Shown here piece after piece: positions 1 through 64,000 of a stretch of DNA of 64,000 bases. This DNA comes from Gammaproteobacteria bacterium. Its GTDB lineage: Bacteria > Pseudomonadota > Gammaproteobacteria > UBA4575. The stretch's first letter is position 1; each line of letters begins with the position of its first letter. Made by a program: the position numbers and the translations under genes. The DNA lies in NCBI GenBank assembly GCA_965243395.1, contig CBDEUS010000001.1, positions 32,001-96,000 on the forward strand, in the 5' to 3' direction. The notes below the pieces were generated by a model. That model was not told the origin of the DNA and ran no database searches. It saw only the letters and a program-made list of their open reading frames with translations.

Positions 1-1
1 T

Positions 2-577
2 ACACGGCAAGTCATTTTAGAAGCGGCCTATGAAGAAATTCACGTGCGTGGATTTCAAGCTGCGAGTTTGTCAAAAATTTTATCTTCTACGAATGTTACT
101 AAAGGCGCGTTGTATCACTACTTTCCTACCAAATTAGCACTTGGTTATGCGGTAGTCGATGAAATTCTTGCCGATCATATTCAACAACAATGGGTGCAAC
201 CGCTGCTTCAAGCGGAAGATGCTATTGATGTATTTAAAAATATCATTATGCAATTAGGTGGAGAAATTACAGAAGAAGACATTCAATGTGGTTGCCCTTT
301 AAATAATCTTGCACAAGAAATGGCACCGATTGATGAAGGTTTTCGTTCGCGTGTCGAAGCTGTTTATCATGCTTGGCGTAAAGGAATTGAAAAAGCACTT
401 GTTAAAGGTCAAGAAAATGGTTTTGTTAGCAAAGATGTAAATGTTACAAGTGCAGCTATGATGGTTGTGGCCAGTCTAGAAGGTTGTATGGGTCTAGCAA
501 AAAATGCACAAAGTAAAAAAGTGTTGCTTCAATGCGGGCAAAGTGTAATGGATTATCTTGAAAGTTTAAGACCATAG
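2..577 (+). CDS. TetR/AcrR family transcriptional regulator, 5' end truncated by window edge
   Basis: The frame is open from base 2 (TRQVILEAAYEEIHVRGFQ...). It contains the TetR HTH 'SLSKILSSTNVTKGALYHYFPTK' and a C-terminal 'GCPLNNLAQE' motif. Confidence 0.9.
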   Translation, partial: TRQVILEAAYEEIHVRGFQAASLSKILSSTNVTKGALYHYFPTKLALGYAVVDEILADHIQQQWVQPLLQAEDAIDVFKNIIMQLGGEITEEDIQCGCPLNNLAQEMAPIDEGFRSRVEAVYHAWRKGIEKALVKGQENGFVSKDVNVTSAAMMVVASLEGCMGLAKNAQSKKVLLQCGQSVMDYLESLRP

Positions 578-585
578 GAAAGATT

Positions 586-2925
586 ATGCTAAGTAAATAT
601 TCAGATTTTATTCTTCGCTGGCGTTATCTAGTAGTGCTCGTAAGTTTAGTATGTGCATTTGCATTAGCTTCGGGTGGTAAGAATTTAGTTTTCACGAACG
701 ATTATCGGTATTTTTTTAGTGAAGATAACCCTCAGTTACTAGAATTCGAAACATTACAAGATACTTATACAAAAAATGATAATGTTTTTATTATGCTAGA
801 GCCTAAGGATGGTAATGTATTTAATAAACCGTTTTTAGCAGCATTAAAAGAACTTACAGAAAGTTCTTGGCAGGTCCCTCATTCTATTCGTGTAGATTCA
901 ATTACTAATTTTCAACATACCTACGCAGAGGGAGATGATCTAATCGTAATAGATTTAGTTGACGATGTAGAAAATTTGTCAGCAAGTGAGATTAATTACA
1001 TTCAAAACGTTGCTATAAGTGAACCCTTATTAGTACATCGATTAGTGTCTGCAACCTCTCAAGCCGCTGCAATAAATATTACCATTGAACTGCCAGGTAA
1101 AAATGAGATAACAGAAGGACCTGAAGTCGTTAACTTTACCAGAGATATGGTAAAAGCCTTTGAGCAAGCGCATCCAGAAATTGATGTGTATACCACGGGC
1201 ATAGTAATAATGAATAATGCCTTTCCGGAAGCCAGCATAAACGATATGAAAAATCTCATACCGTTTGCCTTTGCTGCAGTTATTATTGGGCTATTCTTAT
1301 TTCTACGTAGTATCAGCGCAACGGTATCTACACTTATTGTAATCATTCTCTCCATTATGATGGGTATGGGTGCTGCTGGTTGGTTAGGTTTTAAGTTAAC
1401 CCCACCCTCTGCATCTGCTCCAACCATGATTCTTACTCTGGCGGTGGCTGATTGTGTGCACTTTTTAACAACATTTCTAAAATCCATGCGTGCTGGCCTA
1501 GATAAATTTGCAGCGATTAAAGAGTCATTAAGAATTAATTTTAATCCTATATTTTTAACATCATTAACCACAGTAATTGGATTTTTAAGTTTAAATTTTA
1601 GTGATGTTCCTCCATTTCGTGATCTTGGCAATATCACGGCAATGGGTGTGACATTTGCTTTTGTGTTGTCTGTATTTTTCTTACCTGCTTTGGCTGCAAT
1701 ATTGCCGTTTAAAGTTAAAGTCGGTGTGGACAGAAAAACTAAATTAATGCAAGCGCTCGCAAATTATGTAATCGCAAAGCGCAAAGTTTTGCTTTGGGGG
1801 ATGGGTGCAGTAATTCTCGCATTTATTGCGATCATTCCGCGTAATGAAATTAATGATCGTTTTGTAGAATACTTCGATGAAACAATTGAGTTTCGTCTGC
1901 ATACAGACTATGTAACTGAAAAAATTACTGGTCTTTATAGTATTCAATATTCTTTAGAGGCAAACGATTCGGGTGGTATAAGTGAACCCGCTTTCTTGCA
2001 GAAGATGGACGACTTTACAGCATGGTTGCGTGATCAGCCGGAGGTAATGCATGTAAATACGGTTTCGGACACTTTCAAACGTTTAAATAAAAACATGCAT
2101 GCAGATGATGAGCAGTTTTATAAACTGCCAGATAATCGTGAGTTAGCTGCACAATACTTATTGTTGTATGAATTGTCCTTGCCTTATGGTCTGGATCTGA
2201 ATGATCAAATTAATATTGATAAATCCTCTACTCGAATATCCACTACTTTGCAAACATTAAGTACTGAGAAGATGTTAGATTTTGAGGCAAGATCAAGAAA
2301 TTGGATTAATGAAAACGCACCAAACATAGGAATGGTTGCCTCGGCGCCAGCAGTAATCTTTTCACACCTTGCGGTACGCAATATCGATAGCATGATTAAA
2401 GGCACATTGGTTGCATTAGCAGTTATTTCGCTAATTTTAATTTTTGCATTAAGGTCTTTTAAATTAGGTTTATTAAGTTTAATTCCAAATCTCACACCGG
2501 TTGGTGTTGCATTTGGTATTTGGGCTATTTTTGATAGTGAAGTTGGGCTTGCGTTATCCATTGTTGCCGGTATGACATTAGGCATTGTCGTAGATGATAC
2601 CGTGCACTTTATGAGTAAGTATTTAAGAGCTAAAAGAGAAAAGGATAGCTCAGCTGTTGAAGCTGTCCGTTATGCCTTTGAAAATGTGGGTACTGCATTG
2701 TTAGTAACCACAATCGTATTAGCAGCGGGATTTTTAGTTTTATCTTTGTCAGCTTTTGAGTTGAATTCTGCAATGGGTTTGTTAACCGCTATTACCATTG
2801 TCATTGCATTAATTATTGATTTCTTATTTTTACCACCATTATTGATAGCGTTAGAAGGTGGCGGTCATGAAAAGGAGAACCGTGATGAACAAGAGTTGGA
2901 ATCTGATCTCGCAACTGCTAGTTAG
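586..2925 (+). CDS. MMPL/RND-superfamily inner-membrane transporter
   Basis: 779 aa with two repeats of TM + large periplasmic loop + TM bundle. GxxDD-like motifs 'LAVADCVHF' and 'GIVVDDTVHF'. Confidence 0.9.
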   Translation: MLSKYSDFILRWRYLVVLVSLVCAFALASGGKNLVFTNDYRYFFSEDNPQLLEFETLQDTYTKNDNVFIMLEPKDGNVFNKPFLAALKELTESSWQVPHSIRVDSITNFQHTYAEGDDLIVIDLVDDVENLSASEINYIQNVAISEPLLVHRLVSATSQAAAINITIELPGKNEITEGPEVVNFTRDMVKAFEQAHPEIDVYTTGIVIMNNAFPEASINDMKNLIPFAFAAVIIGLFLFLRSISATVSTLIVIILSIMMGMGAAGWLGFKLTPPSASAPTMILTLAVADCVHFLTTFLKSMRAGLDKFAAIKESLRINFNPIFLTSLTTVIGFLSLNFSDVPPFRDLGNITAMGVTFAFVLSVFFLPALAAILPFKVKVGVDRKTKLMQALANYVIAKRKVLLWGMGAVILAFIAIIPRNEINDRFVEYFDETIEFRLHTDYVTEKITGLYSIQYSLEANDSGGISEPAFLQKMDDFTAWLRDQPEVMHVNTVSDTFKRLNKNMHADDEQFYKLPDNRELAAQYLLLYELSLPYGLDLNDQINIDKSSTRISTTLQTLSTEKMLDFEARSRNWINENAPNIGMVASAPAVIFSHLAVRNIDSMIKGTLVALAVISLILIFALRSFKLGLLSLIPNLTPVGVAFGIWAIFDSEVGLALSIVAGMTLGIVVDDTVHFMSKYLRAKREKDSSAVEAVRYAFENVGTALLVTTIVLAAGFLVLSLSAFELNSAMGLLTAITIVIALIIDFLFLPPLLIALEGGGHEKENRDEQELESDLATAS

Positions 2926-3685
2926 CCTTATTGTATTTAGTGCAAGCACATTTGCTTGGGCTGAAACACCTGAGGAGAAAGGGTTAGCGATTGCCATTGC
3001 AGCCGATGAACGAGATTTTGGTTTTGAAACAATCACCGCAGATATGGTGATGATTTTGCGCAATCGTAAAGGGCAGGAAAGCACACGTTATATACGTACT
3101 CGCACTTTAGAAGTAGAGGGGGATGGCGATAAAACCCTATCTATTTTTGATCGCCCTGCGGATGTAAAACATACTGCAGTGCTAACCTACAGTCATGGGT
3201 TAGAGCCGGATGATCAATGGTTATATCTGCCTGCACTGAAACGAGTAAAACGTATTAATTCAAGGAATAAATCTGGTCCGTTTGTGGGTAGTGAATTTGC
3301 CTTTGAAGATTTAGGCTCACAAGAGGTAGAAAAGTATTCTTATAAATATTTACGAGATGAAGCTTGTGGTGAATGGGATTGTTACGTAATCGAACGATAT
3401 CCTGAATATGAATACTCCGGCTACACACGCCAGGTGGGATGGATTGACAAGGCCGAGTACCGTCCTGTAAAAATTGAATTTTATGATCGTAAAGATGTGT
3501 TACTTAAAACACTTACTTATAGCGGTTATCAAGAGTACATCGACTATTACTGGCGTCCAGATGAAATGTTTATGGAAAATCATCAAACTGGTAAGACAAC
3601 TACATTAAAATGGTCTAACTACAAATTCAAAACAGAAGTAGCTGAGCGTGATTTCAATCCTAATGCATTACCTCGTTTGCGTTAA
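2885..3685 (+). CDS. LolA-like outer-membrane lipoprotein-sorting protein
   Basis: AAGGAG precedes ATG 2885. Signal peptide present. 'DDQWLYLPALKRVKRI...SGPFVGSEFAFEDL' is typical of the LolA-like partners of MMPL exporters. Confidence 0.85.
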   Translation: MNKSWNLISQLLVSLIVFSASTFAWAETPEEKGLAIAIAADERDFGFETITADMVMILRNRKGQESTRYIRTRTLEVEGDGDKTLSIFDRPADVKHTAVLTYSHGLEPDDQWLYLPALKRVKRINSRNKSGPFVGSEFAFEDLGSQEVEKYSYKYLRDEACGEWDCYVIERYPEYEYSGYTRQVGWIDKAEYRPVKIEFYDRKDVLLKTLTYSGYQEYIDYYWRPDEMFMENHQTGKTTTLKWSNYKFKTEVAERDFNPNALPRLR

Positions 3686-3706
3686 AAACTAACGTAAAAA
3701 TTAAAA

Positions 3707-4930
3707 ATGTTTCTGGCATTAAAAACTGTCCTACATGTGTTTCTGTGGGGCATTGTTTTTTTATCATTATATATACAAGTTGTTTCAGCAGAAGAATCGA
3801 GTGGTTACTGGTCTGGTTATATTTCTGGACAGGCTCGAGGATTTTGGCAAAGTTCGCAATTCAGCGATCAACGTGACGGGGATATTTCTTTCGCAACCGA
3901 GCCAGAGTATTACAAAGATTGGAATAATGGCTTACGCGCAATAACTTTTAAACCTTTTGTACGTATCGATTCCACTGATCCAGAACGTACCCACGCCGAT
4001 ATAAGAGAAGCACATTATTTACATGTAGTGGGTGATTGGGAATGGCGTGTCGGTATCGCCAAAGTGTTTTGGGGAGTAACCGAATCTCAACATCTGGTTG
4101 ATATCATTAATCAAACAGATTTAGTTGAAAATATAGATACCGAAGACAAGCTTGGGCAACCAATGATTGAGACTACTTGGTTGCAAGATTGGGGCGCATT
4201 ACAGTTTTATATTCTACCGGGTTTTCGCGAACGAACATTTCCGGGTCGGCATGGGCGTTTGCGCACAGGCTTAGTGGTGGATACTGATAAAGAAGAATAT
4301 GAATCTGGCGCAGAAGAATATCATGTCGATTGGGCAGTGCGTTTGAAAACTCAATTTGGGCCTATCGATTTAGGACTATCACACTTTAATGGCACATCGC
4401 GTACTCCAGAATTACGCCCTACTGTAAATTCAAGTGGTGATTTAGAACTGATCCCATTTTACGGTTTAATTGATCAAACAGGCTTAGACTTGCAAGCAAT
4501 AATCGGCAATTGGACATGGAAGTTAGAATCTATTTTGCAGACTAAAAAAGGCCGTGACTTCACAGCAGCCGTAGGTGGATTTGAATATACGTTTTATGGT
4601 GTTTCTGAAAGTGGTGCGGATTTAGGTGTGTTGTCTGAATATCATTATGATGATCGCAAGCAAGATGCTGCTACTCCGTTTCAGGATGACCTATTTTTAG
4701 GTGCGCGTTATGTATTTAATGACGCGCAAGATACAGAAATTTTAGCGGGTGGCTTATATGATTTCGATTTTAGCAGTAAAAGTTTTCGTGTAGAGCTGCA
4801 GCGTAGATTTAGTGATAGTTGGAAACTTGAAAGCGAATTGCAATTGTTCAGCAATGTTGCAAATGAAGATCCGCAACGTGATTTTCATCGCGATGATTAT
4901 TTTCAAGTAGATCTTGCATATTATTTTTAA
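3707..4930 (+). CDS. Probable outer-membrane beta-barrel protein of the MMPL cluster
   Basis: Signal peptide, amphipathic beta strands, 'VFWGVTESQHLVDIINQTD', C-terminal aromatic signature (DLAYYF). Confidence 0.7.
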   Translation: MFLALKTVLHVFLWGIVFLSLYIQVVSAEESSGYWSGYISGQARGFWQSSQFSDQRDGDISFATEPEYYKDWNNGLRAITFKPFVRIDSTDPERTHADIREAHYLHVVGDWEWRVGIAKVFWGVTESQHLVDIINQTDLVENIDTEDKLGQPMIETTWLQDWGALQFYILPGFRERTFPGRHGRLRTGLVVDTDKEEYESGAEEYHVDWAVRLKTQFGPIDLGLSHFNGTSRTPELRPTVNSSGDLELIPFYGLIDQTGLDLQAIIGNWTWKLESILQTKKGRDFTAAVGGFEYTFYGVSESGADLGVLSEYHYDDRKQDAATPFQDDLFLGARYVFNDAQDTEILAGGLYDFDFSSKSFRVELQRRFSDSWKLESELQLFSNVANEDPQRDFHRDDYFQVDLAYYF

Positions 4931-5013
4931 TAAGTATGGCAAGTAAGGAACAGCTTGAGAAAAATAAGTTAAATGCTAACGCATTAAGAATCAGCAAATA
5001 ACAACACAATGTT

Positions 5014-5898
5014 CTAAATTTTTTCGCCGGTTAGTATTTCACAGGCTTCTAAATATTTCTTACTAGTATTGTCAATAATTTCTTGAGGGAGTTTTGGTCC
5101 GGGAGCTTTTTTATTCCAGTCTAAGGTTTCCAAATAGTCACGTACGTATTGCTTGTCAAAACTTCTCGGACTTTGCCCTACCTTGTAAGAATCTAAAGGC
5201 CAAAAACGAGATGAGTCAGGAGTGAGTGCCTCATCAATTAGAACAATTTCCTGATTTTCATCTAATCCAAATTCAAATTTGGTATCGGCAATTATAATTC
5301 CACGCTCTAATGCAAATTGAGCCGCTTCAGAATATATTTGTAAGCTTAAATCTCTAACTTTTTCGGCAATATCTTTTCCTACCAAATTAATAATTTCATC
5401 AAAACTTACGTTAATATCATGATCTCCCACAGCAGCTTTTGTGGAAGGAGTAAATATTGCAGTATTCAGTTGTTGGGCTTGTTGTAAATTTTCAGGTAGC
5501 TTTACACCACAAATAGCTCCAGTATTTTGATATTCCTTCCAACCAGAACCAATCACATAACCTCGTACAATAGCTTCAAAAGGTAGTGCTTTTAATTTTC
5601 TTGCAATGACGCTTCTGTCTCTAAGTACGTTTAATTCTTGCTCGTCTTTAATTATATCTTCGAGAGGTATGTCGCTTAGATGATTCTTAACTTGTTTAGA
5701 GAAATGATCGAACCAGAAATTGGAAACCTTAGTAAGCACGATGCCTTTTTTTGGAATCGGGTCGGGTAAAATCACATCGAAAGCAGATAAACGATCACTC
5801 GTAACGATAAGCCAGTGCTCACTATCGACTTGGTAAATATCGCGTACTTTGCCTTGATAGACCTTTTTCAGGCTTTTTAGGTTAGATTCGAATAACAT
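5014..5898 (-). CDS. purC: SAICAR synthetase
   Basis: Motifs 'GKVRDIY', 'SDRLSAFDV', 'IIADTKFEFG', 'DEALTPDSSRFW', 'FDKQYVRDYL'. Confidence 0.97.
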   Translation of the reverse strand: MLFESNLKSLKKVYQGKVRDIYQVDSEHWLIVTSDRLSAFDVILPDPIPKKGIVLTKVSNFWFDHFSKQVKNHLSDIPLEDIIKDEQELNVLRDRSVIARKLKALPFEAIVRGYVIGSGWKEYQNTGAICGVKLPENLQQAQQLNTAIFTPSTKAAVGDHDINVSFDEIINLVGKDIAEKVRDLSLQIYSEAAQFALERGIIIADTKFEFGLDENQEIVLIDEALTPDSSRFWPLDSYKVGQSPRSFDKQYVRDYLETLDWNKKAPGPKLPQEIIDNTSKKYLEACEILTGEKI

Positions 5899-6014
5899 AT
5901 TGGTATATTTAGTCGTTAAATTGCCTTTTTATTCTGGTTTTCCGCTGGTTTTATTAGGCCGTCTCAGCGAAAATGCCCGATTAATTTTTTGTCTACAGAA
6001 TCAGAGGAATTACA

Positions 6015-6503
6015 ATGGCCGATCCACAAGTGAGTCTCATCATGGGTAGTGATAGCGACTGGCCTGTAATGCGTGCTGCTGCAGAGGTGCTTGCTCAATT
6101 TAATATATTGTACGAGAAGCGCGTGGTATCTGCTCATCGAACCCCTAAATTAATGGCAGAATTTTCCGAGGATGCTGCATCTCGGGGTATCCAATGTATT
6201 ATCGCAGGCGCGGGAGGTGCAGCGCATCTACCCGGTATGGTAGCTGCTAATACTACTGTGCCTGTACTGGGTGTTCCCGTACCAAGTAAACATTTGTCTG
6301 GGCAAGATTCTTTATACTCGATTGTTCAAATGCCCAAAGGAGTCCCGGTGGCAACTTTTGCTATTGGTGAAGCGGGTGCCGCCAACGCAGGATTATTTGC
6401 AGTGGCATTGTTAGCGAACAATGATTCTGCTTTAAAAACAAAATTGGATGAATTTCGTGCGACTCAATCTGAAAAAGTTCTCAGCGCTAAACTTCCTGAT
6501 TAA
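6015..6503 (+). CDS. purE: N5-CAIR mutase
   Basis: Motifs 'IMGSDSD', 'VSAHRTP', '[12 protein letters not shown]', '[13 protein letters not shown]'. Confidence 0.97.
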
Positions 6504-6514
6504 TATTTGATTCT

Positions 6515-7651
6515 ATGATTTTACCGGGCGCATCGCTTGGCATGTTGGGCGGCGGCCAATTGGGCCGAATGTTCGTGCATGCGGCTACAGCAATGGGATA
6601 TCGCGTGATAGTGCTGGATCCAAACTCCTCTAGCCCCGCAGGAGAAATCGCTCATTTGCATCTGCAGGCAAATTACGATGATGCACATTCATTAAAAGCA
6701 CTCACGCAAGAATGTGCAGTGATTACCACTGAGTTTGAGAATGTTCCGGCCGAAGTATTTGCTCATTTAGAAAAAACATGTCGCGTTTCACCTAACGCAC
6801 GTGCACTTGAACTTGCGCAAGATCGAATCAAGGAAAAACAATTTGCACAATCATTGGATATACCACCTACACCTTTTCATGTTGTGAGTAGTGAGCAAGA
6901 CATTGAGCAAGCGTTTAACTCGCTAAGTGCGCCATTAATATTAAAAACAACACGCTTGGGTTATGACGGTAAGGGTCAGGCTACTGTGAATTCGGCGCAA
7001 GAATGCATAGCGCAGTGGAATGAGTTAGGAAAAGTTGATTGTGTATTAGAACAAAAAATTAATTTAGCTAGCGAAATCTCTGTAATATTAGCGCGCTCGT
7101 TCAGTAAAAAATTAAGATTTTTTCCGATTGCAGAAAATGTGCATAAAGATGGCATTTTATTTACAAGTACCGTACCCGCTAATATAAATGAAGAAACTCA
7201 ATCTCTAGCAAAGTCTCATGTGCAAAAAATTGCTGAAGAATTAGATTACTGTGGCATTTTGGCTGTTGAGTTTTTCATTAGTGAAGAGGGTGATTTATTT
7301 TTTAATGAAATGGCACCGCGCACCCATAACAGTGGGCACTATTCGATGGACGCATGTTATACATCGCAATTTGAGCAACAAGTGAGAGCAATTTGCGATT
7401 TACCCATGGGTAATACAGATGCACACAGCGCAGTTACCATGGTAAATGTGCTAGGTGATCTTTGGGGGCATAATAATCAAAACCAGCCCGATTGGTCGCG
7501 CATCTTATCTGATAATGTAAAATTACATTTATACGGCAAACATCAAGCTCGTGCAGGAAGAAAGATGGGGCACTTTAATTATCTTGCTTCAAAAGGAGAA
7601 AATACTTTAGCTGCTGCCAAAAAGTGTTTTCTAAAACTCTCAACTGAATAG
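6515..7651 (+). CDS. purK: N5-CAIR synthetase (ATP-grasp)
   Basis: Motifs 'GGGQLGRM', 'TTEFENVP', 'GYDGKGQ', 'NEMAPRTHNSGH', 'GRKMGH'. Follows purE. Confidence 0.96.
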   Translation: MILPGASLGMLGGGQLGRMFVHAATAMGYRVIVLDPNSSSPAGEIAHLHLQANYDDAHSLKALTQECAVITTEFENVPAEVFAHLEKTCRVSPNARALELAQDRIKEKQFAQSLDIPPTPFHVVSSEQDIEQAFNSLSAPLILKTTRLGYDGKGQATVNSAQECIAQWNELGKVDCVLEQKINLASEISVILARSFSKKLRFFPIAENVHKDGILFTSTVPANINEETQSLAKSHVQKIAEELDYCGILAVEFFISEEGDLFFNEMAPRTHNSGHYSMDACYTSQFEQQVRAICDLPMGNTDAHSAVTMVNVLGDLWGHNNQNQPDWSRILSDNVKLHLYGKHQARAGRKMGHFNYLASKGENTLAAAKKCFLKLSTE

Positions 7652-7662
7652 TTTTTTTCGCA

Positions 7663-8658
7663 ATGAAAAAATTTTCTGCTTTTCGAATCCATTCAAACAG
7701 TGAAGGTACACAAGCAGGAATTGAGCAACTCAGTATTGATGATCTTTGCGAAGGTGATGTTGTTATCAAGGTAAAGTATTCAAGCGTAAATTATAAAGAT
7801 GCACTTGCGGGTTCTGGTAGAGCGCAAATTCTTCGACGTTCACCATTAGTGGGAGGTATAGATCTAGCTGGTGAAGTTGTTGAATCTACAAGTGGTGAAT
7901 TTGTTCCGGGTGATCAGGTCTTAGTAAATGGTAGCGGTTTAAGTGAAACACACGATGGGGGCTATGCAGAATTTGCTCGCGTTCCCACAGATTGGGTTGT
8001 GCCTTTACCAAAGGGATTAAGTTTAAGCCAGACTATGATTATTGGTACGGCGGGTTTTACAGCCGCATTATGTGTGCACTTGCTAGAACAGAATAATCAA
8101 AAAGTAGAAGATGGCCCGATTGTTGTTACAGGAGCAAGTGGTGGCGTTGGTAGTTTTGCGATCAATATATTACATAAGCTAGGCTTTGAAACCATCGCAG
8201 TGTCAGGCAAAAAAAATTCGTTTGACTACTTATATGAATTAGGGGCTACTAAAGTAGTAGGTCGTGAAAAAATCAAAATAGGAGATGGTGTATTAGAAAA
8301 AACACGTTGGGCTGGCGCTATTGATAACGTCGGTGGAGAAACATTAAGTGCATTGGTGCGTGCGACCAAGCCATGGGGAAATGTGGTCAGTGTTGGCATT
8401 GCGGGTGGAGTAAAATTTGAGCTTTCAACCATGCCATTTATTATTCGAGGCGTGAACTTATTAGGTGTAAGTTCATCTAATTGTCCACAAACACTTAGAA
8501 AAGTAATTTGGAATCGTCTTGGCGATGATTTGCACCCTGATCAAATAGCTAAGATACATTCTGAAACAGTTAAGTTAGAAGATTTACCGCAGATATTCGA
8601 AAAATTACTTAATAATGAAATTCAAGGCAGAACGCTTGTGGAGGTAAGTAATGATTAG
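7663..8658 (+). CDS. YhdH/AcuI-family NADPH-dependent MDR oxidoreductase (acryloyl-CoA reductase-like)
   Basis: Motifs 'YSSVNYKDALA', 'IGTAGFTAAL', 'VTGASGGVGS', 'MPFIIRGVNLLGV'. Confidence 0.88.
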   Translation: MKKFSAFRIHSNSEGTQAGIEQLSIDDLCEGDVVIKVKYSSVNYKDALAGSGRAQILRRSPLVGGIDLAGEVVESTSGEFVPGDQVLVNGSGLSETHDGGYAEFARVPTDWVVPLPKGLSLSQTMIIGTAGFTAALCVHLLEQNNQKVEDGPIVVTGASGGVGSFAINILHKLGFETIAVSGKKNSFDYLYELGATKVVGREKIKIGDGVLEKTRWAGAIDNVGGETLSALVRATKPWGNVVSVGIAGGVKFELSTMPFIIRGVNLLGVSSSNCPQTLRKVIWNRLGDDLHPDQIAKIHSETVKLEDLPQIFEKLLNNEIQGRTLVEVSND

Positions 8659-9205
8659 AAGGTTTTTTATGAAAAATACTTATACAGTTTTAATTTTTAC
8701 TTTTGCGCTTCTCGCGAGTGCGATGGTTTATGCGGCAAAAGTGAACCCTCCTGCGCAAATGCCTGAGTTTACCCAAATGGATCAAGCTGCATGGATCAAT
8801 TCAAAACCTTTGGCAGTAAGTGATCTGCGTGGCAAGGTAGTTTTAATTGACGTATGGACTTATGGTTGTTGGAATTGCTACAACTCATTTCCCTGGTTAA
8901 GAAGTGTTGAAGAAAAATTTGCAGATCAAGATTTCACAGTGATCGGTATTCATACACCAGAGTTTGAGCATGAGAAAAAACGTGAAAATATTGTTAAAAA
9001 AGTAGAAGAATTTATGCTGCATCACCCTGTGATGATTGACAACGATTTTGCCTACTGGCGTGCCTTGCGAAATAAATATTGGCCTGCATACTACATAGTT
9101 GATAAGCAAGGCAACATTCGTAAAGGGTTTATTGGCGAAACTCACCAAGGAGATCGCAGAGCAAAAAAGATTGAAAACTTAATTGCTAAATTGCTGAAAG
9201 AATAA
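8651..9205 (+). CDS. Exported thioredoxin-fold redoxin (TlpA/DipZ C-terminal-like)
   Basis: Signal peptide, 'LRGKVVLIDVWTYGCWNC' (CxxC), 'IGIHTPEF', 'YWPAYY'. Confidence 0.88.
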   Translation: MIRRFFMKNTYTVLIFTFALLASAMVYAAKVNPPAQMPEFTQMDQAAWINSKPLAVSDLRGKVVLIDVWTYGCWNCYNSFPWLRSVEEKFADQDFTVIGIHTPEFEHEKKRENIVKKVEEFMLHHPVMIDNDFAYWRALRNKYWPAYYIVDKQGNIRKGFIGETHQGDRRAKKIENLIAKLLKE

Positions 9206-9291
9206 GATTTCCATCAGGCGTGATGCATCCGATTCAAGGTAAGTGAGCTAATATCAATAACAGCTTAGGAATTTCAATTCAGAGCTTCAAA

Positions 9292-9319
9292 ATAACTGCT
9301 TATAGCCCAAAGCAGATAT
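9292..9319 (+). repeat. 28-bp palindromic cassette-boundary repeat, copy A1
   Basis: ataactgctta-tagccc-aaagcagatat. Stem ctgctt/aagcag. Precedes the first accessory gene. Confidence 0.7.
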
Positions 9320-9440
9320 TAAATAATTACTAAACGTAATCGCCGACTAATAAAATAGTCTAATCTTCGTTCTACATACGTGCATTTAATGTAATGAATT
9401 GGAGTTTAGTTTACTAGACTCAATGTTTACAATTAGACAC

Positions 9441-10718
9441 ATGTCAAATAAACATCATGTTGTTGTTATTGGAGCTGGGTTTGGCGGAATACAAACTGTC
9501 CATCATCTCAAGCACAAAAATGTCCGCATCACACTTATTGATCAGCATAACTATCATCTTTTCCAGCCCTTACTATACCAAGTTGCAACCGCATTATTGG
9601 CACCATCAGAGATCGCCTGGCCAATACGTAATTTGGTACGTAAGAGAAAGGATATTACTACTTTATTAGCAGTAGTAGCGGATGTAGATAAAGATAACAA
9701 AAAAGTTATTCTAGAAAACGGCGAATCAATTACATACGACACTCTTGTAATAGCAACAGGAGCACGTCACGCTTATTTTGGACATGACGAATGGTCAAAA
9801 TATGCCCCGGGCTTAAAAGTTTTAGAGGAAGCTACATCTATAAGACACAAAATTTTGATCGCATTTGAACGAGCTGAATTTGAAACAGATAAAATGAAAC
9901 AGGATGCGCTTTTAACTTTTGTAATAGTTGGTGGTGGCCCAACAGGTGTAGAACTTGCTGGCACAATTGCCGAGCTTGCGCACCATACGCTATCTAACGA
10001 ATTTCGCCATTTTGATTCTAAAACCACTCGTGTAGTGCTTGTAGAAGCTTCTTCCCGGATTTTGTCTTCATTTTCGGAAAGTCTGTCGAACTATGCAAAG
10101 AAAGCTCTAGAGAATCTCGGGGTAGAAGTTCAACTTGGGCAGCCTGTATCAACCTGTGATGAGGATGGCGTGACTATAGGTTCTGAAAGGCTAAACTCTA
10201 AAACAATTCTTTGGGCAGCAGGGGTTCAAGCATCACCCGCGGCAAATTGGCTTAATGTGCAAGCTGATCATGCAAATCGTGTCATCGTAGAGCCAGATTT
10301 AACGATCCCGAACAATTCAGAAATATTTGTTATTGGAGACACAGCATCAATTAAGGATAAAAATGGCCATCAAATTCCTGGCATTGCACCTGCCGCTAAA
10401 CAACAAGGGCACTATGTAGCCAAACAAATCAAAGCACGTCTTCAAGGTAAAAAATTAACAAACCCATTTCAATATAAAAGCTTTGGGCAGATGGCAACGA
10501 TTGGTAAACGTGCAGCAGTTTTTGAAATCGGTAGACTGAAATTTCATGGCTGGCCTGCTTGGTGGTTATGGGGAATAACACATATTTACTTTTTAATCGG
10601 GGTGCGTAATAGGATGTCTGTTGCATTAAGCTGGTTATGGATTTACTTCAAAGGTGATAGAGGTGCGCGATTGATTACAAACTTTGATACAACAACAACT
10701 GAGAAATTTGAAGAATAG
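9441..10718 (+). CDS. Type II NADH dehydrogenase-like NAD(P)/FAD oxidoreductase
   Basis: Motifs 'VVIGAGFGG', 'FQPLLYQVAT', 'IVGGGPTGVELAG', 'FVIGD', 'APAAKQQG'. ATG 9441 chosen over TTG 9399. Confidence 0.9.
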   Translation: MSNKHHVVVIGAGFGGIQTVHHLKHKNVRITLIDQHNYHLFQPLLYQVATALLAPSEIAWPIRNLVRKRKDITTLLAVVADVDKDNKKVILENGESITYDTLVIATGARHAYFGHDEWSKYAPGLKVLEEATSIRHKILIAFERAEFETDKMKQDALLTFVIVGGGPTGVELAGTIAELAHHTLSNEFRHFDSKTTRVVLVEASSRILSSFSESLSNYAKKALENLGVEVQLGQPVSTCDEDGVTIGSERLNSKTILWAAGVQASPAANWLNVQADHANRVIVEPDLTIPNNSEIFVIGDTASIKDKNGHQIPGIAPAAKQQGHYVAKQIKARLQGKKLTNPFQYKSFGQMATIGKRAAVFEIGRLKFHGWPAWWLWGITHIYFLIGVRNRMSVALSWLWIYFKGDRGARLITNFDTTTTEKFEE

Positions 10719-10761
10719 CAGTAACGTGTTGTTGGAACTATTTAATACGAAATGCTTTAAG

Positions 10762-10789
10762 ATGTCTGCTCACGACCCAAAGCGGACAT
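10762..10789 (+). repeat. 28-bp palindromic repeat, copy A2
   Basis: atgtctgctca-cgaccc-aaagcggacat. Confidence 0.9.
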
Positions 10790-10799
10790 TTTGGTCATC

Positions 10800-11150
10800 A
10801 TGAAATTAATCGTAAATTGCATACTGCATATTAGTTTTATGATTGTATTTGGTTGTTCACAAGAACCTATAATAAATAATTCAAAATTTGCTGAAAGCTT
10901 AATAGAAGAACATTTTTCTATAGGTACGCACGTAAATGAGATAAATAAATTTTGTGACAAAAATGGATATGCAATATATGAAGCTACTAAATGTGAAAAT
11001 AATCAAGAAAGTTGTTCCCATGGAGCACTTGTAACTGTGTCGACACCAAATAATAGCTGGTGGTATGGAAATGGGCTTATTCAAATATATTTAACATTTG
11101 ATGATAATAAAAAATTAAATCATATTAAGCACGAAATATATTATGACTAA
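10800..11150 (+). CDS. Hypothetical lipoprotein (cassette-like)
   Basis: MKLIVNCILHISFMIVFG-C is a lipobox-like signal. Lies between repeat copies A2 and A3. Confidence 0.65.
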   Translation: MKLIVNCILHISFMIVFGCSQEPIINNSKFAESLIEEHFSIGTHVNEINKFCDKNGYAIYEATKCENNQESCSHGALVTVSTPNNSWWYGNGLIQIYLTFDDNKKLNHIKHEIYYD

Positions 11151-11167
11151 CGACCCAAATCGGACTT
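11140..11167 (+). repeat. 28-bp repeat, copy A3 (left arm degenerate)
   Basis: attatgactaa-cgaccc-aaatcggactt. Same core as A2. Overlaps the upstream TAA. Confidence 0.65.
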
Positions 11168-11173
11168 AGCTTT

Positions 11174-11470
11174 ATGACGAATCAGCTATCAAACGAAGAA
11201 GAAAAGGAGCTTTCATCCCTTTATCTTCAAGCAATTATTATTGCTGACAAATTTGCTAATGTAGATTCAAATGAGTCGGAAGCGATTATTGGAATGAATA
11301 ATATTCTAACCAGTGTAAAACCTATAGTGGAAGCGTCTTATCAGAAGAAAAATTTAAAAGGCATGAGGATGATTATAAGTGACTTCAAAGAGATGTTTTC
11401 TGGGTGCTCAGATGAAGATCGGCAAGCAACAAACAAAATATTTAAACAAAATAATTTAGCTGAGTGGTAA
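11174..11470 (+). CDS. Hypothetical protein (cassette-like)
   Basis: 98-aa ORF filling the space between A3 and A4. No recognised motif. Confidence 0.6.
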   Translation: MTNQLSNEEEKELSSLYLQAIIIADKFANVDSNESEAIIGMNNILTSVKPIVEASYQKKNLKGMRMIISDFKEMFSGCSDEDRQATNKIFKQNNLAEW

Positions 11471-11479
11471 TTCGCAAGT

Positions 11480-11507
11480 ATGACCGCTAATGACAGAAAG
11501 TAGAATT
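11480..11507 (+). repeat. 28-bp repeat, copy A4
   Basis: atgaccgctaa-tgacag-aaagtagaatt. Confidence 0.75.
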
Positions 11508-11526
11508 TAGTAAAAAAGGGATAATT

Positions 11527-11955
11527 ATGAAACGTTTAATATTCGCTGTATTATTATTTAATGTTGTTTCAATTACTTTAGCTGCACCTCCTAAACCCGC
11601 TGAAACTAAATATCTAAAAACAGAAGTTGGTGGATTCGCAATAGAGAAAGGAAAAGCACTTTATTCTCTACAATATAAAATTAAAAAGCCCTTTGATAAA
11701 AAAATTTCGGCACAGATTCAGTACGAAAATCCTGATCCCAATGGAGGAAGTTTGATTGATGAATTTATAATTAATCCAGGGCAAGTATCAATTTCTGTCG
11801 AATCAGTAGTGTTAAGTTGTATAAAAAACAATAAAAAATATAAAGTTGTACTAAAACTATTCGACGACGGTAAGCAAATTACCAAACATAAAGATAAGGT
11901 ACAGTTTGCTTTACCAGATGAGATAATTCAGCAGTTAAAAATTACATTATGCTAA
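11527..11955 (+). CDS. Hypothetical exported protein (cassette-like)
   Basis: AAGGGA RBS, Sec signal peptide (MKRLIFAVLLFNVVSITLA), beta-rich, two Cys. Confidence 0.7.
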   Translation: MKRLIFAVLLFNVVSITLAAPPKPAETKYLKTEVGGFAIEKGKALYSLQYKIKKPFDKKISAQIQYENPDPNGGSLIDEFIINPGQVSISVESVVLSCIKNNKKYKVVLKLFDDGKQITKHKDKVQFALPDEIIQQLKITLC

Positions 11956-11963
11956 ATGCGTAA

Positions 11964-11991
11964 ATATCAGCTTTCGAACAAAAGCGGACAT
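11964..11991 (+). repeat. 28-bp repeat, copy A5
   Basis: atatcagcttt-cgaaca-aaagcggacat. Confidence 0.85.
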
Positions 11992-12019
11992 TTAAAATTA
12001 ATGTTCTAATATCATCAAA

Positions 12020-12508
12020 ATGCGTTATTTTCTCTTAGTTCTGACTATATTTTCCAACCTATGTCAAAGTAATCAAGAAGAAGTCTACGTTCAATATAAC
12101 GAATATTTTAACCATGTTAATAGTTCAACAAAAACTGAACCCATTAGTATTTATTTTACAAAAAAAGAAATTTTAAAAAGCAAACAAGCCATCAAAACAA
12201 TGAGAGAGCATGGTTTTAGCGATGACTACATAAAGGATAGTATGTGGAAATATCTCGCAAGAGGCGCACGATTCAAAGAAATATCAGATCATGCAGAGGA
12301 TAATTATTTAGATGATAGTAAATGTTTGGTAATACGAGGTTTATACCATAATAATAAATGGGTAAGTGCAATTCACAAATACGATTACGAAGATGGTTCA
12401 TTTAAGATTGATAGTATTTTTTTAGATTATGATGATGGTGGTGATGAACTATTTATTCACGCTAATCTAGATTTATGTGATTTATTACATAGTGAAACTG
12501 CTACATAA
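12020..12508 (+). CDS. Hypothetical exported protein (cassette-like)
   Basis: Short hydrophobic N-terminus. The TAA stop directly abuts repeat A6. Confidence 0.65.
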   Translation: MRYFLLVLTIFSNLCQSNQEEVYVQYNEYFNHVNSSTKTEPISIYFTKKEILKSKQAIKTMREHGFSDDYIKDSMWKYLARGARFKEISDHAEDNYLDDSKCLVIRGLYHNNKWVSAIHKYDYEDGSFKIDSIFLDYDDGGDELFIHANLDLCDLLHSETAT

Positions 12509-12536
12509 ATGACCGCTATTGGCCGAAAGCGGATAT
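12509..12536 (+). repeat. 28-bp repeat, copy A6
   Basis: atgaccgctat-tggccg-aaagcggatat. Confidence 0.92.
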
Positions 12537-12546
12537 AAAAATTTGT

Positions 12547-13014
12547 ATGAAAAGACAATCACCATTAGTTTGTTGGATACTTTCAGTAATTACCAGCGGC
12601 ATTTATTCATTATATTGGCTTTATAATCGCAGTGATGTAATTAATGAAATGTCGGGTAATACTAATTTTCAAGGAAAGAAAATGGTTAAGAAAATATTGT
12701 TTTCATTTGTAATTGTGTCTGTATTAATGTGTTTAGCGCTATATTTTGATCCTAATCAAGTCAGTAATAAAGAAGCAGATGATGATTTATTTAGCATATT
12801 TTTATGGCTAACATTTTTCGCCGCTATGTTTTATACATGGTCGATTATTCAAGCATTTTACAAAGCTGGATATGCTATCCAAACATTAGAAAAGAAACAG
12901 GACATCGAAAACCAATGCTCACCTTATTTATCATGGGTATTATTATTTTTTTTGTACTTTAATATTCCTTATTTGCAATCTCATTTAAATTGCTTGGGTG
13001 GTCCACAGGAATGA
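12547..13014 (+). CDS. DUF4234-like membrane protein (cassette-like)
   Basis: N-terminal 'ILSVITSGIYSLYWLY' and C-terminal 'PYLQSHLN' match the DUF4234 pattern. Several TM segments. Its TGA is supplied by repeat A7. Confidence 0.7.
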   Translation: MKRQSPLVCWILSVITSGIYSLYWLYNRSDVINEMSGNTNFQGKKMVKKILFSFVIVSVLMCLALYFDPNQVSNKEADDDLFSIFLWLTFFAAMFYTWSIIQAFYKAGYAIQTLEKKQDIENQCSPYLSWVLLFFLYFNIPYLQSHLNCLGGPQE

Positions 13015-13038
13015 CCGCTATTGGCCGGAAGCAGACAT
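13011..13038 (+). repeat. 28-bp repeat, copy A7
   Basis: atgaccgctat-tggccg-gaagcagacat. Confidence 0.92.
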
Positions 13039-13071
13039 ATTTTACTTATAATGGTTTAAATTAGTTTTGAA

Positions 13072-13536
13072 ATGAGTACATATATACATCATCTAACTGC
13101 GAATGATATGACAATCATGAGAGCTATGCTCATAACATTTGGTGAAGTATTCAATGACATGGATACCTATACTGAAAAACAGCCTAGTTCAAACTACTTG
13201 GAAAAATTACTCAATAAGGATTCATTTATCGCATTGGCAGCTTTAAAGAATAATAATGTCGTTGGCGCGATGGTAGCTTATGAGCTTGTAAAATTTGAGC
13301 AAGAACGCAGTGAATTCTACATTTATGATCTAGCAGTAGATAAATCTCATCGGCGTGAGGGTATTGCAACTGGCTTGATAGAAGAGCTAAAAAATATTGC
13401 TGCAAAACGAGGAGCTTACGTAATTTTTGTTCAGGCTGACAAAGGTATTGAGGATGAACCAGCAATTGCACTCTATAATAAGCTTGGAAAAACTTGTGAG
13501 GATGTATTCCACTTTGATATACAAGTTAATGATTAG
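13072..13536 (+). CDS. aac(3)-I: AAC(3)-I family aminoglycoside N-acetyltransferase (GNAT)
   Basis: Colinear with AAC(3)-I motifs: '[18 protein letters not shown]', '[27 protein letters not shown]', '[10 protein letters not shown]', '[20 protein letters not shown]'. Confidence 0.88.
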
Positions 13537-13537
13537 A

Positions 13538-13565
13538 ATGTCCGGTATCGATCCAAAGCGGACTA
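13538..13565 (+). repeat. 28-bp repeat, copy A8
   Basis: atgtccggtat-cgatcc-aaagcggacta, 1 nt after the aac TAG. Confidence 0.88.
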
Positions 13566-13596
13566 ATTATAGAAAACTGACAATCCTATAACATTT

Positions 13597-14097
13597 ATGA
13601 GAATAATATTTTTTTTAATACTAATCATTTTAATATGTTCGTGGTTTTATTATGGGCATTGGATCTTTAACAATAAAAAACTATCTTGGAAAATTATTTG
13701 GGTATTTGTAACAATTCTACCGTTTATTAGTTTTTATTATTTAACTAACCCAAGTGTTAACTATTACAAAAATCAATTTACACTTATATCAGGGTTTGAG
13801 TTTCCTTCAAATGGTATATTTATAGACTATTCTTCATCGTTTCCAGATTTACAAGGCGATTATAGCGTTTGTGGTTTGTTCAAAGCTCCAACTGATTTCA
13901 TAAAAATACTAAACTCTACAATTCCTACAATACAAAATGGTCAATTCAAGCCACGAATGTTTTGCAAATTGGATGAGAAATCAAAATATTACTACACAAA
14001 TGTTTTAGATCTTGAAAATGAGGAACTAGGAGTTACAGGAATACTTGGTATCAGCACCGAAACAAATGTTGTTCATTTTCAATTTTTTAGAAATTAA
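13597..14097 (+). CDS. Hypothetical membrane-anchored protein (cassette-like)
   Basis: Two N-terminal hydrophobic segments followed by a soluble domain. Confidence 0.65.
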   Translation: MRIIFFLILIILICSWFYYGHWIFNNKKLSWKIIWVFVTILPFISFYYLTNPSVNYYKNQFTLISGFEFPSNGIFIDYSSSFPDLQGDYSVCGLFKAPTDFIKILNSTIPTIQNGQFKPRMFCKLDEKSKYYYTNVLDLENEELGVTGILGISTETNVVHFQFFRN

Positions 14098-14100
14098 ATA

Positions 14101-14128
14101 AAATCCGCTATTGGTTGAAAAATATGCA
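14101..14128 (+). repeat. Repeat copy A9 (left arm and core recognisable, right arm lost)
   Basis: aaatccgctat-tggttg-aaaaatatgca, 3 nt after the stop. Confidence 0.55.
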
Positions 14129-14166
14129 AAAATGACAATTAGAACTTATATAAAAATATTTTAATC

Positions 14167-14607
14167 ATGAAAGATATAAAAAAAGTTTTTCGTAATCTTG
14201 AAAGAAAATTGAACAAATCAAGTTGGTTTGATAATGGTTGGGAGATTTACAACCGTGGTGTTTATCTGCAACTCTACAAGGATAGCTGGCACAATCATAA
14301 TCAGGGTGGAATTCATTTTGAAACTTTTATTGAAGCGAGAGAAGTTAAACAAAAGGCATTCCCAATCTGTATGCATGCGGAGGAAGATTGCCCCTCACAA
14401 CAGACTTTCATTCAAGAGTTTATGGCATTGGAAGGTGATCGAATAAAGGGTTGGAAAGGTTATCAAATTGGCGAAGGCTACAGCATCTGCAAAAGAACAC
14501 TTCCTCTTAATTTTAAGAATCTGGAGCAACGGTTATTAGAAGAGTTCAGCAGACTTCGACAACTGGAAAAAAGCGTGGAAAAGGCACTGAGTCTAGTTCA
14601 AATTTAG
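14167..14607 (+). CDS. Hypothetical cytoplasmic protein (cassette-like)
   Basis: 146-aa ORF with protein-like composition ('LQLYKDSWHN..GGIHFE'). Family not recognised. Confidence 0.7.
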   Translation: MKDIKKVFRNLERKLNKSSWFDNGWEIYNRGVYLQLYKDSWHNHNQGGIHFETFIEAREVKQKAFPICMHAEEDCPSQQTFIQEFMALEGDRIKGWKGYQIGEGYSICKRTLPLNFKNLEQRLLEEFSRLRQLEKSVEKALSLVQI

Positions 14608-14622
14608 GCTGGCTTACACGGT

Positions 14623-14650
14623 GCAAACATTAATGGCTGAAAGCAGTCAT
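14623..14650 (+). repeat. Repeat copy A10 (core and right arm recognisable, left arm lost)
   Basis: gcaaacattaa-tggctg-aaagcagtcat. Confidence 0.6.
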
Positions 14651-14676
14651 CTAATTAATGTAATAAGGTATTAAAA

Positions 14677-14970
14677 GTGATTAGAAAACTATTCCTGTCT
14701 ATTATATTTATACCTGTCATTTCATCGGCGTGGATGGGGGGTGGAGGCGGTAAAAGTTATGAGGATGGCATGTTTTGGGGTGCTGATCTGGATCGAAACG
14801 AACGTTTAGATCGAGAGGAAGCTAAGGCTGTTTATAATTTAGCAGAAGATGAAATTTTTACACGCTATGATAAAAATGGGAACGGAACAATAAATCTACC
14901 TGAATTTATGGAATTTTTTCAACATTCTCCATGGACGAATAAAATTAATCATCCTAAAGCTAAAGAGTAA
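14677..14970 (+). CDS. Small exported EF-hand protein
   Basis: Signal peptide and two EF-hand loops, 'DLDRNERLDREE' and 'DKNGNGTINLPE'. Confidence 0.75.
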   Translation: MIRKLFLSIIFIPVISSAWMGGGGGKSYEDGMFWGADLDRNERLDREEAKAVYNLAEDEIFTRYDKNGNGTINLPEFMEFFQHSPWTNKINHPKAKE

Positions 14971-15054
14971 CTTAAAATGATGTGATTTGAGTCAGTGCAG
15001 CACTTGAATTATAAAAGATTATTATTGTTGTTACTCATATTCACATATCCTTAC

Positions 15055-16284
15055 TCAAGCGAAGAACCAATAGCCTAGTGTAATTGCGGCGATGATGCCT
15101 GCCAGGTCCGCAAACAATCCACAGCCAATTGCATGACGCACACGATTAATGCCGACACTCCCAAAGTAAACGGCTAAAACATAAAAAGTTGTTTCTGTAC
15201 TGCCTTGCACAATAGCAGCTACATTAGCGGCAAAAGAATCAACACCGTAGTTGTTCATAGTTTCTAATAACATTGCGCGTGCTCCGCTGCCTGAGAAGGG
15301 GCGCATTAAAGCAGTGGGCAAGGCGGCGATGAAGTCTGGATTTAAACCAAGCGTTATTACAACTTTTTCAATACCTTTCAGCACCATATCCAATATCATG
15401 CTGGCACGTAGTACGCCGATAGCTACAAGCATGGCAACTAGATAAGGAATAATTTTGAGAGCGACATCAAAACCCTGTTTGGCACCATCAATAAATGCGT
15501 CATAAACATTCACTTTGCGTAAAAAACCCATAACAAGAAATGCAATGATGATTAAAAGTAACAATAAATTACCAAGTAAGCTGGATCGCTCTGCAAGTGA
15601 AGAGGAACTTTCACTGAGTAAAAATGCTAGGAGTAAACCGATTAGTGCTCCAAAACCCAAAAGATAAAATAATACAGTTTTATTAAATAGATTTAGGCGC
15701 TGAATGAATGCGACGAGTAGTAAGCCAGCAAGTGTTGAGCAACAAGTGGCAAGAAGAATGGGAATGAATACAGCGGTTGGGTCTACAGAACCTTGCTGTG
15801 CGCGAAATAAAAAGATTGTTACGGGTAGTAAAGTTACTGACGATGTATTGAGTACTAAAAATAAAATCTGGGCGTTGCTGGCAATTTCTTTTTCAGGATT
15901 CAGTTCCTGCAAATCTTGCATCGCTTTAAGGCCGAGCGGAGTTGCAGCATTGTCCAGTCCCAGCATATTTGCAGCCATGTTCATTGTGACTGATCCTATT
16001 GCGGGATGATCGCTTGGTACTTCCGGCATGAGTTTTTTAAACAGAGGGCGGAATGCTTTCGTAAGTAACTCAACAAATCCAGCGCGTTCTGCAATAGTGA
16101 AAAACCCCAGCCAAAGACACAATACTCCAACTAAACCTAGAGCAATTTCGACACTTAAGGAAGCCATATCGAAAGTCGCCTGCACGACCTGTGCAAAGAT
16201 GCCATTGTTATCACGAACAATAAATTGATAAATACAGCTTAGAAATGCTGCTAGGAAAAATCCGAGCCAAATGTAGTTAAGCAT
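15055..16284 (-). CDS. SpmA/SpmB fusion (nucleoside-recognition gate domain) membrane protein
   Basis: Motifs 'MLNYIW', 'ANMLGLDNAATPLGLKAM', 'MRPFSGSGAR', 'GSTETTFYVLAVYFG'. Confidence 0.9.
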   Translation of the reverse strand: MLNYIWLGFFLAAFLSCIYQFIVRDNNGIFAQVVQATFDMASLSVEIALGLVGVLCLWLGFFTIAERAGFVELLTKAFRPLFKKLMPEVPSDHPAIGSVTMNMAANMLGLDNAATPLGLKAMQDLQELNPEKEIASNAQILFLVLNTSSVTLLPVTIFLFRAQQGSVDPTAVFIPILLATCCSTLAGLLLVAFIQRLNLFNKTVLFYLLGFGALIGLLLAFLLSESSSSLAERSSLLGNLLLLLIIIAFLVMGFLRKVNVYDAFIDGAKQGFDVALKIIPYLVAMLVAIGVLRASMILDMVLKGIEKVVITLGLNPDFIAALPTALMRPFSGSGARAMLLETMNNYGVDSFAANVAAIVQGSTETTFYVLAVYFGSVGINRVRHAIGCGLFADLAGIIAAITLGYWFFA

Positions 16285-16307
16285 GTATAAAAATTATCGT
16301 CTAATTG

Positions 16308-16619
16308 TCAACGACCAATGGCTAAAAAAAATGGTAACCACATAATAAATAGAAAAAGTGCAGCAGCTAATTCGATGAACCCAATTGTACGAAATTTATT
16401 TTTTACTTCCTCGTCAGACATACGAATTCGGCACATCATGAAATCAAACATTAAAACCATAAACACGAGTGGTGCTACAGCGGGTGCAATTAATGTGGTA
16501 ATGACCTGCCAGCCTTCTAGATAGACACCTGTACCAGGCTCTGGTGACAGGAAGGCAACGATCAATGCAAACGCGATAAGAATGAGACGTAATGCACCTA
16601 AATCTTTAATAAAACTCAT
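16308..16619 (-). CDS. Hypothetical 3-TM membrane protein
   Basis: 103 aa with three hydrophobic segments. Co-oriented upstream of the spmAB-like gene. Confidence 0.65.
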   Translation of the reverse strand: MSFIKDLGALRLILIAFALIVAFLSPEPGTGVYLEGWQVITTLIAPAVAPLVFMVLMFDFMMCRIRMSDEEVKNKFRTIGFIELAAALFLFIMWLPFFLAIGR

Positions 16620-16936
16620 TAGTTATGATCTTTATACGGCTAGAAGTGTAAATAACTGCAAACTAAATCGACAAAAATTTCACATTAGGTTCTACATTTT
16701 GGACCAAAATTGTCACTTTATGACTGGCTTCAACACTTTAGTAAATCACGTAACCTTTTGTAACTAAAGCGCTTTATCTCATCGGGCGAGACAATCCAAA
16801 TTAAGTTTTAAAGATATACTTTAGCTCATTGATCTGTAATTTGTACCCACTTGTAGGGAACTTAACAGAATAAGGATTTTAACACCCATATGGATTTGGG
16901 AAGAATTTTAACTACATATATATAGGAACTTAAATA

Positions 16937-17470
16937 ATGGAAATGAAGAAATTAGTTAAAGGATTAATCGTTGCAGGTGCAATGGTCGCCGGTGGTAGCG
17001 CATTTGCTGCTACACAAGGTACTTTAGGTGGTACTTCACAAGGTGACATAGATATTGATGTTAGTGTTGGTGATGAAATTTTAATCACTGCTCTAGCGGA
17101 TATCACTGGAACTCATGTGCCTGGTAACAATTTCACTGGAAGCAGTCCAGCATGTGTGTACACAAATAATCCAACAGGAAACTACAACGTTACTATGACT
17201 AGTGCTAATCCTGGTGCAGGTAATGAATTTCAGTTAAATGGTCCATCTGGATTAATAATTTATACAGTTGACTATGATGACGGCGATAGTTCAGCAACTA
17301 TGCTATCTGGTCAAATCAACACAACATTTGATAATGCAGACACTGCTTCAACTAACTGTGGCGGTGCTCCTCAATCTTCTATCGATATTTCTGTACCAGC
17401 TGCATCTTTAGATGCTGTTGCAGCAGGCACATATTCAGATGTAATTACTATTTTAGTTGCTCCTAGATAA
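16937..17470 (+). CDS. Probable major pilin of a chaperone-usher pilus
   Basis: AGGA RBS, signal peptide, N-terminal extension ATQGTLGGTSQG, two Cys, C-terminal 'AGTYSDVITILVAP' strand. Confidence 0.75.
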   Translation: MEMKKLVKGLIVAGAMVAGGSAFAATQGTLGGTSQGDIDIDVSVGDEILITALADITGTHVPGNNFTGSSPACVYTNNPTGNYNVTMTSANPGAGNEFQLNGPSGLIIYTVDYDDGDSSATMLSGQINTTFDNADTASTNCGGAPQSSIDISVPAASLDAVAAGTYSDVITILVAPR

Positions 17471-17501
17471 TTCTAGAAAACTAAATTTCTACGATTGTGA
17501 A

Positions 17502-17530
17502 TGCGCCAACAGCAAACTACTGTTGGCGCA
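17502..17530 (+). terminator. Strong intercistronic hairpin after the major pilin (no U-tract)
   Basis: tgcgccaacag-caaacta-ctgttggcgca, a perfect 11-bp stem. Confidence 0.65.
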
Positions 17531-17572
17531 ATTCATTTAAGAATGATAAAAATTAAATTAAATAAAAATAAA

Positions 17573-18157
17573 ATGAGAAAGAAAATAGATCATTATTTAC
17601 TTCTCCTCGGTTTATTTTTATTTTTTTCAATTCTACCTTTTTCCTCAATACAGGCTGCTACTCAGGGCTCGCTTGGTGCAACTTCGAGTGGAACTGTTGA
17701 GCTTGGTATCGCCGTAAATCGAAGTATCATTATTCTTGGATTGCGTGATTTTAATTTCGGTGTATGGAATAGTGGTGACGGCACGTTAATCGATAACGAT
17801 GATGTGTGTGTGGCAAAGACCTCAAACTTTGGCACATATGGCATACGTGCTGCCGGAGATGGTGATGGATTTGATCCAGCAGCATTCACTCTTTCTAATG
17901 GAGTTGATCAAATTAACTATAATGTTTACTGGAATGATACAGATACGCCAAGCGGAGCAAATCCGTTAAATCAACTTACTCCGGGTGTAATTCAACACGG
18001 ACAAGTTGAGACAAACTTCCATGTGATTATTGCTGTGTTTTTTGGTATTTGTTTGCCTAACGCAAATATAGAAATTGAAATACCTGATACAGAATTATCG
18101 TCTGCAGTGGGTGGTGCATATTCTGGAACATTGACACTGCTCGTTATTCCCGATTAG
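17573..18157 (+). CDS. Minor pilin subunit
   Basis: Paralog of 16937: 'ATQGSLGATSSG', two Cys, 'GGAYSGTLTLLVIP'. ATG 17573 preferred because ATG 17501 lies in the hairpin. Confidence 0.72.
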   Translation: MRKKIDHYLLLLGLFLFFSILPFSSIQAATQGSLGATSSGTVELGIAVNRSIIILGLRDFNFGVWNSGDGTLIDNDDVCVAKTSNFGTYGIRAAGDGDGFDPAAFTLSNGVDQINYNVYWNDTDTPSGANPLNQLTPGVIQHGQVETNFHVIIAVFFGICLPNANIEIEIPDTELSSAVGGAYSGTLTLLVIPD

Positions 18158-18189
18158 TCTTAGTACATCTTAAGTAAAATTTTGTTCTT

Positions 18190-18663
18190 ATGCTTAAGCA
18201 TTTGAGGTGCCTATTGTTGGTGCTGTTATTTTTATTGTGTATCTCTTCGGCACATGCTGTTATTCGCATATATGGGTTAGAAGATTTTAGTTTAGGCAGA
18301 TGGGTAACAGGTTCGGGATCAATCCGCGCTAATGCAAATATATGTGTTGCAGTGAGACCCCGCGGTCCATATCAGATTACTGCATACGGACAGGGCCCAG
18401 CGAACGCCTTTGTCCTTTCCGATGCAGGTGTACATTTACCATTTCGATTATTTTTCAATGATCGTCCACGTCCAAATGGGGCACAAGAGTTATTTGCCGG
18501 ACAGACGCTTGGAGGATTGCGTGGTAGAAGAGGGCGAGGGATTCGTAGGCAGTGCAGTCGGCCTACAGCAAACATTGCGGTTCTTGTTTCTGATTCTGAC
18601 CTTACACAGGTACCCGCAGGTCGTTATCGTGGCACCATTGTTTTTGTAGTGGGTCCAGAATAA
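18190..18663 (+). CDS. Minor or tip pilin-like subunit, Arg-rich
   Basis: Signal peptide, 'IYGLEDFSLGRW' (compare 'ILGLRDFNFGVW' in the previous gene), two Cys, 'AGRYRGTIVFVVGP'. Lacks the ATQG N-terminal extension. Confidence 0.68.
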   Translation: MLKHLRCLLLVLLFLLCISSAHAVIRIYGLEDFSLGRWVTGSGSIRANANICVAVRPRGPYQITAYGQGPANAFVLSDAGVHLPFRLFFNDRPRPNGAQELFAGQTLGGLRGRRGRGIRRQCSRPTANIAVLVSDSDLTQVPAGRYRGTIVFVVGPE

Positions 18664-18665
18664 AA

Positions 18666-21119
18666 CTAGTTGTTGCAGACTAAGCTATCAACAAAAGCCA
18701 CCCCTTGTTTAATTTCGAGTTCAGGAAGTTCAATGGTGCATGTAGCAGTACCATTTTTAGAAACCTCAAGTGGTTTTGTACCGATAATTTCCGCTTGTAG
18801 CCAACCATCCTGATCTGTAACAGCATATCCAACAGCATTGTCTATACGCATGCGTGAAGCAGGTTCCCCATTTTTCAATTCAACTCGAGTGATCAATACT
18901 GTAATTGGCTGAACTTCATAATCTAATGTTTCTACATTGCCTGGATACAGTGTTACTTTTCTAAGGCCTTCATCAAAATGTAATAACTCATCGCTCTGTG
19001 AGCGAATTGAGATGCTGTAGGTTTGAAACGCAATTAAAGGTAGTACTGTGCGATGACCTATTTTTGCAATCCCTCTTGGCTGTCCATTTACAAATATTTC
19101 GAAAGGCTCATTTTTTGTTGGTCCTTCAATATTTAAAATTACTCCACTGTCTGTATTGCGTTGACCACCGAATGCAAGTTGGCCATCGTTAGATAATAGA
19201 TTTGTATTTTGAACACCTCGATAGCGTAAGAAACTTCCACGTTCGTTATCATCTACCTGCTCTATCTGAGTATCGAATCGACCAAAGGAAGAAATATTTT
19301 CAGCACGTAAGCCTGCTGAGGATCGCTCTAACTCTTCTGAAAGAAACCCACCTAATGTGAATTCACCATATTGAAAGTCTTCATAACTCTTATTCAAATT
19401 TGCAAATATCACAGGACCTTGATCAGTTTCCCCATCCGTTTCAGTTGCTAAATATCTTGGACGTATACTCAAATTATGGTTTGGCGCAGATTTTGTAATA
19501 CGTATACCAGCTTGCAGATTGTAATCATCTTCTTCAAAAAACGAACTTAAATTGGCTTCAATAGAATAACGATTTCTGTGAAATAAAGGATATCGGTACT
19601 CTAAACCATAAGATGTGCTTGCTTCCTCAGTGCGTCTATCACGATATTGAGTGCGTAAGATTAAATTTCCTCTACTAAGCGGAATACTTGCAGACATATT
19701 TCCTTGACTGAAATCACTTGGCAAGATTCGAACATCTATGTCCTCGTCATCATCGATCTTTGATTCGACCTGACGATAATCCATATTCAGGGATATTCCT
19801 TTAAATCGAAACTGTCCTAGCAAATGCAAGCCCCATTCACCTTCAGCACCGATCATTGTTGCATTTTGCAAAATATAACCTGATCCAAAATAAGCAAGAC
19901 TGCTTTGTAATAAATCAGTGTCTTTTGAATGTAAAAACTCCAATGATGCGCCAAGATTATTTTTAAGGCGATACGCAGTTCCTGCGCGCAACAATTCTGC
20001 GCTGGAAATATCCGGTAAACTACCATTTGAAACGTCTTTCTCAAGTATACCAAGCTCCAAATAATGTAATGGCTGATCCATAGGTGGGAGTATCGACGAC
20101 TTTACAAAAAAGTATTGCTCTTCTCGTGTACTGCCACTGGAGTCCGTAATACGTAATGTAATCGGATAAGAACCGGATGGCAGCCTCAGGGTATTGAGCT
20201 GTTGATTACCAGTATCATAAATACCACCGTCAATGAGTTTGCCATCTTTAAAAACTTCAATTTGACTGCGTGAATTTAAAAACAAAAAGATTTCTGTTGC
20301 TTGAGAATAATCTAAATCAGCGCGTGTTCGAGTAGATCCATAGATACGTGTTCCGAGTAAATCCAAGCTATTTGTAAATGAACTAAATTGCGTACTTGAA
20401 TTGTAATAACCAAGCTCTTTTGCAATGCCTGAATTGTCATTTTGTAGTGACAAAGTCTCGAGATTAAAATCACGTGTATTGGAATAATCCCACTGGGTTT
20501 GCATTCTTGATTGTCCACGAGAAATGATATGATTTGCTCCCGTTGTGTATGCAGTTTCTCCATCTTCTCCGCTAAAACTGCTGGAAAAGGAACTTACGCT
20601 GGTAAATTTATCTGATGTGTTCTTTGGTAAAAACTTATTTGACACAATTCCCTGCGGCAACAGCTGTAATTTGTTTACAAACACATGTAAATGAAATCGA
20701 CTTTCATCGAAGATCACACCAGCAATATTAGGTTCAATGATTCCACAATCTCTTTGCAAATCAGATAAGCATACCGAACCCGCGTGAGTATCGAGTGGCC
20801 CACTAAGAGCGTCAATAATTACAGCTGGATCAATTAAATGTGGAATTAAAGCAGTGACCTCGTCTGGGAACGTTAATTCGATACTCTTTGGTGTATAGGT
20901 TGCAAGTGTGTTACCAACTTTATCACCACCATAGTACACATCTACTTCTGTGGTTTGTGGGAGTACTAAATCTTCAAAACCGGGAGGAGGTCCATCTTTG
21001 ACTCGAATAGCGGGTGTATCTTCTGCAAGAACTTGTGATGAAAAAAAGATTACGTGCGATAAATATATACACACGCATAGGAACATGTTGACTACAAAGT
21101 ATTGCAGTTTACTTTGCAT
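18666..21119 (-). CDS. Alpha-class (TcfC/CooC/EcpC-like) fimbrial usher
   Basis: 817 aa with signal peptide, 'PPGFEDL..QTTEVDVYYGG', 'GNQQLNTLRLPSGSYPITLRI', 'VTLYPGNV', 'TDQDGWLQ' and a C-terminal Cys pair. Confidence 0.85.
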   Translation of the reverse strand: MQSKLQYFVVNMFLCVCIYLSHVIFFSSQVLAEDTPAIRVKDGPPPGFEDLVLPQTTEVDVYYGGDKVGNTLATYTPKSIELTFPDEVTALIPHLIDPAVIIDALSGPLDTHAGSVCLSDLQRDCGIIEPNIAGVIFDESRFHLHVFVNKLQLLPQGIVSNKFLPKNTSDKFTSVSSFSSSFSGEDGETAYTTGANHIISRGQSRMQTQWDYSNTRDFNLETLSLQNDNSGIAKELGYYNSSTQFSSFTNSLDLLGTRIYGSTRTRADLDYSQATEIFLFLNSRSQIEVFKDGKLIDGGIYDTGNQQLNTLRLPSGSYPITLRITDSSGSTREEQYFFVKSSILPPMDQPLHYLELGILEKDVSNGSLPDISSAELLRAGTAYRLKNNLGASLEFLHSKDTDLLQSSLAYFGSGYILQNATMIGAEGEWGLHLLGQFRFKGISLNMDYRQVESKIDDDEDIDVRILPSDFSQGNMSASIPLSRGNLILRTQYRDRRTEEASTSYGLEYRYPLFHRNRYSIEANLSSFFEEDDYNLQAGIRITKSAPNHNLSIRPRYLATETDGETDQGPVIFANLNKSYEDFQYGEFTLGGFLSEELERSSAGLRAENISSFGRFDTQIEQVDDNERGSFLRYRGVQNTNLLSNDGQLAFGGQRNTDSGVILNIEGPTKNEPFEIFVNGQPRGIAKIGHRTVLPLIAFQTYSISIRSQSDELLHFDEGLRKVTLYPGNVETLDYEVQPITVLITRVELKNGEPASRMRIDNAVGYAVTDQDGWLQAEIIGTKPLEVSKNGTATCTIELPELEIKQGVAFVDSLVCNN

Positions 21120-21149
21120 GAGCAGTCTGTAAAAACTAATTATTAAAGA

Positions 21150-21893
21150 TTATTTGTAAGTTTCAACAGAGTTTTTCGTGCCCACACTCATTTGGTAATC
21201 AACGGCTTTGTTATAAGGCAATTCAAGCGTCCAACTATTTCCGGGATATAAACGTCGTCCTGTTAAACGTTGGCAACTTTCAGAATCATTCGAGGCGCCA
21301 TCAGGGCATTGCTTACCCTCACGCAATAAAATGTTTGTATTGCCTTTATTTTCAAAAAATATTGATTTTCCAGAACGCTTGGCGATTAAATTGGGTTCTG
21401 GTGTTGCAGGTTGCATGAGAACTAATACCTCATAACCAACTAAAATTTTAACGCCAATTTGTTCAGTTTCTAAATCACCTATAACAGGCTTAAAAGTTAC
21501 TCGATACACGCGTTCTTTTTCGCCAAGAGGTTGCAAAGAAACTACACGCACTAGCTTTCTTCCGCCAGGAGGCACAACAAGTTTGTTGGGTGTGACTAAC
21601 AAACCAGATTCACGAGGATCATTTATTGTTAGACGATGCTCAGTTTCCGTGCCAGGTTCTGCGACTATTGAAGGTGTAATTTCAATGTATAGGTTTTCTG
21701 AGTTACTTGGGTTTTCAACTTCTATGTCCTTACGTAATGGTTTGCCCGGTTCAAAATGAATAATCGCTTCACTTAAAACCATGTTGGCAAATACACTAGA
21801 TACGGGTGTGAGAAATAAAAAACACATTGCAACGAAAAGCGCTAAATGTGCGAGAAATTTTTGTGTAGTTAAAATTTTATGTTGAATAGGCAT
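21150..21893 (-). CDS. Periplasmic fimbrial chaperone
   Basis: Motifs 'LLVTPNKLVVPPGGRKLVR', 'ERVYRVTFKP', 'NKGNTNILL', 'RLYPG'. Upstream of the usher. Confidence 0.85.
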   Translation of the reverse strand: MPIQHKILTTQKFLAHLALFVAMCFLFLTPVSSVFANMVLSEAIIHFEPGKPLRKDIEVENPSNSENLYIEITPSIVAEPGTETEHRLTINDPRESGLLVTPNKLVVPPGGRKLVRVVSLQPLGEKERVYRVTFKPVIGDLETEQIGVKILVGYEVLVLMQPATPEPNLIAKRSGKSIFFENKGNTNILLREGKQCPDGASNDSESCQRLTGRRLYPGNSWTLELPYNKAVDYQMSVGTKNSVETYK

Positions 21894-22129
21894 CAGAACT
21901 TAATCCTTGGTTATATTTTACTCATTATCTATGTATGACATACACACACATTGGATTAGAGTGCCTAATTAACTGAATTTCCAACAGAAATTGCCAAAAC
22001 GTCCTTTTTTGTTGATTGGCTGGGATTAGTGTTTAAACGATTCTAGATAGGTTTAAAGTACTTACAGTTCGTCGCTATAAACGTCGCTTTCATACCTGTG
22101 ACAAAGGTATCAGTCACTCTACATAATTC

Positions 22130-22146
22130 TTCACAATTGACCCACA
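22130..22146 (+). promoter_or_regulatory. Possible cre-tag-like (CreB) direct repeat upstream of creD
   Basis: TTCAC-AATTGA-CCCAC versus consensus TTCAC-N6-TTCAC, about 60 bp upstream of creD. Second half is imperfect. Confidence 0.3.
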
Positions 22147-22205
22147 TTTTTGCCATTTTTGAGCATTAGTTTGTTGTCAATCACCATCAGATAAATTGGA
22201 AAAAC

Positions 22206-23723
22206 ATGATTTATGGAATGCTAGTTTTGCTGATCTTGCTCGCTGTGTTAATTGGCATTGGGTTTCTAATTTATTTATTGGTCCGAAAAATTCAACAAAT
22301 AAGTAAAAGCGCTATGGACAATGATAATTCAAAAATCGGTAATCAATCAGGCAAAAATGCAAAAAGTATGAGTGAAACTTTAACGATACGAGCACTAATT
22401 GTTGGTGTGATTGCATTAGTAATGCTAATTCCCTTGGTGATGATGCAAGGTGTTGTTGATGAACGAAATGGATTATATAGAAATGTTTTGCATGACATTG
22501 CAAATACTTGGGGAGGTCGACAATTATTGCAAGGACCTATGTTGGTAGTACCATTTATAGAAAAGCATGTTAACCGAGAAACAACCACAGATGAAAATGG
22601 CGAAGAAAAAGTTAAAACTAAAATTACCTATAAAACTAAATATGCTATTCACTTGCCAAAAGATTTAAAAATTAATGTTGACTTAAAGGAGCAGCATCGC
22701 AAGCGAGGTATTTATAAGTCTTTAGTATATGAAGCAGCGATATCTTTGTCGGGTAGTTTTGGACAATTAGACGTTGAAAAAATGTCAGATTACATTCATC
22801 GAATTGATTGGGATAAGGCATACTTTGTTTTGGGCTTGTCCGATACGCGGGCCATAAATGAAGTTGCGCCATTGAATTGGAATGGTGTTGAACTTGGTTA
22901 TTCTCCAGGAACAGGAGTCACTAATTTAATTACTCATGGTTTTCGTGCCAGCATTAAAAATTTAAGTGCGGCAACAGAAACACATGAATTTGCTACTAAA
23001 ATTTCTATCAATGGTAGTCAGGGTTTTAGGTTTGCGCCATTTGGTGAAAAGACCATTGTTTCAATGCAGTCCACATGGCCACATCCTAGCTTTCAAGGGA
23101 TGACGCTACCCTCAAAGCATAAAATTACAGAAACAGGATTTACAGCAGAATGGGTAATCCCGCATTTGGCTCGAAACTATCCTCAGGCATGGGTGTCAGG
23201 AAATGCAGGTTATCATCTCGGTGAATTTGTCGCCGGAGTAGACTTATTTGAACCTGTATTTCTCTATTCAAAAATGACGCGTGCAGTAAAATACGGCATT
23301 TTATTTATAGGATTAACGTTTTTAACTTTTCTTATCTTTGAGCTAACTATGCAAGCTCGTTTGCACTATGTGCAATATGGATTAATCGGTGTGGCCTTAG
23401 CTATTTTTTATTTAGTATTGTTATCGATAGCTGAACACACAGCATTTATAAATGCATATATTGTTGCGGCAGTTATTAATATTGGACTGATAACTTTATA
23501 TACGGCTGCAGCACTGAGAAACTGGTCTAAAGCCGGAATTATTTTTGTACTGTTAGGCGCGTTATACGCCGTACTGTATTCATTACTTCAGTTAGAAGAC
23601 TACGCGCTATTAATGGGAACGATGCTGTTATTATCTGTATTGATAGTACTGATGTATGTTACCCGTAATCTTCGCGTGAACTCATCAAGTGATAGTAATA
23701 TTCCTCATCTTGGTAATGGATAA
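22206..23723 (+). CDS. creD: Inner-membrane protein CreD
   Basis: Motifs 'WGGRQLLQGP', 'RKRGIY', 'STWPHPSFQG..LP', 'RAVKYGILFI', 'HYVQYGLIG', 'LEDYALLMG', 'MYVTR'. Confidence 0.92.
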   Translation: MIYGMLVLLILLAVLIGIGFLIYLLVRKIQQISKSAMDNDNSKIGNQSGKNAKSMSETLTIRALIVGVIALVMLIPLVMMQGVVDERNGLYRNVLHDIANTWGGRQLLQGPMLVVPFIEKHVNRETTTDENGEEKVKTKITYKTKYAIHLPKDLKINVDLKEQHRKRGIYKSLVYEAAISLSGSFGQLDVEKMSDYIHRIDWDKAYFVLGLSDTRAINEVAPLNWNGVELGYSPGTGVTNLITHGFRASIKNLSAATETHEFATKISINGSQGFRFAPFGEKTIVSMQSTWPHPSFQGMTLPSKHKITETGFTAEWVIPHLARNYPQAWVSGNAGYHLGEFVAGVDLFEPVFLYSKMTRAVKYGILFIGLTFLTFLIFELTMQARLHYVQYGLIGVALAIFYLVLLSIAEHTAFINAYIVAAVINIGLITLYTAAALRNWSKAGIIFVLLGALYAVLYSLLQLEDYALLMGTMLLLSVLIVLMYVTRNLRVNSSSDSNIPHLGNG

Positions 23724-23828
23724 GATAAATAAAATACTGCAAAATTTGCTACGCATCGGGAACAAATAGTTTATCTTTGTAATCTTATGCATACATCATT
23801 TAAAAGACTTTTTAGCGGAGCAATGTAA

Positions 23829-24140
23829 ATGAAACAGTTTGTAGGACTTATTAGTATTTTATTTGTAGCACTTTCTTCAGGTGCCGTTTTTGCAGGCGAT
23901 GCAGAAGCAGGAAAATCAAAATCCATAACCTGTGCTGCTTGTCATGGTGGAGAAGGCATTAGCCCTAATGGACTATGGCCGAATCTCGCAGGTCAAAAAG
24001 AAGAATACTTAGCAGCACAAATCAAGGCATTTCGAGATGGTGCTAGAGAAAACGCACAAATGGCGCCAATGGTGGCAAATCTAAGCGATGAAGATATTGC
24101 AGATCTTGCCGCGTACTACGCGTCTTTGGGTTGCAAATAA
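23829..24140 (+). CDS. Monohaem class I cytochrome c (c553/c554-like)
   Basis: Signal peptide, 'CAACHG', 'PNLAGQ', distal Met in 'QMAPM'. Confidence 0.92.
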
Positions 24141-24155
24141 GATTTGTCAGGCTGA

Positions 24156-24638
24156 CTATGCGGCTATGTAGCGTAGTCCGCCTGCTACCATCACTACTAT
24201 TACACCAAGTAATAAATTAATTCCGATGAATTTGCGAATTTGCGCGAGGTGTTCGCTGGCAAGCTGAAAGTTTTCTTGTTTGACTGCTTTGCATAAGCGT
24301 CGAAAGGGCGCAAAAAATACATGCAAGAAAATTAAAATCATAATCACACCTATCACTTGCATGATGTGAATGTGCCAGCCGACACGCGCCATACCTCCGT
24401 AGTGTGCTGCAATGATCCAATAGCCGGTTGCGGGTAATGTAATGATGCATACCCAAACCCAAAAGAAGAAGCTCGAAAGTGTTCTCTTCCATAGTTTCAA
24501 GCGTTGGGGCATTTCCAGGGCCTTGGCGGCAGCAGGTCGTAATGAGATATAGGCGAAGAACATTCCACCTACCCATATAACTGCAGCAATTAAATGAGCT
24601 GCAACGGCAGCTGGGAAGTAATATGGCTGTAAGTCCAC
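24156..24638 (-). CDS. CopD-like 4-TM membrane protein
   Basis: Motifs 'HLIAAVIWVGGMFFA..LRPAA' and 'INLLLG'. Confidence 0.75.
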   Translation of the reverse strand: MDLQPYYFPAAVAAHLIAAVIWVGGMFFAYISLRPAAAKALEMPQRLKLWKRTLSSFFFWVWVCIITLPATGYWIIAAHYGGMARVGWHIHIMQVIGVIMILIFLHVFFAPFRRLCKAVKQENFQLASEHLAQIRKFIGINLLLGVIVVMVAGGLRYIAA

Positions 24639-24789
24639 TTTGTACTCTCTCTTATCTAGTTCTTTTATTATCTTCAGAGTGATGGACGGTGCGTCCTGAT
24701 CTACAGATAAAGTTTACTGCATGTTTGCTGCAAATTATATGCTGATAGGCTAAAGTGCAGGCCTGATTTAAGTCAAACGTAGTTAAAGT

Positions 24790-25488
24790 ATGTCACAAGA
24801 AAGGCCAAACTCAGATTGGATAGCACCTTCTATTCTCTCAGCCGATTTTGCAAGATTGGGCGAAGAAGTGACTGCAGTGCTGGAGGCAGGCGCAGACATC
24901 ATTCATTTTGATGTAATGGATAATCACTATGTACCGAACTTAACCTTTGGACCGGTAATCTGTAAGGCACTACGAGACTACGGAATACAAGCACCGATAG
25001 ATGTGCATTTAATGGTCAAACCTGTGGACCGCTTGATTTCTGACTTTGCGGCTGCAGGTGCGAGCTATATAACTTTTCACCCCGAAGCATCGGAGCATGT
25101 TGATCGCAGTTTGCAATTAATACGTGATCAAGGATGTAAGGCAGGCTTGGTATTTAATCCAGCAACATCTTTGGATCAATTAGAATATGTATTAGATAAG
25201 ATCGACATGGTTTTACTGATGTCAGTTAATCCAGGTTTTGGCGGCCAAAAATTTATCCCAGCAATTTTGAAAAAATTAAAGCAGGCTAAAAAACTAATTG
25301 AACAATCAGGGTTGCCGATTCGGTTAGAAATTGACGGCGGTGTTAAAGTAGATAACATAGCTGAAATTAAAGCTGCAGGTGCTGATACTTTTGTTGCAGG
25401 TTCTGCAATTTTTAACACCAAAGATTATAAAGGCACGATCGCCAAAATGCGCGAACAACTTGGCAGCTCTTCCAAAGTTACCACTTAA
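24790..25488 (+). CDS. rpe: Ribulose-phosphate 3-epimerase
   Basis: Motifs '[10 protein letters not shown]', '[16 protein letters not shown]', '[12 protein letters not shown]', 'EIDGGV'. Confidence 0.97.
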
Positions 25489-25500
25489 TAATTTTCTGTT

Positions 25501-26187
25501 TTGAATAATTCTCTAACGCACACGCAATGCGTGATTTTTGATTTGGATGGAACATTAGTAGACAGTGCTCCAGATATCGCGATCAGCATGAATATAATGT
25601 TGCAAGAACTTGGTTATCCAACACATGATCTTGCTCAAGTTAGGAATTGGATGGGAAATGGTGCTGGAAAATTAATTAAACGCGCGCTCACAGGGAAGAT
25701 GGATGGAGAGCCCCCAAAAGAGTTGTTCAAAAGAGCCCAGCAAATATTTTTTGATGTTTATGAACAAAACATACATGCTGAAAGCACATTGTATGAGGGT
25801 GTATTAGAAGGATTGAATATTTTACGTGAGCAGCCTTATTTCATCGCTTGTGTCACCAATAAGCCTAGAAGATTTACACCACCCTTGTTGAAAGCCTTTA
25901 ATTTAAAACAGTATTTTGATTGTTTAATCTGTGGTGACGACCTCGCTGTAAAAAAGCCCGATCCTCAGGTATTACAGAATGTACTCCGTGAGGCAAATGT
26001 AGGTCCTAGGCAAACAGTAATGGTTGGGGACTCCGCTAGTGATATAAAAGCGGCTCGAGCAGCTAATATCACATCATTTTGTGTCCGATATGGATATCAT
26101 CAGGGAGTAGGTGTTGATGCTTTGGGCGCAGACTATATAATCGACTCCATTGAGGAAGTGCCTCAGTATCTATCGAATACAGATTAA
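25501..26187 (+). CDS. gph: Phosphoglycolate phosphatase (HAD)
   Basis: Motifs 'FDLDGTLVDS', 'VTNKP', 'KKPDP', 'MVGDS..DI'. rpe-gph-trpE synteny. Confidence 0.92.
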   Translation: MNNSLTHTQCVIFDLDGTLVDSAPDIAISMNIMLQELGYPTHDLAQVRNWMGNGAGKLIKRALTGKMDGEPPKELFKRAQQIFFDVYEQNIHAESTLYEGVLEGLNILREQPYFIACVTNKPRRFTPPLLKAFNLKQYFDCLICGDDLAVKKPDPQVLQNVLREANVGPRQTVMVGDSASDIKAARAANITSFCVRYGYHQGVGVDALGADYIIDSIEEVPQYLSNTD

Positions 26188-26200
26188 GGAATTATTTTCA

Positions 26201-26254
26201 ATGATCATCTCATTACAGAAAGGAATAGCTTGGCTTTTTAGTTGGCGTAGCTAG
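26201..26254 (+). CDS. trpL: Candidate trp leader peptide MIISLQKGIAWLFSWRS
   Basis: AAGGA about 10 nt upstream, two TGG codons near the 3' end, a WRS-stop ending, 55 nt before trpE. Confidence 0.65.
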   Translation: MIISLQKGIAWLFSWRS

Positions 26255-26309
26255 TTGTAACTAGTTGACCTGACTTATTCGCTGTTCTTTTTTTCGATTT
26301 GGAGATGAT

Positions 26310-27776
26310 ATGGATTCCGCACAATTTGACTCACTAAAAAACCAAGGTTACACCTGTATTCCGCTGGTGCGTGAAGTGCTGGCAGATCTTGATACCCCTC
26401 TTAGTGCTTACTTAAAGCTAGCTCATCAGCCTTACACCTATTTATTTGAGTCGGTGCAGGGGGGAGAACGTTGGGGTCGTTATTCTTTTATTGGTTTATC
26501 TTGTGCTGAACGCATTAAAGTATTTGGCAATAAAATAGTACATGAGTTTGATAAAGATGCTAATGAGGAACATGTTGATGACCCATTAGGCTGGATTCAA
26601 AACTATTTACAACAATTTCATGTTCCAGATATTCCTGATTTGCCACGTTTTACGGGTGGTGTTGTAGGCTATTTCGGTTATGAAACAATTCAATACATAG
26701 AACCGCGTCTTAAAAAAGCTACAAAACCTGATGTGCTGCAAACACCTGATATTTTTTTGATGGTATCAAAAGAATTAGTAGTTTTTGATAACTTAAGCGG
26801 GAAGATTTTCTTAATTGTTCATGTTGACCCAAAAGATGATCAAGCATTAGAACACGGAAAACAGAAATTAAATTCACTAACAGAAATGCTTCATCATATT
26901 GTGCCAGATGTAAATGCTAACTCGACTGTGTCTAATGTAAATTTCGTTACCGAGTATCCTGAAGATGAATTCAAACAAGCGGTAGAGTCAACCCGTGATT
27001 ACATTCGTGCTGGAGATGTAATGCAGGTTGTTTTGTCTCAGAGACAAAGCACAGATTTTACGGTTCCCCCCATCAACTTATATCGTAGTTTACGAAGCTT
27101 GAACCCTTCTCCCTACATGTATTACATGAACATGAATGATTTTTATATTGTAGGTTCCTCGCCAGAAATTTTAGTGAGGTTAGAAGACGGTGAAGTCACA
27201 GTAAGACCTATAGCAGGCACTAGACCGCGCGGGGATGATGCTCAGCTAGACATAGCATTTGAGAAAGAGTTACTGGCCGACCCTAAAGAGTTAGCCGAGC
27301 ATCTAATGCTAATAGACCTTGGTCGAAACGATGTGGGGCGCGTTGCAAAAACAGGAACAGTACAGTTGACTGACAAGATGATTATTGAACGTTATTCTCA
27401 TGTTATGCATATCGTTTCAAATGTAATTGGGGAGCTTGGTGAAAATCTAGATGCTATTGATGTATTAAAAGCAACTTTCCCAGCGGGCACAGTGAGTGGC
27501 GCGCCCAAAATACGTGCGATGGAAATTATTGACGAATTTGAACCAACTAAACGCGGAATTTATTCTGGTGCGGTGGGATATATTTCGTGGGATGGAAATA
27601 TGGATACCGCCATAGCAATACGCACTGCAGTTATTAAAGATGAAAAGCTTTATATACAGGCAGGCGCAGGGATTGTTTATGATTCAATTCCAGAAAATGA
27701 ATGGATAGAAACTAACAATAAAGCCGGTGCAATGAAGAAAGCCGCTGAGCTTGCTAATTTAATTAATCAAAAGTGA
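26310..27776 (+). CDS. trpE: Anthranilate synthase component I
   Basis: Motifs 'LFESVQGGERWGRYS', 'NPSPYM', 'PIAGTRPRG', 'EHLMLIDLGRND', 'FPAGTVSGAPKIRAM'. Confidence 0.97.
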   Translation: MDSAQFDSLKNQGYTCIPLVREVLADLDTPLSAYLKLAHQPYTYLFESVQGGERWGRYSFIGLSCAERIKVFGNKIVHEFDKDANEEHVDDPLGWIQNYLQQFHVPDIPDLPRFTGGVVGYFGYETIQYIEPRLKKATKPDVLQTPDIFLMVSKELVVFDNLSGKIFLIVHVDPKDDQALEHGKQKLNSLTEMLHHIVPDVNANSTVSNVNFVTEYPEDEFKQAVESTRDYIRAGDVMQVVLSQRQSTDFTVPPINLYRSLRSLNPSPYMYYMNMNDFYIVGSSPEILVRLEDGEVTVRPIAGTRPRGDDAQLDIAFEKELLADPKELAEHLMLIDLGRNDVGRVAKTGTVQLTDKMIIERYSHVMHIVSNVIGELGENLDAIDVLKATFPAGTVSGAPKIRAMEIIDEFEPTKRGIYSGAVGYISWDGNMDTAIAIRTAVIKDEKLYIQAGAGIVYDSIPENEWIETNNKAGAMKKAAELANLINQK

Positions 27777-27785
27777 ATTAATACC

Positions 27786-28367
27786 ATGATATTAATGATC
27801 GACAACTATGATTCGTTCACTTACAACCTCGTGCAATATTTAGGTGAGATTGGTGAGGAAGTAAAGGTGGTACGAAATGATCAGATTGGTGTGAAAGAAA
27901 TTAAAAACTTGCAACCTGATCATATTGTTATTTCTCCAGGACCATGTACGCCGAATGAAGCGGGTGTTTCGTTGGAAACTATTACTGAGCTAGGTGGTGA
28001 AATACCCATTCTGGGCGTTTGCCTGGGGCACCAAAGCATAGGTCAAGCCTATGGCGGTAATATCGTTAAAGCCCAGGAAGTCATGCATGGTAAAACATCC
28101 AAAGTTCATCATCACAATAAACATGTATTTGAAAAATGCGACAACCCTTTTACCGCAACACGCTATCATTCCTTAGTCATTGAAAAACAATCTATACCAG
28201 AATGTTTAGAAGTTACAGCGTGGACTGAAGATGAGTCGGGTGAATTGGATGAAATCATGGGGGTGCGCCATAAACAGTTTGCGGTTGAAGGTGTGCAGTT
28301 TCATCCAGAATCCATACTTACCGATTTTGGCCATCACTTATTAACCAATTTTGTTCGTCAAAACTAA
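27786..28367 (+). CDS. trpG: Anthranilate/ADC synthase component II (glutamine amidotransferase)
   Basis: Motifs '[11 protein letters not shown]', 'SPGPCTP', 'GVCLGHQ', 'RYHSL', 'QFHPES'. Confidence 0.95.
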
Positions 28368-28375
28368 CTTTCATT

Positions 28376-29395
28376 ATGAATATACAACAAGCAATTAATA
28401 CCGTAATTGAAGGGAATAATTTAAATCGCGATGACATGACAACAGTAATGCGAAGTGTGATGTCAGGTGAAGCTACGCCTTCGCAAGTTGCAGGTTTGCT
28501 TGTGGCCTTGCGTATGAAAGGCGAAGTGGTGGACGAGATTTCTGCCGCCGCATCTGTGATGCGTGAACTATCTACCAAGGTAAATGTTGCCTCTGAAAAC
28601 TTAGTGGATACTTGCGGCACAGGTGGAGATGCTAAAGGTACGTTTAATGTTTCAACTACTGCTGCATTTGTTGTGGCGGCTGCCGGCGCTAGGGTGGCTA
28701 AGCATGGTAATCGTTCGGTATCGAGTAAAAGTGGAAGTGCTGATCTGCTAGAAAAAGCAGGGGTGAATTTACAACTCACACCAGAACAGGTGGCAAAATG
28801 TATAGAAGAGTTGGGTATAGGCTTTTTATTTGCGCCAGCCCACCACAGTGCTATGAAACATGCTATTGGTCCACGTAAAGAACTTGGCATAAGGACAATA
28901 TTTAATTTACTCGGTCCTTTGACAAATCCTGCCAATGCACCACACCAAGTATTGGGTGTGTTTAGTAGCGAATGGGTTGAGCCATTGGCAAAAGTCTTAC
29001 AGTCGCTTGGAAGTAAACATGTATTAGTTGTACATGCAGATGATGGTTTAGACGAAATTAGTATTAACAGTGATACTCAAGTAGCTGAGTTAATAGATGG
29101 AGAAGTTAAGAATTATTCAATTTCACCGGAACAATTTGGTATGCAAAAAAGAAGTCTTGAAGAAATTGTCGCTAGCGATGTTTCCGAGAGCCTACAAATT
29201 GTAAATAATGTTTTTGAAAATCAAGCAGGCGCTGCATTAGATATTGTAAGACTTAATGCTGGTGCTGCAATTTATGCAAGTGATAAAGCTGCAAGTTTAG
29301 AAGAGGGTATAGTGCAAGCTACTAACGTTATAGAAAATGGTGCTGCAAAAAATAAATTTCAACAGTACATAGAATTTACAAAAAGTATGAGTTAA
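28376..29395 (+). CDS. trpD: Anthranilate phosphoribosyltransferase
   Basis: Motifs 'DTCGTGGD', '[15 protein letters not shown]', '[14 protein letters not shown]', 'DGLDEIS'. Confidence 0.97.
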
Positions 29396-29397
29396 AA

Positions 29398-30195
29398 ATG
29401 ATGGATCAGCCAGAAATACTAAAAAAAATAATTGCACATAAAGAAAAGGAACTTGTAGAACGTAAATTACATATGCCGCTTGAAAAATTTCAAGAAATGG
29501 CAAAAGAAGCACCGGCACCACGTGGATTTGAGCGGACATTACGAGCTGCTCAAGCATCAAAACGGCCCGGTGTTATTGCCGAAATTAAGCGCGCATCACC
29601 CAGTAAAGGAATATTACGCGAAAAGTTTAATCCGATGGAGATTGCAGCTAGCTATCAAATGAATGGTGCAAGCTGTGTTTCCATATTAACAGATAGTGAG
29701 TTCTTTAAAGGTTCTTGTGCAATTTTAGAGCTGGCACGTAAAACCTGTTTTCTGCCAATTTTGCGCAAGGATTTTATTATTGATTCTTATCAAGTGTATG
29801 AGACTCGTGCGATTGATGCGGACTGTTTGTTATTAATTGTTGCAGCTTTAGAAGATGAGCAGATGGCTGAGCTCTATGCATTAGGAAAAGAATTACATCT
29901 TGATATATTGGTTGAAATACATAATCAAGAAGAACTGGATCGAGCGCTCAAACTTGAACCAACAATGATTGGTATCAATAACCGCAATTTAAATACTTTT
30001 GATGTTTCATTGGAGACTACGTTTGAATTGTTATCTAAAATTCCAGATGATTGTCATGTTGTGACAGAAAGTGGAATTCACACTAAAGAAGACATCGCTT
30101 TAATGAATGAAAAAGGAGTTAATTCATTCTTGGTAGGCGAGGCATTTATGGTGGCAGATAATCCAGGCGCAAAGCTTAAAGAATTATTTTTCTGA
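29398..30195 (+). CDS. trpC: Indole-3-glycerol-phosphate synthase
   Basis: Motifs 'IAEIKRASPSKG', 'LRKDFI', 'IGINNRNL', 'TESGI', 'LVGEAFM'. Confidence 0.97.
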   Translation: MMDQPEILKKIIAHKEKELVERKLHMPLEKFQEMAKEAPAPRGFERTLRAAQASKRPGVIAEIKRASPSKGILREKFNPMEIAASYQMNGASCVSILTDSEFFKGSCAILELARKTCFLPILRKDFIIDSYQVYETRAIDADCLLLIVAALEDEQMAELYALGKELHLDILVEIHNQEELDRALKLEPTMIGINNRNLNTFDVSLETTFELLSKIPDDCHVVTESGIHTKEDIALMNEKGVNSFLVGEAFMVADNPGAKLKELFF

Positions 30196-30238
30196 TTTAC
30201 TGCGAGCGCAAAATTAAGCAAACCTCATCTTAGTTTTT

Positions 30239-30610
30239 TTATTGATAAGTAGGAGCGTGATACGCTAAGACTTTTCCGCCTTGTCGAACAATCGCAACAG
30301 ATCCATAGCCTATAATTGGCTTAGTTGATGGCTCAGGTTTCTTCACTTTGCTATCAATCCATTTGAAGGCATCTTCTAGTTTATGAGGGACAAGTTCACA
30401 TAGACGAATCCGGCCTTTCTTGGTTTGAGTAAGTAATCCAGCTTTACTTAATACACCAATATGCTTGCTCACCGCTTGCTGTGTTAAATCAAAATGGCTC
30501 ACGAGGTCTGAGCAAGTTTTTGGGCCTTTCTCAAGTTGAGCCAGTATCTGCAGACGAGTGGCATCGCCTAATGCAGTAAAGGTATTTGCTAAATTTGTAT
30601 ATACAACCAT
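30239..30610 (-). CDS. ArsR/SmtB family transcriptional regulator
   Basis: Motifs 'FTALGDATRLQIL', 'LTQQAVSKHIGVLSKAGLL..KKGR'. Confidence 0.88.
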   Translation of the reverse strand: MVVYTNLANTFTALGDATRLQILAQLEKGPKTCSDLVSHFDLTQQAVSKHIGVLSKAGLLTQTKKGRIRLCELVPHKLEDAFKWIDSKVKKPEPSTKPIIGYGSVAIVRQGGKVLAYHAPTYQ

Positions 30611-30620
30611 ATAGTTGTAT
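30601..30620. promoter_or_regulatory. Palindromic operator overlapping the ArsR start codon
   Basis: ATACAAC-CATATA-GTTGTAT, a perfect 7-6-7 inverted repeat in the divergent arsR/oxidoreductase region. Confidence 0.65.
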
Positions 30621-30686
30621 ATTAAATGAACCCGATTTAATAGTCAAATTTCCATAGATATGAAGCGATGAGGAGGGTTTATAACA

Positions 30687-32987
30687 ATGCAAACTCATAA
30701 ACTTAAAGTAGATGATGGACATACACTTCATCACGTCACCTGCCCACACGATTGTCCAGATTCTTGTTCAATGCTGGTCACAAGGAATGAGGCCACTGGA
30801 AAAGCAGTTCGAATTCAGGGTGATCCCACTCATCCAATTACTAAAGGTTATCTATGTAACAAGGTAAATCACTACCTTGATTTGGTTTATAACGAAAGTC
30901 GTGTTCTCTACCCACATAAACGAGTTGGGCCAAAGGGTCCGGGTGCTAAGTTTGAAAGAATAAGTTGGGACGAAGCACTTAATTGCATTACAAACAATTT
31001 TAAAAAAGTAATTTCTGAATTTGGTAGTCAGGCAATTCAGCCTTATTCTTATTCTGGAACCATGGGAATGGTTGGGTATTGGACTATGGATTCACGGTTT
31101 TGGAACAAGATGCAAGCCAACGGACTTGTTCGGTCGATTTGTACATATGCTGCTACAGAAGCGACGACTCAAACATACGGTTTAGCTCATCCCAACATGT
31201 CTATACATGAGGCGGCAACGGAAGCTGACATTATGATTCTATGGGGTGCAAATTTAGTCAGCACAGGTGTGCATGCAATTCCGTTTATTCGTGAAGCTAA
31301 AGAACGAGGTATGAAGTTAATTGTCGTTGATCCCCGTGTCACGCGAACAACAATGATGGCTGATTGGCATATTCAACCTAAACCCGGAACCGATGCAGCG
31401 CTAGCGTTGGGAATGATGAAAGTAATCGTAGATGCTGGACTGCATGATATTGAATTCTTAAAAGAACAAACAAATGGTTGGGAAGCGTTATTAGAAACAA
31501 AACTACCGGATTATCCACTCAATAAAGTTGAACGTATTACTGGTATTCCAGCAGAGGAGATCAAAAAGTTTGCTTTGCAATATGCTTCGACAAAGAAATC
31601 ATTTATACGTGCAAATTACGGTTTAAACCGTCATCAAAATGCAGGACAAATGTGTCGATCTGTTTTGATACTTCCATGCATAACTGGCGCATGGCGTGAA
31701 GCATGTGGAGGTGCTTGTTTTGGTAACCTAGAAGAAATGTGGTGCCGTTGGGATTTGGATAAATTACATCGTACTGATCTTGGGTCAAGTGATCGTGCTA
31801 TCAACATGGTGCAATTAGGTCAGGCATTAGTTGATAACTTGGGAATTTCTGAACAAACATTAGATCCACCTATTAAAAGTCTTTTTGTATACAACTCAGA
31901 CCCAGCAAACTGTGCTCCAAATTCAAATAAAGTCAGACAAGGCTTAATGCGCGAAGATTTATTTGTAGCAGTGCATGAAACCTTTTGGACAGATACATGC
32001 AACTATGCCGACATTGTTATCCCTGCAGATACACAATTAGAACGTACAGATTTGTTTGCTACATACGGCAATTGGTACTACAGCATGAATAAGCCAGTAA
32101 TAGATCCGCTCGGCGAAAGTATTCGAAACTCTGAGCTTTTCCGTTTATTAGCTAAAAAGATGGGTTATGTTGAAAAAGAAGACAATGCATTCACGCAAAC
32201 AGATGAAGAAATTATTCGTGACATCATGTTTGATGAAGGAACACACAATCCGTTGATGGAAGGAATTACATATGAAGATATTCAAGAAAATGGATTTGTG
32301 CGCGCTAATACAAATTCTGAAAGAAGAAATTTTATAAAAAATGGTTGGCCCACTCCCTCTGGGAAAATCGATATTTGGTGTGCGGCCTTATTGGAACAAG
32401 GTGTCGATCCATTGCCTACGTACATCCCTGAATTAGAAGGGCAAGAAGATCCCAAGCGAGAAAAATATCCGCTACAAGTGTTAAGTAGTGCAGCGCACTA
32501 TTTTATTGGCGACTCATTTCAGTCTGTACCTAGATTGCAAGCAATGATGTCTAGACCAACCGTAGAGTTAAATAATGAAGAGGCACAAAAGCGCAATATT
32601 CAGGATGGAGATTTATGCAGATTATTCAATGATAGAGGTGAAACCTATGCATATGCGCTGATTGTCGATGGTTTACTACCAGGAGTATGTTCAACACAAA
32701 AACAGTATAAGGGCAGCAATACACCGGGTGGTGTAAATGTAAATGCACTTAACTCGGAAATATTAACTGATTTTGGTAATAGCCCGACTTTTTATTCCTG
32801 CTTAGTAGAAGTTGAAAAAGCTAATCAGGAAATGATTGCAAAATTGTTGCTAGAAGAATGGGGAGGTAAAGATGGATATGTAAAGAAATGGCGAGCCGAT
32901 CCACGCAATGAAAATATAAGTGCAACAGATGAAGAAATTCTAAATTTTGCTGAAAAACAGAATCCGGGTGTATTTGATAATTTTTAA
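30687..32987 (+). CDS. Cytoplasmic molybdopterin (bis-MGD, DMSO reductase superfamily) oxidoreductase
   Basis: Fe-S motif 'CPHDCPDSC..LCNK', plus 'RISWDEAL', 'VVDP', 'PKPGTDAAL', 'TCNYADIVIPA', 'TPSGKI', 'FNDRG'. No Tat signal. Confidence 0.9.
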   Translation: MQTHKLKVDDGHTLHHVTCPHDCPDSCSMLVTRNEATGKAVRIQGDPTHPITKGYLCNKVNHYLDLVYNESRVLYPHKRVGPKGPGAKFERISWDEALNCITNNFKKVISEFGSQAIQPYSYSGTMGMVGYWTMDSRFWNKMQANGLVRSICTYAATEATTQTYGLAHPNMSIHEAATEADIMILWGANLVSTGVHAIPFIREAKERGMKLIVVDPRVTRTTMMADWHIQPKPGTDAALALGMMKVIVDAGLHDIEFLKEQTNGWEALLETKLPDYPLNKVERITGIPAEEIKKFALQYASTKKSFIRANYGLNRHQNAGQMCRSVLILPCITGAWREACGGACFGNLEEMWCRWDLDKLHRTDLGSSDRAINMVQLGQALVDNLGISEQTLDPPIKSLFVYNSDPANCAPNSNKVRQGLMREDLFVAVHETFWTDTCNYADIVIPADTQLERTDLFATYGNWYYSMNKPVIDPLGESIRNSELFRLLAKKMGYVEKEDNAFTQTDEEIIRDIMFDEGTHNPLMEGITYEDIQENGFVRANTNSERRNFIKNGWPTPSGKIDIWCAALLEQGVDPLPTYIPELEGQEDPKREKYPLQVLSSAAHYFIGDSFQSVPRLQAMMSRPTVELNNEEAQKRNIQDGDLCRLFNDRGETYAYALIVDGLLPGVCSTQKQYKGSNTPGGVNVNALNSEILTDFGNSPTFYSCLVEVEKANQEMIAKLLLEEWGGKDGYVKKWRADPRNENISATDEEILNFAEKQNPGVFDNF

Positions 32988-33021
32988 TTAAATATCTATT
33001 AGGTATTGAGACTAATTATGA

Positions 33022-33609
33022 CTACTCACCGTCATACACTTCCAGCTGTATATCATTCATTGAATACCCGGCAAATCCATACTCGCTGTCAACGCTGTCC
33101 GTCGTCATAGTCCCTGTTACCCACACTGCATCCTCTAACCACCTTTGTTCGAGTTCGCTATCGGGTTTTACATATACAATTTGATTGGAGGGGGGTGGAG
33201 GAACATGAATACATGCTCCAAAGTAGGGTGCAAGTAAAAACTCACTGAACGTTCCATTTTCAAAATCAAATTCTAGCGGTACGATAAAGCCAGGAATTCT
33301 GACGTATTCACCATCCAGTTCTTGAACGATGGGAGCTGCGCGTAATTCATTCTGCATTTTTTCATACGCACTTTGCGCTTCCTCTGATCCATCCTCTTCC
33401 TCTTCACTTCCAAATTCTAGTCCATCGAAAATTCCACCCAATATAGATTTTTGTTTTTTTTCTAAAGATTCGAAATAACCTTCCGGAGCCAAGTCGCCCC
33501 ATTCAAGCATGCGTGCATCTTTTGCTATTAATGTTTCATTAGTTAGCAAAACGAAAACTACAAACATAAAGCCACTATATAAGAAATATTTTGAAGTAAT
33601 GTATTTCAT
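33022..33609 (-). CDS. DUF3299 family protein
   Basis: Motifs 'LEWGDL', 'VRIPGFIVPLE', 'EFLLAPYFGACIHVPPPPSNQIVYV'. ATG 33609 overlaps the permease TGA. Confidence 0.88.
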   Translation of the reverse strand: MKYITSKYFLYSGFMFVVFVLLTNETLIAKDARMLEWGDLAPEGYFESLEKKQKSILGGIFDGLEFGSEEEEDGSEEAQSAYEKMQNELRAAPIVQELDGEYVRIPGFIVPLEFDFENGTFSEFLLAPYFGACIHVPPPPSNQIVYVKPDSELEQRWLEDAVWVTGTMTTDSVDSEYGFAGYSMNDIQLEVYDGE

Positions 33610-34871
33610 AATCGAATAGTTAGCCCGTCTTGTAGTGTTTTTCGATAGGCGCTGATTGCAGGATAAAGAGCTGCTAAAAAGCCTCCAACTAATACGATTC
33701 CTAACATTAGCCATTGGAACTTAGTGGGAGGGTTAAGTTCAATGTTAAAGCCAAATGTGCTGAATAAAAGTGGATTAATAAGCATCAAAAATAAATATAA
33801 AAAAGCTAAGCCAAAAAATATACCCAGGGATACTAATATTTCAGATTCAATCACCATTAATGAAAAAATAGTTCTGGGTGAAGCACCAACCGAGCGAAGA
33901 ATTGCAATTTCACGTCGACGTTCATTTAAGTTAGTTAATAATATAGTCAACATTCCAATTAAACTGGTTAATACAACAAGCCCGGCAATTACAAAAAGTG
34001 CTTTTTCTATAATCTCGACTACTTTCCAGAGTTCTAACAATGCTATTCCGGGCATTATGGCGAGTAAAGGTTCGGATTTATATTCATTGATGCCGCGTCG
34101 TATCGAAAATATGTCGTGTTTACTTTTCAGTCCCAGAAGAAAAGCGGTTATCGATTTAGGTTCAAGAGATGCACTATCAAGGTATAGTTCTTTTTTTTGA
34201 ATCGTGTGAGATGGCGCCCCCTGTTCCCAGCCAACATGAACTGCTTCAAGCCCAGTAAGTGAAATTAAAACCGATCGATCAAGCGGAGTGCCAGTAGGCT
34301 TAAGTATACCCGTTACGGTAAAGGGTGAGTCTTTATGGTCTGCAAAATCTGCACTGTTTATGCCATGCGAAATAATAATTTTTTCGCCTAGCTGGTATTC
34401 AAGTGACTTTGCAACTTTTGCTCCTATTACTGCATCATAAATTCCAGAGAAAACAACACCGTCAGAAAGTTCTAAAGTACGACCTTTACCATATTTATAA
34501 TATTTAAAAATATCTTCTGTCGTGCCAACGACACGGAAGCCTTTATGAGAATCCCCAAGTGAAATGGGTACAGACCAATTCACTCTAGGGTGTTTCTTTA
34601 TTTTGCTATAACTTTTCCAAGAGACATTATTAGTCGCATTGCCAATATGAAAAATACTGTATAGAAGTAATTGCACAGAGCCGCTTCTGGACCCCACAAT
34701 TAAATCTGTATCGCTGACTGTATTAGTAAATTTTTCTTTAGCTTGTACACGAATGATGTCTACACCTAGCAATAACACAATACTTATGGCCAAAGAAAGA
34801 ATGGTCAATCCTATTGTTAGTTTGCGAAAACGCAGGCTTTTAATTGCCAACTGAAAAATTCTCTGAATCAT
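33606..34871 (-). CDS. ABC transporter permease, MacB/FtsX type (ZrgC-like)
   Basis: Motifs 'DLIVGSRSGSVQLLLYSIFHIG', 'PISLGDSHKGFRVVGT', 'ERRREIAILRSVGA'. Confidence 0.9.
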   Translation of the reverse strand: MIQRIFQLAIKSLRFRKLTIGLTILSLAISIVLLLGVDIIRVQAKEKFTNTVSDTDLIVGSRSGSVQLLLYSIFHIGNATNNVSWKSYSKIKKHPRVNWSVPISLGDSHKGFRVVGTTEDIFKYYKYGKGRTLELSDGVVFSGIYDAVIGAKVAKSLEYQLGEKIIISHGINSADFADHKDSPFTVTGILKPTGTPLDRSVLISLTGLEAVHVGWEQGAPSHTIQKKELYLDSASLEPKSITAFLLGLKSKHDIFSIRRGINEYKSEPLLAIMPGIALLELWKVVEIIEKALFVIAGLVVLTSLIGMLTILLTNLNERRREIAILRSVGASPRTIFSLMVIESEILVSLGIFFGLAFLYLFLMLINPLLFSTFGFNIELNPPTKFQWLMLGIVLVGGFLAALYPAISAYRKTLQDGLTIRL

Positions 34872-35572
34872 TGGGTGTTTTGATTAATATCATCAAATGA
34901 AATTGAACGATCGAAAAACCTAGAAAGGGAGAGATCATGGCTGACAAATAATACAGCACTGTTACTGCTCTTTGCTTCTTCAAATAACAGTTCTAAAAAC
35001 CCTTGTTTGGTATCTTGATCCAATGCAGATGTAGGCTCATCTGCGATTATCATTTCTGGTGAACCAATCAAGGCGCGTGCTGCAGCAACACGCTGCTGTT
35101 GTCCAGTACTTAGCTCTGTAACATTCTGAGAAATAATTTTTTCATCATCTAATCCTAGAGAAGATAGCAAACGTACAGACTCGTCATAGATATCACGCTT
35201 TTGGATACTTAGCATTTCTTTTCTTTTCCAAGAAAAAGCACATGGCAAAGAAATATTTTCAAATACATTTAAATATGGGATTAAGTTAAACTGCTGGAAG
35301 ATAATTCCTATGTGATCAACACGATATTGATCACGATTTTTTTGGGATAATGATACTAAGTTTTTTCCTAGTACATTAATTTCACCGCTTGTTGGGCTAA
35401 GCACGCCAGAAATTAAATTCAAAAGAGTAGATTTACCACATCCACTCGGGCCATGAATAAATAGTTTTTCGCCTCGATTAAGGCTTAATGAATCTATATT
35501 TAGTAAAGCCGGCTGATCTTTATCCCAGTGAAATCCAACTTTTGAAAGTTCAAGGCACGCACTACCAATCAT
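34868..35572 (-). CDS. ABC transporter ATP-binding protein (ZrgB-like)
   Basis: Walker A 'GPSGCGKS', signature 'LSTGQQQRV', Walker B 'IIADEPT'. Confidence 0.92.
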   Translation of the reverse strand: MIGSACLELSKVGFHWDKDQPALLNIDSLSLNRGEKLFIHGPSGCGKSTLLNLISGVLSPTSGEINVLGKNLVSLSQKNRDQYRVDHIGIIFQQFNLIPYLNVFENISLPCAFSWKRKEMLSIQKRDIYDESVRLLSSLGLDDEKIISQNVTELSTGQQQRVAAARALIGSPEMIIADEPTSALDQDTKQGFLELLFEEAKSSNSAVLFVSHDLSLSRFFDRSISFDDINQNTQ

Positions 35573-35596
35573 AGAGTAATTTTAAATTTTGTTAGA

Positions 35597-36196
35597 TCAT
35601 TCTATTGGCTGAATACGATTATCAGTAGATGCATTGAATAATGCTTGATGTTCATTTGAAATAAATTGCACCTCAATTTTTTCAAGTGTGGGGAAATGAT
35701 CGAATACTAGATATTCTATAGCTTCGAGGTCACTCTCTGAACAATTGAATAAATAATTCACAGTTACATCACTATGGGTTTCTTCGTTATTAGCTTCATC
35801 ATGATCATGTTCTTCATGTTCATGATGCTCGTCAGAATGGGGTTTCAGAATTTCACTGTTTATATAGACAGAATCAATTTTGCATGCACTATTTTTTTTA
35901 AATTGAAATAGATTATCAACCTTTTCAAGGATACCGATTGATTTCGCAATTTTTTTATGTTGTTCGTCATTTTTTGGCGCATGTTCAAAGCCGAATATAT
36001 CAACAGATGAAAAGGATAGATCTATCTTTAAAATATTATTTTCATAAGTGACATTTGCATTCGCATGTCCATGAACATGTGATGCATGTTCCTCAAACTC
36101 ATGAACTTCATCATGATGATGGTGATCTTCTTCAGCATTAACTGGGATTGCCAGGCAAAGTGATATAAAAAAAATAAATACTCTGGCTTTAAGCAT
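35597..36196 (-). CDS. His-rich periplasmic metal-binding protein, DUF2796/ZrgA-like
   Basis: Signal peptide, 'HASHVHG', 'GFEHAP', His/Glu-rich linker, 'HSDV..NYLFNC'. Confidence 0.85.
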   Translation of the reverse strand: MLKARVFIFFISLCLAIPVNAEEDHHHHDEVHEFEEHASHVHGHANANVTYENNILKIDLSFSSVDIFGFEHAPKNDEQHKKIAKSIGILEKVDNLFQFKKNSACKIDSVYINSEILKPHSDEHHEHEEHDHDEANNEETHSDVTVNYLFNCSESDLEAIEYLVFDHFPTLEKIEVQFISNEHQALFNASTDNRIQPIE

Positions 36197-36227
36197 AGAT
36201 TAGATTTTTAAAAGGAGTTTTTTTGAT

Positions 36228-36650
36228 TTATTGGTTTGCACAAGTCAAACGCATATTGTTTGTCGCAACAAGGTTCATAATATGGCCAATTGCATGCACA
36301 ATACCGCCCGAGACGGTTAACCAGGTTTCGCCTTCATGTGGAATGACATGGTTGGCGATTAATGTACCCGCAAAGACTGAAGTAAAAACAAGAATAGCAA
36401 GGCCTGCAGCAGCAATTATGGCAGGAAGAAGTTGTCGGTGACGGCGATATCCTAAAATGACAGCCAAAATACTGAATGGCAATATAAATACTAAAATAAA
36501 ATAATGAAACCAAAATTCATGTAAAGCATGTCCATGTTGTAGCGTAACGGCAAACAAGGGGATAAAGCTTGCAACGATGGGCAATGCGATGCAGTGGATT
36601 ACACATACACACGATAATGTAATTGCGATTCGGTCAAAATAAGATTGCAT
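36228..36650 (-). CDS. MerC-domain membrane protein
   Basis: Motifs 'DRIAITLSCVCVIHCIALP', 'GYRRHR', 'AIGHIMN'. His-containing loops. Confidence 0.8.
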   Translation of the reverse strand: MQSYFDRIAITLSCVCVIHCIALPIVASFIPLFAVTLQHGHALHEFWFHYFILVFILPFSILAVILGYRRHRQLLPAIIAAAGLAILVFTSVFAGTLIANHVIPHEGETWLTVSGGIVHAIGHIMNLVATNNMRLTCANQ

Positions 36651-36673
36651 AATTAATTTTTCTAATTATTAAA

Positions 36674-37135
36674 TTATTGTTGAGCACATTGAGCGCAGGT
36701 GCCATGAATTTCTACATTTACAAGGCTTGGTGTAAAGCCTTGTTTCTTGCTGATATCAAATAGGGCTTTGTTTACTTTTGGTTCACAAAGCTCTTCAACT
36801 TCGTTGCATTTATCACAGATTAAAAATTTACTATCAAAAGATTCATGATCCGTATTGCAACCGATATATGCGTTTTGGCTTTCAATGCGATGAATTAGAT
36901 TATTCTCCTGTAGAAAATCTAAGGCACGATAAACAGTGGGTGGTTTTTCACTAAAATTCTCTGAGCTCAATTGAGCGAGGAGGTCATAGGCTTTAACCGG
37001 TTTATGACTTTTCCAGATCAGTTCTAAAACTTTCTTTCTAATGGGTGTGAGGCGACATTGGCGTGCATTGCAGGTTTCTTCAGCTTTGCGAATGGCTTCT
37101 TTAATACATTGGCTGTGTCGATGTCTTTGCCACAT
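36674..37135 (-). CDS. zur: Fur-family regulator, Zur type
   Basis: Motifs 'RLTPIRKKVLEL', 'KAYDLL', 'PPTVYRALDFL', 'HRIES', CxxC twice. Zur box upstream and Zn-uptake operon downstream. Confidence 0.85.
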   Translation of the reverse strand: MWQRHRHSQCIKEAIRKAEETCNARQCRLTPIRKKVLELIWKSHKPVKAYDLLAQLSSENFSEKPPTVYRALDFLQENNLIHRIESQNAYIGCNTDHESFDSKFLICDKCNEVEELCEPKVNKALFDISKKQGFTPSLVNVEIHGTCAQCAQQ

Positions 37136-37163
37136 AGCTCTTGGTAATTGGTTTAAATAAGAG

Positions 37164-37178
37164 TGTTATAATATAACA
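37164..37178. promoter_or_regulatory. Zur box
   Basis: TGTTATA-A-TATAACA, a perfect match to the gammaproteobacterial Zur core, about 30 bp upstream of zur. Confidence 0.88.
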
Positions 37179-37259
37179 TAGCTCTTATCGCAATAAGCCA
37201 AAATTGAAGAGTAAAATTAAGGGACTTGAGCTAGTAAAATAAACTAGCTTTTGTAAGGT

Positions 37260-37898
37260 TTAGCGAGTGCCGTACACTACGATAGTTTTACCGTGTGCAG
37301 AAATTAACCCCTGTTGTTGAAGCTCTTTGAGTACGCGCCCTGCCATTTCTCGTGAACAACCCACAATCTTGGCGATTTCTTGTCGTGTGATGCGGATTTG
37401 CATCCCTTCAGGGTGAGTCAAAGCATCGGGTTGTTTGGCAAGGTCTAAAAGTGTATGTGCTACACGCCCTGTCACATCTAAATAGGCGAGATCGATTACT
37501 TTGCGGCTGGTGTCGCGTAGGCGTTTGGCGAGTTGTCCGGCCATGTGCATTAAAATATCAGGATCAGACTTTATCAATTCACGAAATTTTGAATACTGGA
37601 TTTCTGCAACGTCACACTGTTCTCTAGCCACAACGAGTGCACTACGTTCGTTTTCCTCAAACAATCCCATTTCGCCAAAGAAGTCACCCTTATTAAGATA
37701 TGCCAACACCATTTCATGGCCGGTATCATCTTCCAGCATAATCTTTACAGATCCATGCGTGATGTAATACAGGGTATTTGAAGGATCGCCTGCGTGAATA
37801 ATACGATTACCAGAGGCATAGCGTTTTGTATGGCAATGTTCTAGAAAACGTTCCACAACAGATTCCTGTGTTGGTATGGGTGGGCTTAGATTGTTCAA
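37260..37898 (-). CDS. crp: cAMP receptor protein (Crp/Vfr)
   Basis: Motifs 'FLEHCH', 'FFGEMGLF', 'RSA', '[11 protein letters not shown]', '[31 protein letters not shown]'. Confidence 0.96.
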
Positions 37899-37981
37899 GT
37901 TAAAAATCAGTATTGTTATTTCGAGTAGTCTATGCCAAGTAACTCACTGATGTCGACAGAAAAAAGGATTAAACGGTAGCA

Positions 37982-38392
37982 ATGCAAGTACGAATTAAGT
38001 GGTTAGAGCAAAGAACATTCGAAGCTGCCACCGGTAGCGGTCATAGAATAACTATGGATGGTCCCCCAGATCATGGCGGGCGCAATCTCGCAGCCCGTCC
38101 TATGGAGATGGTTTTAGTGGGCCTGGGGGGCTGTAGTGCCTTTGATGTGGTCGAAATTCTAGAAAAATCGCGCCAATCCATTCAAGAATGTCAAATTCAA
38201 ATCGAAGCTGAACGTGCAGAAGAGATACCTGCAGTGTTTACCAATATTCATATGCATTTCATCTTTAGCGGTGAGGGTTTAAATGAAAAACATATAAAGC
38301 GTGCAGTAGAGTTGTCGGTAGATAAATATTGTTCGGTGGTCAAGATGCTAAGACCAGGAGTTGTCATTACGTTTGACTATGAAATCACTTGA
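37982..38392 (+). CDS. OsmC/YhfA family protein
   Basis: Motifs '[19 protein letters not shown]' and 'LSVDKYCSV'. Divergent from crp as in other gammaproteobacteria. Confidence 0.9.
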
Positions 38393-38412
38393 AAATACAA
38401 AAAAGCAAAAAG

Positions 38413-39222
38413 ATGCAAAAAATAAAATTACATGGATTTAATAATCTCACTAAAACATTGAGTTTTAATTTTTATGATATTTGTTATGCCGCGACATCTG
38501 AGCATCAACAAGAATATCTAGAATATGTTGATGAGGAGTATAATGCTGCACGACTAGAAGCGGTGTTAAATGAGGTCGCCAAGCAAATTGGTGCCAGCAT
38601 TCTCAATATGTCGGTTTACGATTATGAACCTCGAGGCGCTAGTGTCACATGCTTAATTTCGGAAGAACCCGCATTAGCAGAAGCAATTTTTTCTAAAGAA
38701 GAAACGCAATTTGAAGAAGTAAAAATAAATTCTAAACAATCCGCTGTGGCTCATTTAGACAAAAGCCATGTCACTGCCCACACATATCCTGAATTTCATC
38801 CTGATAATGGAATCAGCACGTTTAGAGTGGATATTGATGTTTCAACGTGTGGGCGTGTTTCACCTCTTAAGGCGTTAAATTTTCTTATTGATAGTTTTGA
38901 CGAAGATATTGTGGTTTTGGATTATCGTGTGCGTGGATTCACGCGCGATGTAAATGGATTAAAACATTATATAGACCATGAGATTACTTCTATTCAGGAT
39001 TTTTTATCCGAAAAGACAAAAGATCAGTATCAAATGATTGATATGAATGTAGATCAAGAAAATATCTTTCACACAAAAATGTTATTAAATGAATTTAAAC
39101 TAGACGATTATCTATTCGGTAGAGGCGTAAACGAGCTGAATGTAAAAGAGCAAGAAAAAATTGAAGAACAACTTAGAAAAGAGATGAGTGAGATATTTTA
39201 TGGTATCAATTCACTAGATTAA
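38413..39222 (+). CDS. speD: S-adenosylmethionine decarboxylase proenzyme
   Basis: Motifs '[15 protein letters not shown]', pyruvoyl cleavage site 'HLDKSH..HTYPE', 'DIDVSTCG'. Confidence 0.95.
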
Positions 39223-39231
39223 GCAGTTTAA

Positions 39232-39873
39232 CTATATCCAGTAGGAAGTTTTGGTCATAATTTTTGAAACTGCAGCCATAAGCGTTTTCGCAGGTTGTGG
39301 TAATTCATATGCTCCTGCAGCTTGTGCTTTTTGATCATGTATGGCTTCATCTTCACGCATTTTTAATAAAATTTCTCGACTTTTGATATCGTCTTCAGGT
39401 AAACGATCTAAATGCTTATCAAGATGCTTCACTACTTGTTTTTCGGTTTCAGATACAAATCCCAATGACCATTTATCACCGAATGCTCCAACCGCTGCGC
39501 CAATTACCATCGAACCTAAATACCATACAGGAGCGAGTACACTGGGCTTGTCTTGCAACTCATCAAGACGCTTTTCACACCATTCTAAATGGGCCTGTTC
39601 TTCGTTAGCGGATTGAGTAAATTTTTCTTTAATTTCCTCATCCTTAGTCATAATGGAATGCCCACGATAGAGGCCCTGAGCGGCAATTTCGCCAGCGTGA
39701 TTGACACGCATTAAGCGTGCAGACAGTAATTGTTCTTCATCGGTCAATGCTTTATCAGCAGTTACATCATCAGCTGGGGAAGATGAGGTTTTAATATTAG
39801 GTTTTACAAATAAAGTGCGTAAACCTTTATCAATTTGCGAAAGCAGTTGATCAGTAGAATCTAAATTTCTCAT
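39232..39873 (-). CDS. coq7: Demethoxyubiquinone hydroxylase (di-iron)
   Basis: Motifs 'LMRVNHAGEIAAQGLY', 'EEQAHL', 'SLGFVSETEKQVVKHL', 'DEAIH'. Confidence 0.93.
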   Translation of the reverse strand: MRNLDSTDQLLSQIDKGLRTLFVKPNIKTSSSPADDVTADKALTDEEQLLSARLMRVNHAGEIAAQGLYRGHSIMTKDEEIKEKFTQSANEEQAHLEWCEKRLDELQDKPSVLAPVWYLGSMVIGAAVGAFGDKWSLGFVSETEKQVVKHLDKHLDRLPEDDIKSREILLKMREDEAIHDQKAQAAGAYELPQPAKTLMAAVSKIMTKTSYWI

Positions 39874-39880
39874 TTATAAA

Positions 39881-41065
39881 TTATAACACTTGCTGGGCTA
39901 ACAATGTGACGGGGTGGCATACCTGTACAGGGATATCTTCTTGTCTAAGACGGGCTTGAATATGCAATGCACAACCAATATTGCTGCTCACTAAATATGC
40001 TGCATTATCTTTCTTTATTTGATTAACCTTGTTGTTAATAAGCTGATTTGCAAGATCATCGTATATGAGTGTGTTTAAGCCTCCCGCGCCGCAACATGTA
40101 TTTTCATCTTGAAAATGGATTATCTCAATCTCAGGTATATAGTTTAATAGTCTATCTGTTAGGCCGTTGTCATTGGTAACCTTTTTTTGAGAGCAAGGGA
40201 TGTGCAGGAATACTTTTTTCCTCATTGGTTTAAATGAAATTCTTTTCTGTTCGAGTAGATTGAATACAAGTTCATTTAAATCTATAAGCTTCCCATTTAG
40301 TTTATCCGCATAATGCTTAATATATGCGCCGCAACCTGTAGTGAGTGGGGCGATATATTCAGTATTTTTATTTTGAAAACTATTAATGAATTTATTTTTA
40401 AGCATTGTAGCGGTTTTTATGTTTCCACAATGTTGATGTAATGCGCCACAACAATTAATTTTTTCTTGTAGAGCTACATTGCAGCCGAGTTTTGATAAAA
40501 GATGTGTTGTAGCCACTAGTGTTTCATCATTGATAAGATCTCCGGCACATGAATCTAATAAAATAACATGTGGACTCTTGTTTTGTGCCGATGATGTTTT
40601 GAGCTCCAAATTATTCTTGTATGGCAATAAGTTTAGCAATCGTGAATTCTTCAATAGCGAGGCTGTACTTAGAAAGTGTAAATTTCTGATCAATAAATTA
40701 AAAAGTTTTCGTGCGTATATATTGCCAAGGATAAATAACAGAATAGATTGTTGTAATTTTTTATTTAACGATTGTTGGTTTTTTGTTAGTGCTCGTCCTG
40801 CATCAATTATTTTTTCGTAATTCACGTTAGCTGGACATGCCGATTCACAGCTCAAGCATGTTAAACATTGATTCAAATGCTTATGTATATTTCTATTTGG
40901 CTGTAAATGTTGCTCACACAAGCCGCGCACAAGGGCAATGCGACCACGAGGTGACTCTGACTCTAATTTTGCAAATTCATAGGTTGGACAATGCGGTAAA
41001 CAAAGTCCGCACATTACGCATTCATCCGTTGCCTTAATAATTTCTTGTGTATTTATTTGTTGCAT
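39881..41065 (-). CDS. GlcF-like Fe-S oxidoreductase subunit (2x[4Fe-4S] + CCG domains)
   Basis: Motifs 'CVMCGLCLPHCPTY', 'SPRGRI', 'CLTCLSCESACPA', 'CCGA' twice, 'NIGC'. Confidence 0.85.
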   Translation of the reverse strand: MQQINTQEIIKATDECVMCGLCLPHCPTYEFAKLESESPRGRIALVRGLCEQHLQPNRNIHKHLNQCLTCLSCESACPANVNYEKIIDAGRALTKNQQSLNKKLQQSILLFILGNIYARKLFNLLIRNLHFLSTASLLKNSRLLNLLPYKNNLELKTSSAQNKSPHVILLDSCAGDLINDETLVATTHLLSKLGCNVALQEKINCCGALHQHCGNIKTATMLKNKFINSFQNKNTEYIAPLTTGCGAYIKHYADKLNGKLIDLNELVFNLLEQKRISFKPMRKKVFLHIPCSQKKVTNDNGLTDRLLNYIPEIEIIHFQDENTCCGAGGLNTLIYDDLANQLINNKVNQIKKDNAAYLVSSNIGCALHIQARLRQEDIPVQVCHPVTLLAQQVL

Positions 41066-41184
41066 CTATATATAGGTATGCTTTTTTAAGTGTCTTGGCC
41101 CAATTAGGAAATGGGTGGGCTCTATAGTCCAGATATAATTTAATATGAATAGTTTGCACTAGGTTAATTGATAAGGGTACGGAA

Positions 41185-41490
41185 ATGTCTTATTACAAGC
41201 GCCACTTGTTTATGTGTGTAAATGAGCGAGAGGACAAAAGCTGTTGTCAGGACCATGGGGCAGCAGAGCTTCGAACTTATGCAAAAAATAAGACCAAGGA
41301 GCTAGGAATTTCAGGGCAAGGCGGGGTTCGAGTTAACCAGGCAGGTTGCCTGGATCGTTGTTCTGAAGGCCCTATCGCTGTGGTGTATCCAGATGGTGTT
41401 TGGTATCGCTATGCAAATGAAGCGGATTTAGATGAAATCATTGAAAAACACTTAATGAAGGGTGAAGTGGTTGAAAGACTGAAAATCTAG
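41185..41490 (+). CDS. Thioredoxin-like [2Fe-2S] ferredoxin
   Basis: Motifs 'HLFMCVNER...CC' and 'RVNQAGCLDRCSEGPIAVVYPDGVWY'. Confidence 0.92.
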   Translation: MSYYKRHLFMCVNEREDKSCCQDHGAAELRTYAKNKTKELGISGQGGVRVNQAGCLDRCSEGPIAVVYPDGVWYRYANEADLDEIIEKHLMKGEVVERLKI

Positions 41491-41532
41491 GACTTTTTGT
41501 CTACCTCAAGTTAGATACAACTAACTACAATT

Positions 41533-41546
41533 TTGATATAGATCGA
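41533..41546. promoter_or_regulatory. FNR/ANR-like box upstream of the candidate sRNA
   Basis: TTGAT-ATAG-ATCGA (consensus TTGAT-N4-ATCAA, one mismatch). TTGACA at 41568-41573. Confidence 0.45.
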
Positions 41547-41601
41547 CACATTTAACGACAAAGTTAGTTGACAAGAATAAAGTAATATTAGAACATACCT
41601 A

Positions 41602-41695
41602 TATTCTGATAGTTTATAAAACATTCAGAACTCCTCCATCTACTTCTGGTAGAGATAGATTTAAGCGCGGGACACATGTATCCGCGCTTTTTTTT
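41602..41695 (+). ncRNA. Candidate trans-acting sRNA
   Basis: No ORF. Hairpin ttctga..tcagaa, single-stranded CTCCTCC, a second hairpin, then a GC-rich terminator plus T8. Confidence 0.55.
41663..41695 (+). terminator. Rho-independent terminator
   Basis: aagcgcgg-gacacatgtat-ccgcgctt followed by a T-run. Confidence 0.85.
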
Positions 41696-41760
41696 GCCCA
41701 AATGCAGCTGAATGACTTTATAAATAACCCCAAAGAGTCAATAAGATAGCCAGGTATTCC

Positions 41761-41789
41761 TTGTCAGAGCCAGCGTTGTTCGATAGTAT
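41761..41789 (+). promoter_or_regulatory. sigma70 promoter of rplM-rpsI
   Basis: TTGTCA-17 nt-TAGTAT followed by a GC-rich discriminator (ttcgcgcc). Confidence 0.65.
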
Positions 41790-41843
41790 TTCGCGCCTTT
41801 CTGCAGTTAAGAATTAGATTTTAGAAGCAATCATATTAGGACT

Positions 41844-42281
41844 ATGTTAACTACCTCCACAGCCAGTGCTAAACCTGCTGAAGTTCAGCGTGATTGGTAT
41901 GTTGTTGATGCCACAGATAAGACGCTTGGGCGTCTTGCCAGTGAAATTGCGAAACGATTGAAGGGCAAGCACAAACCCATTTACACTCCGCATGTGGATA
42001 CCGGAGATTGTATCGTTGTGATTAATGCTGCAAAGGTCCGTATTACCGGTAATAAATTAAATGGCAAGATTTATCATAAACACACGGGTTATGTAGGTAA
42101 TTTAAAATCTGTTTCTTTGGGTGAAATGTTAGCTAAGCACCCCGAACGAGTTTTAGAAACTGCAGTTAAAGGAATGCTGCCGAAAAACCCACTAGGTCGT
42201 GCAATGTTTCGTAAATTAAAAGTTTATGCAGGTCCTGAACACAATCATGCGGCTCAACAACCGCAAGTATTAGAAATATAG
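41844..42281 (+). CDS. rplM: 50S ribosomal protein L13
   Basis: Motifs 'WYVVDA...LGRLAS', '[15 protein letters not shown]', '[10 protein letters not shown]'. Confidence 0.98.
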
Positions 42282-42290
42282 AATTAAAAG

Positions 42291-42683
42291 ATGGCAATGG
42301 AACAATATTACGGTACCGGACGCAGAAAAAGCTCAACTGCTCGTGTTTACATGAAGCCTGGAACAGGCAATATCACGATAAATATGCGTACTGCAGAACG
42401 ATATTTTGGTCGTGAAACTTCGCGCATGATCATCCGTCAGCCGCTTGAAGTCACTGATACCAAAAATTCTTTTGATATCAGTGTGATGGTTAAAGGCGGA
42501 GGTCCAAATGGTCAAGCCGGTGCAATTCGTTTGGGTATTGCACGCGCTCTACTAAAATACAATGAAGAACTGCGTTCACCATTGCGCCAAAATGGGTTTC
42601 TCACACGTGATGCACGTGAGGTGGAGCGTAAGAAAGTAGGTTTACGTAAAGCACGTAAGAAAGAACAATACTCTAAGCGTTAA
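42291..42683 (+). CDS. rpsI: 30S ribosomal protein S9
   Basis: Motifs '[13 protein letters not shown]', '[12 protein letters not shown]', '[17 protein letters not shown]'. Confidence 0.98.
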
Positions 42684-42739
42684 AATTACAGCATACTTGT
42701 TATATTTATCCGCTAACAAGTTTAATCAAGATTCATTTC

Positions 42740-42770
42740 AGTGCCCGCTAGTGCGGGCACTTTTCGTTTT
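42740..42770 (+). terminator. Rho-independent terminator after rpsI
   Basis: agtgcccgc-tagt-gcgggcact followed by tttcgtttt. Confidence 0.85.
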
Positions 42771-42824
42771 ATCTGGTATAAATGTTTGTGTAAGCATGTA
42801 ATGCATATGCAAAGATAACTCACC

Positions 42825-43418
42825 ATGACAATTCAATTTAAGTCAGGACAGCAGCAAGATTGCAGTCAAATAGCGAATTGGATTAATTCAGTTGGATTTG
42901 GACATATAGAATATTTGCTGGACGGGCTTGTGCCAGATCGATCTGCACTACAACATTTAGCACTTGTGTTGAATGAAGACCCTCATTATTCCTACAAAAA
43001 TGTAGATATAGCATTACATGAAAACAAAATTATTGGCCTGATCTTTTCTTACAGTGCACATTCAAATGAGCTTACACCTGAGATAGAAAATGCTCTCAGT
43101 GAAGATCGTGTTCAATGGATGCGCTTCTTCTCAGATAACCAGATAAAAAATAGCTGGTATATCAATACACTAGGTGTTGCCGATGCTTATCGGCGCCAGG
43201 GTACAGCAAAAAAATTGCTTGATCTCGCTGCTAAAAGAGCATTGCAAAATGAGTTCCAATGCTTAAGCTTGCATGTGTATGAAAACAATTTTCAAGCAAT
43301 CAAGCTGTATGAGTCTTATGGCTTTACAAAAGAAAAAGAAATTGACTTAACAACCCATCCGTTTTTCGTAACAAGAAATCTTTCAGCAAATGTTTTGATG
43401 AAATGTGAAATTTCTTAA
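42825..43418 (+). CDS. GNAT family N-acetyltransferase
   Basis: Motifs 'WYINTLGVADAYRRQGTAKKLL' and 'LHVYENNFQAIKLYESYGF'. Confidence 0.88.
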   Translation: MTIQFKSGQQQDCSQIANWINSVGFGHIEYLLDGLVPDRSALQHLALVLNEDPHYSYKNVDIALHENKIIGLIFSYSAHSNELTPEIENALSEDRVQWMRFFSDNQIKNSWYINTLGVADAYRRQGTAKKLLDLAAKRALQNEFQCLSLHVYENNFQAIKLYESYGFTKEKEIDLTTHPFFVTRNLSANVLMKCEIS

Positions 43419-43481
43419 ATTATGAAATTAAACAAAGATCGCGTGAATAGTTGTATCTAGTACAAATATGGTGGTGGTGAA

Positions 43482-43751
43482 ATGTCAAATTTAATATTAA
43501 TGATTGTTGCTATATTAACGATTATTGTAGCTTTATTAGTCATATTAAACCGAACAAAAGTAATTTCGATTAAAAAAAATGGTTTGTTAGTTTTTTTATA
43601 CTTTATGTTAGTAATTGGTATTATCTACATCTCGCTTGCTTTGTTCGGTGGCCCAGTTTGGAAAAATATAACAGCCTATCAAGAGAGTGTATTGAGTGAA
43701 TCTGAAGAGCAATGTAAAAGAGAGGATGCACCTTTCTGGTGTAATCTATAA
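43482..43751 (+). CDS. Hypothetical 2-TM protein
   Basis: GGTGG RBS, two hydrophobic helices, C-terminal Cys pair. Confidence 0.55.
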   Translation: MSNLILMIVAILTIIVALLVILNRTKVISIKKNGLLVFLYFMLVIGIIYISLALFGGPVWKNITAYQESVLSESEEQCKREDAPFWCNL

Positions 43752-43755
43752 TAGT

Positions 43756-44151
43756 ATGTGTAAACCTGTAAAACATTTATTATTTATTGTTGTTTTTATA
43801 TTTGTAATCAAATCAAATTCAGTAAATGCTGATGTTTATGGCGGCGGTTTTTGGGAAGCCATTGGTTTAGGCAATATGCCATGCCAAGAATTTACGTCAA
43901 AATCAGAAGAAAGCGGCTATAAAGAACTTGGTGCAGTATGGTTATCGGGTTTTATGTCTGGAGTGAATTTTACTTCCAGTGATGTTTATGACATTACTTG
44001 GGGAGAAGATATCTACGTGCTTACAGATTTGGTTATCAAGCGTTGTGGAGAACATCCAGATAAGCTTTTATCTGATATTGCGACGCAGATCGTATATAAG
44101 CGCTATCAGGACAAGAATTTTACAGCGACAAAAGATTTAGAAGATAAGTAA
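43756..44151 (+). CDS. Hypothetical exported helical protein
   Basis: Signal peptide from ATG 43756. 'GLGNMPCQEF..WLSGFMSGVN..RCGEHPD' contains a Cys pair. Confidence 0.65.
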   Translation: MCKPVKHLLFIVVFIFVIKSNSVNADVYGGGFWEAIGLGNMPCQEFTSKSEESGYKELGAVWLSGFMSGVNFTSSDVYDITWGEDIYVLTDLVIKRCGEHPDKLLSDIATQIVYKRYQDKNFTATKDLEDK

Positions 44152-44159
44152 TAACGAAT

Positions 44160-45341
44160 TTATTTCTCTGGCAAATGCTCTAACAGCAGTTTTTTAATAT
44201 TTTCACCCATAATTTTTTTAATTTGATCTTCTTTAAAGCCGGCTTGGACTAATGCATGGGTAATTTGTGAAATATTTGATGCAGTAAAAGGAACGGTTAC
44301 ATTGCCATCAAAGTCTGAGCCTAGAGCAACATATTCCATACCTACTAAACCCGCTACATACCGTATTGCCTTAACAACCCCTGCAACACCCTTGCCACAT
44401 GTGGCTGTGGGCCAAAAGCCAATGCCGATAATTCCACCGGATGCTGCAACTTTTCGAATTTGTTCATCTGTAAGATTTCTGAATGATTTAGACTTGCAGA
44501 CAGCTTGAATACCAGTATGTGAGGCAATTACAGGCCTTTTACTTAATGCGAATATGTCTTCAATTAATGCCGGAGATGCATGTGAGATATCGATAAACAT
44601 TTCTAATTCATCCATGCGCTGGGCCACTAGTTTGCCGAATTCCGTAATCCCACCTTTTTTGATTCCATGTGCGGATCCGCCTAAATCATTATCAAAAAAG
44701 TGAGTAAAACCAATTATTCTGAATCCACTCGCATATAACTTATCTAAATTTTCAATTTTACCTTCTAGTGCATGTGCACCTTCCAAGCTGAGGAGGCCTG
44801 CGGTTATCTCTGAGTTAGCTTTTCGTTGTTGCAGATAGTGTTTAAATTCTTGCTTGGTTTTAATTAAGTAAAATGTATTTGAGGATTGTGTTACTAATTT
44901 TTGCAGTTTATGTGCCTGATAGTTTGCGCGTTCAAATTCACTAGTCCAGGTTTTATGAGGCCATAATTGCGCAATCGCAAGTAATGTGATGTTGTCTGAG
45001 TCATCTGAATTTTTATATAAATTGAGATTTTTTGGGGTTTTAGTAACGACTGAAAATACTTGTAGTCCGATGTTACCTTCAATTAAACGTGGAATGTCGA
45101 CATGACCATAATCTGATTTTTTAGCTAAATTGCGGTCCCAAAGCAGTGAGTCAGTATGCAGATCTGCAATGAATAGTGATTGATGTAGGTTTTTTGTTTC
45201 GTTAGTGATTTGTGCAATTTGACCTGCTTGTACCAGATTTCGTGATTTTTCAACATATATAGGTAACCAGTTAATAAGTAATCCAACTATCATTACGAAA
45301 ATAATTCCAAACACTAGTATCAAATTAGAATTAATTTTCAT
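44160..45341 (-). CDS. Membrane dipeptidase (peptidase M19)
   Basis: Motifs 'ADLHTD', 'HVDIPRL', 'SLEGAH', 'IDISHAS', 'IASHTG', 'RNLTDEQI', 'LGSDFDG'. Confidence 0.92.
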   Translation of the reverse strand: MKINSNLILVFGIIFVMIVGLLINWLPIYVEKSRNLVQAGQIAQITNETKNLHQSLFIADLHTDSLLWDRNLAKKSDYGHVDIPRLIEGNIGLQVFSVVTKTPKNLNLYKNSDDSDNITLLAIAQLWPHKTWTSEFERANYQAHKLQKLVTQSSNTFYLIKTKQEFKHYLQQRKANSEITAGLLSLEGAHALEGKIENLDKLYASGFRIIGFTHFFDNDLGGSAHGIKKGGITEFGKLVAQRMDELEMFIDISHASPALIEDIFALSKRPVIASHTGIQAVCKSKSFRNLTDEQIRKVAASGGIIGIGFWPTATCGKGVAGVVKAIRYVAGLVGMEYVALGSDFDGNVTVPFTASNISQITHALVQAGFKEDQIKKIMGENIKKLLLEHLPEK

Positions 45342-45382
45342 AGGTTAATGGTGTATTGTGAATAAATATTGGCAATGTATCT

Positions 45383-45736
45383 GTGAAACAGAAATATCTA
45401 AAAACGCTATTTTGGTTATTGGCAATCTCTGTGCTCATACTGTCTTGTTTACCTGGTACGGAATCACGAACTTTCACTATTGAAAACCTAGATAAAGTCG
45501 CCCACTTTTTCACTTTCTTTTTGTTATCTATATTGCTGCTCTTGGCTTATACATTTAGCAAACCTTTTATGGTTACAGCGTTTCTTATGACATTATTTGG
45601 ATTGGCAATTGAGTTATTACATTTATTCATACCCAATCGAGTATTTAGTATCTATGATTTTGCCGCAGACGTTCTAGGAATTTTGGCAGCTTTTTTGATC
45701 TATAAGCTAATGAGTAGAAAGCTACAAATGGTTTGA
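45383..45736 (+). CDS. VanZ-like membrane protein
   Basis: Motifs 'DKVAHF' and 'IELLHLFIPNRVFSIYDFAADVLG'. Confidence 0.85.
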   Translation: MKQKYLKTLFWLLAISVLILSCLPGTESRTFTIENLDKVAHFFTFFLLSILLLLAYTFSKPFMVTAFLMTLFGLAIELLHLFIPNRVFSIYDFAADVLGILAAFLIYKLMSRKLQMV

Positions 45737-45742
45737 AGACTA

Positions 45743-46120
45743 TTAAGTTAGCTTTACCTGAATTTGATCACCACTACGAACGTTTTTGAGCATGGTTAAA
45801 TCATAATCTGTATGTCCCCATATATTGGTGCGTGCAGCAAGTCTAATTTCATTACCTTGTGAAATGGGCGTAGGGCCAAAGCCGATTGCAATACAATTGC
45901 CTTCTACCCAAAAAGCCAGTTCTCCTAGTTCCACAACATCTTTGGCGTCATCTTCCAAAATCTGATTCGTCACAGGTGTAGAAAAATAGACTTCTTCGCC
46001 CCAGGTTTGTGCCTTGGATTCAAAGGGTAATGCTGCATGAATGGCATTTGCAGTTGCAGAATCACTTAAACGAGCTGTGATTTCATGTTCATTGATGATG
46101 ATTTGGATTGTGCGTGACAT
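45743..46120 (-). CDS. Cyclophilin-like fold protein (DUF369-like)
   Basis: Motifs 'ALPFESKAQTWGEEVYF' and 'GELAFWVEGNCIAIGFGPTPIS'. Confidence 0.82.
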   Translation of the reverse strand: MSRTIQIIINEHEITARLSDSATANAIHAALPFESKAQTWGEEVYFSTPVTNQILEDDAKDVVELGELAFWVEGNCIAIGFGPTPISQGNEIRLAARTNIWGHTDYDLTMLKNVRSGDQIQVKLT

Positions 46121-46132
46121 TGTTGATTTTGT

Positions 46133-46882
46133 TTAAGACTTCATTTCTTTTAGAAGTTGTTGAGCACCATTTAAAACAAATAAGCTGTCTACGCCGATTG
46201 TAAGCAGTGTGAAGCCTTTTTCTTTATAAGGTAGCACTGCACTTGCATTAACTCCAAAATAGCCTAAGCGTACATTTGCTTGCTTACAAGCGTTAGTAAC
46301 TTTTTCAATTGCTGCGATAACTTCAGGATGTTCAATTTCTCCGGTGTACCCCAAGTTAGCCGATAAGTCGTATGGACCCACTAATATGGCGTCCACTCCT
46401 TCAATCTTTACAATTTTCTCAATATCAGAAATTGCCCCAGGAGTTTCTGCTTGGATCACCACGCATGTATCATTATCTGCAGTTGATAAATATTCAGTAA
46501 ATGACATGCCGTACTCATGCGCACGTGCCAGACCCACACCACGATTTCCCATTACGGGATATTTTGCAGCACGTACTGCTGCTTGAGCTTCCTCAGCACT
46601 GTGGACTTGTGGCACGATGATGCCTGCTGCGCCAATATCAAGTGCACGCTTAATTGCCACAACGTCATTGCTTGCGACCCGAATTAAGCAAGGGAAGTGG
46701 TCAACTGTTGCTTGCAACATGCGCTGCATTTCAAGTGTGCTAAATGCACCATGTTCGCCATCAATAAACAACCAATCGAAATTTAGTTTTGACAGTAACT
46801 CGGTAATTTCGGGGCTAGGTAAAGAAACCAAGGTACTTAGAAGGACTTCTCCTGCTTGAAGACGTTGCCGAAAGGATTCCAA
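46133..46882 (-). CDS. HpcH/HpaI class II aldolase
   Basis: Motifs 'DWLFIDGEHG', 'RALDIGAAGIIVPQV', 'KYP..GNRG', 'QAET', 'VGPYDLS'. Confidence 0.9.
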   Translation of the reverse strand: MESFRQRLQAGEVLLSTLVSLPSPEITELLSKLNFDWLFIDGEHGAFSTLEMQRMLQATVDHFPCLIRVASNDVVAIKRALDIGAAGIIVPQVHSAEEAQAAVRAAKYPVMGNRGVGLARAHEYGMSFTEYLSTADNDTCVVIQAETPGAISDIEKIVKIEGVDAILVGPYDLSANLGYTGEIEHPEVIAAIEKVTNACKQANVRLGYFGVNASAVLPYKEKGFTLLTIGVDSLFVLNGAQQLLKEMKS

Positions 46883-46993
46883 TGTATATCACTCCGAAAT
46901 ATTAAGTGGTGAGTTTTGAATTATTAACGCAGTTATGGACATGGTTTCCAAAATTTATTTTCTAGTAGCGGTCTCTTAGTCAAGAGTTCATAC

Positions 46994-47647
46994 CTAAGAT
47001 ATTTTTGGCCCGCTATCACAGCCAAGGATGAGTACATCGGCTGGGCGAATTGCAAATATTCCTACTGTGACAACACCCGCTAAGTTATTTAGCTGTTGTT
47101 CCATTTCCACCGGATTGAGAATCTGCAAGTTGTGTACATCTAGAATTAGATTACCATTGTCAGTTTCAAAGTCTTCGCGTAGTTCAGGTGCTCCGCCAAT
47201 TTTCACAAGCTGTCTGGCGACGTAACTACGTGACATAGGGATCACTTCGATCGGTAATGGAAATTCACCTAATACGTCTACTAGTTTGGAATCATCCGCA
47301 ATGCAAACAAATTTTTCGCTGATTGCTGCAACAATTTTCTCACGTGTATGAGCACCACCTCCACCTTTAATGAGATGTTTGTGAACTGTAGTTTCATCAG
47401 CGCCATCTACGTAAATGGGAAGCGATGCAACGTTATTTGCATCGATAACCTCTATTCCATGTTGTTTTAATCGCTCTGAGGACGCTACAGAGCTTGCTAC
47501 GGCACCTTCTATTTTACCTTTAAGTTTGGCTAAGCCATCAATGAAATAATTTGCAGTGGATCCTGTGCCTACACCGACGATGTCATCGACTTGTATATAA
47601 TCTAAAGCCGCTTCTGCTGCGATTTGCTTCTTTTTTTCTAAACACAT
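46994..47647 (-). CDS. rpiA: Ribose-5-phosphate isomerase A
   Basis: Motifs 'GVGTGST', 'YVDGADE', '[15 protein letters not shown]', 'TDNGN'. Confidence 0.97.
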
Positions 47648-47782
47648 GTAGGGTTCAACTCAGTTTTGCTGAATAATACCCACAGTGATTAGCAAAAGCA
47701 TCGTTAATTTGAATCTAAAGAAGAGCAAAATAGGTTATAAATTAGTCAAAAGAAAAGTAGCTACAAAGTAAAGTTAGGAACT

Positions 47783-49297
47783 GTGAATACGGATTTAATA
47801 AAAAAAATAGAGAACTCTAAGGTCTATGACGTAGCGATTGAGTCACCGCTTGAGTACGCAAAAGTCATTTCATCACGATTGGCGAATAATGTATTGCTTA
47901 AAAGAGAAGATCAACAAAGCGTATTTTCTTTCAAGCTACGCGGGGCGTATAACAAAATTGCACATTTATCCGAGGCAGAGAAACAGCAGGGTGTCATCGC
48001 AGCTTCAGCAGGAAATCATGCACAAGGTGTAGCATTGGCAGGCCAAAAGCTAGGAATTTCTGCCACCATTGTAATGCCTCGAACAACACCAAGTATCAAG
48101 GTTGAATCGGTTGCGCGCTTAGGGGGTAATGCCGTTTTATTTGGGGACACTTACGATGAAGCTCATCAACATTCTTTGCAGTTGGCGCAAGAGAAAAATT
48201 TAACCTACGTTCATCCTTATGATGATATCGATGTGATCGCAGGACAGGGAACCATAGCAATGGAAATATTGCAGCAACACCCTGGGAAAATTGACGCGAT
48301 GTTTATTCCGATTGGTGGCGGAGGTTTGGTTGCCGGTATGGCAGCTTACTTTAAACATCATCGTCCTGAAACCAAAATTATTGGCGTAGAACCACAGGAT
48401 GCACCTACGATGCATGCGGCACTCCTAGCTAATGCAAGGGTGGAGTTAGAGCAGGTTGGAATATTTGCTGATGGTGTGGCGGTTCGTCAAATAGGTGAGA
48501 AAACCTTTGAAATTGCAAAAAACCTCATCGATGAAGTATTACTTGTAAGTACGGATGAAATATGTGCTGGCATTAAAGACATATTTGATGAGACTCGCAC
48601 ACTTGTTGAACCCGCTGGAGCGTTGTCACTGGCTGGTATTAAGCAGTATGTAGCAAGAGAAAAAGTCAGTAATCAAACTTTGATTGGGATTAACTGTGGT
48701 GCCAATATCAATTTTGATCGCTTACGCCATGTAGCGGAGCGAGCAGAATTGGGAGAGCGTCGAGAATGTTTGTTTGCGGTAACCATTCCTGAGCAGCCAG
48801 GGAGCTTTTTAAAGTTTTGTCGAATTCTAGGTACACGCGGAATTACTGAATTTAATTATCGATATGCTGGTAAAAGTGATGCACATATATTTGTCGGAAT
48901 AAAAGTTGAAGATTCCGAAAAAGAAAAACCTGAATTACTTAAGGTTATGAATGCAGATGGTTATGCGGCATTGGATATTTCAGATAACGAAATGGCCATA
49001 CTGCATCTGCGCCATATGGTAGGAGGTCATTGTGCAGAATTACAAGATGAAATTGTTTTTCGATTTGAATTTCCTGAGCGTCCTGGCGCATTACTCCAAT
49101 TTTTAGAAACAATTGGTCAAGATTGGAATATAAGTTTGTTTCACTACCGGAATCATGGTGCTGCATATGGGCGTGTGTTAGTGGGCATTCAAGTACCCAA
49201 TTCTGAACGTTCTCGATTTGATAAGTTTTTAGATAAATTAGGTTATAGGTGTTGGGAAGAATCAAATAACCCTATATATAAGCTATTTTTAGGCTAA
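47783..49297 (+). CDS. ilvA: Biosynthetic threonine ammonia-lyase
   Basis: Motifs 'KREDQQSVFSFKLRGAYNK', 'SAGNHAQG', 'FEFPERPGAL', 'ISLFHYRNHG'. Confidence 0.97.
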   Translation: MNTDLIKKIENSKVYDVAIESPLEYAKVISSRLANNVLLKREDQQSVFSFKLRGAYNKIAHLSEAEKQQGVIAASAGNHAQGVALAGQKLGISATIVMPRTTPSIKVESVARLGGNAVLFGDTYDEAHQHSLQLAQEKNLTYVHPYDDIDVIAGQGTIAMEILQQHPGKIDAMFIPIGGGGLVAGMAAYFKHHRPETKIIGVEPQDAPTMHAALLANARVELEQVGIFADGVAVRQIGEKTFEIAKNLIDEVLLVSTDEICAGIKDIFDETRTLVEPAGALSLAGIKQYVAREKVSNQTLIGINCGANINFDRLRHVAERAELGERRECLFAVTIPEQPGSFLKFCRILGTRGITEFNYRYAGKSDAHIFVGIKVEDSEKEKPELLKVMNADGYAALDISDNEMAILHLRHMVGGHCAELQDEIVFRFEFPERPGALLQFLETIGQDWNISLFHYRNHGAAYGRVLVGIQVPNSERSRFDKFLDKLGYRCWEESNNPIYKLFLG

Positions 49298-49378
49298 GTA
49301 CAGATGTGAGCTCTGGAACGAGCGAATAAAAGTCGCATCGTGGATGATGCGAACAAAATTAAATTTTTTTCAAACATA

Positions 49379-49407
49379 AAAAAAGGGCTCTGAAAGAGCC
49401 CTTTTTT
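49379..49407. terminator. Bidirectional Rho-independent terminator
   Basis: aaaaaagggctct-gaa-agagcccttttt between convergent ilvA and the histone-like gene. Confidence 0.9.
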
Positions 49408-49432
49408 ATTTGGATATCGAATCCAACTACTA

Positions 49433-49921
49433 TTAACGACGCTTACGCTTCGTTTTACGCTTAGTAGTTTTACGCTTGACCTTGCGCTTGGTCTTGCGTT
49501 TCGTAGCCTTACGCTTTGTTTTGCGTTTAGTCTTACGCTTCGCAGTCTTACGCTTTGTTTTGCGTTTAGTCTTACGCTTCGTCTTACGCTTTGCTTTGCG
49601 TTTAGTCTTGCGCTTCGTCTTACGCTTCGCAGTCTTACGCTTTGTTTTGCGTTTAGTCTTACGCTTCGTCTTACGTTTCGCAGTCTTACGTTTAGTTTTG
49701 CGTTTAGTCTTGCGCTTCGTCTTACGCTTCGCAGTCTTACGCTTTGTTTTGCGTTTAGTCTTGCGCTTCGTCTTACGCTTCGCAGTCTTACGTTTAGTTT
49801 TGCGCTTCGTCTTACGCTTCGCAGTTTTCCGCTTTGCGGTAGATTTACGCCTAGTAGCCTTACGCTTAGTCGCCTTACGTTTAGTGCGACGTTTAGTGGT
49901 AGCTTTACGTTTGATGGCCAT
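49433..49921 (-). CDS. Histone H1/protamine-like Lys-Arg-Thr repeat protein (162 aa)
   Basis: GGAGGGAG RBS before ATG 49921. Almost entirely KRKT/KRKTA repeats with synonymous codon variation between units. Has its own terminator. Confidence 0.8.
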   Translation of the reverse strand: MAIKRKATTKRRTKRKATKRKATRRKSTAKRKTAKRKTKRKTKRKTAKRKTKRKTKRKTKRKTAKRKTKRKTKRKTKRKTAKRKTKRKTKRKTKRKTAKRKTKRKTKRKAKRKTKRKTKRKTKRKTAKRKTKRKTKRKATKRKTKRKVKRKTTKRKTKRKRR

Positions 49922-50354
49922 CAATACTCCCTCCAAACAATAAATGTGAGTTGTAAACGCGCCAAAGTATATATATTTAAGCTACAAATACTAGTATTTT
50001 TGTAATGTTTTTATCACTTTCCATCATTAATGTTTTTTAGTTTGTTAAAAAACTTTCGTCTTAAAATTCTTAAAATGTTTTTTTATTTTTAAAAAAAATG
50101 TGACTGTTTTTAGTAAAAAATAGCAAAAAAACACCATTTATTTAACATAACAACTTATATTTTGTTTAATTTAAGCAGTTTTTTGCAAATTTCGGTTGCA
50201 CACGAACAACGAAATTTGCATTGAAAATATAAAAAAATATGCAAAAAAAAGTAAAAATTTTTTTTCTAGAAAAGTAAAAAAAATTAAAAAATTTAACTAA
50301 AAAAACAAAATTTTTAGGAAATTTATAAAAAAAATAACGAATTTTGGTAAATTT

Positions 50355-50807
50355 TTACTCTAATGAAAGAATAAAATCCCAATGTTTTTTGCTTACAGGC
50401 ATGATTGAGAGTCGATTTCCACGTTTTAGTAATTGCATATCGCCTAATTTTTTATGTTGTTTCAGCTCAGCCAATGTAATAGTCCGCTTTAATTTACGTT
50501 TATAACGTACGTCCACCATAAACCAACGTGGATTTTCTGGATCACTTTTCGGGTCGTAGTGTTTGTCTTTTTTATCAAATGCTGTGTGGTCAACATAGCC
50601 TTCCTTTGCAATGGTCATGATTCCTACAATTCCTATGTCATCGCAATTAGAGTGATACATAAAGGCTAAATCACCTTTCTTCATTTCTTTATGCATCATA
50701 TTGCGGGCTTGGTAATTTCGAACTCCATCCCAGTGTTCGACTTTGTCTTTTTTTAAGTCATCAATGCTGTATTCACCTGGTTCGGATTTCATCAACCAAT
50801 ATTGCAT
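50355..50807 (-). CDS. EVE domain protein
   Basis: GGAGG RBS. Motifs 'YWLMKSEP', 'WDGVRNYQARN', 'YHSNC', 'RGNRLSIMPV'. Confidence 0.93.
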   Translation of the reverse strand: MQYWLMKSEPGEYSIDDLKKDKVEHWDGVRNYQARNMMHKEMKKGDLAFMYHSNCDDIGIVGIMTIAKEGYVDHTAFDKKDKHYDPKSDPENPRWFMVDVRYKRKLKRTITLAELKQHKKLGDMQLLKRGNRLSIMPVSKKHWDFILSLE

Positions 50808-50854
50808 GCTTATGCCTCCTCGACATACATATATAAGTACAAGATTATAGAAAT

Positions 50855-51045
50855 GCGGGCACCCCACGCATACCGTGGCAACCGTTGTCCTTGAACCAAA
50901 GGTTCAAGTGGGAGCACCGAAAAATGAATTAGGCTCTCCGCTAAGCGGATGTGCACATCAACATTTAAACAGCATTGCCCCCGGTATAAAAAAATAGGCT
51001 CAAGGGATATACCAGGAAGCACACCTGTATCGCAGAAGTACCCGA
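50855..51045 (-). ncRNA. ssrS: 6S RNA
   Basis: About 190 nt directly downstream of zapA. Complementary ends (cgggtacttc / ggggtgcccg). Conserved 'atatcccttgagcc' and 'cacttgaacc..ggttcaagg' elements. Confidence 0.88.
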
Positions 51046-51099
51046 CTTAAGTGAAACTGTAGCAGATATCTAAAAAACAGGCTTTGATACAACTCAGGT

Positions 51100-51405
51100 T
51101 TATAGTTCGAGTTGTTGACTGTTTTTTAAAGCAATATCGATGCGGTCTTGTAGGTTACGAACTCGATTGAAAAACGACTTACTGTGCTTTTCATGTTCGC
51201 TTTTTTGGCTCAAGAACTCGTGCGCCATATTGAGCGCAGCCATTACCGCTACGCGGTCAGTTCCAATGGCTTTGCCACTATCACGGATTTCTTGGATTTT
51301 TGTATTGAGGTAATGCGCAGAGGCCTGTAGAGACTCTTCCTCGCCTGAAGGGCAGGCAATCCGGTATTCTTTATCGAGAATATTGAGAGTTACAGGTTGC
51401 TCCAT
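51100..51405 (-). CDS. zapA: Cell division protein ZapA
   Basis: Motifs 'ILDKEYRIACP' and 'DRVAVMAALNMAHE'. Confidence 0.93.
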   Translation of the reverse strand: MEQPVTLNILDKEYRIACPSGEEESLQASAHYLNTKIQEIRDSGKAIGTDRVAVMAALNMAHEFLSQKSEHEKHSKSFFNRVRNLQDRIDIALKNSQQLEL

Positions 51406-51418
51406 AGTATGCGGTGGA

Positions 51419-51652
51419 TTAAGCAGAAACTTCCATTGATTTGAGGCGTGTAATCATAGCTTCAACGCGCTTTCGTGCTTGTTCGTTTTTATCGATCAAG
51501 GCCGCACGTTCTGATGAGTAAGATTCTTGTTGTAACTTTAAAAGTCTATTTTCTTTTTTCAGTTCTTCGCAAGTAGTAATCAGTTCGTTAACACGAATTT
51601 CCAATCCCTTTAAATCTTGCTCGCTGAGCTTCCCAGTGTCTTGCTTTTCCAT
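51419..51652 (-). CDS. TIGR02449 / ZapB-like coiled-coil protein
   Basis: 'ERAALIDKNEQARKRVEAMITRLKSME'. Upstream of zapA. Confidence 0.88.
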   Translation of the reverse strand: MEKQDTGKLSEQDLKGLEIRVNELITTCEELKKENRLLKLQQESYSSERAALIDKNEQARKRVEAMITRLKSMEVSA

Positions 51653-51865
51653 GGTGCAAAATGTTAGGCCTAAGTGACATTTTCGTCAACTAAAATTATG
51701 TACAAATGTAGTTAATATAAAATATAAAATTCACTGTAGAAATAGGGGTAATCGATATATAAAAATGTGATCATTGTAAAAGTAAAAAACATGGGTTTTT
51801 ACTTACACAAAATTTAGGTTAATTTTTGAGTGAATATGACTGGTAAATGATAGAATCAATAACAT

Positions 51866-52414
51866 ATGTCGCCTAAGTACGAACAAATTGAAGATGCACT
51901 TGCAACTGTGCAGTCACCCTATAGCCCGGAAGATTCTCATGGGATGCTGTGTGCAATGTTAGTAGTAAATAATTCCTTGCAATGCGCACGTTGGCTGGAT
52001 GAAATTTGTACACAAGGACATACCTTATCCTCCGAGCAACAAAATGTTCAAGATATACTCTGTGCACTTTACGAACACACTAAGCAAGAGTTAAACGACA
52101 CTATGCTAAGTTTTACGTTGTTAATCCCGGAAGAAAATAACAGTTTAAATGCACGTGTGTATGCGTTGAAGAAGTGGTGTGATGGCTTTTTATTTGGTTT
52201 AGCGCTGGCAGGTGTAAAAGATTTATCAAACGTGCCTGAAGACTCGATGGAAATTCTACAAGATATCACGAGCATTTCTCAGGCGGACGAGAATGGCGAA
52301 GAAGATGAAATGAATGAAGTCGCATATATGGATATTCTCGAATATGTGCGCATGGGCGTGCTGCTTATCAATGAAGAACTGCAGCCGATGAATCGTCCTC
52401 AGACCATTCAGTAA
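51866..52414 (+). CDS. UPF0149 (YgfB) family protein
   Basis: Motifs 'SHGMLCA', 'WCDGFLFGL', 'EYVRMGVLL'. Precedes pepP. Confidence 0.9.
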   Translation: MSPKYEQIEDALATVQSPYSPEDSHGMLCAMLVVNNSLQCARWLDEICTQGHTLSSEQQNVQDILCALYEHTKQELNDTMLSFTLLIPEENNSLNARVYALKKWCDGFLFGLALAGVKDLSNVPEDSMEILQDITSISQADENGEEDEMNEVAYMDILEYVRMGVLLINEELQPMNRPQTIQ

Positions 52415-53740
52415 TTGCTCGTGTATTCAATTAGCCAAAAAGAGCTGATCAAGCGACGTAAAACGCTCATGCGTATGGTTGGTCACGACGGCGCAGCCAT
52501 TGTCCCATCTGCAAAATCGATACCAAGAAATCGTGATGTAGATTACATCTTTCGCCAAGATAGTGATTTTCTCTATTTAACCGGTTTTGATGAGCCTGAT
52601 TCACTTGCACTGCTTTTACCTGGGCATGCCAAAGGGCAATATATTTTATTTTGTCGTGAACGCAATTCTGAACAAGAAATATGGGATGGCCGCCGTGCGG
52701 GGCAAGAAGGAGCGGTTGAATTTTTTAATGCTGATATTGCGTACTCAATAGATGAAGTGGATGAGATGCTTCCTAAGTTATTAGCGGATCGTGAGCGCTT
52801 CTTTTATCCCATGGGTCGCGACACGAACTTTGATAAGCGTGTAATTAATTGGGTCAACCAATCTCGAGGTTCCGCACGTACAGCAAAACATGTACCACAT
52901 GAATTATTGTCACTTGATTATTTTGTACATGACATGCGTCTATATAAATCTCGTAGTGAGCTGACGTTAATGCGTCAAGCTGCAAAAGCCGCCATAGCTG
53001 GGCATACAAGAGCGATGCAAGCCTGTAAGCCCGGCATGTTTGAATACGAAGTAGAAGCGGAAATTTTATATGAGTTCAGAAAAGCGGGTTGTGTACCCGC
53101 ATATCCATCTATTGTAGGTGGAGGCGATAACGGTTGTATTTTGCATTATATTGAAAACAATCAAGAACTGAACGATGGCGATCTACTGTTAATTGATGCG
53201 GGGGCAGAGTATCAAGGTTATGCCAGCGATATAACACGCACATTTCCTGTAAACGGTACATTCTCAAAAGTGCAGCGTGAAGTGTATGAGGTGGTATTGG
53301 AAGCCCAAACTGCTGCAATTAAGAAAGTAAAACCGGGCAATCACTGGAATGATCCTCATCATGAGGCGGTAAAAGTGCTTACCAAAGGTCTTGTAAACTT
53401 AGGTTTATTAAAGGGTCGACCAACAAAGCTAATTAAAGATGAAGAATATCGACAGTTTTATATGCATCGCACCGGGCATTGGTTAGGGTTGGATGTGCAT
53501 GATGTAGGTGACTATCGGTTTGATGAAGAATGGCGTTTACTTGAACCAGGAATGACCCTCACTGTAGAGCCAGGTTTATATATTTCACAGGCGAAAGGCG
53601 TACCTAAACGGTTTTGGAATATTGGAATTCGTATTGAAGACGATGTACTCGTCACAAAAGAGGGAAGTCAAGTACTCACTGAAAAACTTACACGTGACCC
53701 TGATGAAATAGAAGCACTTATGGCTTCCTCTGCTCACTAA
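52415..53740 (+). CDS. pepP: Xaa-Pro aminopeptidase P
   Basis: Motifs 'FRQDSDFLYLTGF', 'LIDAGAE..GYASDITRTFP', 'HRTGHWLGLDVHD', 'TVEPGLY', 'GIRIEDD'. Exact start uncertain. Confidence 0.95.
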   Translation: MLVYSISQKELIKRRKTLMRMVGHDGAAIVPSAKSIPRNRDVDYIFRQDSDFLYLTGFDEPDSLALLLPGHAKGQYILFCRERNSEQEIWDGRRAGQEGAVEFFNADIAYSIDEVDEMLPKLLADRERFFYPMGRDTNFDKRVINWVNQSRGSARTAKHVPHELLSLDYFVHDMRLYKSRSELTLMRQAAKAAIAGHTRAMQACKPGMFEYEVEAEILYEFRKAGCVPAYPSIVGGGDNGCILHYIENNQELNDGDLLLIDAGAEYQGYASDITRTFPVNGTFSKVQREVYEVVLEAQTAAIKKVKPGNHWNDPHHEAVKVLTKGLVNLGLLKGRPTKLIKDEEYRQFYMHRTGHWLGLDVHDVGDYRFDEEWRLLEPGMTLTVEPGLYISQAKGVPKRFWNIGIRIEDDVLVTKEGSQVLTEKLTRDPDEIEALMASSAH

Positions 53741-53750
53741 GCACGAAGCC

Positions 53751-54971
53751 ATGCCAAACCATTATGATATTGCAGTAGTAGGTAGTGGCTTAGTCGGCAG
53801 TAGTTTAGCCATAGCCTTAGCAAGATCTCTACCTTCCAAAAATAAAATTGCATTAATTGATTCTCAGCCGCTGGCTGAAATTCATCTCAATGCCCACCAA
53901 CATGATGGTCGGAGTATTGCTTTGGCCTTGTCATCTAAAAAAATGTTCGATGCTTTAGGATTGTGGGAATCTTTGCAACCGCATGCGACTGCAATTAAAA
54001 ACATCCATATCTCAGACCAGGGACGATTTGGAGCAACGCGTTTAGACAGCAAACGTTACGAAGTTGAAAGCTTTGGCTATTTAGTGCCAGCAGATTATTT
54101 AATTCATACCTTGAATGATTCTGTAGATGCATTGAAAAATGTAGCTCGATTCCAACCCTATGAAGTATCGTCAGTCGATAATTTGTCTGATCATGTAGCG
54201 CTAAATAAACAATCAAATAATACTATTGAAGCAAATTTGCTCATCGCTGCAGATGGTGCGAATTCATTTATACGTAAAGCTTTGAATATCGATATTGAAG
54301 AAAAACAATATCAGCAGTCTGCCATTGTTGGCAGTGTTGAATGCGAGCAACATCACAACAACACGGCGTATGAACGTTTCACGCAAGACGGTCCTTTGGC
54401 GTTGTTGCCTAAACAAGGAAGTCACTGTGGTTTTATTTGGATGAATTCTACAAATTCGGCGAAAATTAATTTAGCACTAGACGATCAGGATTTTAAAGAC
54501 AAGCTGCAATCTGCTTTTGGTTTTCGTTTGGGTTATTTCAAAAATATTAGTAAACGTTATTCCTATCCGCTTGCATTACTAGTGAGTCAACAACGTGTGC
54601 AACAACGGGCTGTGTTGATTGGTAATGCTGCACAAACCTTGCATCCGATAGCGGGTCAAGGCTTGAATCTTGCTTTGCGTGATATTGCCGAACTAGTAGA
54701 ATTATTAGCTGAGAACGATCTAAATAATATTGATAAACAGCTATTAAAATATGCAGAAAAGCGTCAACCCGATATTGAAAAAACTATTCGCTTTACCGAC
54801 CGTTTAAATTTCTTATTCAATGCAGATTATCCCTTGCTCGCGCAATCGCGCGGGTTAGGCTTAGCGATGCTGGGTGCGATTCCCATTTTGGAAGAACGCA
54901 TAGTAAAACAAAATTTAGGTGAAGCAGGCTCTAGTTCCAGCTTGCTTAGGGGAGAAGCAGTTAACTTATGA
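53751..54971 (+). CDS. ubiH: 2-octaprenyl-6-methoxyphenol hydroxylase
   Basis: FAD motif 'VGSGLVG', 'IHISDQGRFG', 'AYERFT..GPLALLP', 'GNAAQTLHPIAGQGLNL'. pepP-ubiH synteny. Confidence 0.92.
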   Translation: MPNHYDIAVVGSGLVGSSLAIALARSLPSKNKIALIDSQPLAEIHLNAHQHDGRSIALALSSKKMFDALGLWESLQPHATAIKNIHISDQGRFGATRLDSKRYEVESFGYLVPADYLIHTLNDSVDALKNVARFQPYEVSSVDNLSDHVALNKQSNNTIEANLLIAADGANSFIRKALNIDIEEKQYQQSAIVGSVECEQHHNNTAYERFTQDGPLALLPKQGSHCGFIWMNSTNSAKINLALDDQDFKDKLQSAFGFRLGYFKNISKRYSYPLALLVSQQRVQQRAVLIGNAAQTLHPIAGQGLNLALRDIAELVELLAENDLNNIDKQLLKYAEKRQPDIEKTIRFTDRLNFLFNADYPLLAQSRGLGLAMLGAIPILEERIVKQNLGEAGSSSSLLRGEAVNL

Positions 54972-56173
54972 CTCGTAAACAATATAATGTCGATGTAGTT
55001 GTAGTGGGCGCAGGTATGGTGGGGTTGACACTTGCAAATTTGTTAGCTCAACAAGGCAAATCAATTGCAGTAATTGATCGCAGCAACATTGCGGATTTTA
55101 ATGATGGTCAACCATATGAAGCACGTGTTACGGCCGTAAGTCCCGGTTCACAGGCCATTTTTGAACATGTAAATGCATGGAAGCTTATGCAGGCTAAACG
55201 CATCTCTCCTTTTACGGATATGCATGTGTGGGATGAGGCTGGAGAGGCAAAAATACATTTTAGTGCCAAGGAATTGCAAAGGGATATTCTAGGACATATC
55301 GTTGAAAACCGTGTGATTCAAACCAGTTTGTACGAAGCGTTGCAACAACAGGCTAATACTGAATGGTTGCTGGCTGAACAAATAAGTAAAGCACTCGTTC
55401 ATCAAGATCATTCTGAAGTAGTATTAGATAGTGATAAATCCATTTCTGCAAAATTAGTGGTGGGTGCAGATGGCGGGCGTTCCATTATCAGAAATCTTGC
55501 AGGGATTAACTATCAAGAAAAAAGTTACCAACAAATGGGCTTGGTAGCATTAGTAGAAACAGAACATTCACATGCAAATACTGCATGGCAACGTTTTTTA
55601 AGTACAGGTCCTGTTGCGTTATTACCTTTAAGTAATGGCGAATGCTCTATCGTATGGTCTGTCAGTGAAGACTATGCTGATGAACTTATGAAACTGAATG
55701 AAAATGAGTTTGCTGAAGCACTTGCTCAAGCGAGTGAAATGAAGCTAGGGAGTATCAGTCTAAAATCTAAATGTACTGCCTTTCCATTAATTTCTGGTCA
55801 AGCCGATACTATGATTCAACCTCGTATTGCGTTGGTAGGAGATGCGGCACATGCCCTACACCCGTTAGCTGGGCAGGGTGCGAACTTAGGACTTACCGAT
55901 GCTGCTGTATTGGCAGATGTATTAACTAATACGGATCGCGATTTAGGTAGTGTAAAAGTATTACGCAAATATGAACGCGCGAGAGTCGGGGAAACACAAA
56001 TTATGCAAAAAGCCATGGATGGATTTGTTACTGCTTTTGGTTCTACCAATCAAGCAATCGTAACAGCAAGAAATGCAGCTTTACGAACAGCTGACTCACT
56101 TCAGCCTATTAAGAAGTTTTTTATGACGCATGCAATGGGACTAAGTAAAGATCGACCCACATACGCACGATAA
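54968..56173 (+). CDS. ubiI: UbiI/VisC-type FAD monooxygenase
   Basis: Motifs 'VGAGMVG', 'MHVWD', 'LGHIVEN', 'GDAAHALHPLAGQGANLG'. Follows ubiH. Confidence 0.8.
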   Translation: MTRKQYNVDVVVVGAGMVGLTLANLLAQQGKSIAVIDRSNIADFNDGQPYEARVTAVSPGSQAIFEHVNAWKLMQAKRISPFTDMHVWDEAGEAKIHFSAKELQRDILGHIVENRVIQTSLYEALQQQANTEWLLAEQISKALVHQDHSEVVLDSDKSISAKLVVGADGGRSIIRNLAGINYQEKSYQQMGLVALVETEHSHANTAWQRFLSTGPVALLPLSNGECSIVWSVSEDYADELMKLNENEFAEALAQASEMKLGSISLKSKCTAFPLISGQADTMIQPRIALVGDAAHALHPLAGQGANLGLTDAAVLADVLTNTDRDLGSVKVLRKYERARVGETQIMQKAMDGFVTAFGSTNQAIVTARNAALRTADSLQPIKKFFMTHAMGLSKDRPTYAR

Positions 56174-56215
56174 AAATTTGTTGGCAGGTTGGGAATATTA
56201 ATTAAGCTCTTTAAA

Positions 56216-56243
56216 ATGACTGCTTTTGACTGAAAGCGGATAA
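56216..56243 (+). repeat. 28-bp repeat, copy B1
   Basis: atgactgcttt-tgactg-aaagcggataa. Opens the second accessory run, 42 nt after ubiI. Confidence 0.85.
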
Positions 56244-56366
56244 CTTAAAATCATTAATTTTCTAATAAATTCAATTATTACAATAGCATCAATATTTAAT
56301 GTTAGATTATAATTAAATTTAATCATAAATAACGTTCAACTTACATAATTTGAATCGTAAGGATCA

Positions 56367-57161
56367 ATGCTAAACATGAAAAAACTTATGTATCTGGTTC
56401 TCAGTATTATATTACTAGGGAGCTCACTCACATCTCATGCAAACACCCTGGAAAACGTTCTTAAAACTGGAACAATGCGTATTGGCGTTTCTCTATACGA
56501 ACCGTGGGTGATCAAAAATAAAAAAGGAGAGTTGGATGGCTATGAAATTCAAATCGCTAAGCAGCTCGCAAATGATTTAGGAGTTACTCCCGAATTCAAA
56601 GTCATTGACTGGGAAGTTTTGATAAATGAATTAGAACATAATGCAATAGACATAATTATTGCAGGTATGGCGATTACGCCAGAACGTGCGCTTCGAATAA
56701 ATTTTTCTAACCCCTATTCTAGCTCTGGGATCAGCATTGCTGCGTGTTTAGCACAGACAGAAAATATGGATTCGCTGAGTGAACTAAATGATTCAAAAAT
56801 TACGATCGGAGCGGTTTCCAATACCGTCTCTGAAGAACTCGCACGGCGTTTTTTTAATAAAGCTAAAATAAAATCCTTTACTAAAAGCGAGGATGCGATA
56901 AATGCTGTAGTTGATGGAGAAATTCACGCCTTGGTTGAATCCTCCCCGGTTCCGGAATTTTTAGCTATGAAACATCCAGAACAAGTAGATGTCCCGCTTA
57001 GCAAACCATTACTAAGCTACAAGACTGGGATGGCGGTGAATAAAGGAGAGCAAGAATTTTTAAATTATTTAAATGCCTGGATTACTGCTAGAGATGCGGA
57101 CGGGTGGTTATCTGCTAAACATAAGTACTGGTTTGAATCGTTGGATTGGAAAAAGGATTGA
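56367..57161 (+). CDS. Orphan amino-acid ABC substrate-binding protein (family 3)
   Basis: Signal peptide, 'GELDGYEIQIA', 'IDIIIAGMAITPERALRINFSNPY'. No permease or ATPase adjacent. Confidence 0.88.
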   Translation: MLNMKKLMYLVLSIILLGSSLTSHANTLENVLKTGTMRIGVSLYEPWVIKNKKGELDGYEIQIAKQLANDLGVTPEFKVIDWEVLINELEHNAIDIIIAGMAITPERALRINFSNPYSSSGISIAACLAQTENMDSLSELNDSKITIGAVSNTVSEELARRFFNKAKIKSFTKSEDAINAVVDGEIHALVESSPVPEFLAMKHPEQVDVPLSKPLLSYKTGMAVNKGEQEFLNYLNAWITARDADGWLSAKHKYWFESLDWKKD

Positions 57162-57164
57162 TTT

Positions 57165-57524
57165 TTGTTTGCAGGTTTTCTAAATATCGAATTATCGAAT
57201 AGAGAATATTTCTATGTACTCTCAGCGTTATTACTAATTTCTTCAATTGTAATTGCTGATCCAAATTCGCAGCTCAATCTACCGGATGATTTTGAACAGT
57301 TATCAGTAGATGAAGTATTTATGCGAGGGGACAAGCAGAAAGATGTAGAAGAAAATGAGTGGCGCAAATCCAAAAAGGAATCCGATAAATCAAATGTTCG
57401 TTGGGGTGCTAAATCTATATACGAAGATCAAAAAGATATAGATCCATTTTTTTCAACCTCAAATAATTCTAATGACATAAGTGATGTTCCTGAGGCTACA
57501 CGGCAAATCCAGATCAAGTTTTAG
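57165..57524 (+). CDS. Hypothetical exported protein
   Basis: Hydrophobic N-terminal segment, ends in QIKF. Start uncertain. Confidence 0.5.
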   Translation: MFAGFLNIELSNREYFYVLSALLLISSIVIADPNSQLNLPDDFEQLSVDEVFMRGDKQKDVEENEWRKSKKESDKSNVRWGAKSIYEDQKDIDPFFSTSNNSNDISDVPEATRQIQIKF

Positions 57525-57611
57525 TTATTTAAATTTCAAATTTATATTCATAATATGTCCGATTCAGCAATTCTCAGTGGTCGAGACGAACATTCGTGAA
57601 TTAAGTATTTA

Positions 57612-58721
57612 ATGCATAAAACTTTATCTTATCTCGTTTTTTGTGTTCTATTTATACATGTATTTACAATTGTAAATGCACGTACTCCGCCAAAAGAAGC
57701 GATTGATGCATGTAAAAACGTTAGTTCTGGTGATCAATGTGCCTTCAAAACACCGCATGGAAGAATAACAGGAGTATGTCGTAATCCTCCCAATCAATCG
57801 CAATTGGCTTGTATACCTTCTAGAGGAAATCAAAATAGAGGTGATAATCCTGTTCTACAATCAGATAATCAAAACCAACGCCCGAATACAAGACAACACA
57901 CAATTAATCAGTCATCTGGAATCATAGAAGCTGTCCCTGCAACAACTCACCCATCGATAAAAAGTAATCTAGATATTTCTTTACAAGGTGACACTCGCGT
58001 ACTCAGAGCAAATGGTATTCCACAACATGATACAGGAGTATTTCCAAATAGTGAGAATCCACACAGAATACAAGAACAAAATTACGTTTATAAAATTAAT
58101 GTTAAACCTACACCTAATAATTTTTTCGCTCCACTAGGAATGCATAATTTCGGATTAGCAGTTAATGGGGTCCCTTTTGATCCTGGTGCGGCTGAATGGT
58201 ACTTAGGAAATAGAAACAGTGAATGGCAATATGAACCAATGTCTGGTGCCATACGTTTAGGCTTAGATGAAAATCATGCACATGTACAACCTAGTGGAGC
58301 ATATCATTACCACGGAATACCCACATTATTACTAGATAGCTTGGATGTTAATGGTTCTTCGCATTCTCCCTTGATTGGATGGGCTGCAGATGGATTTCCT
58401 ATATATGCAATCTACGGATATGAAAATCCACAAGATATTGATTCAAAAGTAATAAAAATGACGTCAAGCTATTCGCTACGCACGGGTAATAGACCGAGTG
58501 GCGCAGGCAATCCTGGTGGCAAATTTGATGGCACTTTTATAAATGATTATGTTTATGTTGAAGGAGCAGGGATTCTTGATATGTGCAATGGCCGCATGAC
58601 TGCAACACCTGATTTTCCAGAAGGAACTTATGCTTACTATATATCAGAGTTCTGGCCAATAATTCCCAGATGTTATAAAGGTACACCCTCAAAAGATTTT
58701 ACCCATCAACGTGCACGTTGA
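57612..58721 (+). CDS. YHYH-domain exported protein
   Basis: Motifs 'ANGIP.H', 'GLAVNGVPF', 'GLDENHAHVQPSGAYHYHG', 'IGWAADGFPIY', 'LDMCNG'. N-terminal Cys-rich mini-domain. Confidence 0.88.
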   Translation: MHKTLSYLVFCVLFIHVFTIVNARTPPKEAIDACKNVSSGDQCAFKTPHGRITGVCRNPPNQSQLACIPSRGNQNRGDNPVLQSDNQNQRPNTRQHTINQSSGIIEAVPATTHPSIKSNLDISLQGDTRVLRANGIPQHDTGVFPNSENPHRIQEQNYVYKINVKPTPNNFFAPLGMHNFGLAVNGVPFDPGAAEWYLGNRNSEWQYEPMSGAIRLGLDENHAHVQPSGAYHYHGIPTLLLDSLDVNGSSHSPLIGWAADGFPIYAIYGYENPQDIDSKVIKMTSSYSLRTGNRPSGAGNPGGKFDGTFINDYVYVEGAGILDMCNGRMTATPDFPEGTYAYYISEFWPIIPRCYKGTPSKDFTHQRAR

Positions 58722-58748
58722 TTAATTCGCACATCAGATTTAATTTGT

Positions 58749-58776
58749 TTATCTACTCAAGGACGAGAGTAGCGTT
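58749..58776 (+). repeat. 28-bp repeat, divergent copy B2 with compensatory stem
   Basis: ttatctactca-aggacg-agagtagcgtt. Stem ctactc/gagtag has the same geometry as the other copies. 27 nt after the YHYH stop. Confidence 0.5.
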
Positions 58777-59083
58777 CATTCGTATGAAAAAATTTTGTTA
58801 ATAAGTAATTTTGTTACGAATATTGCACACAAAATAATTCCAAAAAATATTACGAAGTTGGAAATAAATTCTTGTATATACACGTATAATATCCGGTAGT
58901 TAATTTAAATGAACAATCAATCTATAATATTAAAACTGAAATTTATTAATATTGAACTACATTATTAAATCTTTTGTTACACTACAATTCGTATTTATTT
59001 TAGTAGTTGTTCGGATTTATCGATTAAAAAAATAATTGTTTGATTTATGTTTTGAATCTATATTTCGTTCATTCCAAAATTAA

Positions 59084-59449
59084 ATGAAAGCATTATTTAT
59101 TTCATTCCCTGCATCAGATTATCAATCTAGTAAACAGTTCTATGAGGAAGCGGTCGGATTACCAATAGATCGTGAATTTGATGGCATGCCGCATAGATTT
59201 ACAAATTATGATCTTGGAGAAATTAAGCTAAAACTATTTGAATGGAAAGAAAAATGGTATGGAAGTGGTCATTCAGGTCTTTTTATTGAAACTAGTGAAC
59301 TTGATAAAACAGTTAAACATATACGAGATCTAGGCGGTAAGACTACAGAAATCACAGTTCATGAGTGGGGAGGCCGATGCTGTTCGATAACCGACCCTTT
59401 TGGCAATATTTTTGATTTAATTGATTCGAACAAAAAAGGTAACGCATAG
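59084..59449 (+). CDS. VOC/glyoxalase-bleomycin resistance family protein
   Basis: Motifs 'SKQFYEEAVGL' and 'EWGGRCCSITDPFGNIFDL'. Confidence 0.82.
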   Translation: MKALFISFPASDYQSSKQFYEEAVGLPIDREFDGMPHRFTNYDLGEIKLKLFEWKEKWYGSGHSGLFIETSELDKTVKHIRDLGGKTTEITVHEWGGRCCSITDPFGNIFDLIDSNKKGNA

Positions 59450-59471
59450 TGTTTTTTGAGATATCACTAGA

Positions 59472-59499
59472 ATCACTGCTATTGGCCGTAAAAAGACAT
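59472..59499 (+). repeat. 28-bp repeat, copy B3
   Basis: atcactgctat-tggccg-taaaaagacat. Same core as A6/A7. Confidence 0.75.
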
Positions 59500-59645
59500 A
59501 ATTTACACCGCTGAAGGGGAAGAAGGTTGGAAATATCAAATCTTTTCTTCAATATATTTCGTCATGACTCTGATATTCAATAATTAATTAGCTTTCAAAT
59601 TGAAAAGTAATGTTTCGACTAATCAAACCTAAAAGAGACCAAACG

Positions 59646-60074
59646 ATGAATAAAGTCTTAATATTAACCATATTTTGCTTCATATCTGCAAGTGTTTATG
59701 GAGGTAGCTTTAAATCAAGTTACGATTCCAGAAGTTCAGTCGTTGCCACTGTTGAAATTGAAAATGAAGGAGTTTACAACTTGATTGCATCTGTTCAGTT
59801 TTTGAGAATTCCGTATGACACTAAAATTTATAAAGATGATGGGTATGAGGATTTAATAAATCGTCTTTCTGTAGAGTGGCGCGGGGTTGCATTAAATGTA
59901 ATATTGCAATCCAATAAATACAAAATTAGCGATCTATCAGCTCTACAAGAAAACATTGATGCTGCATTATTAGAACTAATTAATTCAACAAGATCAAAAT
60001 ACAAAATTAGTAATAAAGCTGAGGTTGTTTATTCGATAACTAGTATGTATATAGTTAAACCTAGCAATGATTAG
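59646..60074 (+). CDS. Hypothetical exported protein
   Basis: Signal peptide MNKVLILTIFCFISASVYG from the internal ATG. Confidence 0.6.
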   Translation: MNKVLILTIFCFISASVYGGSFKSSYDSRSSVVATVEIENEGVYNLIASVQFLRIPYDTKIYKDDGYEDLINRLSVEWRGVALNVILQSNKYKISDLSALQENIDAALLELINSTRSKYKISNKAEVVYSITSMYIVKPSND

Positions 60075-60143
60075 GAGAAGTTTTTATATTGAAATAACAT
60101 CCATGTTGTTGCTCTTATTCGCTGATCCCTGCGTTCACTAAAA

Positions 60144-60575
60144 TTAATTATTAAGGTCTTTATCGAGCTCTTTTGAACATTTAATAAAATGATCTCTTGA
60201 GCTTTGAACCATCGCAATAACTTCCTCTCTTGTTGTATTGCCAGCTTCAATGTCCTGTTTCATGAGTTCATTTACATCTATGGTAACTTCTTTGAGACCT
60301 TTGCCTGCTAATACTGGATTTACAGTTGCAGCTTGGTATTTTTCAGGGTAGTAGCTGAGAATCTCCACTTGGCAATTCGCCATGCCGCTAGCAAGAAAGT
60401 CTAATGTAGCATCAGGATCCTCTTGGCGCTCTAGTATAGGCGCAATTTGCTTTTCCAAAATTGGTTTTATTTGTTCGATATAGGCTTTTTTATATTTTTC
60501 TAAATCTAATTCTTCGGCAAACACAAAACCTGAAATATAAAAAACGAATAAAAACAAAATAAGCTTATACTTCAT
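60144..60575 (-). CDS. Hypothetical exported helical protein
   Basis: Signal peptide and a Cys pair. ATGA-coupled to tupA. Confidence 0.65.
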   Translation of the reverse strand: MKYKLILFLFVFYISGFVFAEELDLEKYKKAYIEQIKPILEKQIAPILERQEDPDATLDFLASGMANCQVEILSYYPEKYQAATVNPVLAGKGLKEVTIDVNELMKQDIEAGNTTREEVIAMVQSSRDHFIKCSKELDKDLNN

Positions 60576-61432
60576 AATTGTTCGTCATCGTAATATTTCA
60601 ATACTGAAGTAGCAATTTCTCGCTGGGCGTTGGGAAAGAAAAGTTGCTGACCTTCGAGGGTAAAATCAGCAATGGCTTGCTGGCCTTCAGCAGAAGTAAG
60701 CCAGTTCGAAAATAATTTAGCTTCTTTGTGTTTGATATGATCATGTCGCTCAGGGTTTACTAGGATTATTCCATATTGATTGAATAATGGTGGATCATTT
60801 TCAAAAAGCAATGTTAGCTGATCACGATTTTTAAAAGACAACCATGTGCCTCGGTCTGACATTGTGTAAGCGCTCATAGCATTCGCTATATTTAATGTAG
60901 CACCCATACCGGCACCCGCTTCGCGATACCAGTCGCCACTGTATGCATCAATATCAACTCCAGTAAGTCTCCAAAGCTCGCGTTCTTTTTTATGTGTACC
61001 GCTATCATCTCCTCGTGAGACGAAAGGAATCCCACTTCGGCTGATCAATTTGAATGCATCTGCTGCTTTTTTTAATCGCTTGATGTCTGCCGGGTCATTT
61101 TTAGGCCCGATGATTACATAGTCGTTATACATTACATCACGACGCTCAACACCAAAGCCTTTTGAAATGAATGTTTCTTCAGAAGGTTTGTGATGTACTA
61201 AAACTATATCTGCATCTCCACGTTCACCTAGAAGCAATGCTCGCCCTGTACCCACGGCTATTACGCGCACATCAATACCTGTTTTATTTTTAAACTTAGG
61301 AATTAAATATTCCAATAAGCCAGAATTATCTGTGGAGGTAGTAGAGGAGAGAGTGATAAATATCTCATCTTCAGCTAAAACAGCATTGGTATTTAGTAGT
61401 AATACAAGTATAAAAATTAAAGTCCGTTTCAT
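60572..61432 (-). CDS. tupA: Tungstate ABC transporter substrate-binding protein
   Basis: Motifs 'STTSTDNSGLL', 'AVGTGRAL', 'FVSRGDDSGTHKKE', 'GAGMGATL', 'SDRGTW'. Confidence 0.92.
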   Translation of the reverse strand: MKRTLIFILVLLLNTNAVLAEDEIFITLSSTTSTDNSGLLEYLIPKFKNKTGIDVRVIAVGTGRALLLGERGDADIVLVHHKPSEETFISKGFGVERRDVMYNDYVIIGPKNDPADIKRLKKAADAFKLISRSGIPFVSRGDDSGTHKKERELWRLTGVDIDAYSGDWYREAGAGMGATLNIANAMSAYTMSDRGTWLSFKNRDQLTLLFENDPPLFNQYGIILVNPERHDHIKHKEAKLFSNWLTSAEGQQAIADFTLEGQQLFFPNAQREIATSVLKYYDDEQL

Positions 61433-62202
61433 TTCTCGATGGTTCCTGTTAATAGTTTTCCGTCAATAAAGTCTCTTGCAGTTTGTGTTTGAGCGTGTTT
61501 GAAAAAGTCATTTGCCGGAGTGTGTTCGACTAGTTTTCCTTGATGAAAAAATAATATATCGTTCGCAAGCCTATGTGCTTGCCCTAAGTCATGTGTAGTC
61601 ATGATTATTTTAGTGCCTTGTTCTGCAATTGTCTTGATTAAACGTTCAATCGCCGCAGTACCACTAGGGTCTAATTCTGCTGTGGGTTCGTCCAGTAAAA
61701 TGGCTTTAGGTTGCAATATCCAAGCTCGGGCAATATTTAATCGTTGTTGTTCTCCTCCTGATAGCACGCGGGCATTACGTTCAGCCAGAGAAGATAGTCC
61801 AGTGTAATTTAGAGCTGAATCAATGAGTGAATCATAGTCATTTTTATCCACGTCATGCAAAGACAATACATATTCTAAATTAGCACGTACACTGCGTCTT
61901 AATAACACGGGCTTTTGGAAAATATAAGCACGCCACGATTGTTGAGGCTGCGGAACAGTAGAATTCCATTTCAAGCTACCTTGTGTTGGGGTTTCTAAAC
62001 CATGCGCTGTACGTAACAATAAACTTTTACCTGCACCATTCGGCCCGAGAATGATGGTTATATCCTTAGACTCAATTTTAAGCGAAACATCGTTTAATAA
62101 CAGATTGCCTTTCTTAGCAATCTCTAAATTCTTCACCTGTAAAGGCAAAATATTTATTTCATTCGTGTTAGCTATGATATTGGTATGCAGCATGTTTAGC
62201 AC
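61429..62202 (-). CDS. tupC: Tungstate ABC transporter ATP-binding protein
   Basis: Motifs 'GPNGAGKS', 'LSGGEQQR', 'LLDEPT'. Lies between tupB and tupA. Start uncertain. Confidence 0.85.
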   Translation of the reverse strand: MLNMLHTNIIANTNEINILPLQVKNLEIAKKGNLLLNDVSLKIESKDITIILGPNGAGKSLLLRTAHGLETPTQGSLKWNSTVPQPQQSWRAYIFQKPVLLRRSVRANLEYVLSLHDVDKNDYDSLIDSALNYTGLSSLAERNARVLSGGEQQRLNIARAWILQPKAILLDEPTAELDPSGTAAIERLIKTIAEQGTKIIMTTHDLGQAHRLANDILFFHQGKLVEHTPANDFFKHAQTQTARDFIDGKLLTGTIEK

Positions 62203-62872
62203 TCATAACTAATGAAGTAACGATTAATGAAAGCGTGATTAAGATAATACCTAAAGCAAGCGCAAGCTCGATGTCGCCTTTACGTGTTTCGAGTGCGATG
62301 GCTGTGGTCATTACACGTGTAGCATGATTGATATTGCCACCTACAATTAACACGGCACCGACTTCTGCAATTGCTCTGCCAAAGCCTGCAAAGACTCCTG
62401 TCATTAAACTAAAACGTGTTTCCCATAATAAAGTTTTCATCATGCGTGAAGCTTTTGCTCCCAGTGCACGAAGTTGTTCGTGATATTCGTCATTGGCATC
62501 CATAATTGTTTGTCTCGTAAGCGCGGCAACTATCGGTGTGATGAGACACACTTGAGCAATAATCATAGCGGTAGGTGTAAACAACAAACCAAGTACTCCC
62601 AACGGGCCTGAGCGCGACAATATTAAGTACACGACCAAGCCCACCACTACTGGTGGTAGACCCATAAAAGCATTTAGAAGTGCAACAATTACTCCGCGTC
62701 CAGGAAATTTATATAACGCAAGTGCTGCCCCTAATGGCAAGCCAATTAAGCTTGCAATGAAGACTGCAGTAAGACTCACACGTAAAGACAACCCTATAAT
62801 TTCTAAAAGTGCAGGGTCTAGCTGAAAAATGAGTTGTAGTGCTTTCGCAAACGCTTGTGAAAAATCGTTCAA
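62168..62872 (-). CDS. tupB: Tungstate ABC transporter permease
   Basis: Motifs 'MGLPPVVVGL', 'LSRSGPLG', 'GFGRAIAEVGA..VGGNI..TRVMTTAIALET'. Confidence 0.92.
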   Translation of the reverse strand: MNDFSQAFAKALQLIFQLDPALLEIIGLSLRVSLTAVFIASLIGLPLGAALALYKFPGRGVIVALLNAFMGLPPVVVGLVVYLILSRSGPLGVLGLLFTPTAMIIAQVCLITPIVAALTRQTIMDANDEYHEQLRALGAKASRMMKTLLWETRFSLMTGVFAGFGRAIAEVGAVLIVGGNINHATRVMTTAIALETRKGDIELALALGIILITLSLIVTSLVMSAKHAAYQYHS

Positions 62873-63000
62873 TTAAAAAATCCGGATTTAGCAGGTTTCT
62901 CCTGTATACCTGCATATTTATTATTTTCAGTTGATGATACCGAATTCAGTGTATGTGAAGCGCAGTTTTTTGGGGTATCCCGAAATTAGCCTTTTGAAAT

Positions 63001-63474
63001 TTATGGTTTTTTCACCGGCATTATGATGTCTAAATCCTGTGTTGTATTTAGATCATCTTTTTGATGATAGCGAACGGTAACTAAAACTTCATCATCCGCT
63101 TTAACCGCAGATTCTGGATGCATTAGCATAAAGTGATATCCACCTGGTTCAAGTTTTACAGACTCGCCTGCAGGGATGGGTAGCTCTTTTTGATGGCGCA
63201 TCTTTGCGACACCGTTTTCGACAATCGTGCGGTGAATTTCAACATGGTGAAATTGTTTGCTGATTGCAGAAGTAAGTGTGATCACTTCCTCTGAATTGTT
63301 TTTAATGGTGACATAACCCGCCATCATTGAAGCATTGGGTGGGGCCTCACGTATCCATGCATCTTCAATTACTAAAATTTCTTGTTCAGTTTTTTGACAC
63401 GCTGTTAATAAGATTATGAATGCTAATAAAATAAATTTGTACATTGTGTTATTTACGAGCATAGAGTTGTTCAT
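63001..63474 (-). CDS. Copper chaperone PCu(A)C, probable lipoprotein
   Basis: Lipobox 'LTAC', 'DAWIRE', 'VEIH...VAKM', 'LEPGGYHFML'. Confidence 0.9.
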   Translation of the reverse strand: MNNSMLVNNTMYKFILLAFIILLTACQKTEQEILVIEDAWIREAPPNASMMAGYVTIKNNSEEVITLTSAISKQFHHVEIHRTIVENGVAKMRHQKELPIPAGESVKLEPGGYHFMLMHPESAVKADDEVLVTVRYHQKDDLNTTQDLDIIMPVKKP

Positions 63475-63553
63475 TTTGTTCGATTCATTTTAAGGAAACT
63501 TTTATAATTGTAACTATATTAATTTGGAATTAATAAGGTATTAGGAATACATT

Positions 63554-63940
63554 ATGAATGAAAGTCCAGACGATCGTATATATTCTGAAGAGCATATTTG
63601 GTTGTTTTTAGAAACGGATGATATTGCCTTAATAGGCATAACGGAGTATGCGCAAAGTGAACTTGGAGATATTGTTTATGTAGAACTACCCGAAGTAGAC
63701 AGTGAATACCAAGCAGGGCAGCCTTGTGCTGTTGTGGAATCGGTGAAAACCGCAAGTGATATACACTGTCCTGTTGAATCTAGAATCATTGAGGTTAATG
63801 AGGAATTAGTTGACTCTCCTGAAGTCTTAAATGATTCACCCTATGAAGAAGGTTGGTTATGCAAGATAGAGATATTAGACAAAACGGCAATTGACACACT
63901 ATTAAATGCCAGCCAATATGACTCAATGGTTGAGGTGTAG
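63554..63940 (+). CDS. gcvH: Glycine cleavage system H protein
   Basis: Motifs 'GITEYAQSELGDIVYVELP', lipoyl site 'VESVKTASD', 'NDSPYEEGW'. Confidence 0.95.
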   Translation: MNESPDDRIYSEEHIWLFLETDDIALIGITEYAQSELGDIVYVELPEVDSEYQAGQPCAVVESVKTASDIHCPVESRIIEVNEELVDSPEVLNDSPYEEGWLCKIEILDKTAIDTLLNASQYDSMVEV

Positions 63941-64000
63941 TGTTTATTTTTTAATCACTATAGCTTTATAAGACTCATAACGAAAACAAGTCGGAGAAAT

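Follow-up and report, generated by a model that had tools for sequence, protein, structure and literature searches.

The window, a 64,000-nt stretch of DNA from a gammaproteobacterium, contains an array (positions 9292–14970) with a 28-bp palindrome at each gene junction, ten copies in all and all in one orientation. They represent a single orientation-specific DNA site that recurs throughout the genome. We judge the chances to be evenly balanced that the arrays form a cassette system working like an integron or a dif-module array, moved by an enzyme outside the known families searched. The preliminary description, which had proposed a separate gene-capture system with a recombinase encoded elsewhere, is partly supported.

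The account given there of the array itself stood up well. The ten starts and nine spacings (1470, 378, 340, 484, 545, 502, 527, 563 and 522 bp) were as claimed, each unit holds one + strand ORF and, after the first gene, no repeat is more than 15 nt from the upstream stop, some of them overlapping it. The next start does follow soon after the repeat, at a measured 1–38 nt in place of the 6–38 nt given earlier. The cargo is AT-rich (GC 0.30–0.32 over 11–14 kb versus 0.38–0.41 in the flanks), no integrase lies within or near the array, and the NDH-2, DUF4234, AAC(3)-I and EF-hand annotations hold on Pfam/NCBIfam profiles. The NDH2_C match of NDH-2 is slightly below cut-off, and the true start of this protein is likely to be more internal, at ∼ 9440. 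Seven copies of the site are clear (27–44 bits); of the other three, one scores marginally and two have decayed (Table 1), and no 28-bp site follows cassette 10, the last gene. Cassette 2 has no Pfam or NCBIfam match and no DNA match in 14 genus genomes. The cassette 9 family has no Pfam domain and 572 homologues, the best 120 of the 572 being 70–97% identical and coming from many marine taxa; cassette 10 gives several DNA matches per genome.

Table 1. Features of the window array, its flanks and a second locus of the same system; site scores in bits come from the genome-refined PWM.
Feature	Position	Strand	Details
Resident redoxin-family gene	8651..9205	+	Pfam AhpC-TSA/Redoxin; conserved upstream flank of variable interval
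Site 1	9292..9319	+	30.5 bits; B-like loop, slightly degenerate; 86 nt past redoxin stop
Cassette 1: NDH-2 (type II NADH dehydrogenase)	9399..10718	+	Pfam Pyr_redox_2
Site 2	10762..10789	+	40.5 bits; type B, rare loop
Cassette 2: 119-aa hypothetical protein	10791..11150	+	ORF
Site 3	11140..11167	+	15.9 bits, marginal; type B loop, decayed arms; overlaps cassette 2 stop
Cassette 3: 98-aa hypothetical protein	11174..11470	+	ORF; Pfam/NCBIfam searched
Site 4	11480..11507	+	27.2 bits; A-like
Cassette 4: 142-aa hypothetical protein	11527..11955	+	ORF; Pfam/NCBIfam searched
Site 5	11964..11991	+	27.5 bits
Cassette 5: 162-aa hypothetical protein	12020..12508	+	ORF; Pfam/NCBIfam searched
Site 6	12509..12536	+	44.2 bits; type A; abuts cassette 5 stop
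Cassette 6: DUF4234 membrane protein	12547..13014	+	Pfam PF14018; TGA stop within site 7
Site 7	13011..13038	+	42.2 bits; type A
Cassette 7: AAC(3)-I family aminoglycoside N-acetyltransferase (GNAT)	13072..13536	+	NF033083, 221.3 bits versus cut-off 200
Site 8	13538..13565	+	34.1 bits; type B
Cassette 8: 166-aa hypothetical protein	13597..14097	+	Homologue in G012, different contig
Site 9	14101..14128	+	−9.2 bits, decayed; left arm and A loop remain, right arm gone
Cassette 9: 146-aa protein, very conserved unnamed family	14167..14607	+	Homologue search
Site 10	14623..14650	+	8.9 bits, decayed; loop and right arm remain, left arm gone
Cassette 10: EF-hand protein, multi-copy family	14677..14970	+	Pfam EF-hand
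Weak remnant of terminator-like second repeat	15026..15050	+	nhmmer E = 0.11, 13.5 bits
Resident 'Gate' (nucleoside-recognition) membrane protein gene	15055..16284	−	Pfam PF07670; conserved downstream flank
Second small locus, same system	56216..59499	+	Sites at 56216 (33.6 bits) and 59472 (21.6 bits)
Terminator-like repeat of second locus	60090–60141		

A PWM scan of the genome (threshold at least 18 bits) returned 113 sites at 25 loci and none in a first-order Markov shuffle of the same genome, which excludes chance; the earlier picture of a single local array had to be given up. About a dozen loci are multi-site arrays. As for position after stop codons, which the preliminary description had proposed to check, 99 of the 113 sites are co-oriented with the upstream gene at a median of 13 nt past its stop, with 15 stops falling inside the site. 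Moreover, 77 of the 111 consecutive gaps are shorter than 1.5 kb; when sites were placed at random 1000 times, the mean was 7.5 such gaps and the maximum 18. The approximately 108 cassette ORFs between sites are AT-rich and almost all unrelated (three paralogue pairs only), array GC being mostly 0.33–0.38 versus 0.38–0.39 for the genome; the cassettes are promoter-less single genes stacked head to tail 3′ of a resident gene. A second, terminator-like repeat of ∼ 58 nt follows the last site as a full copy at 10 of the 25 loci, closing several arrays. Indiscriminate spread, named earlier as a sign against cassettes, was seen in part: some single sites lie directly after core genes, with orientation tied to the gene and copies strongly clustered.

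The consensus, ATGWCYGCT-N10-AGCRGACAT, is a palindrome of two 9-bp arms around a 10-bp centre of two main types, A and B. The asymmetry of this loop (G at 13, CC at 15–16, AA at 18–19) is kept despite very different genome GC. Arm positions 6 and 23 change independently of one another (CG 33, TG 29, CA 27, TA 14) and the predicted hairpins are weak (−4.7 to −5.5 kcal/mol), which together point to a site recognised by a protein as duplex DNA rather than selected for its fold. An A site is frequently joined to a B site through a conserved 45-nt spacer, giving a composite of ∼ 101 bp, and each of its four arms retains its own variant in the three genomes compared. As had been stated, the sites are not attC: AAC/GTT cores are not enriched relative to random windows (GTTRRRY within 40 nt of 16 of the 113 sites, versus 11.6% of random windows). 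Nor does any Rfam family match the site.

Relatives carry different genes at the same place. The flanks of the window interval are syntenic in six relatives, the content differing in each, and the ten genes are absent from all six, as would be expected if the units act as cassettes; redoxin-family orthologues (76–90% identity) adjoin purK-ADH in relatives, and 'Gate' orthologues (83–92%) are found in all six. None of 10 related loci compared holds any of the 10 cassettes, and one relative has an empty interval of 20 bp at the array position. Array contents are wholly different between close relatives, and in another array 12 of 13 cassettes have no DNA match in five genus genomes. The gain, loss and reordering of units predicted by the preliminary description were borne out, with homology breaks coinciding with sites.

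As judged from sequence comparison, cassettes move between arrays. In the closest relative they lie in other arrays or in another order. Cassette 7 has a counterpart of 90% DNA identity in genus genome G012, where the cassette 9 homologue comes directly after it, with no cassette 8 in between; at the junction matching site 8 the right half-site alone is kept, and the cassette 8 homologue lies on another contig, flanked by two decayed sites. Cassette 9 occurs in seven other genus genomes with different neighbours each time. Gene order likewise shows NDH-2 to be a formerly site-less core gene, relocated 1.1 Mb into the window array, where it now stands between two sites: its orthologue in G003, G006 and G014 sits between genes that are adjacent here (C1:1167249|1167385), and no sites are present at that locus in these three genomes. 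A contig of another study (run X1) retains the end of NDH-2 and site 2, matching 10590–10789 with 1 difference in 200 nt and diverging right past site 2; a contig of a further study spans the junction as the window does. Neither circular one-cassette intermediates, which had been suggested as a check, nor precisely excised forms were seen; the apparent joints in the comparison with these contigs proved to be further copies of the motif (side under 30). One core locus has the site in the two closest genomes only, which indicates that sites reach places previously without one.

Of 14 further species in the genus, 13 carry the motif, as does the sister genus; the genus species almost without it is the sole one with an integron integrase. 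Elsewhere it is patchy, as expected for a mobile system: it matched 17 of the 401 genomes sampled from the class, and it occurs in a few other gammaproteobacteria, in GC-rich soil contigs and in phage-like contigs.

For the recombinase supposed to be encoded elsewhere, no candidate emerged. The complete genome contains no IntI, serine recombinase, IS110, Y1/RAYT, rve, DDE_Tnp_1, TnpB, reverse transcriptase or Cas1 and no multi-copy IS, and its tyrosine recombinases are XerC, XerD and three phage-type integrases only. At least two motif-rich species, G004 and G007, show only two PF00589 matches apiece, as many as XerC and XerD alone would be expected to give.

In the cassette reading, a sequence-specific enzyme would act on double-stranded sites, cutting cassettes out and putting them in, possibly by conservative recombination between like sites or by an insertion that duplicates the site, and the promoter of the resident gene would transcribe the stacked cassettes. 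Such an enzyme would lie outside the recombinase and transposase families searched; it may be an unrecognised host protein, or come from an external source such as a phage or plasmid left out of the genome bin. We counted against this reading the failure to find an enzyme, with only two tyrosine recombinases in G004 and G007; the 25 loci, lone sites after core genes and site gain at a site-less core locus; the double and triple clusters of GC-rich bacteria (below); the last gene without a site; and the lack of observed circles or precise excisions. The arrays resemble integrons in their co-oriented, promoter-less, compact single-gene cassettes with one site-like element per junction and stops running into it, and in their diverse, mostly uncharacterised, AT-shifted contents, which turn over between close relatives and include AAC(3)-I. 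They differ in having no IntI and ∼ 25 insertion loci rather than a single attI platform, and in a site that is a sequence-conserved, near-perfect 28-bp palindrome, whereas attC is an imperfect repeat of 57–141 bp, conserved in structure and with AAC/GTT cores.

The main rival, which we consider rather unlikely, sees in the palindrome an extragenic repeat of REP/BIME type, either selfish or domesticated, whose RAYT was lost or never present and which piles up past stops in flexible regions. Gene turnover there would then come from ordinary horizontal transfer plus recombination, homologous or slipped, between the 28-bp repeats, with no dedicated enzyme. It fits a short, high-copy extragenic palindrome near stop codons, the lone copies after core genes, the gain at a core locus, the co-occurring ∼ 58-nt repeat family and the lack of any recombinase or transposase candidate. 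Sites have also decayed or are missing beside the conserved cassette 9 homologue in G011, G012 and G007. In unrelated GC-rich bacteria, moreover, the palindrome forms double or triple clusters around ordinary genes, including those for solute-binding proteins, which is a REP/BIME-like arrangement. Against this, the sites are not RAYT-linked: Y1/RAYT is absent here and in four of five other motif-bearing genomes, and no copy of the motif lies within 1.5 kb of the sole Y1 gene found (G015). The extreme clustering and single orientation contrast with dispersed, alternating REPs, one site stands at each junction over ∼ 108 unrelated genes, and a near-identical 28-mer is shared by genomes whose GC is 38% and about 57%, whereas REP families are normally species-specific.

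That the element is instead an RNA hairpin at the gene boundaries of a long transcript, a signal for processing, stability or translation coupling that travels with accessory genes because their expression needs it, seems improbable. It would account for the strict co-orientation with genes, for the position between stop and next start, often containing the stop, and for the lack of promoter room between units. However, the stem shows no compensatory change, and the hairpin of neither strand is favoured, C-A combinations being as common as U-G; the low predicted stability and the absence of an Rfam match also speak against it, and it leaves the homology breaks at sites and the cassette movement unexplained.

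We give very little weight to the idea that the sites are dif-like targets of host XerC/XerD and the cassettes chromosomal counterparts of Acinetobacter plasmid dif modules. In the latter, 28-bp pdif sites bound small gene modules in many contexts and in arrays, and a housekeeping enzyme is assumed because no dedicated recombinase lies beside the modules. Here, too, 28-bp sites surround discrete small genes with no dedicated recombinase alongside, the 28 bp can be divided into 11 + 6 + 11, XerC and XerD are the only recombinases common to all motif-bearing genomes examined, and both xer genes lie 3–4 kb from a small site pair. Nevertheless, this genome has a canonical dif of its own at the GC-skew maximum (C1:959290), with no arm in common with the motif, and motif-poor relatives including G014 equally have two Xer-sized tyrosine recombinases. 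Moreover, dif modules are bounded by alternating sites, whereas these point one way and bound ∼ 100 chromosomal cassettes per genome.

Degenerate integron arrays, or attC clusters whose IntI was lost or acts in trans, are scarcely credible: the layout and the AAC(3)-I gene are integron-like, the ∼ 101-bp composite can fold into a single imperfect hairpin about as long as attC and IntI is present in the sister genus and one other motif-bearing genome, but IntI is found in none of the 14 motif-rich genus genomes (this one included), arrays beside IntI in related genomes use ordinary attC-type junctions and lack the 28-bp site over 12 kb and 8 kb, cores are unenriched, the composite folds no better than shuffles (z −0.5 to −1.4) and 25 loci are not one platform.

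Two further systems bear comparison with the proposed cassette arrays. In Neisseria, dRS3 repeats, NIME arrays and minimal mobile elements involve a short inverted repeat in hundreds of copies, linked to rearrangement, which marks mosaic intergenic regions and, between conserved genes, slots of variable gene content; what lies between the copies is mostly non-coding repeat sequence, and an IS110-type enzyme targets the motif. The site described here likewise marks variable gene slots between conserved genes, but differs in sequence and size, and the genome has no IS110. CRISPR arrays differ in their ∼ 30-bp spacers, the inserts here being whole genes of 340–1470 bp, and Cas1 is absent from the 14 motif-rich genus genomes, this one included; in layout only they are similar, with direct copies of a partly palindromic 28-bp repeat, one between each pair of inserts, as would arise if insertion duplicated the repeat.

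The ten copies of the 28-bp site lie in the window exactly where the preliminary description had placed them, with the same spacings and the same + orientation, and the family was also recovered by an independent repeat search of the window. Aligned, the copies read ATGWCYGCT, a 10-nt centre and AGCRGACAT. Seven of them score 27-44 bits against a PWM refined on the whole genome; on the same PWM the copies at 11140, 14623 and 14101 score 15.9, 8.9 and -9.2 bits, respectively, and in the latter two half a site is left. The single + strand ORF in each interval between neighbouring sites was borne out, as were the distances claimed from stop codon to site and from site to start codon. The same holds for the cargo names NDH-2, DUF4234, AAC(3)-I GNAT and EF-hand protein; the AAC(3)-I protein passes its NCBI equivalog cut-off (221 versus 200 bits), and six of the ten ORFs of the array have no family at all. 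G+C content is 0.30-0.32 within the window array versus 0.38-0.41 outside. AAC(3)-I genes are known as cassettes of integrons; here a gene of this aminoglycoside acetyltransferase family is a cassette in an uncultured marine gammaproteobacterium.

Features of the site system and associated elements (window positions, or genome:contig:positions; G000, source genome)
Feature	Location	Remark
28-bp site, ten copies	window, starting at 9292, 10762, 11140, 11480, 11964, 12509, 13011, 13538, 14101 and 14623	+ orientation
NDH-2 gene (cassette 1)	window 9399-10718	sole copy in G000, between sites 1 and 2
AAC(3)-I family gene (cassette 7)	window 13072-13536	
Cassette 9	window 14167-14607	145-147-aa family
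~58-nt repeat, weak remnant	window 15026-15050	closes the window array
Second small locus of the same system	window 56216-59499	
~58-nt repeat	window 60090-60141	
~58-nt repeat, example outside the window	G000:C1:423442-423499	
Interval occupied by NDH-2 in relatives	G000:C1:1167249-1167385	at 1.167 Mb
dif-like 28-mer	G000:C1:959290	
Classical integron (locus L147)	G015:C29:1-12000	IntI, 483 bits
Classical integron (locus L148)	G178:C8:1-8000	IntI, 470 bits
Near-perfect long tandem repeats	G000:C1:1-9348; C1:1272337-1279210; C2:1-10404; C2:1292134-1299313	outside the window

The motif first picked out in the window held up in a genome-wide PWM scan. The source genome, a 2.58-Mb assembly in two contigs that is 100% complete and in which the window spans C1:32001-96000, contains 113 sites of at least 18 bits versus none in a Markov-shuffled genome, nearly all of them intergenic. 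These fall into 25 loci, comprising about a dozen arrays of 3-18 sites, several cases of one gene between two sites and seven single sites, and the system amounts to approximately 100 cassettes per 2.6-Mb genome. Consecutive sites are less than 1.5 kb apart in 77 of 111 gaps, where 1000 random placements gave 7.5 such gaps on average and never more than 18. Site orientation is that of the upstream gene in 99 of the 113 cases and is uniform within arrays; the median distance from stop codon to site is 13 nt, and in 15 cases the gene's own TGA lies inside the site. The arrays consist of co-oriented, mostly promoter-less single-gene cassettes, as integron arrays do. Their G+C content is mostly 0.33-0.38 (genome, 0.38-0.39), and their 108 ORFs include three paralog pairs. 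Within-genome pairs were discarded as a guide to cassette ends, being too old (69% identity, or similar at the protein level only).

The centre of the site occurs in two main types, A and B, and intermediates are also present. Fourteen times in the source genome an A site and a B site form a composite, 73 or 83 bp apart, around a conserved spacer. The same design recurs in 32 distinct 73-bp composites from the source genome, its closest relative (G012) and two further genomes (G002 and G004), with each of the four arms keeping its own variant, and other species share nothing of one 7.2-kb array except the composite (77-90% identity). Arm positions 6 and 23 vary independently, the hairpins are weak, and a search for hairpin covariation found none. 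The independence of the arm positions and the weakness of the hairpins indicate that sequence rather than fold is conserved, as in a protein-binding duplex site. The composite was also considered as a long attC-like hairpin; its outer arms do pair in the minimum-energy fold, yet this fold is no better than that of shuffled sequences. A decayed A site at window position 14977, ahead of the terminal remnant, was ruled out at -17.8 bits.

A second repeat of approximately 58 nt, with two short hairpins, is found genus-wide, including in G014, a member nearly without the motif, and has 22 copies in the source genome. It often lies 49-50 nt past an array's final A-type site and is sometimes inverted at an array start. 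It is probably a terminator-like element, and if read as a terminator it would place the cassettes between a resident gene and that gene's terminator. As a universal platform it was rejected, since just 10 of the 25 loci have it after their last site and the largest arrays have no copy. Rfam searches of the array and its terminal repeat at relaxed thresholds returned chance-level matches only, none of them at a site.

Comparison with relatives indicates that the units move. The interval that holds the window array is flanked by purK-ADH-redoxin on one side and the Gate gene on the other, and these flanks are kept in six relatives, where the space between them is 20 bp (locus L017) or is taken up by one or two unrelated genes. 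The ten window cassettes are absent from each of ten related loci, and two other loci carry different site arrays. A DNA search of the 14 other species of the genus with cassettes 2-6 matched nothing beyond the sites. In the closest relative the AAC(3)-I cassette has DNA that is 90% identical, and a homolog of cassette 9 comes directly after it with the right half-site only in between; the homolog of cassette 8 is on another contig, between two decayed sites, and the cassette upstream matches one from a different array of the source genome. At the DNA level cassette 9 occurs in seven other genomes of these 14 species, with different neighbours in each, and in two genomes homology starts at the site, though one site is of type A and the other of type B. 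At a core locus, a 176-aa gene is followed by a site in the source genome and in just one of 11 other genomes examined, the closest relative; homology between these two stops at the site.

Cassette 9 encodes a protein with no Pfam domain and no name. Its family has 572 homologs at E ≤ 0.001, the best 120 of which are 70-97% identical and are labelled as unrelated marine groups (Enterovibrio, Marinomonas, Oceanospirillaceae, Myxococcota and Reichenbachiella). Judged from this sequence conservation across phyla, the family seems to be frequently transferred and tightly constrained in function.

The NDH-2 gene is a visible case of a core gene turned cassette. In three genomes (G003, G006 and G014) it is site-less and lies between two genes that are adjacent in the source genome, whose sole copy is instead enclosed by sites in the window array; nine of the other 14 species in the genus have a DNA-level match. 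Sequencing runs of other samples bear on the same junction. A contig from another study (X1, record 3) contains the last 200 nt of NDH-2 and the rare-loop site with one difference, followed by unlike sequence, and one from a third study (X3, record 19) has NDH-2, site and cassette 2 joined as in the window. Source-like runs (X6-X9) were not counted as independent evidence. Apparent site-to-site joints in contigs were rejected as signs of excision; all had one side below 30 and derived from other site copies. Taken together, layout, turnover, breakpoints and the captured core gene best support an account in which single-gene cassettes are mobile and have a specific 28-bp site as their boundary, although we consider the chance that it is right to be about even.

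The recombinase that the preliminary description had expected to be encoded elsewhere did not emerge, as a search of the source genome for named recombinase and transposase families was empty beyond Xer proteins and phage-type integrases. There are five tyrosine recombinases. XerD (TIGR02225, 401 bits) and XerC (TIGR02224, 370 bits) both exceed their cut-offs, and two others are generic phage-type integrases in an NCBIfam scan of four; the fifth has 432 aa. Profile searches gave no match to IntI, serine recombinases, IS110, Y1, rve, DDE_Tnp_1, TnpB, reverse transcriptase or Cas1. No multi-copy IS or coding repeat was seen in the genome, three of whose dispersed duplications, examined by Pfam, are EF-Tu, a fatty-acid desaturase and a binding protein, and none of ten large array ORFs tested is a recombinase. 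Motif-rich relatives G004 and G007 show only two tyrosine recombinases each. Two candidates were set aside: the phage integrases of the source genome, with only generic similarity (24-36% identity) to integrases on motif-bearing phage contigs, and cassette 9, whose family is widespread in marine bacteria and has DNA-level copies in only 7 of the 14 other species.

Beyond the source genome, matches to the pattern with up to three mismatches were counted on both strands and summed, so that a near-symmetric site may count twice. On this basis the number of matches is 46-317 in 13 of the other 14 species in the genus and 218 in a sister genus, while G014 has one, plus a diverged copy beside the terminator-like repeat, and three other genera of the family have zero or one. 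In an even sample of 401 genomes of the class, 17 contain a match and six contain three or more (G000, G059, G178, G276, G183 and G108). Exact matches outside the class occur in 13 IMG/VR contigs of 54-61% G+C and in at least 120 metagenome stretches, with a median G+C content of 0.57 among the 80 listed. On GC-rich contigs the sites lie between genes, singly or in double or triple, BIME-like clusters; the gene found beside them most often encodes a PF04392 solute-binding protein (28 ORFs, spread over 22 of 93 contigs; domain present in 9 of 10 tested), and the nearest Atlas clusters of one such protein are Pseudomonadota. A blastn search of PLSDB with a triple-site cluster from one GC-rich contig gave no match. 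Motif-bearing viral contigs encode terminases, large serine recombinases (four contigs) and tyrosine integrases (seven contigs). One IMG/VR contig of 6489 bp (locus L133) has a 74-bp double-site cluster on either side of a 6-kb block, the copies being inverted and 88% identical; the block encodes a large serine recombinase, DUF2924, a terminase and a DNA methylase.

The strongest rival explanation is a REP/BIME-like repeat without a RAYT, in which gene flux is due to general recombination. The site is indeed a short extragenic palindrome in many copies (113 here), and this rival would account well for sites that stand alone behind core genes, for clustering around ordinary genes in soil bacteria and for the empty enzyme search. 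The RAYT profile PF01797 has no match in the source genome or in G059, G276, G178 and G183, and the sole Y1 match, in G015, the fifth motif-bearing genome besides the source, lies more than 1.5 kb from any copy of the motif. REP elements are dispersed, often in alternating orientation, whereas the sites are clustered and share one orientation within arrays; that single orientation, the rule of one site per junction, the extreme clustering and the near-identical site in very different genomes are all less well explained by such a repeat, and on balance we regard it as unlikely.

An RNA-level role, Xer recombination and a decayed integron are weaker readings. The system resembles an integron or dif-module array in the way it works, yet it fails the tests that define integrons, REP/RAYT, Xer modules and CRISPR. 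attC sites, which are imperfect inverted repeats, have RYYYAAC and GTTRRRY as their cores. Of the 113 sites, 16 have GTTRRRY no more than 40 nt away (versus 11.6% of random windows) and 12 have RYYYAAC at such a distance (versus 8.7%), and the flanks of the ten window copies are not conserved. Against the IntI model TIGR02249 (cut-off 265 bits), the highest scores in the source genome belong to XerD (83 bits) and XerC (77 bits), neither of which matches the IntI-specific part. Within the genus, G014 is alone in passing this cut-off (387 bits), in having Cas1 and in being almost without the motif, a coincidence that is suggestive but is one case. Two genomes that carry the motif at other places, G015 and G178, have classical integrons with IntI over the curated cut-off and divergent small-gene arrays alongside; the junctions there are of ordinary attC type, with no 28-bp site. 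The comparison also took in dif modules, dRS3/NIME and mobile insertion cassettes. XerC and XerD are present and the length of 28 bp fits dif modules, but length alone does, as neither arm is shared with the host dif. The latter is a canonical dif-like 28-mer with four mismatches to the Escherichia coli consensus, located at the cumulative GC-skew maximum, and marks the replication terminus; the lack of a shared arm makes Xer an unlikely agent. CRISPR spacers measure approximately 30-40 bp, in contrast to the 340-1470 bp between sites, and cas1 is missing. For MITEs or mobile insertion cassettes, no matching IS was found in the source genome among IS110, rve, DDE_Tnp_1 and TnpB.

The step from site to mechanism is one that we infer. 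An enzyme that binds the duplex could recombine like sites, with the two centre types as separate compatibility groups. Another possibility is an enzyme that duplicates the site as it inserts DNA, in the manner of CRISPR adaptation and its repeat. Taken jointly, these possibilities would describe a second, integrase-independent bacterial route to gene-cassette arrays, a proposal that we offer tentatively and think may well be wrong. The duplex site with its two compatibility types would then serve as the entry point at many chromosomal platforms, recombined by a not-yet-recognised enzyme family or duplicated at each insertion; an ordinary core gene such as NDH-2 could be made a cassette, and the system could be shared horizontally among distant Pseudomonadota and their phages. 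It might also replace integrons in the genus, whose sole IntI-bearing species is the one with almost no motif.

To our knowledge, the integron is the sole well-understood machine for building expressed arrays out of single genes, and the origin of its cassettes is still an open question. A full-text literature search, judged from listings and the beginnings of abstracts, returned no relevant report of the present system, which is large, natural and of integron architecture, with equally fast turnover, a different and very simple site and no known enzyme. Were an enzyme found, it would be a new tool for recombination at a 28-bp target, and genes such as the acetyltransferase carried in the window would have a new route by which to spread. 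If no enzyme exists, a REP-like repeat alone can organise the flexible gene pool of a genome, and the reading of such repeats would change.

Finally, long tandem repeats with periods of approximately 387 and 318 bp occupy both ends of both contigs of the source genome and are common to the two, so that the chromosome assembly is broken at two large tandem-repeat arrays.
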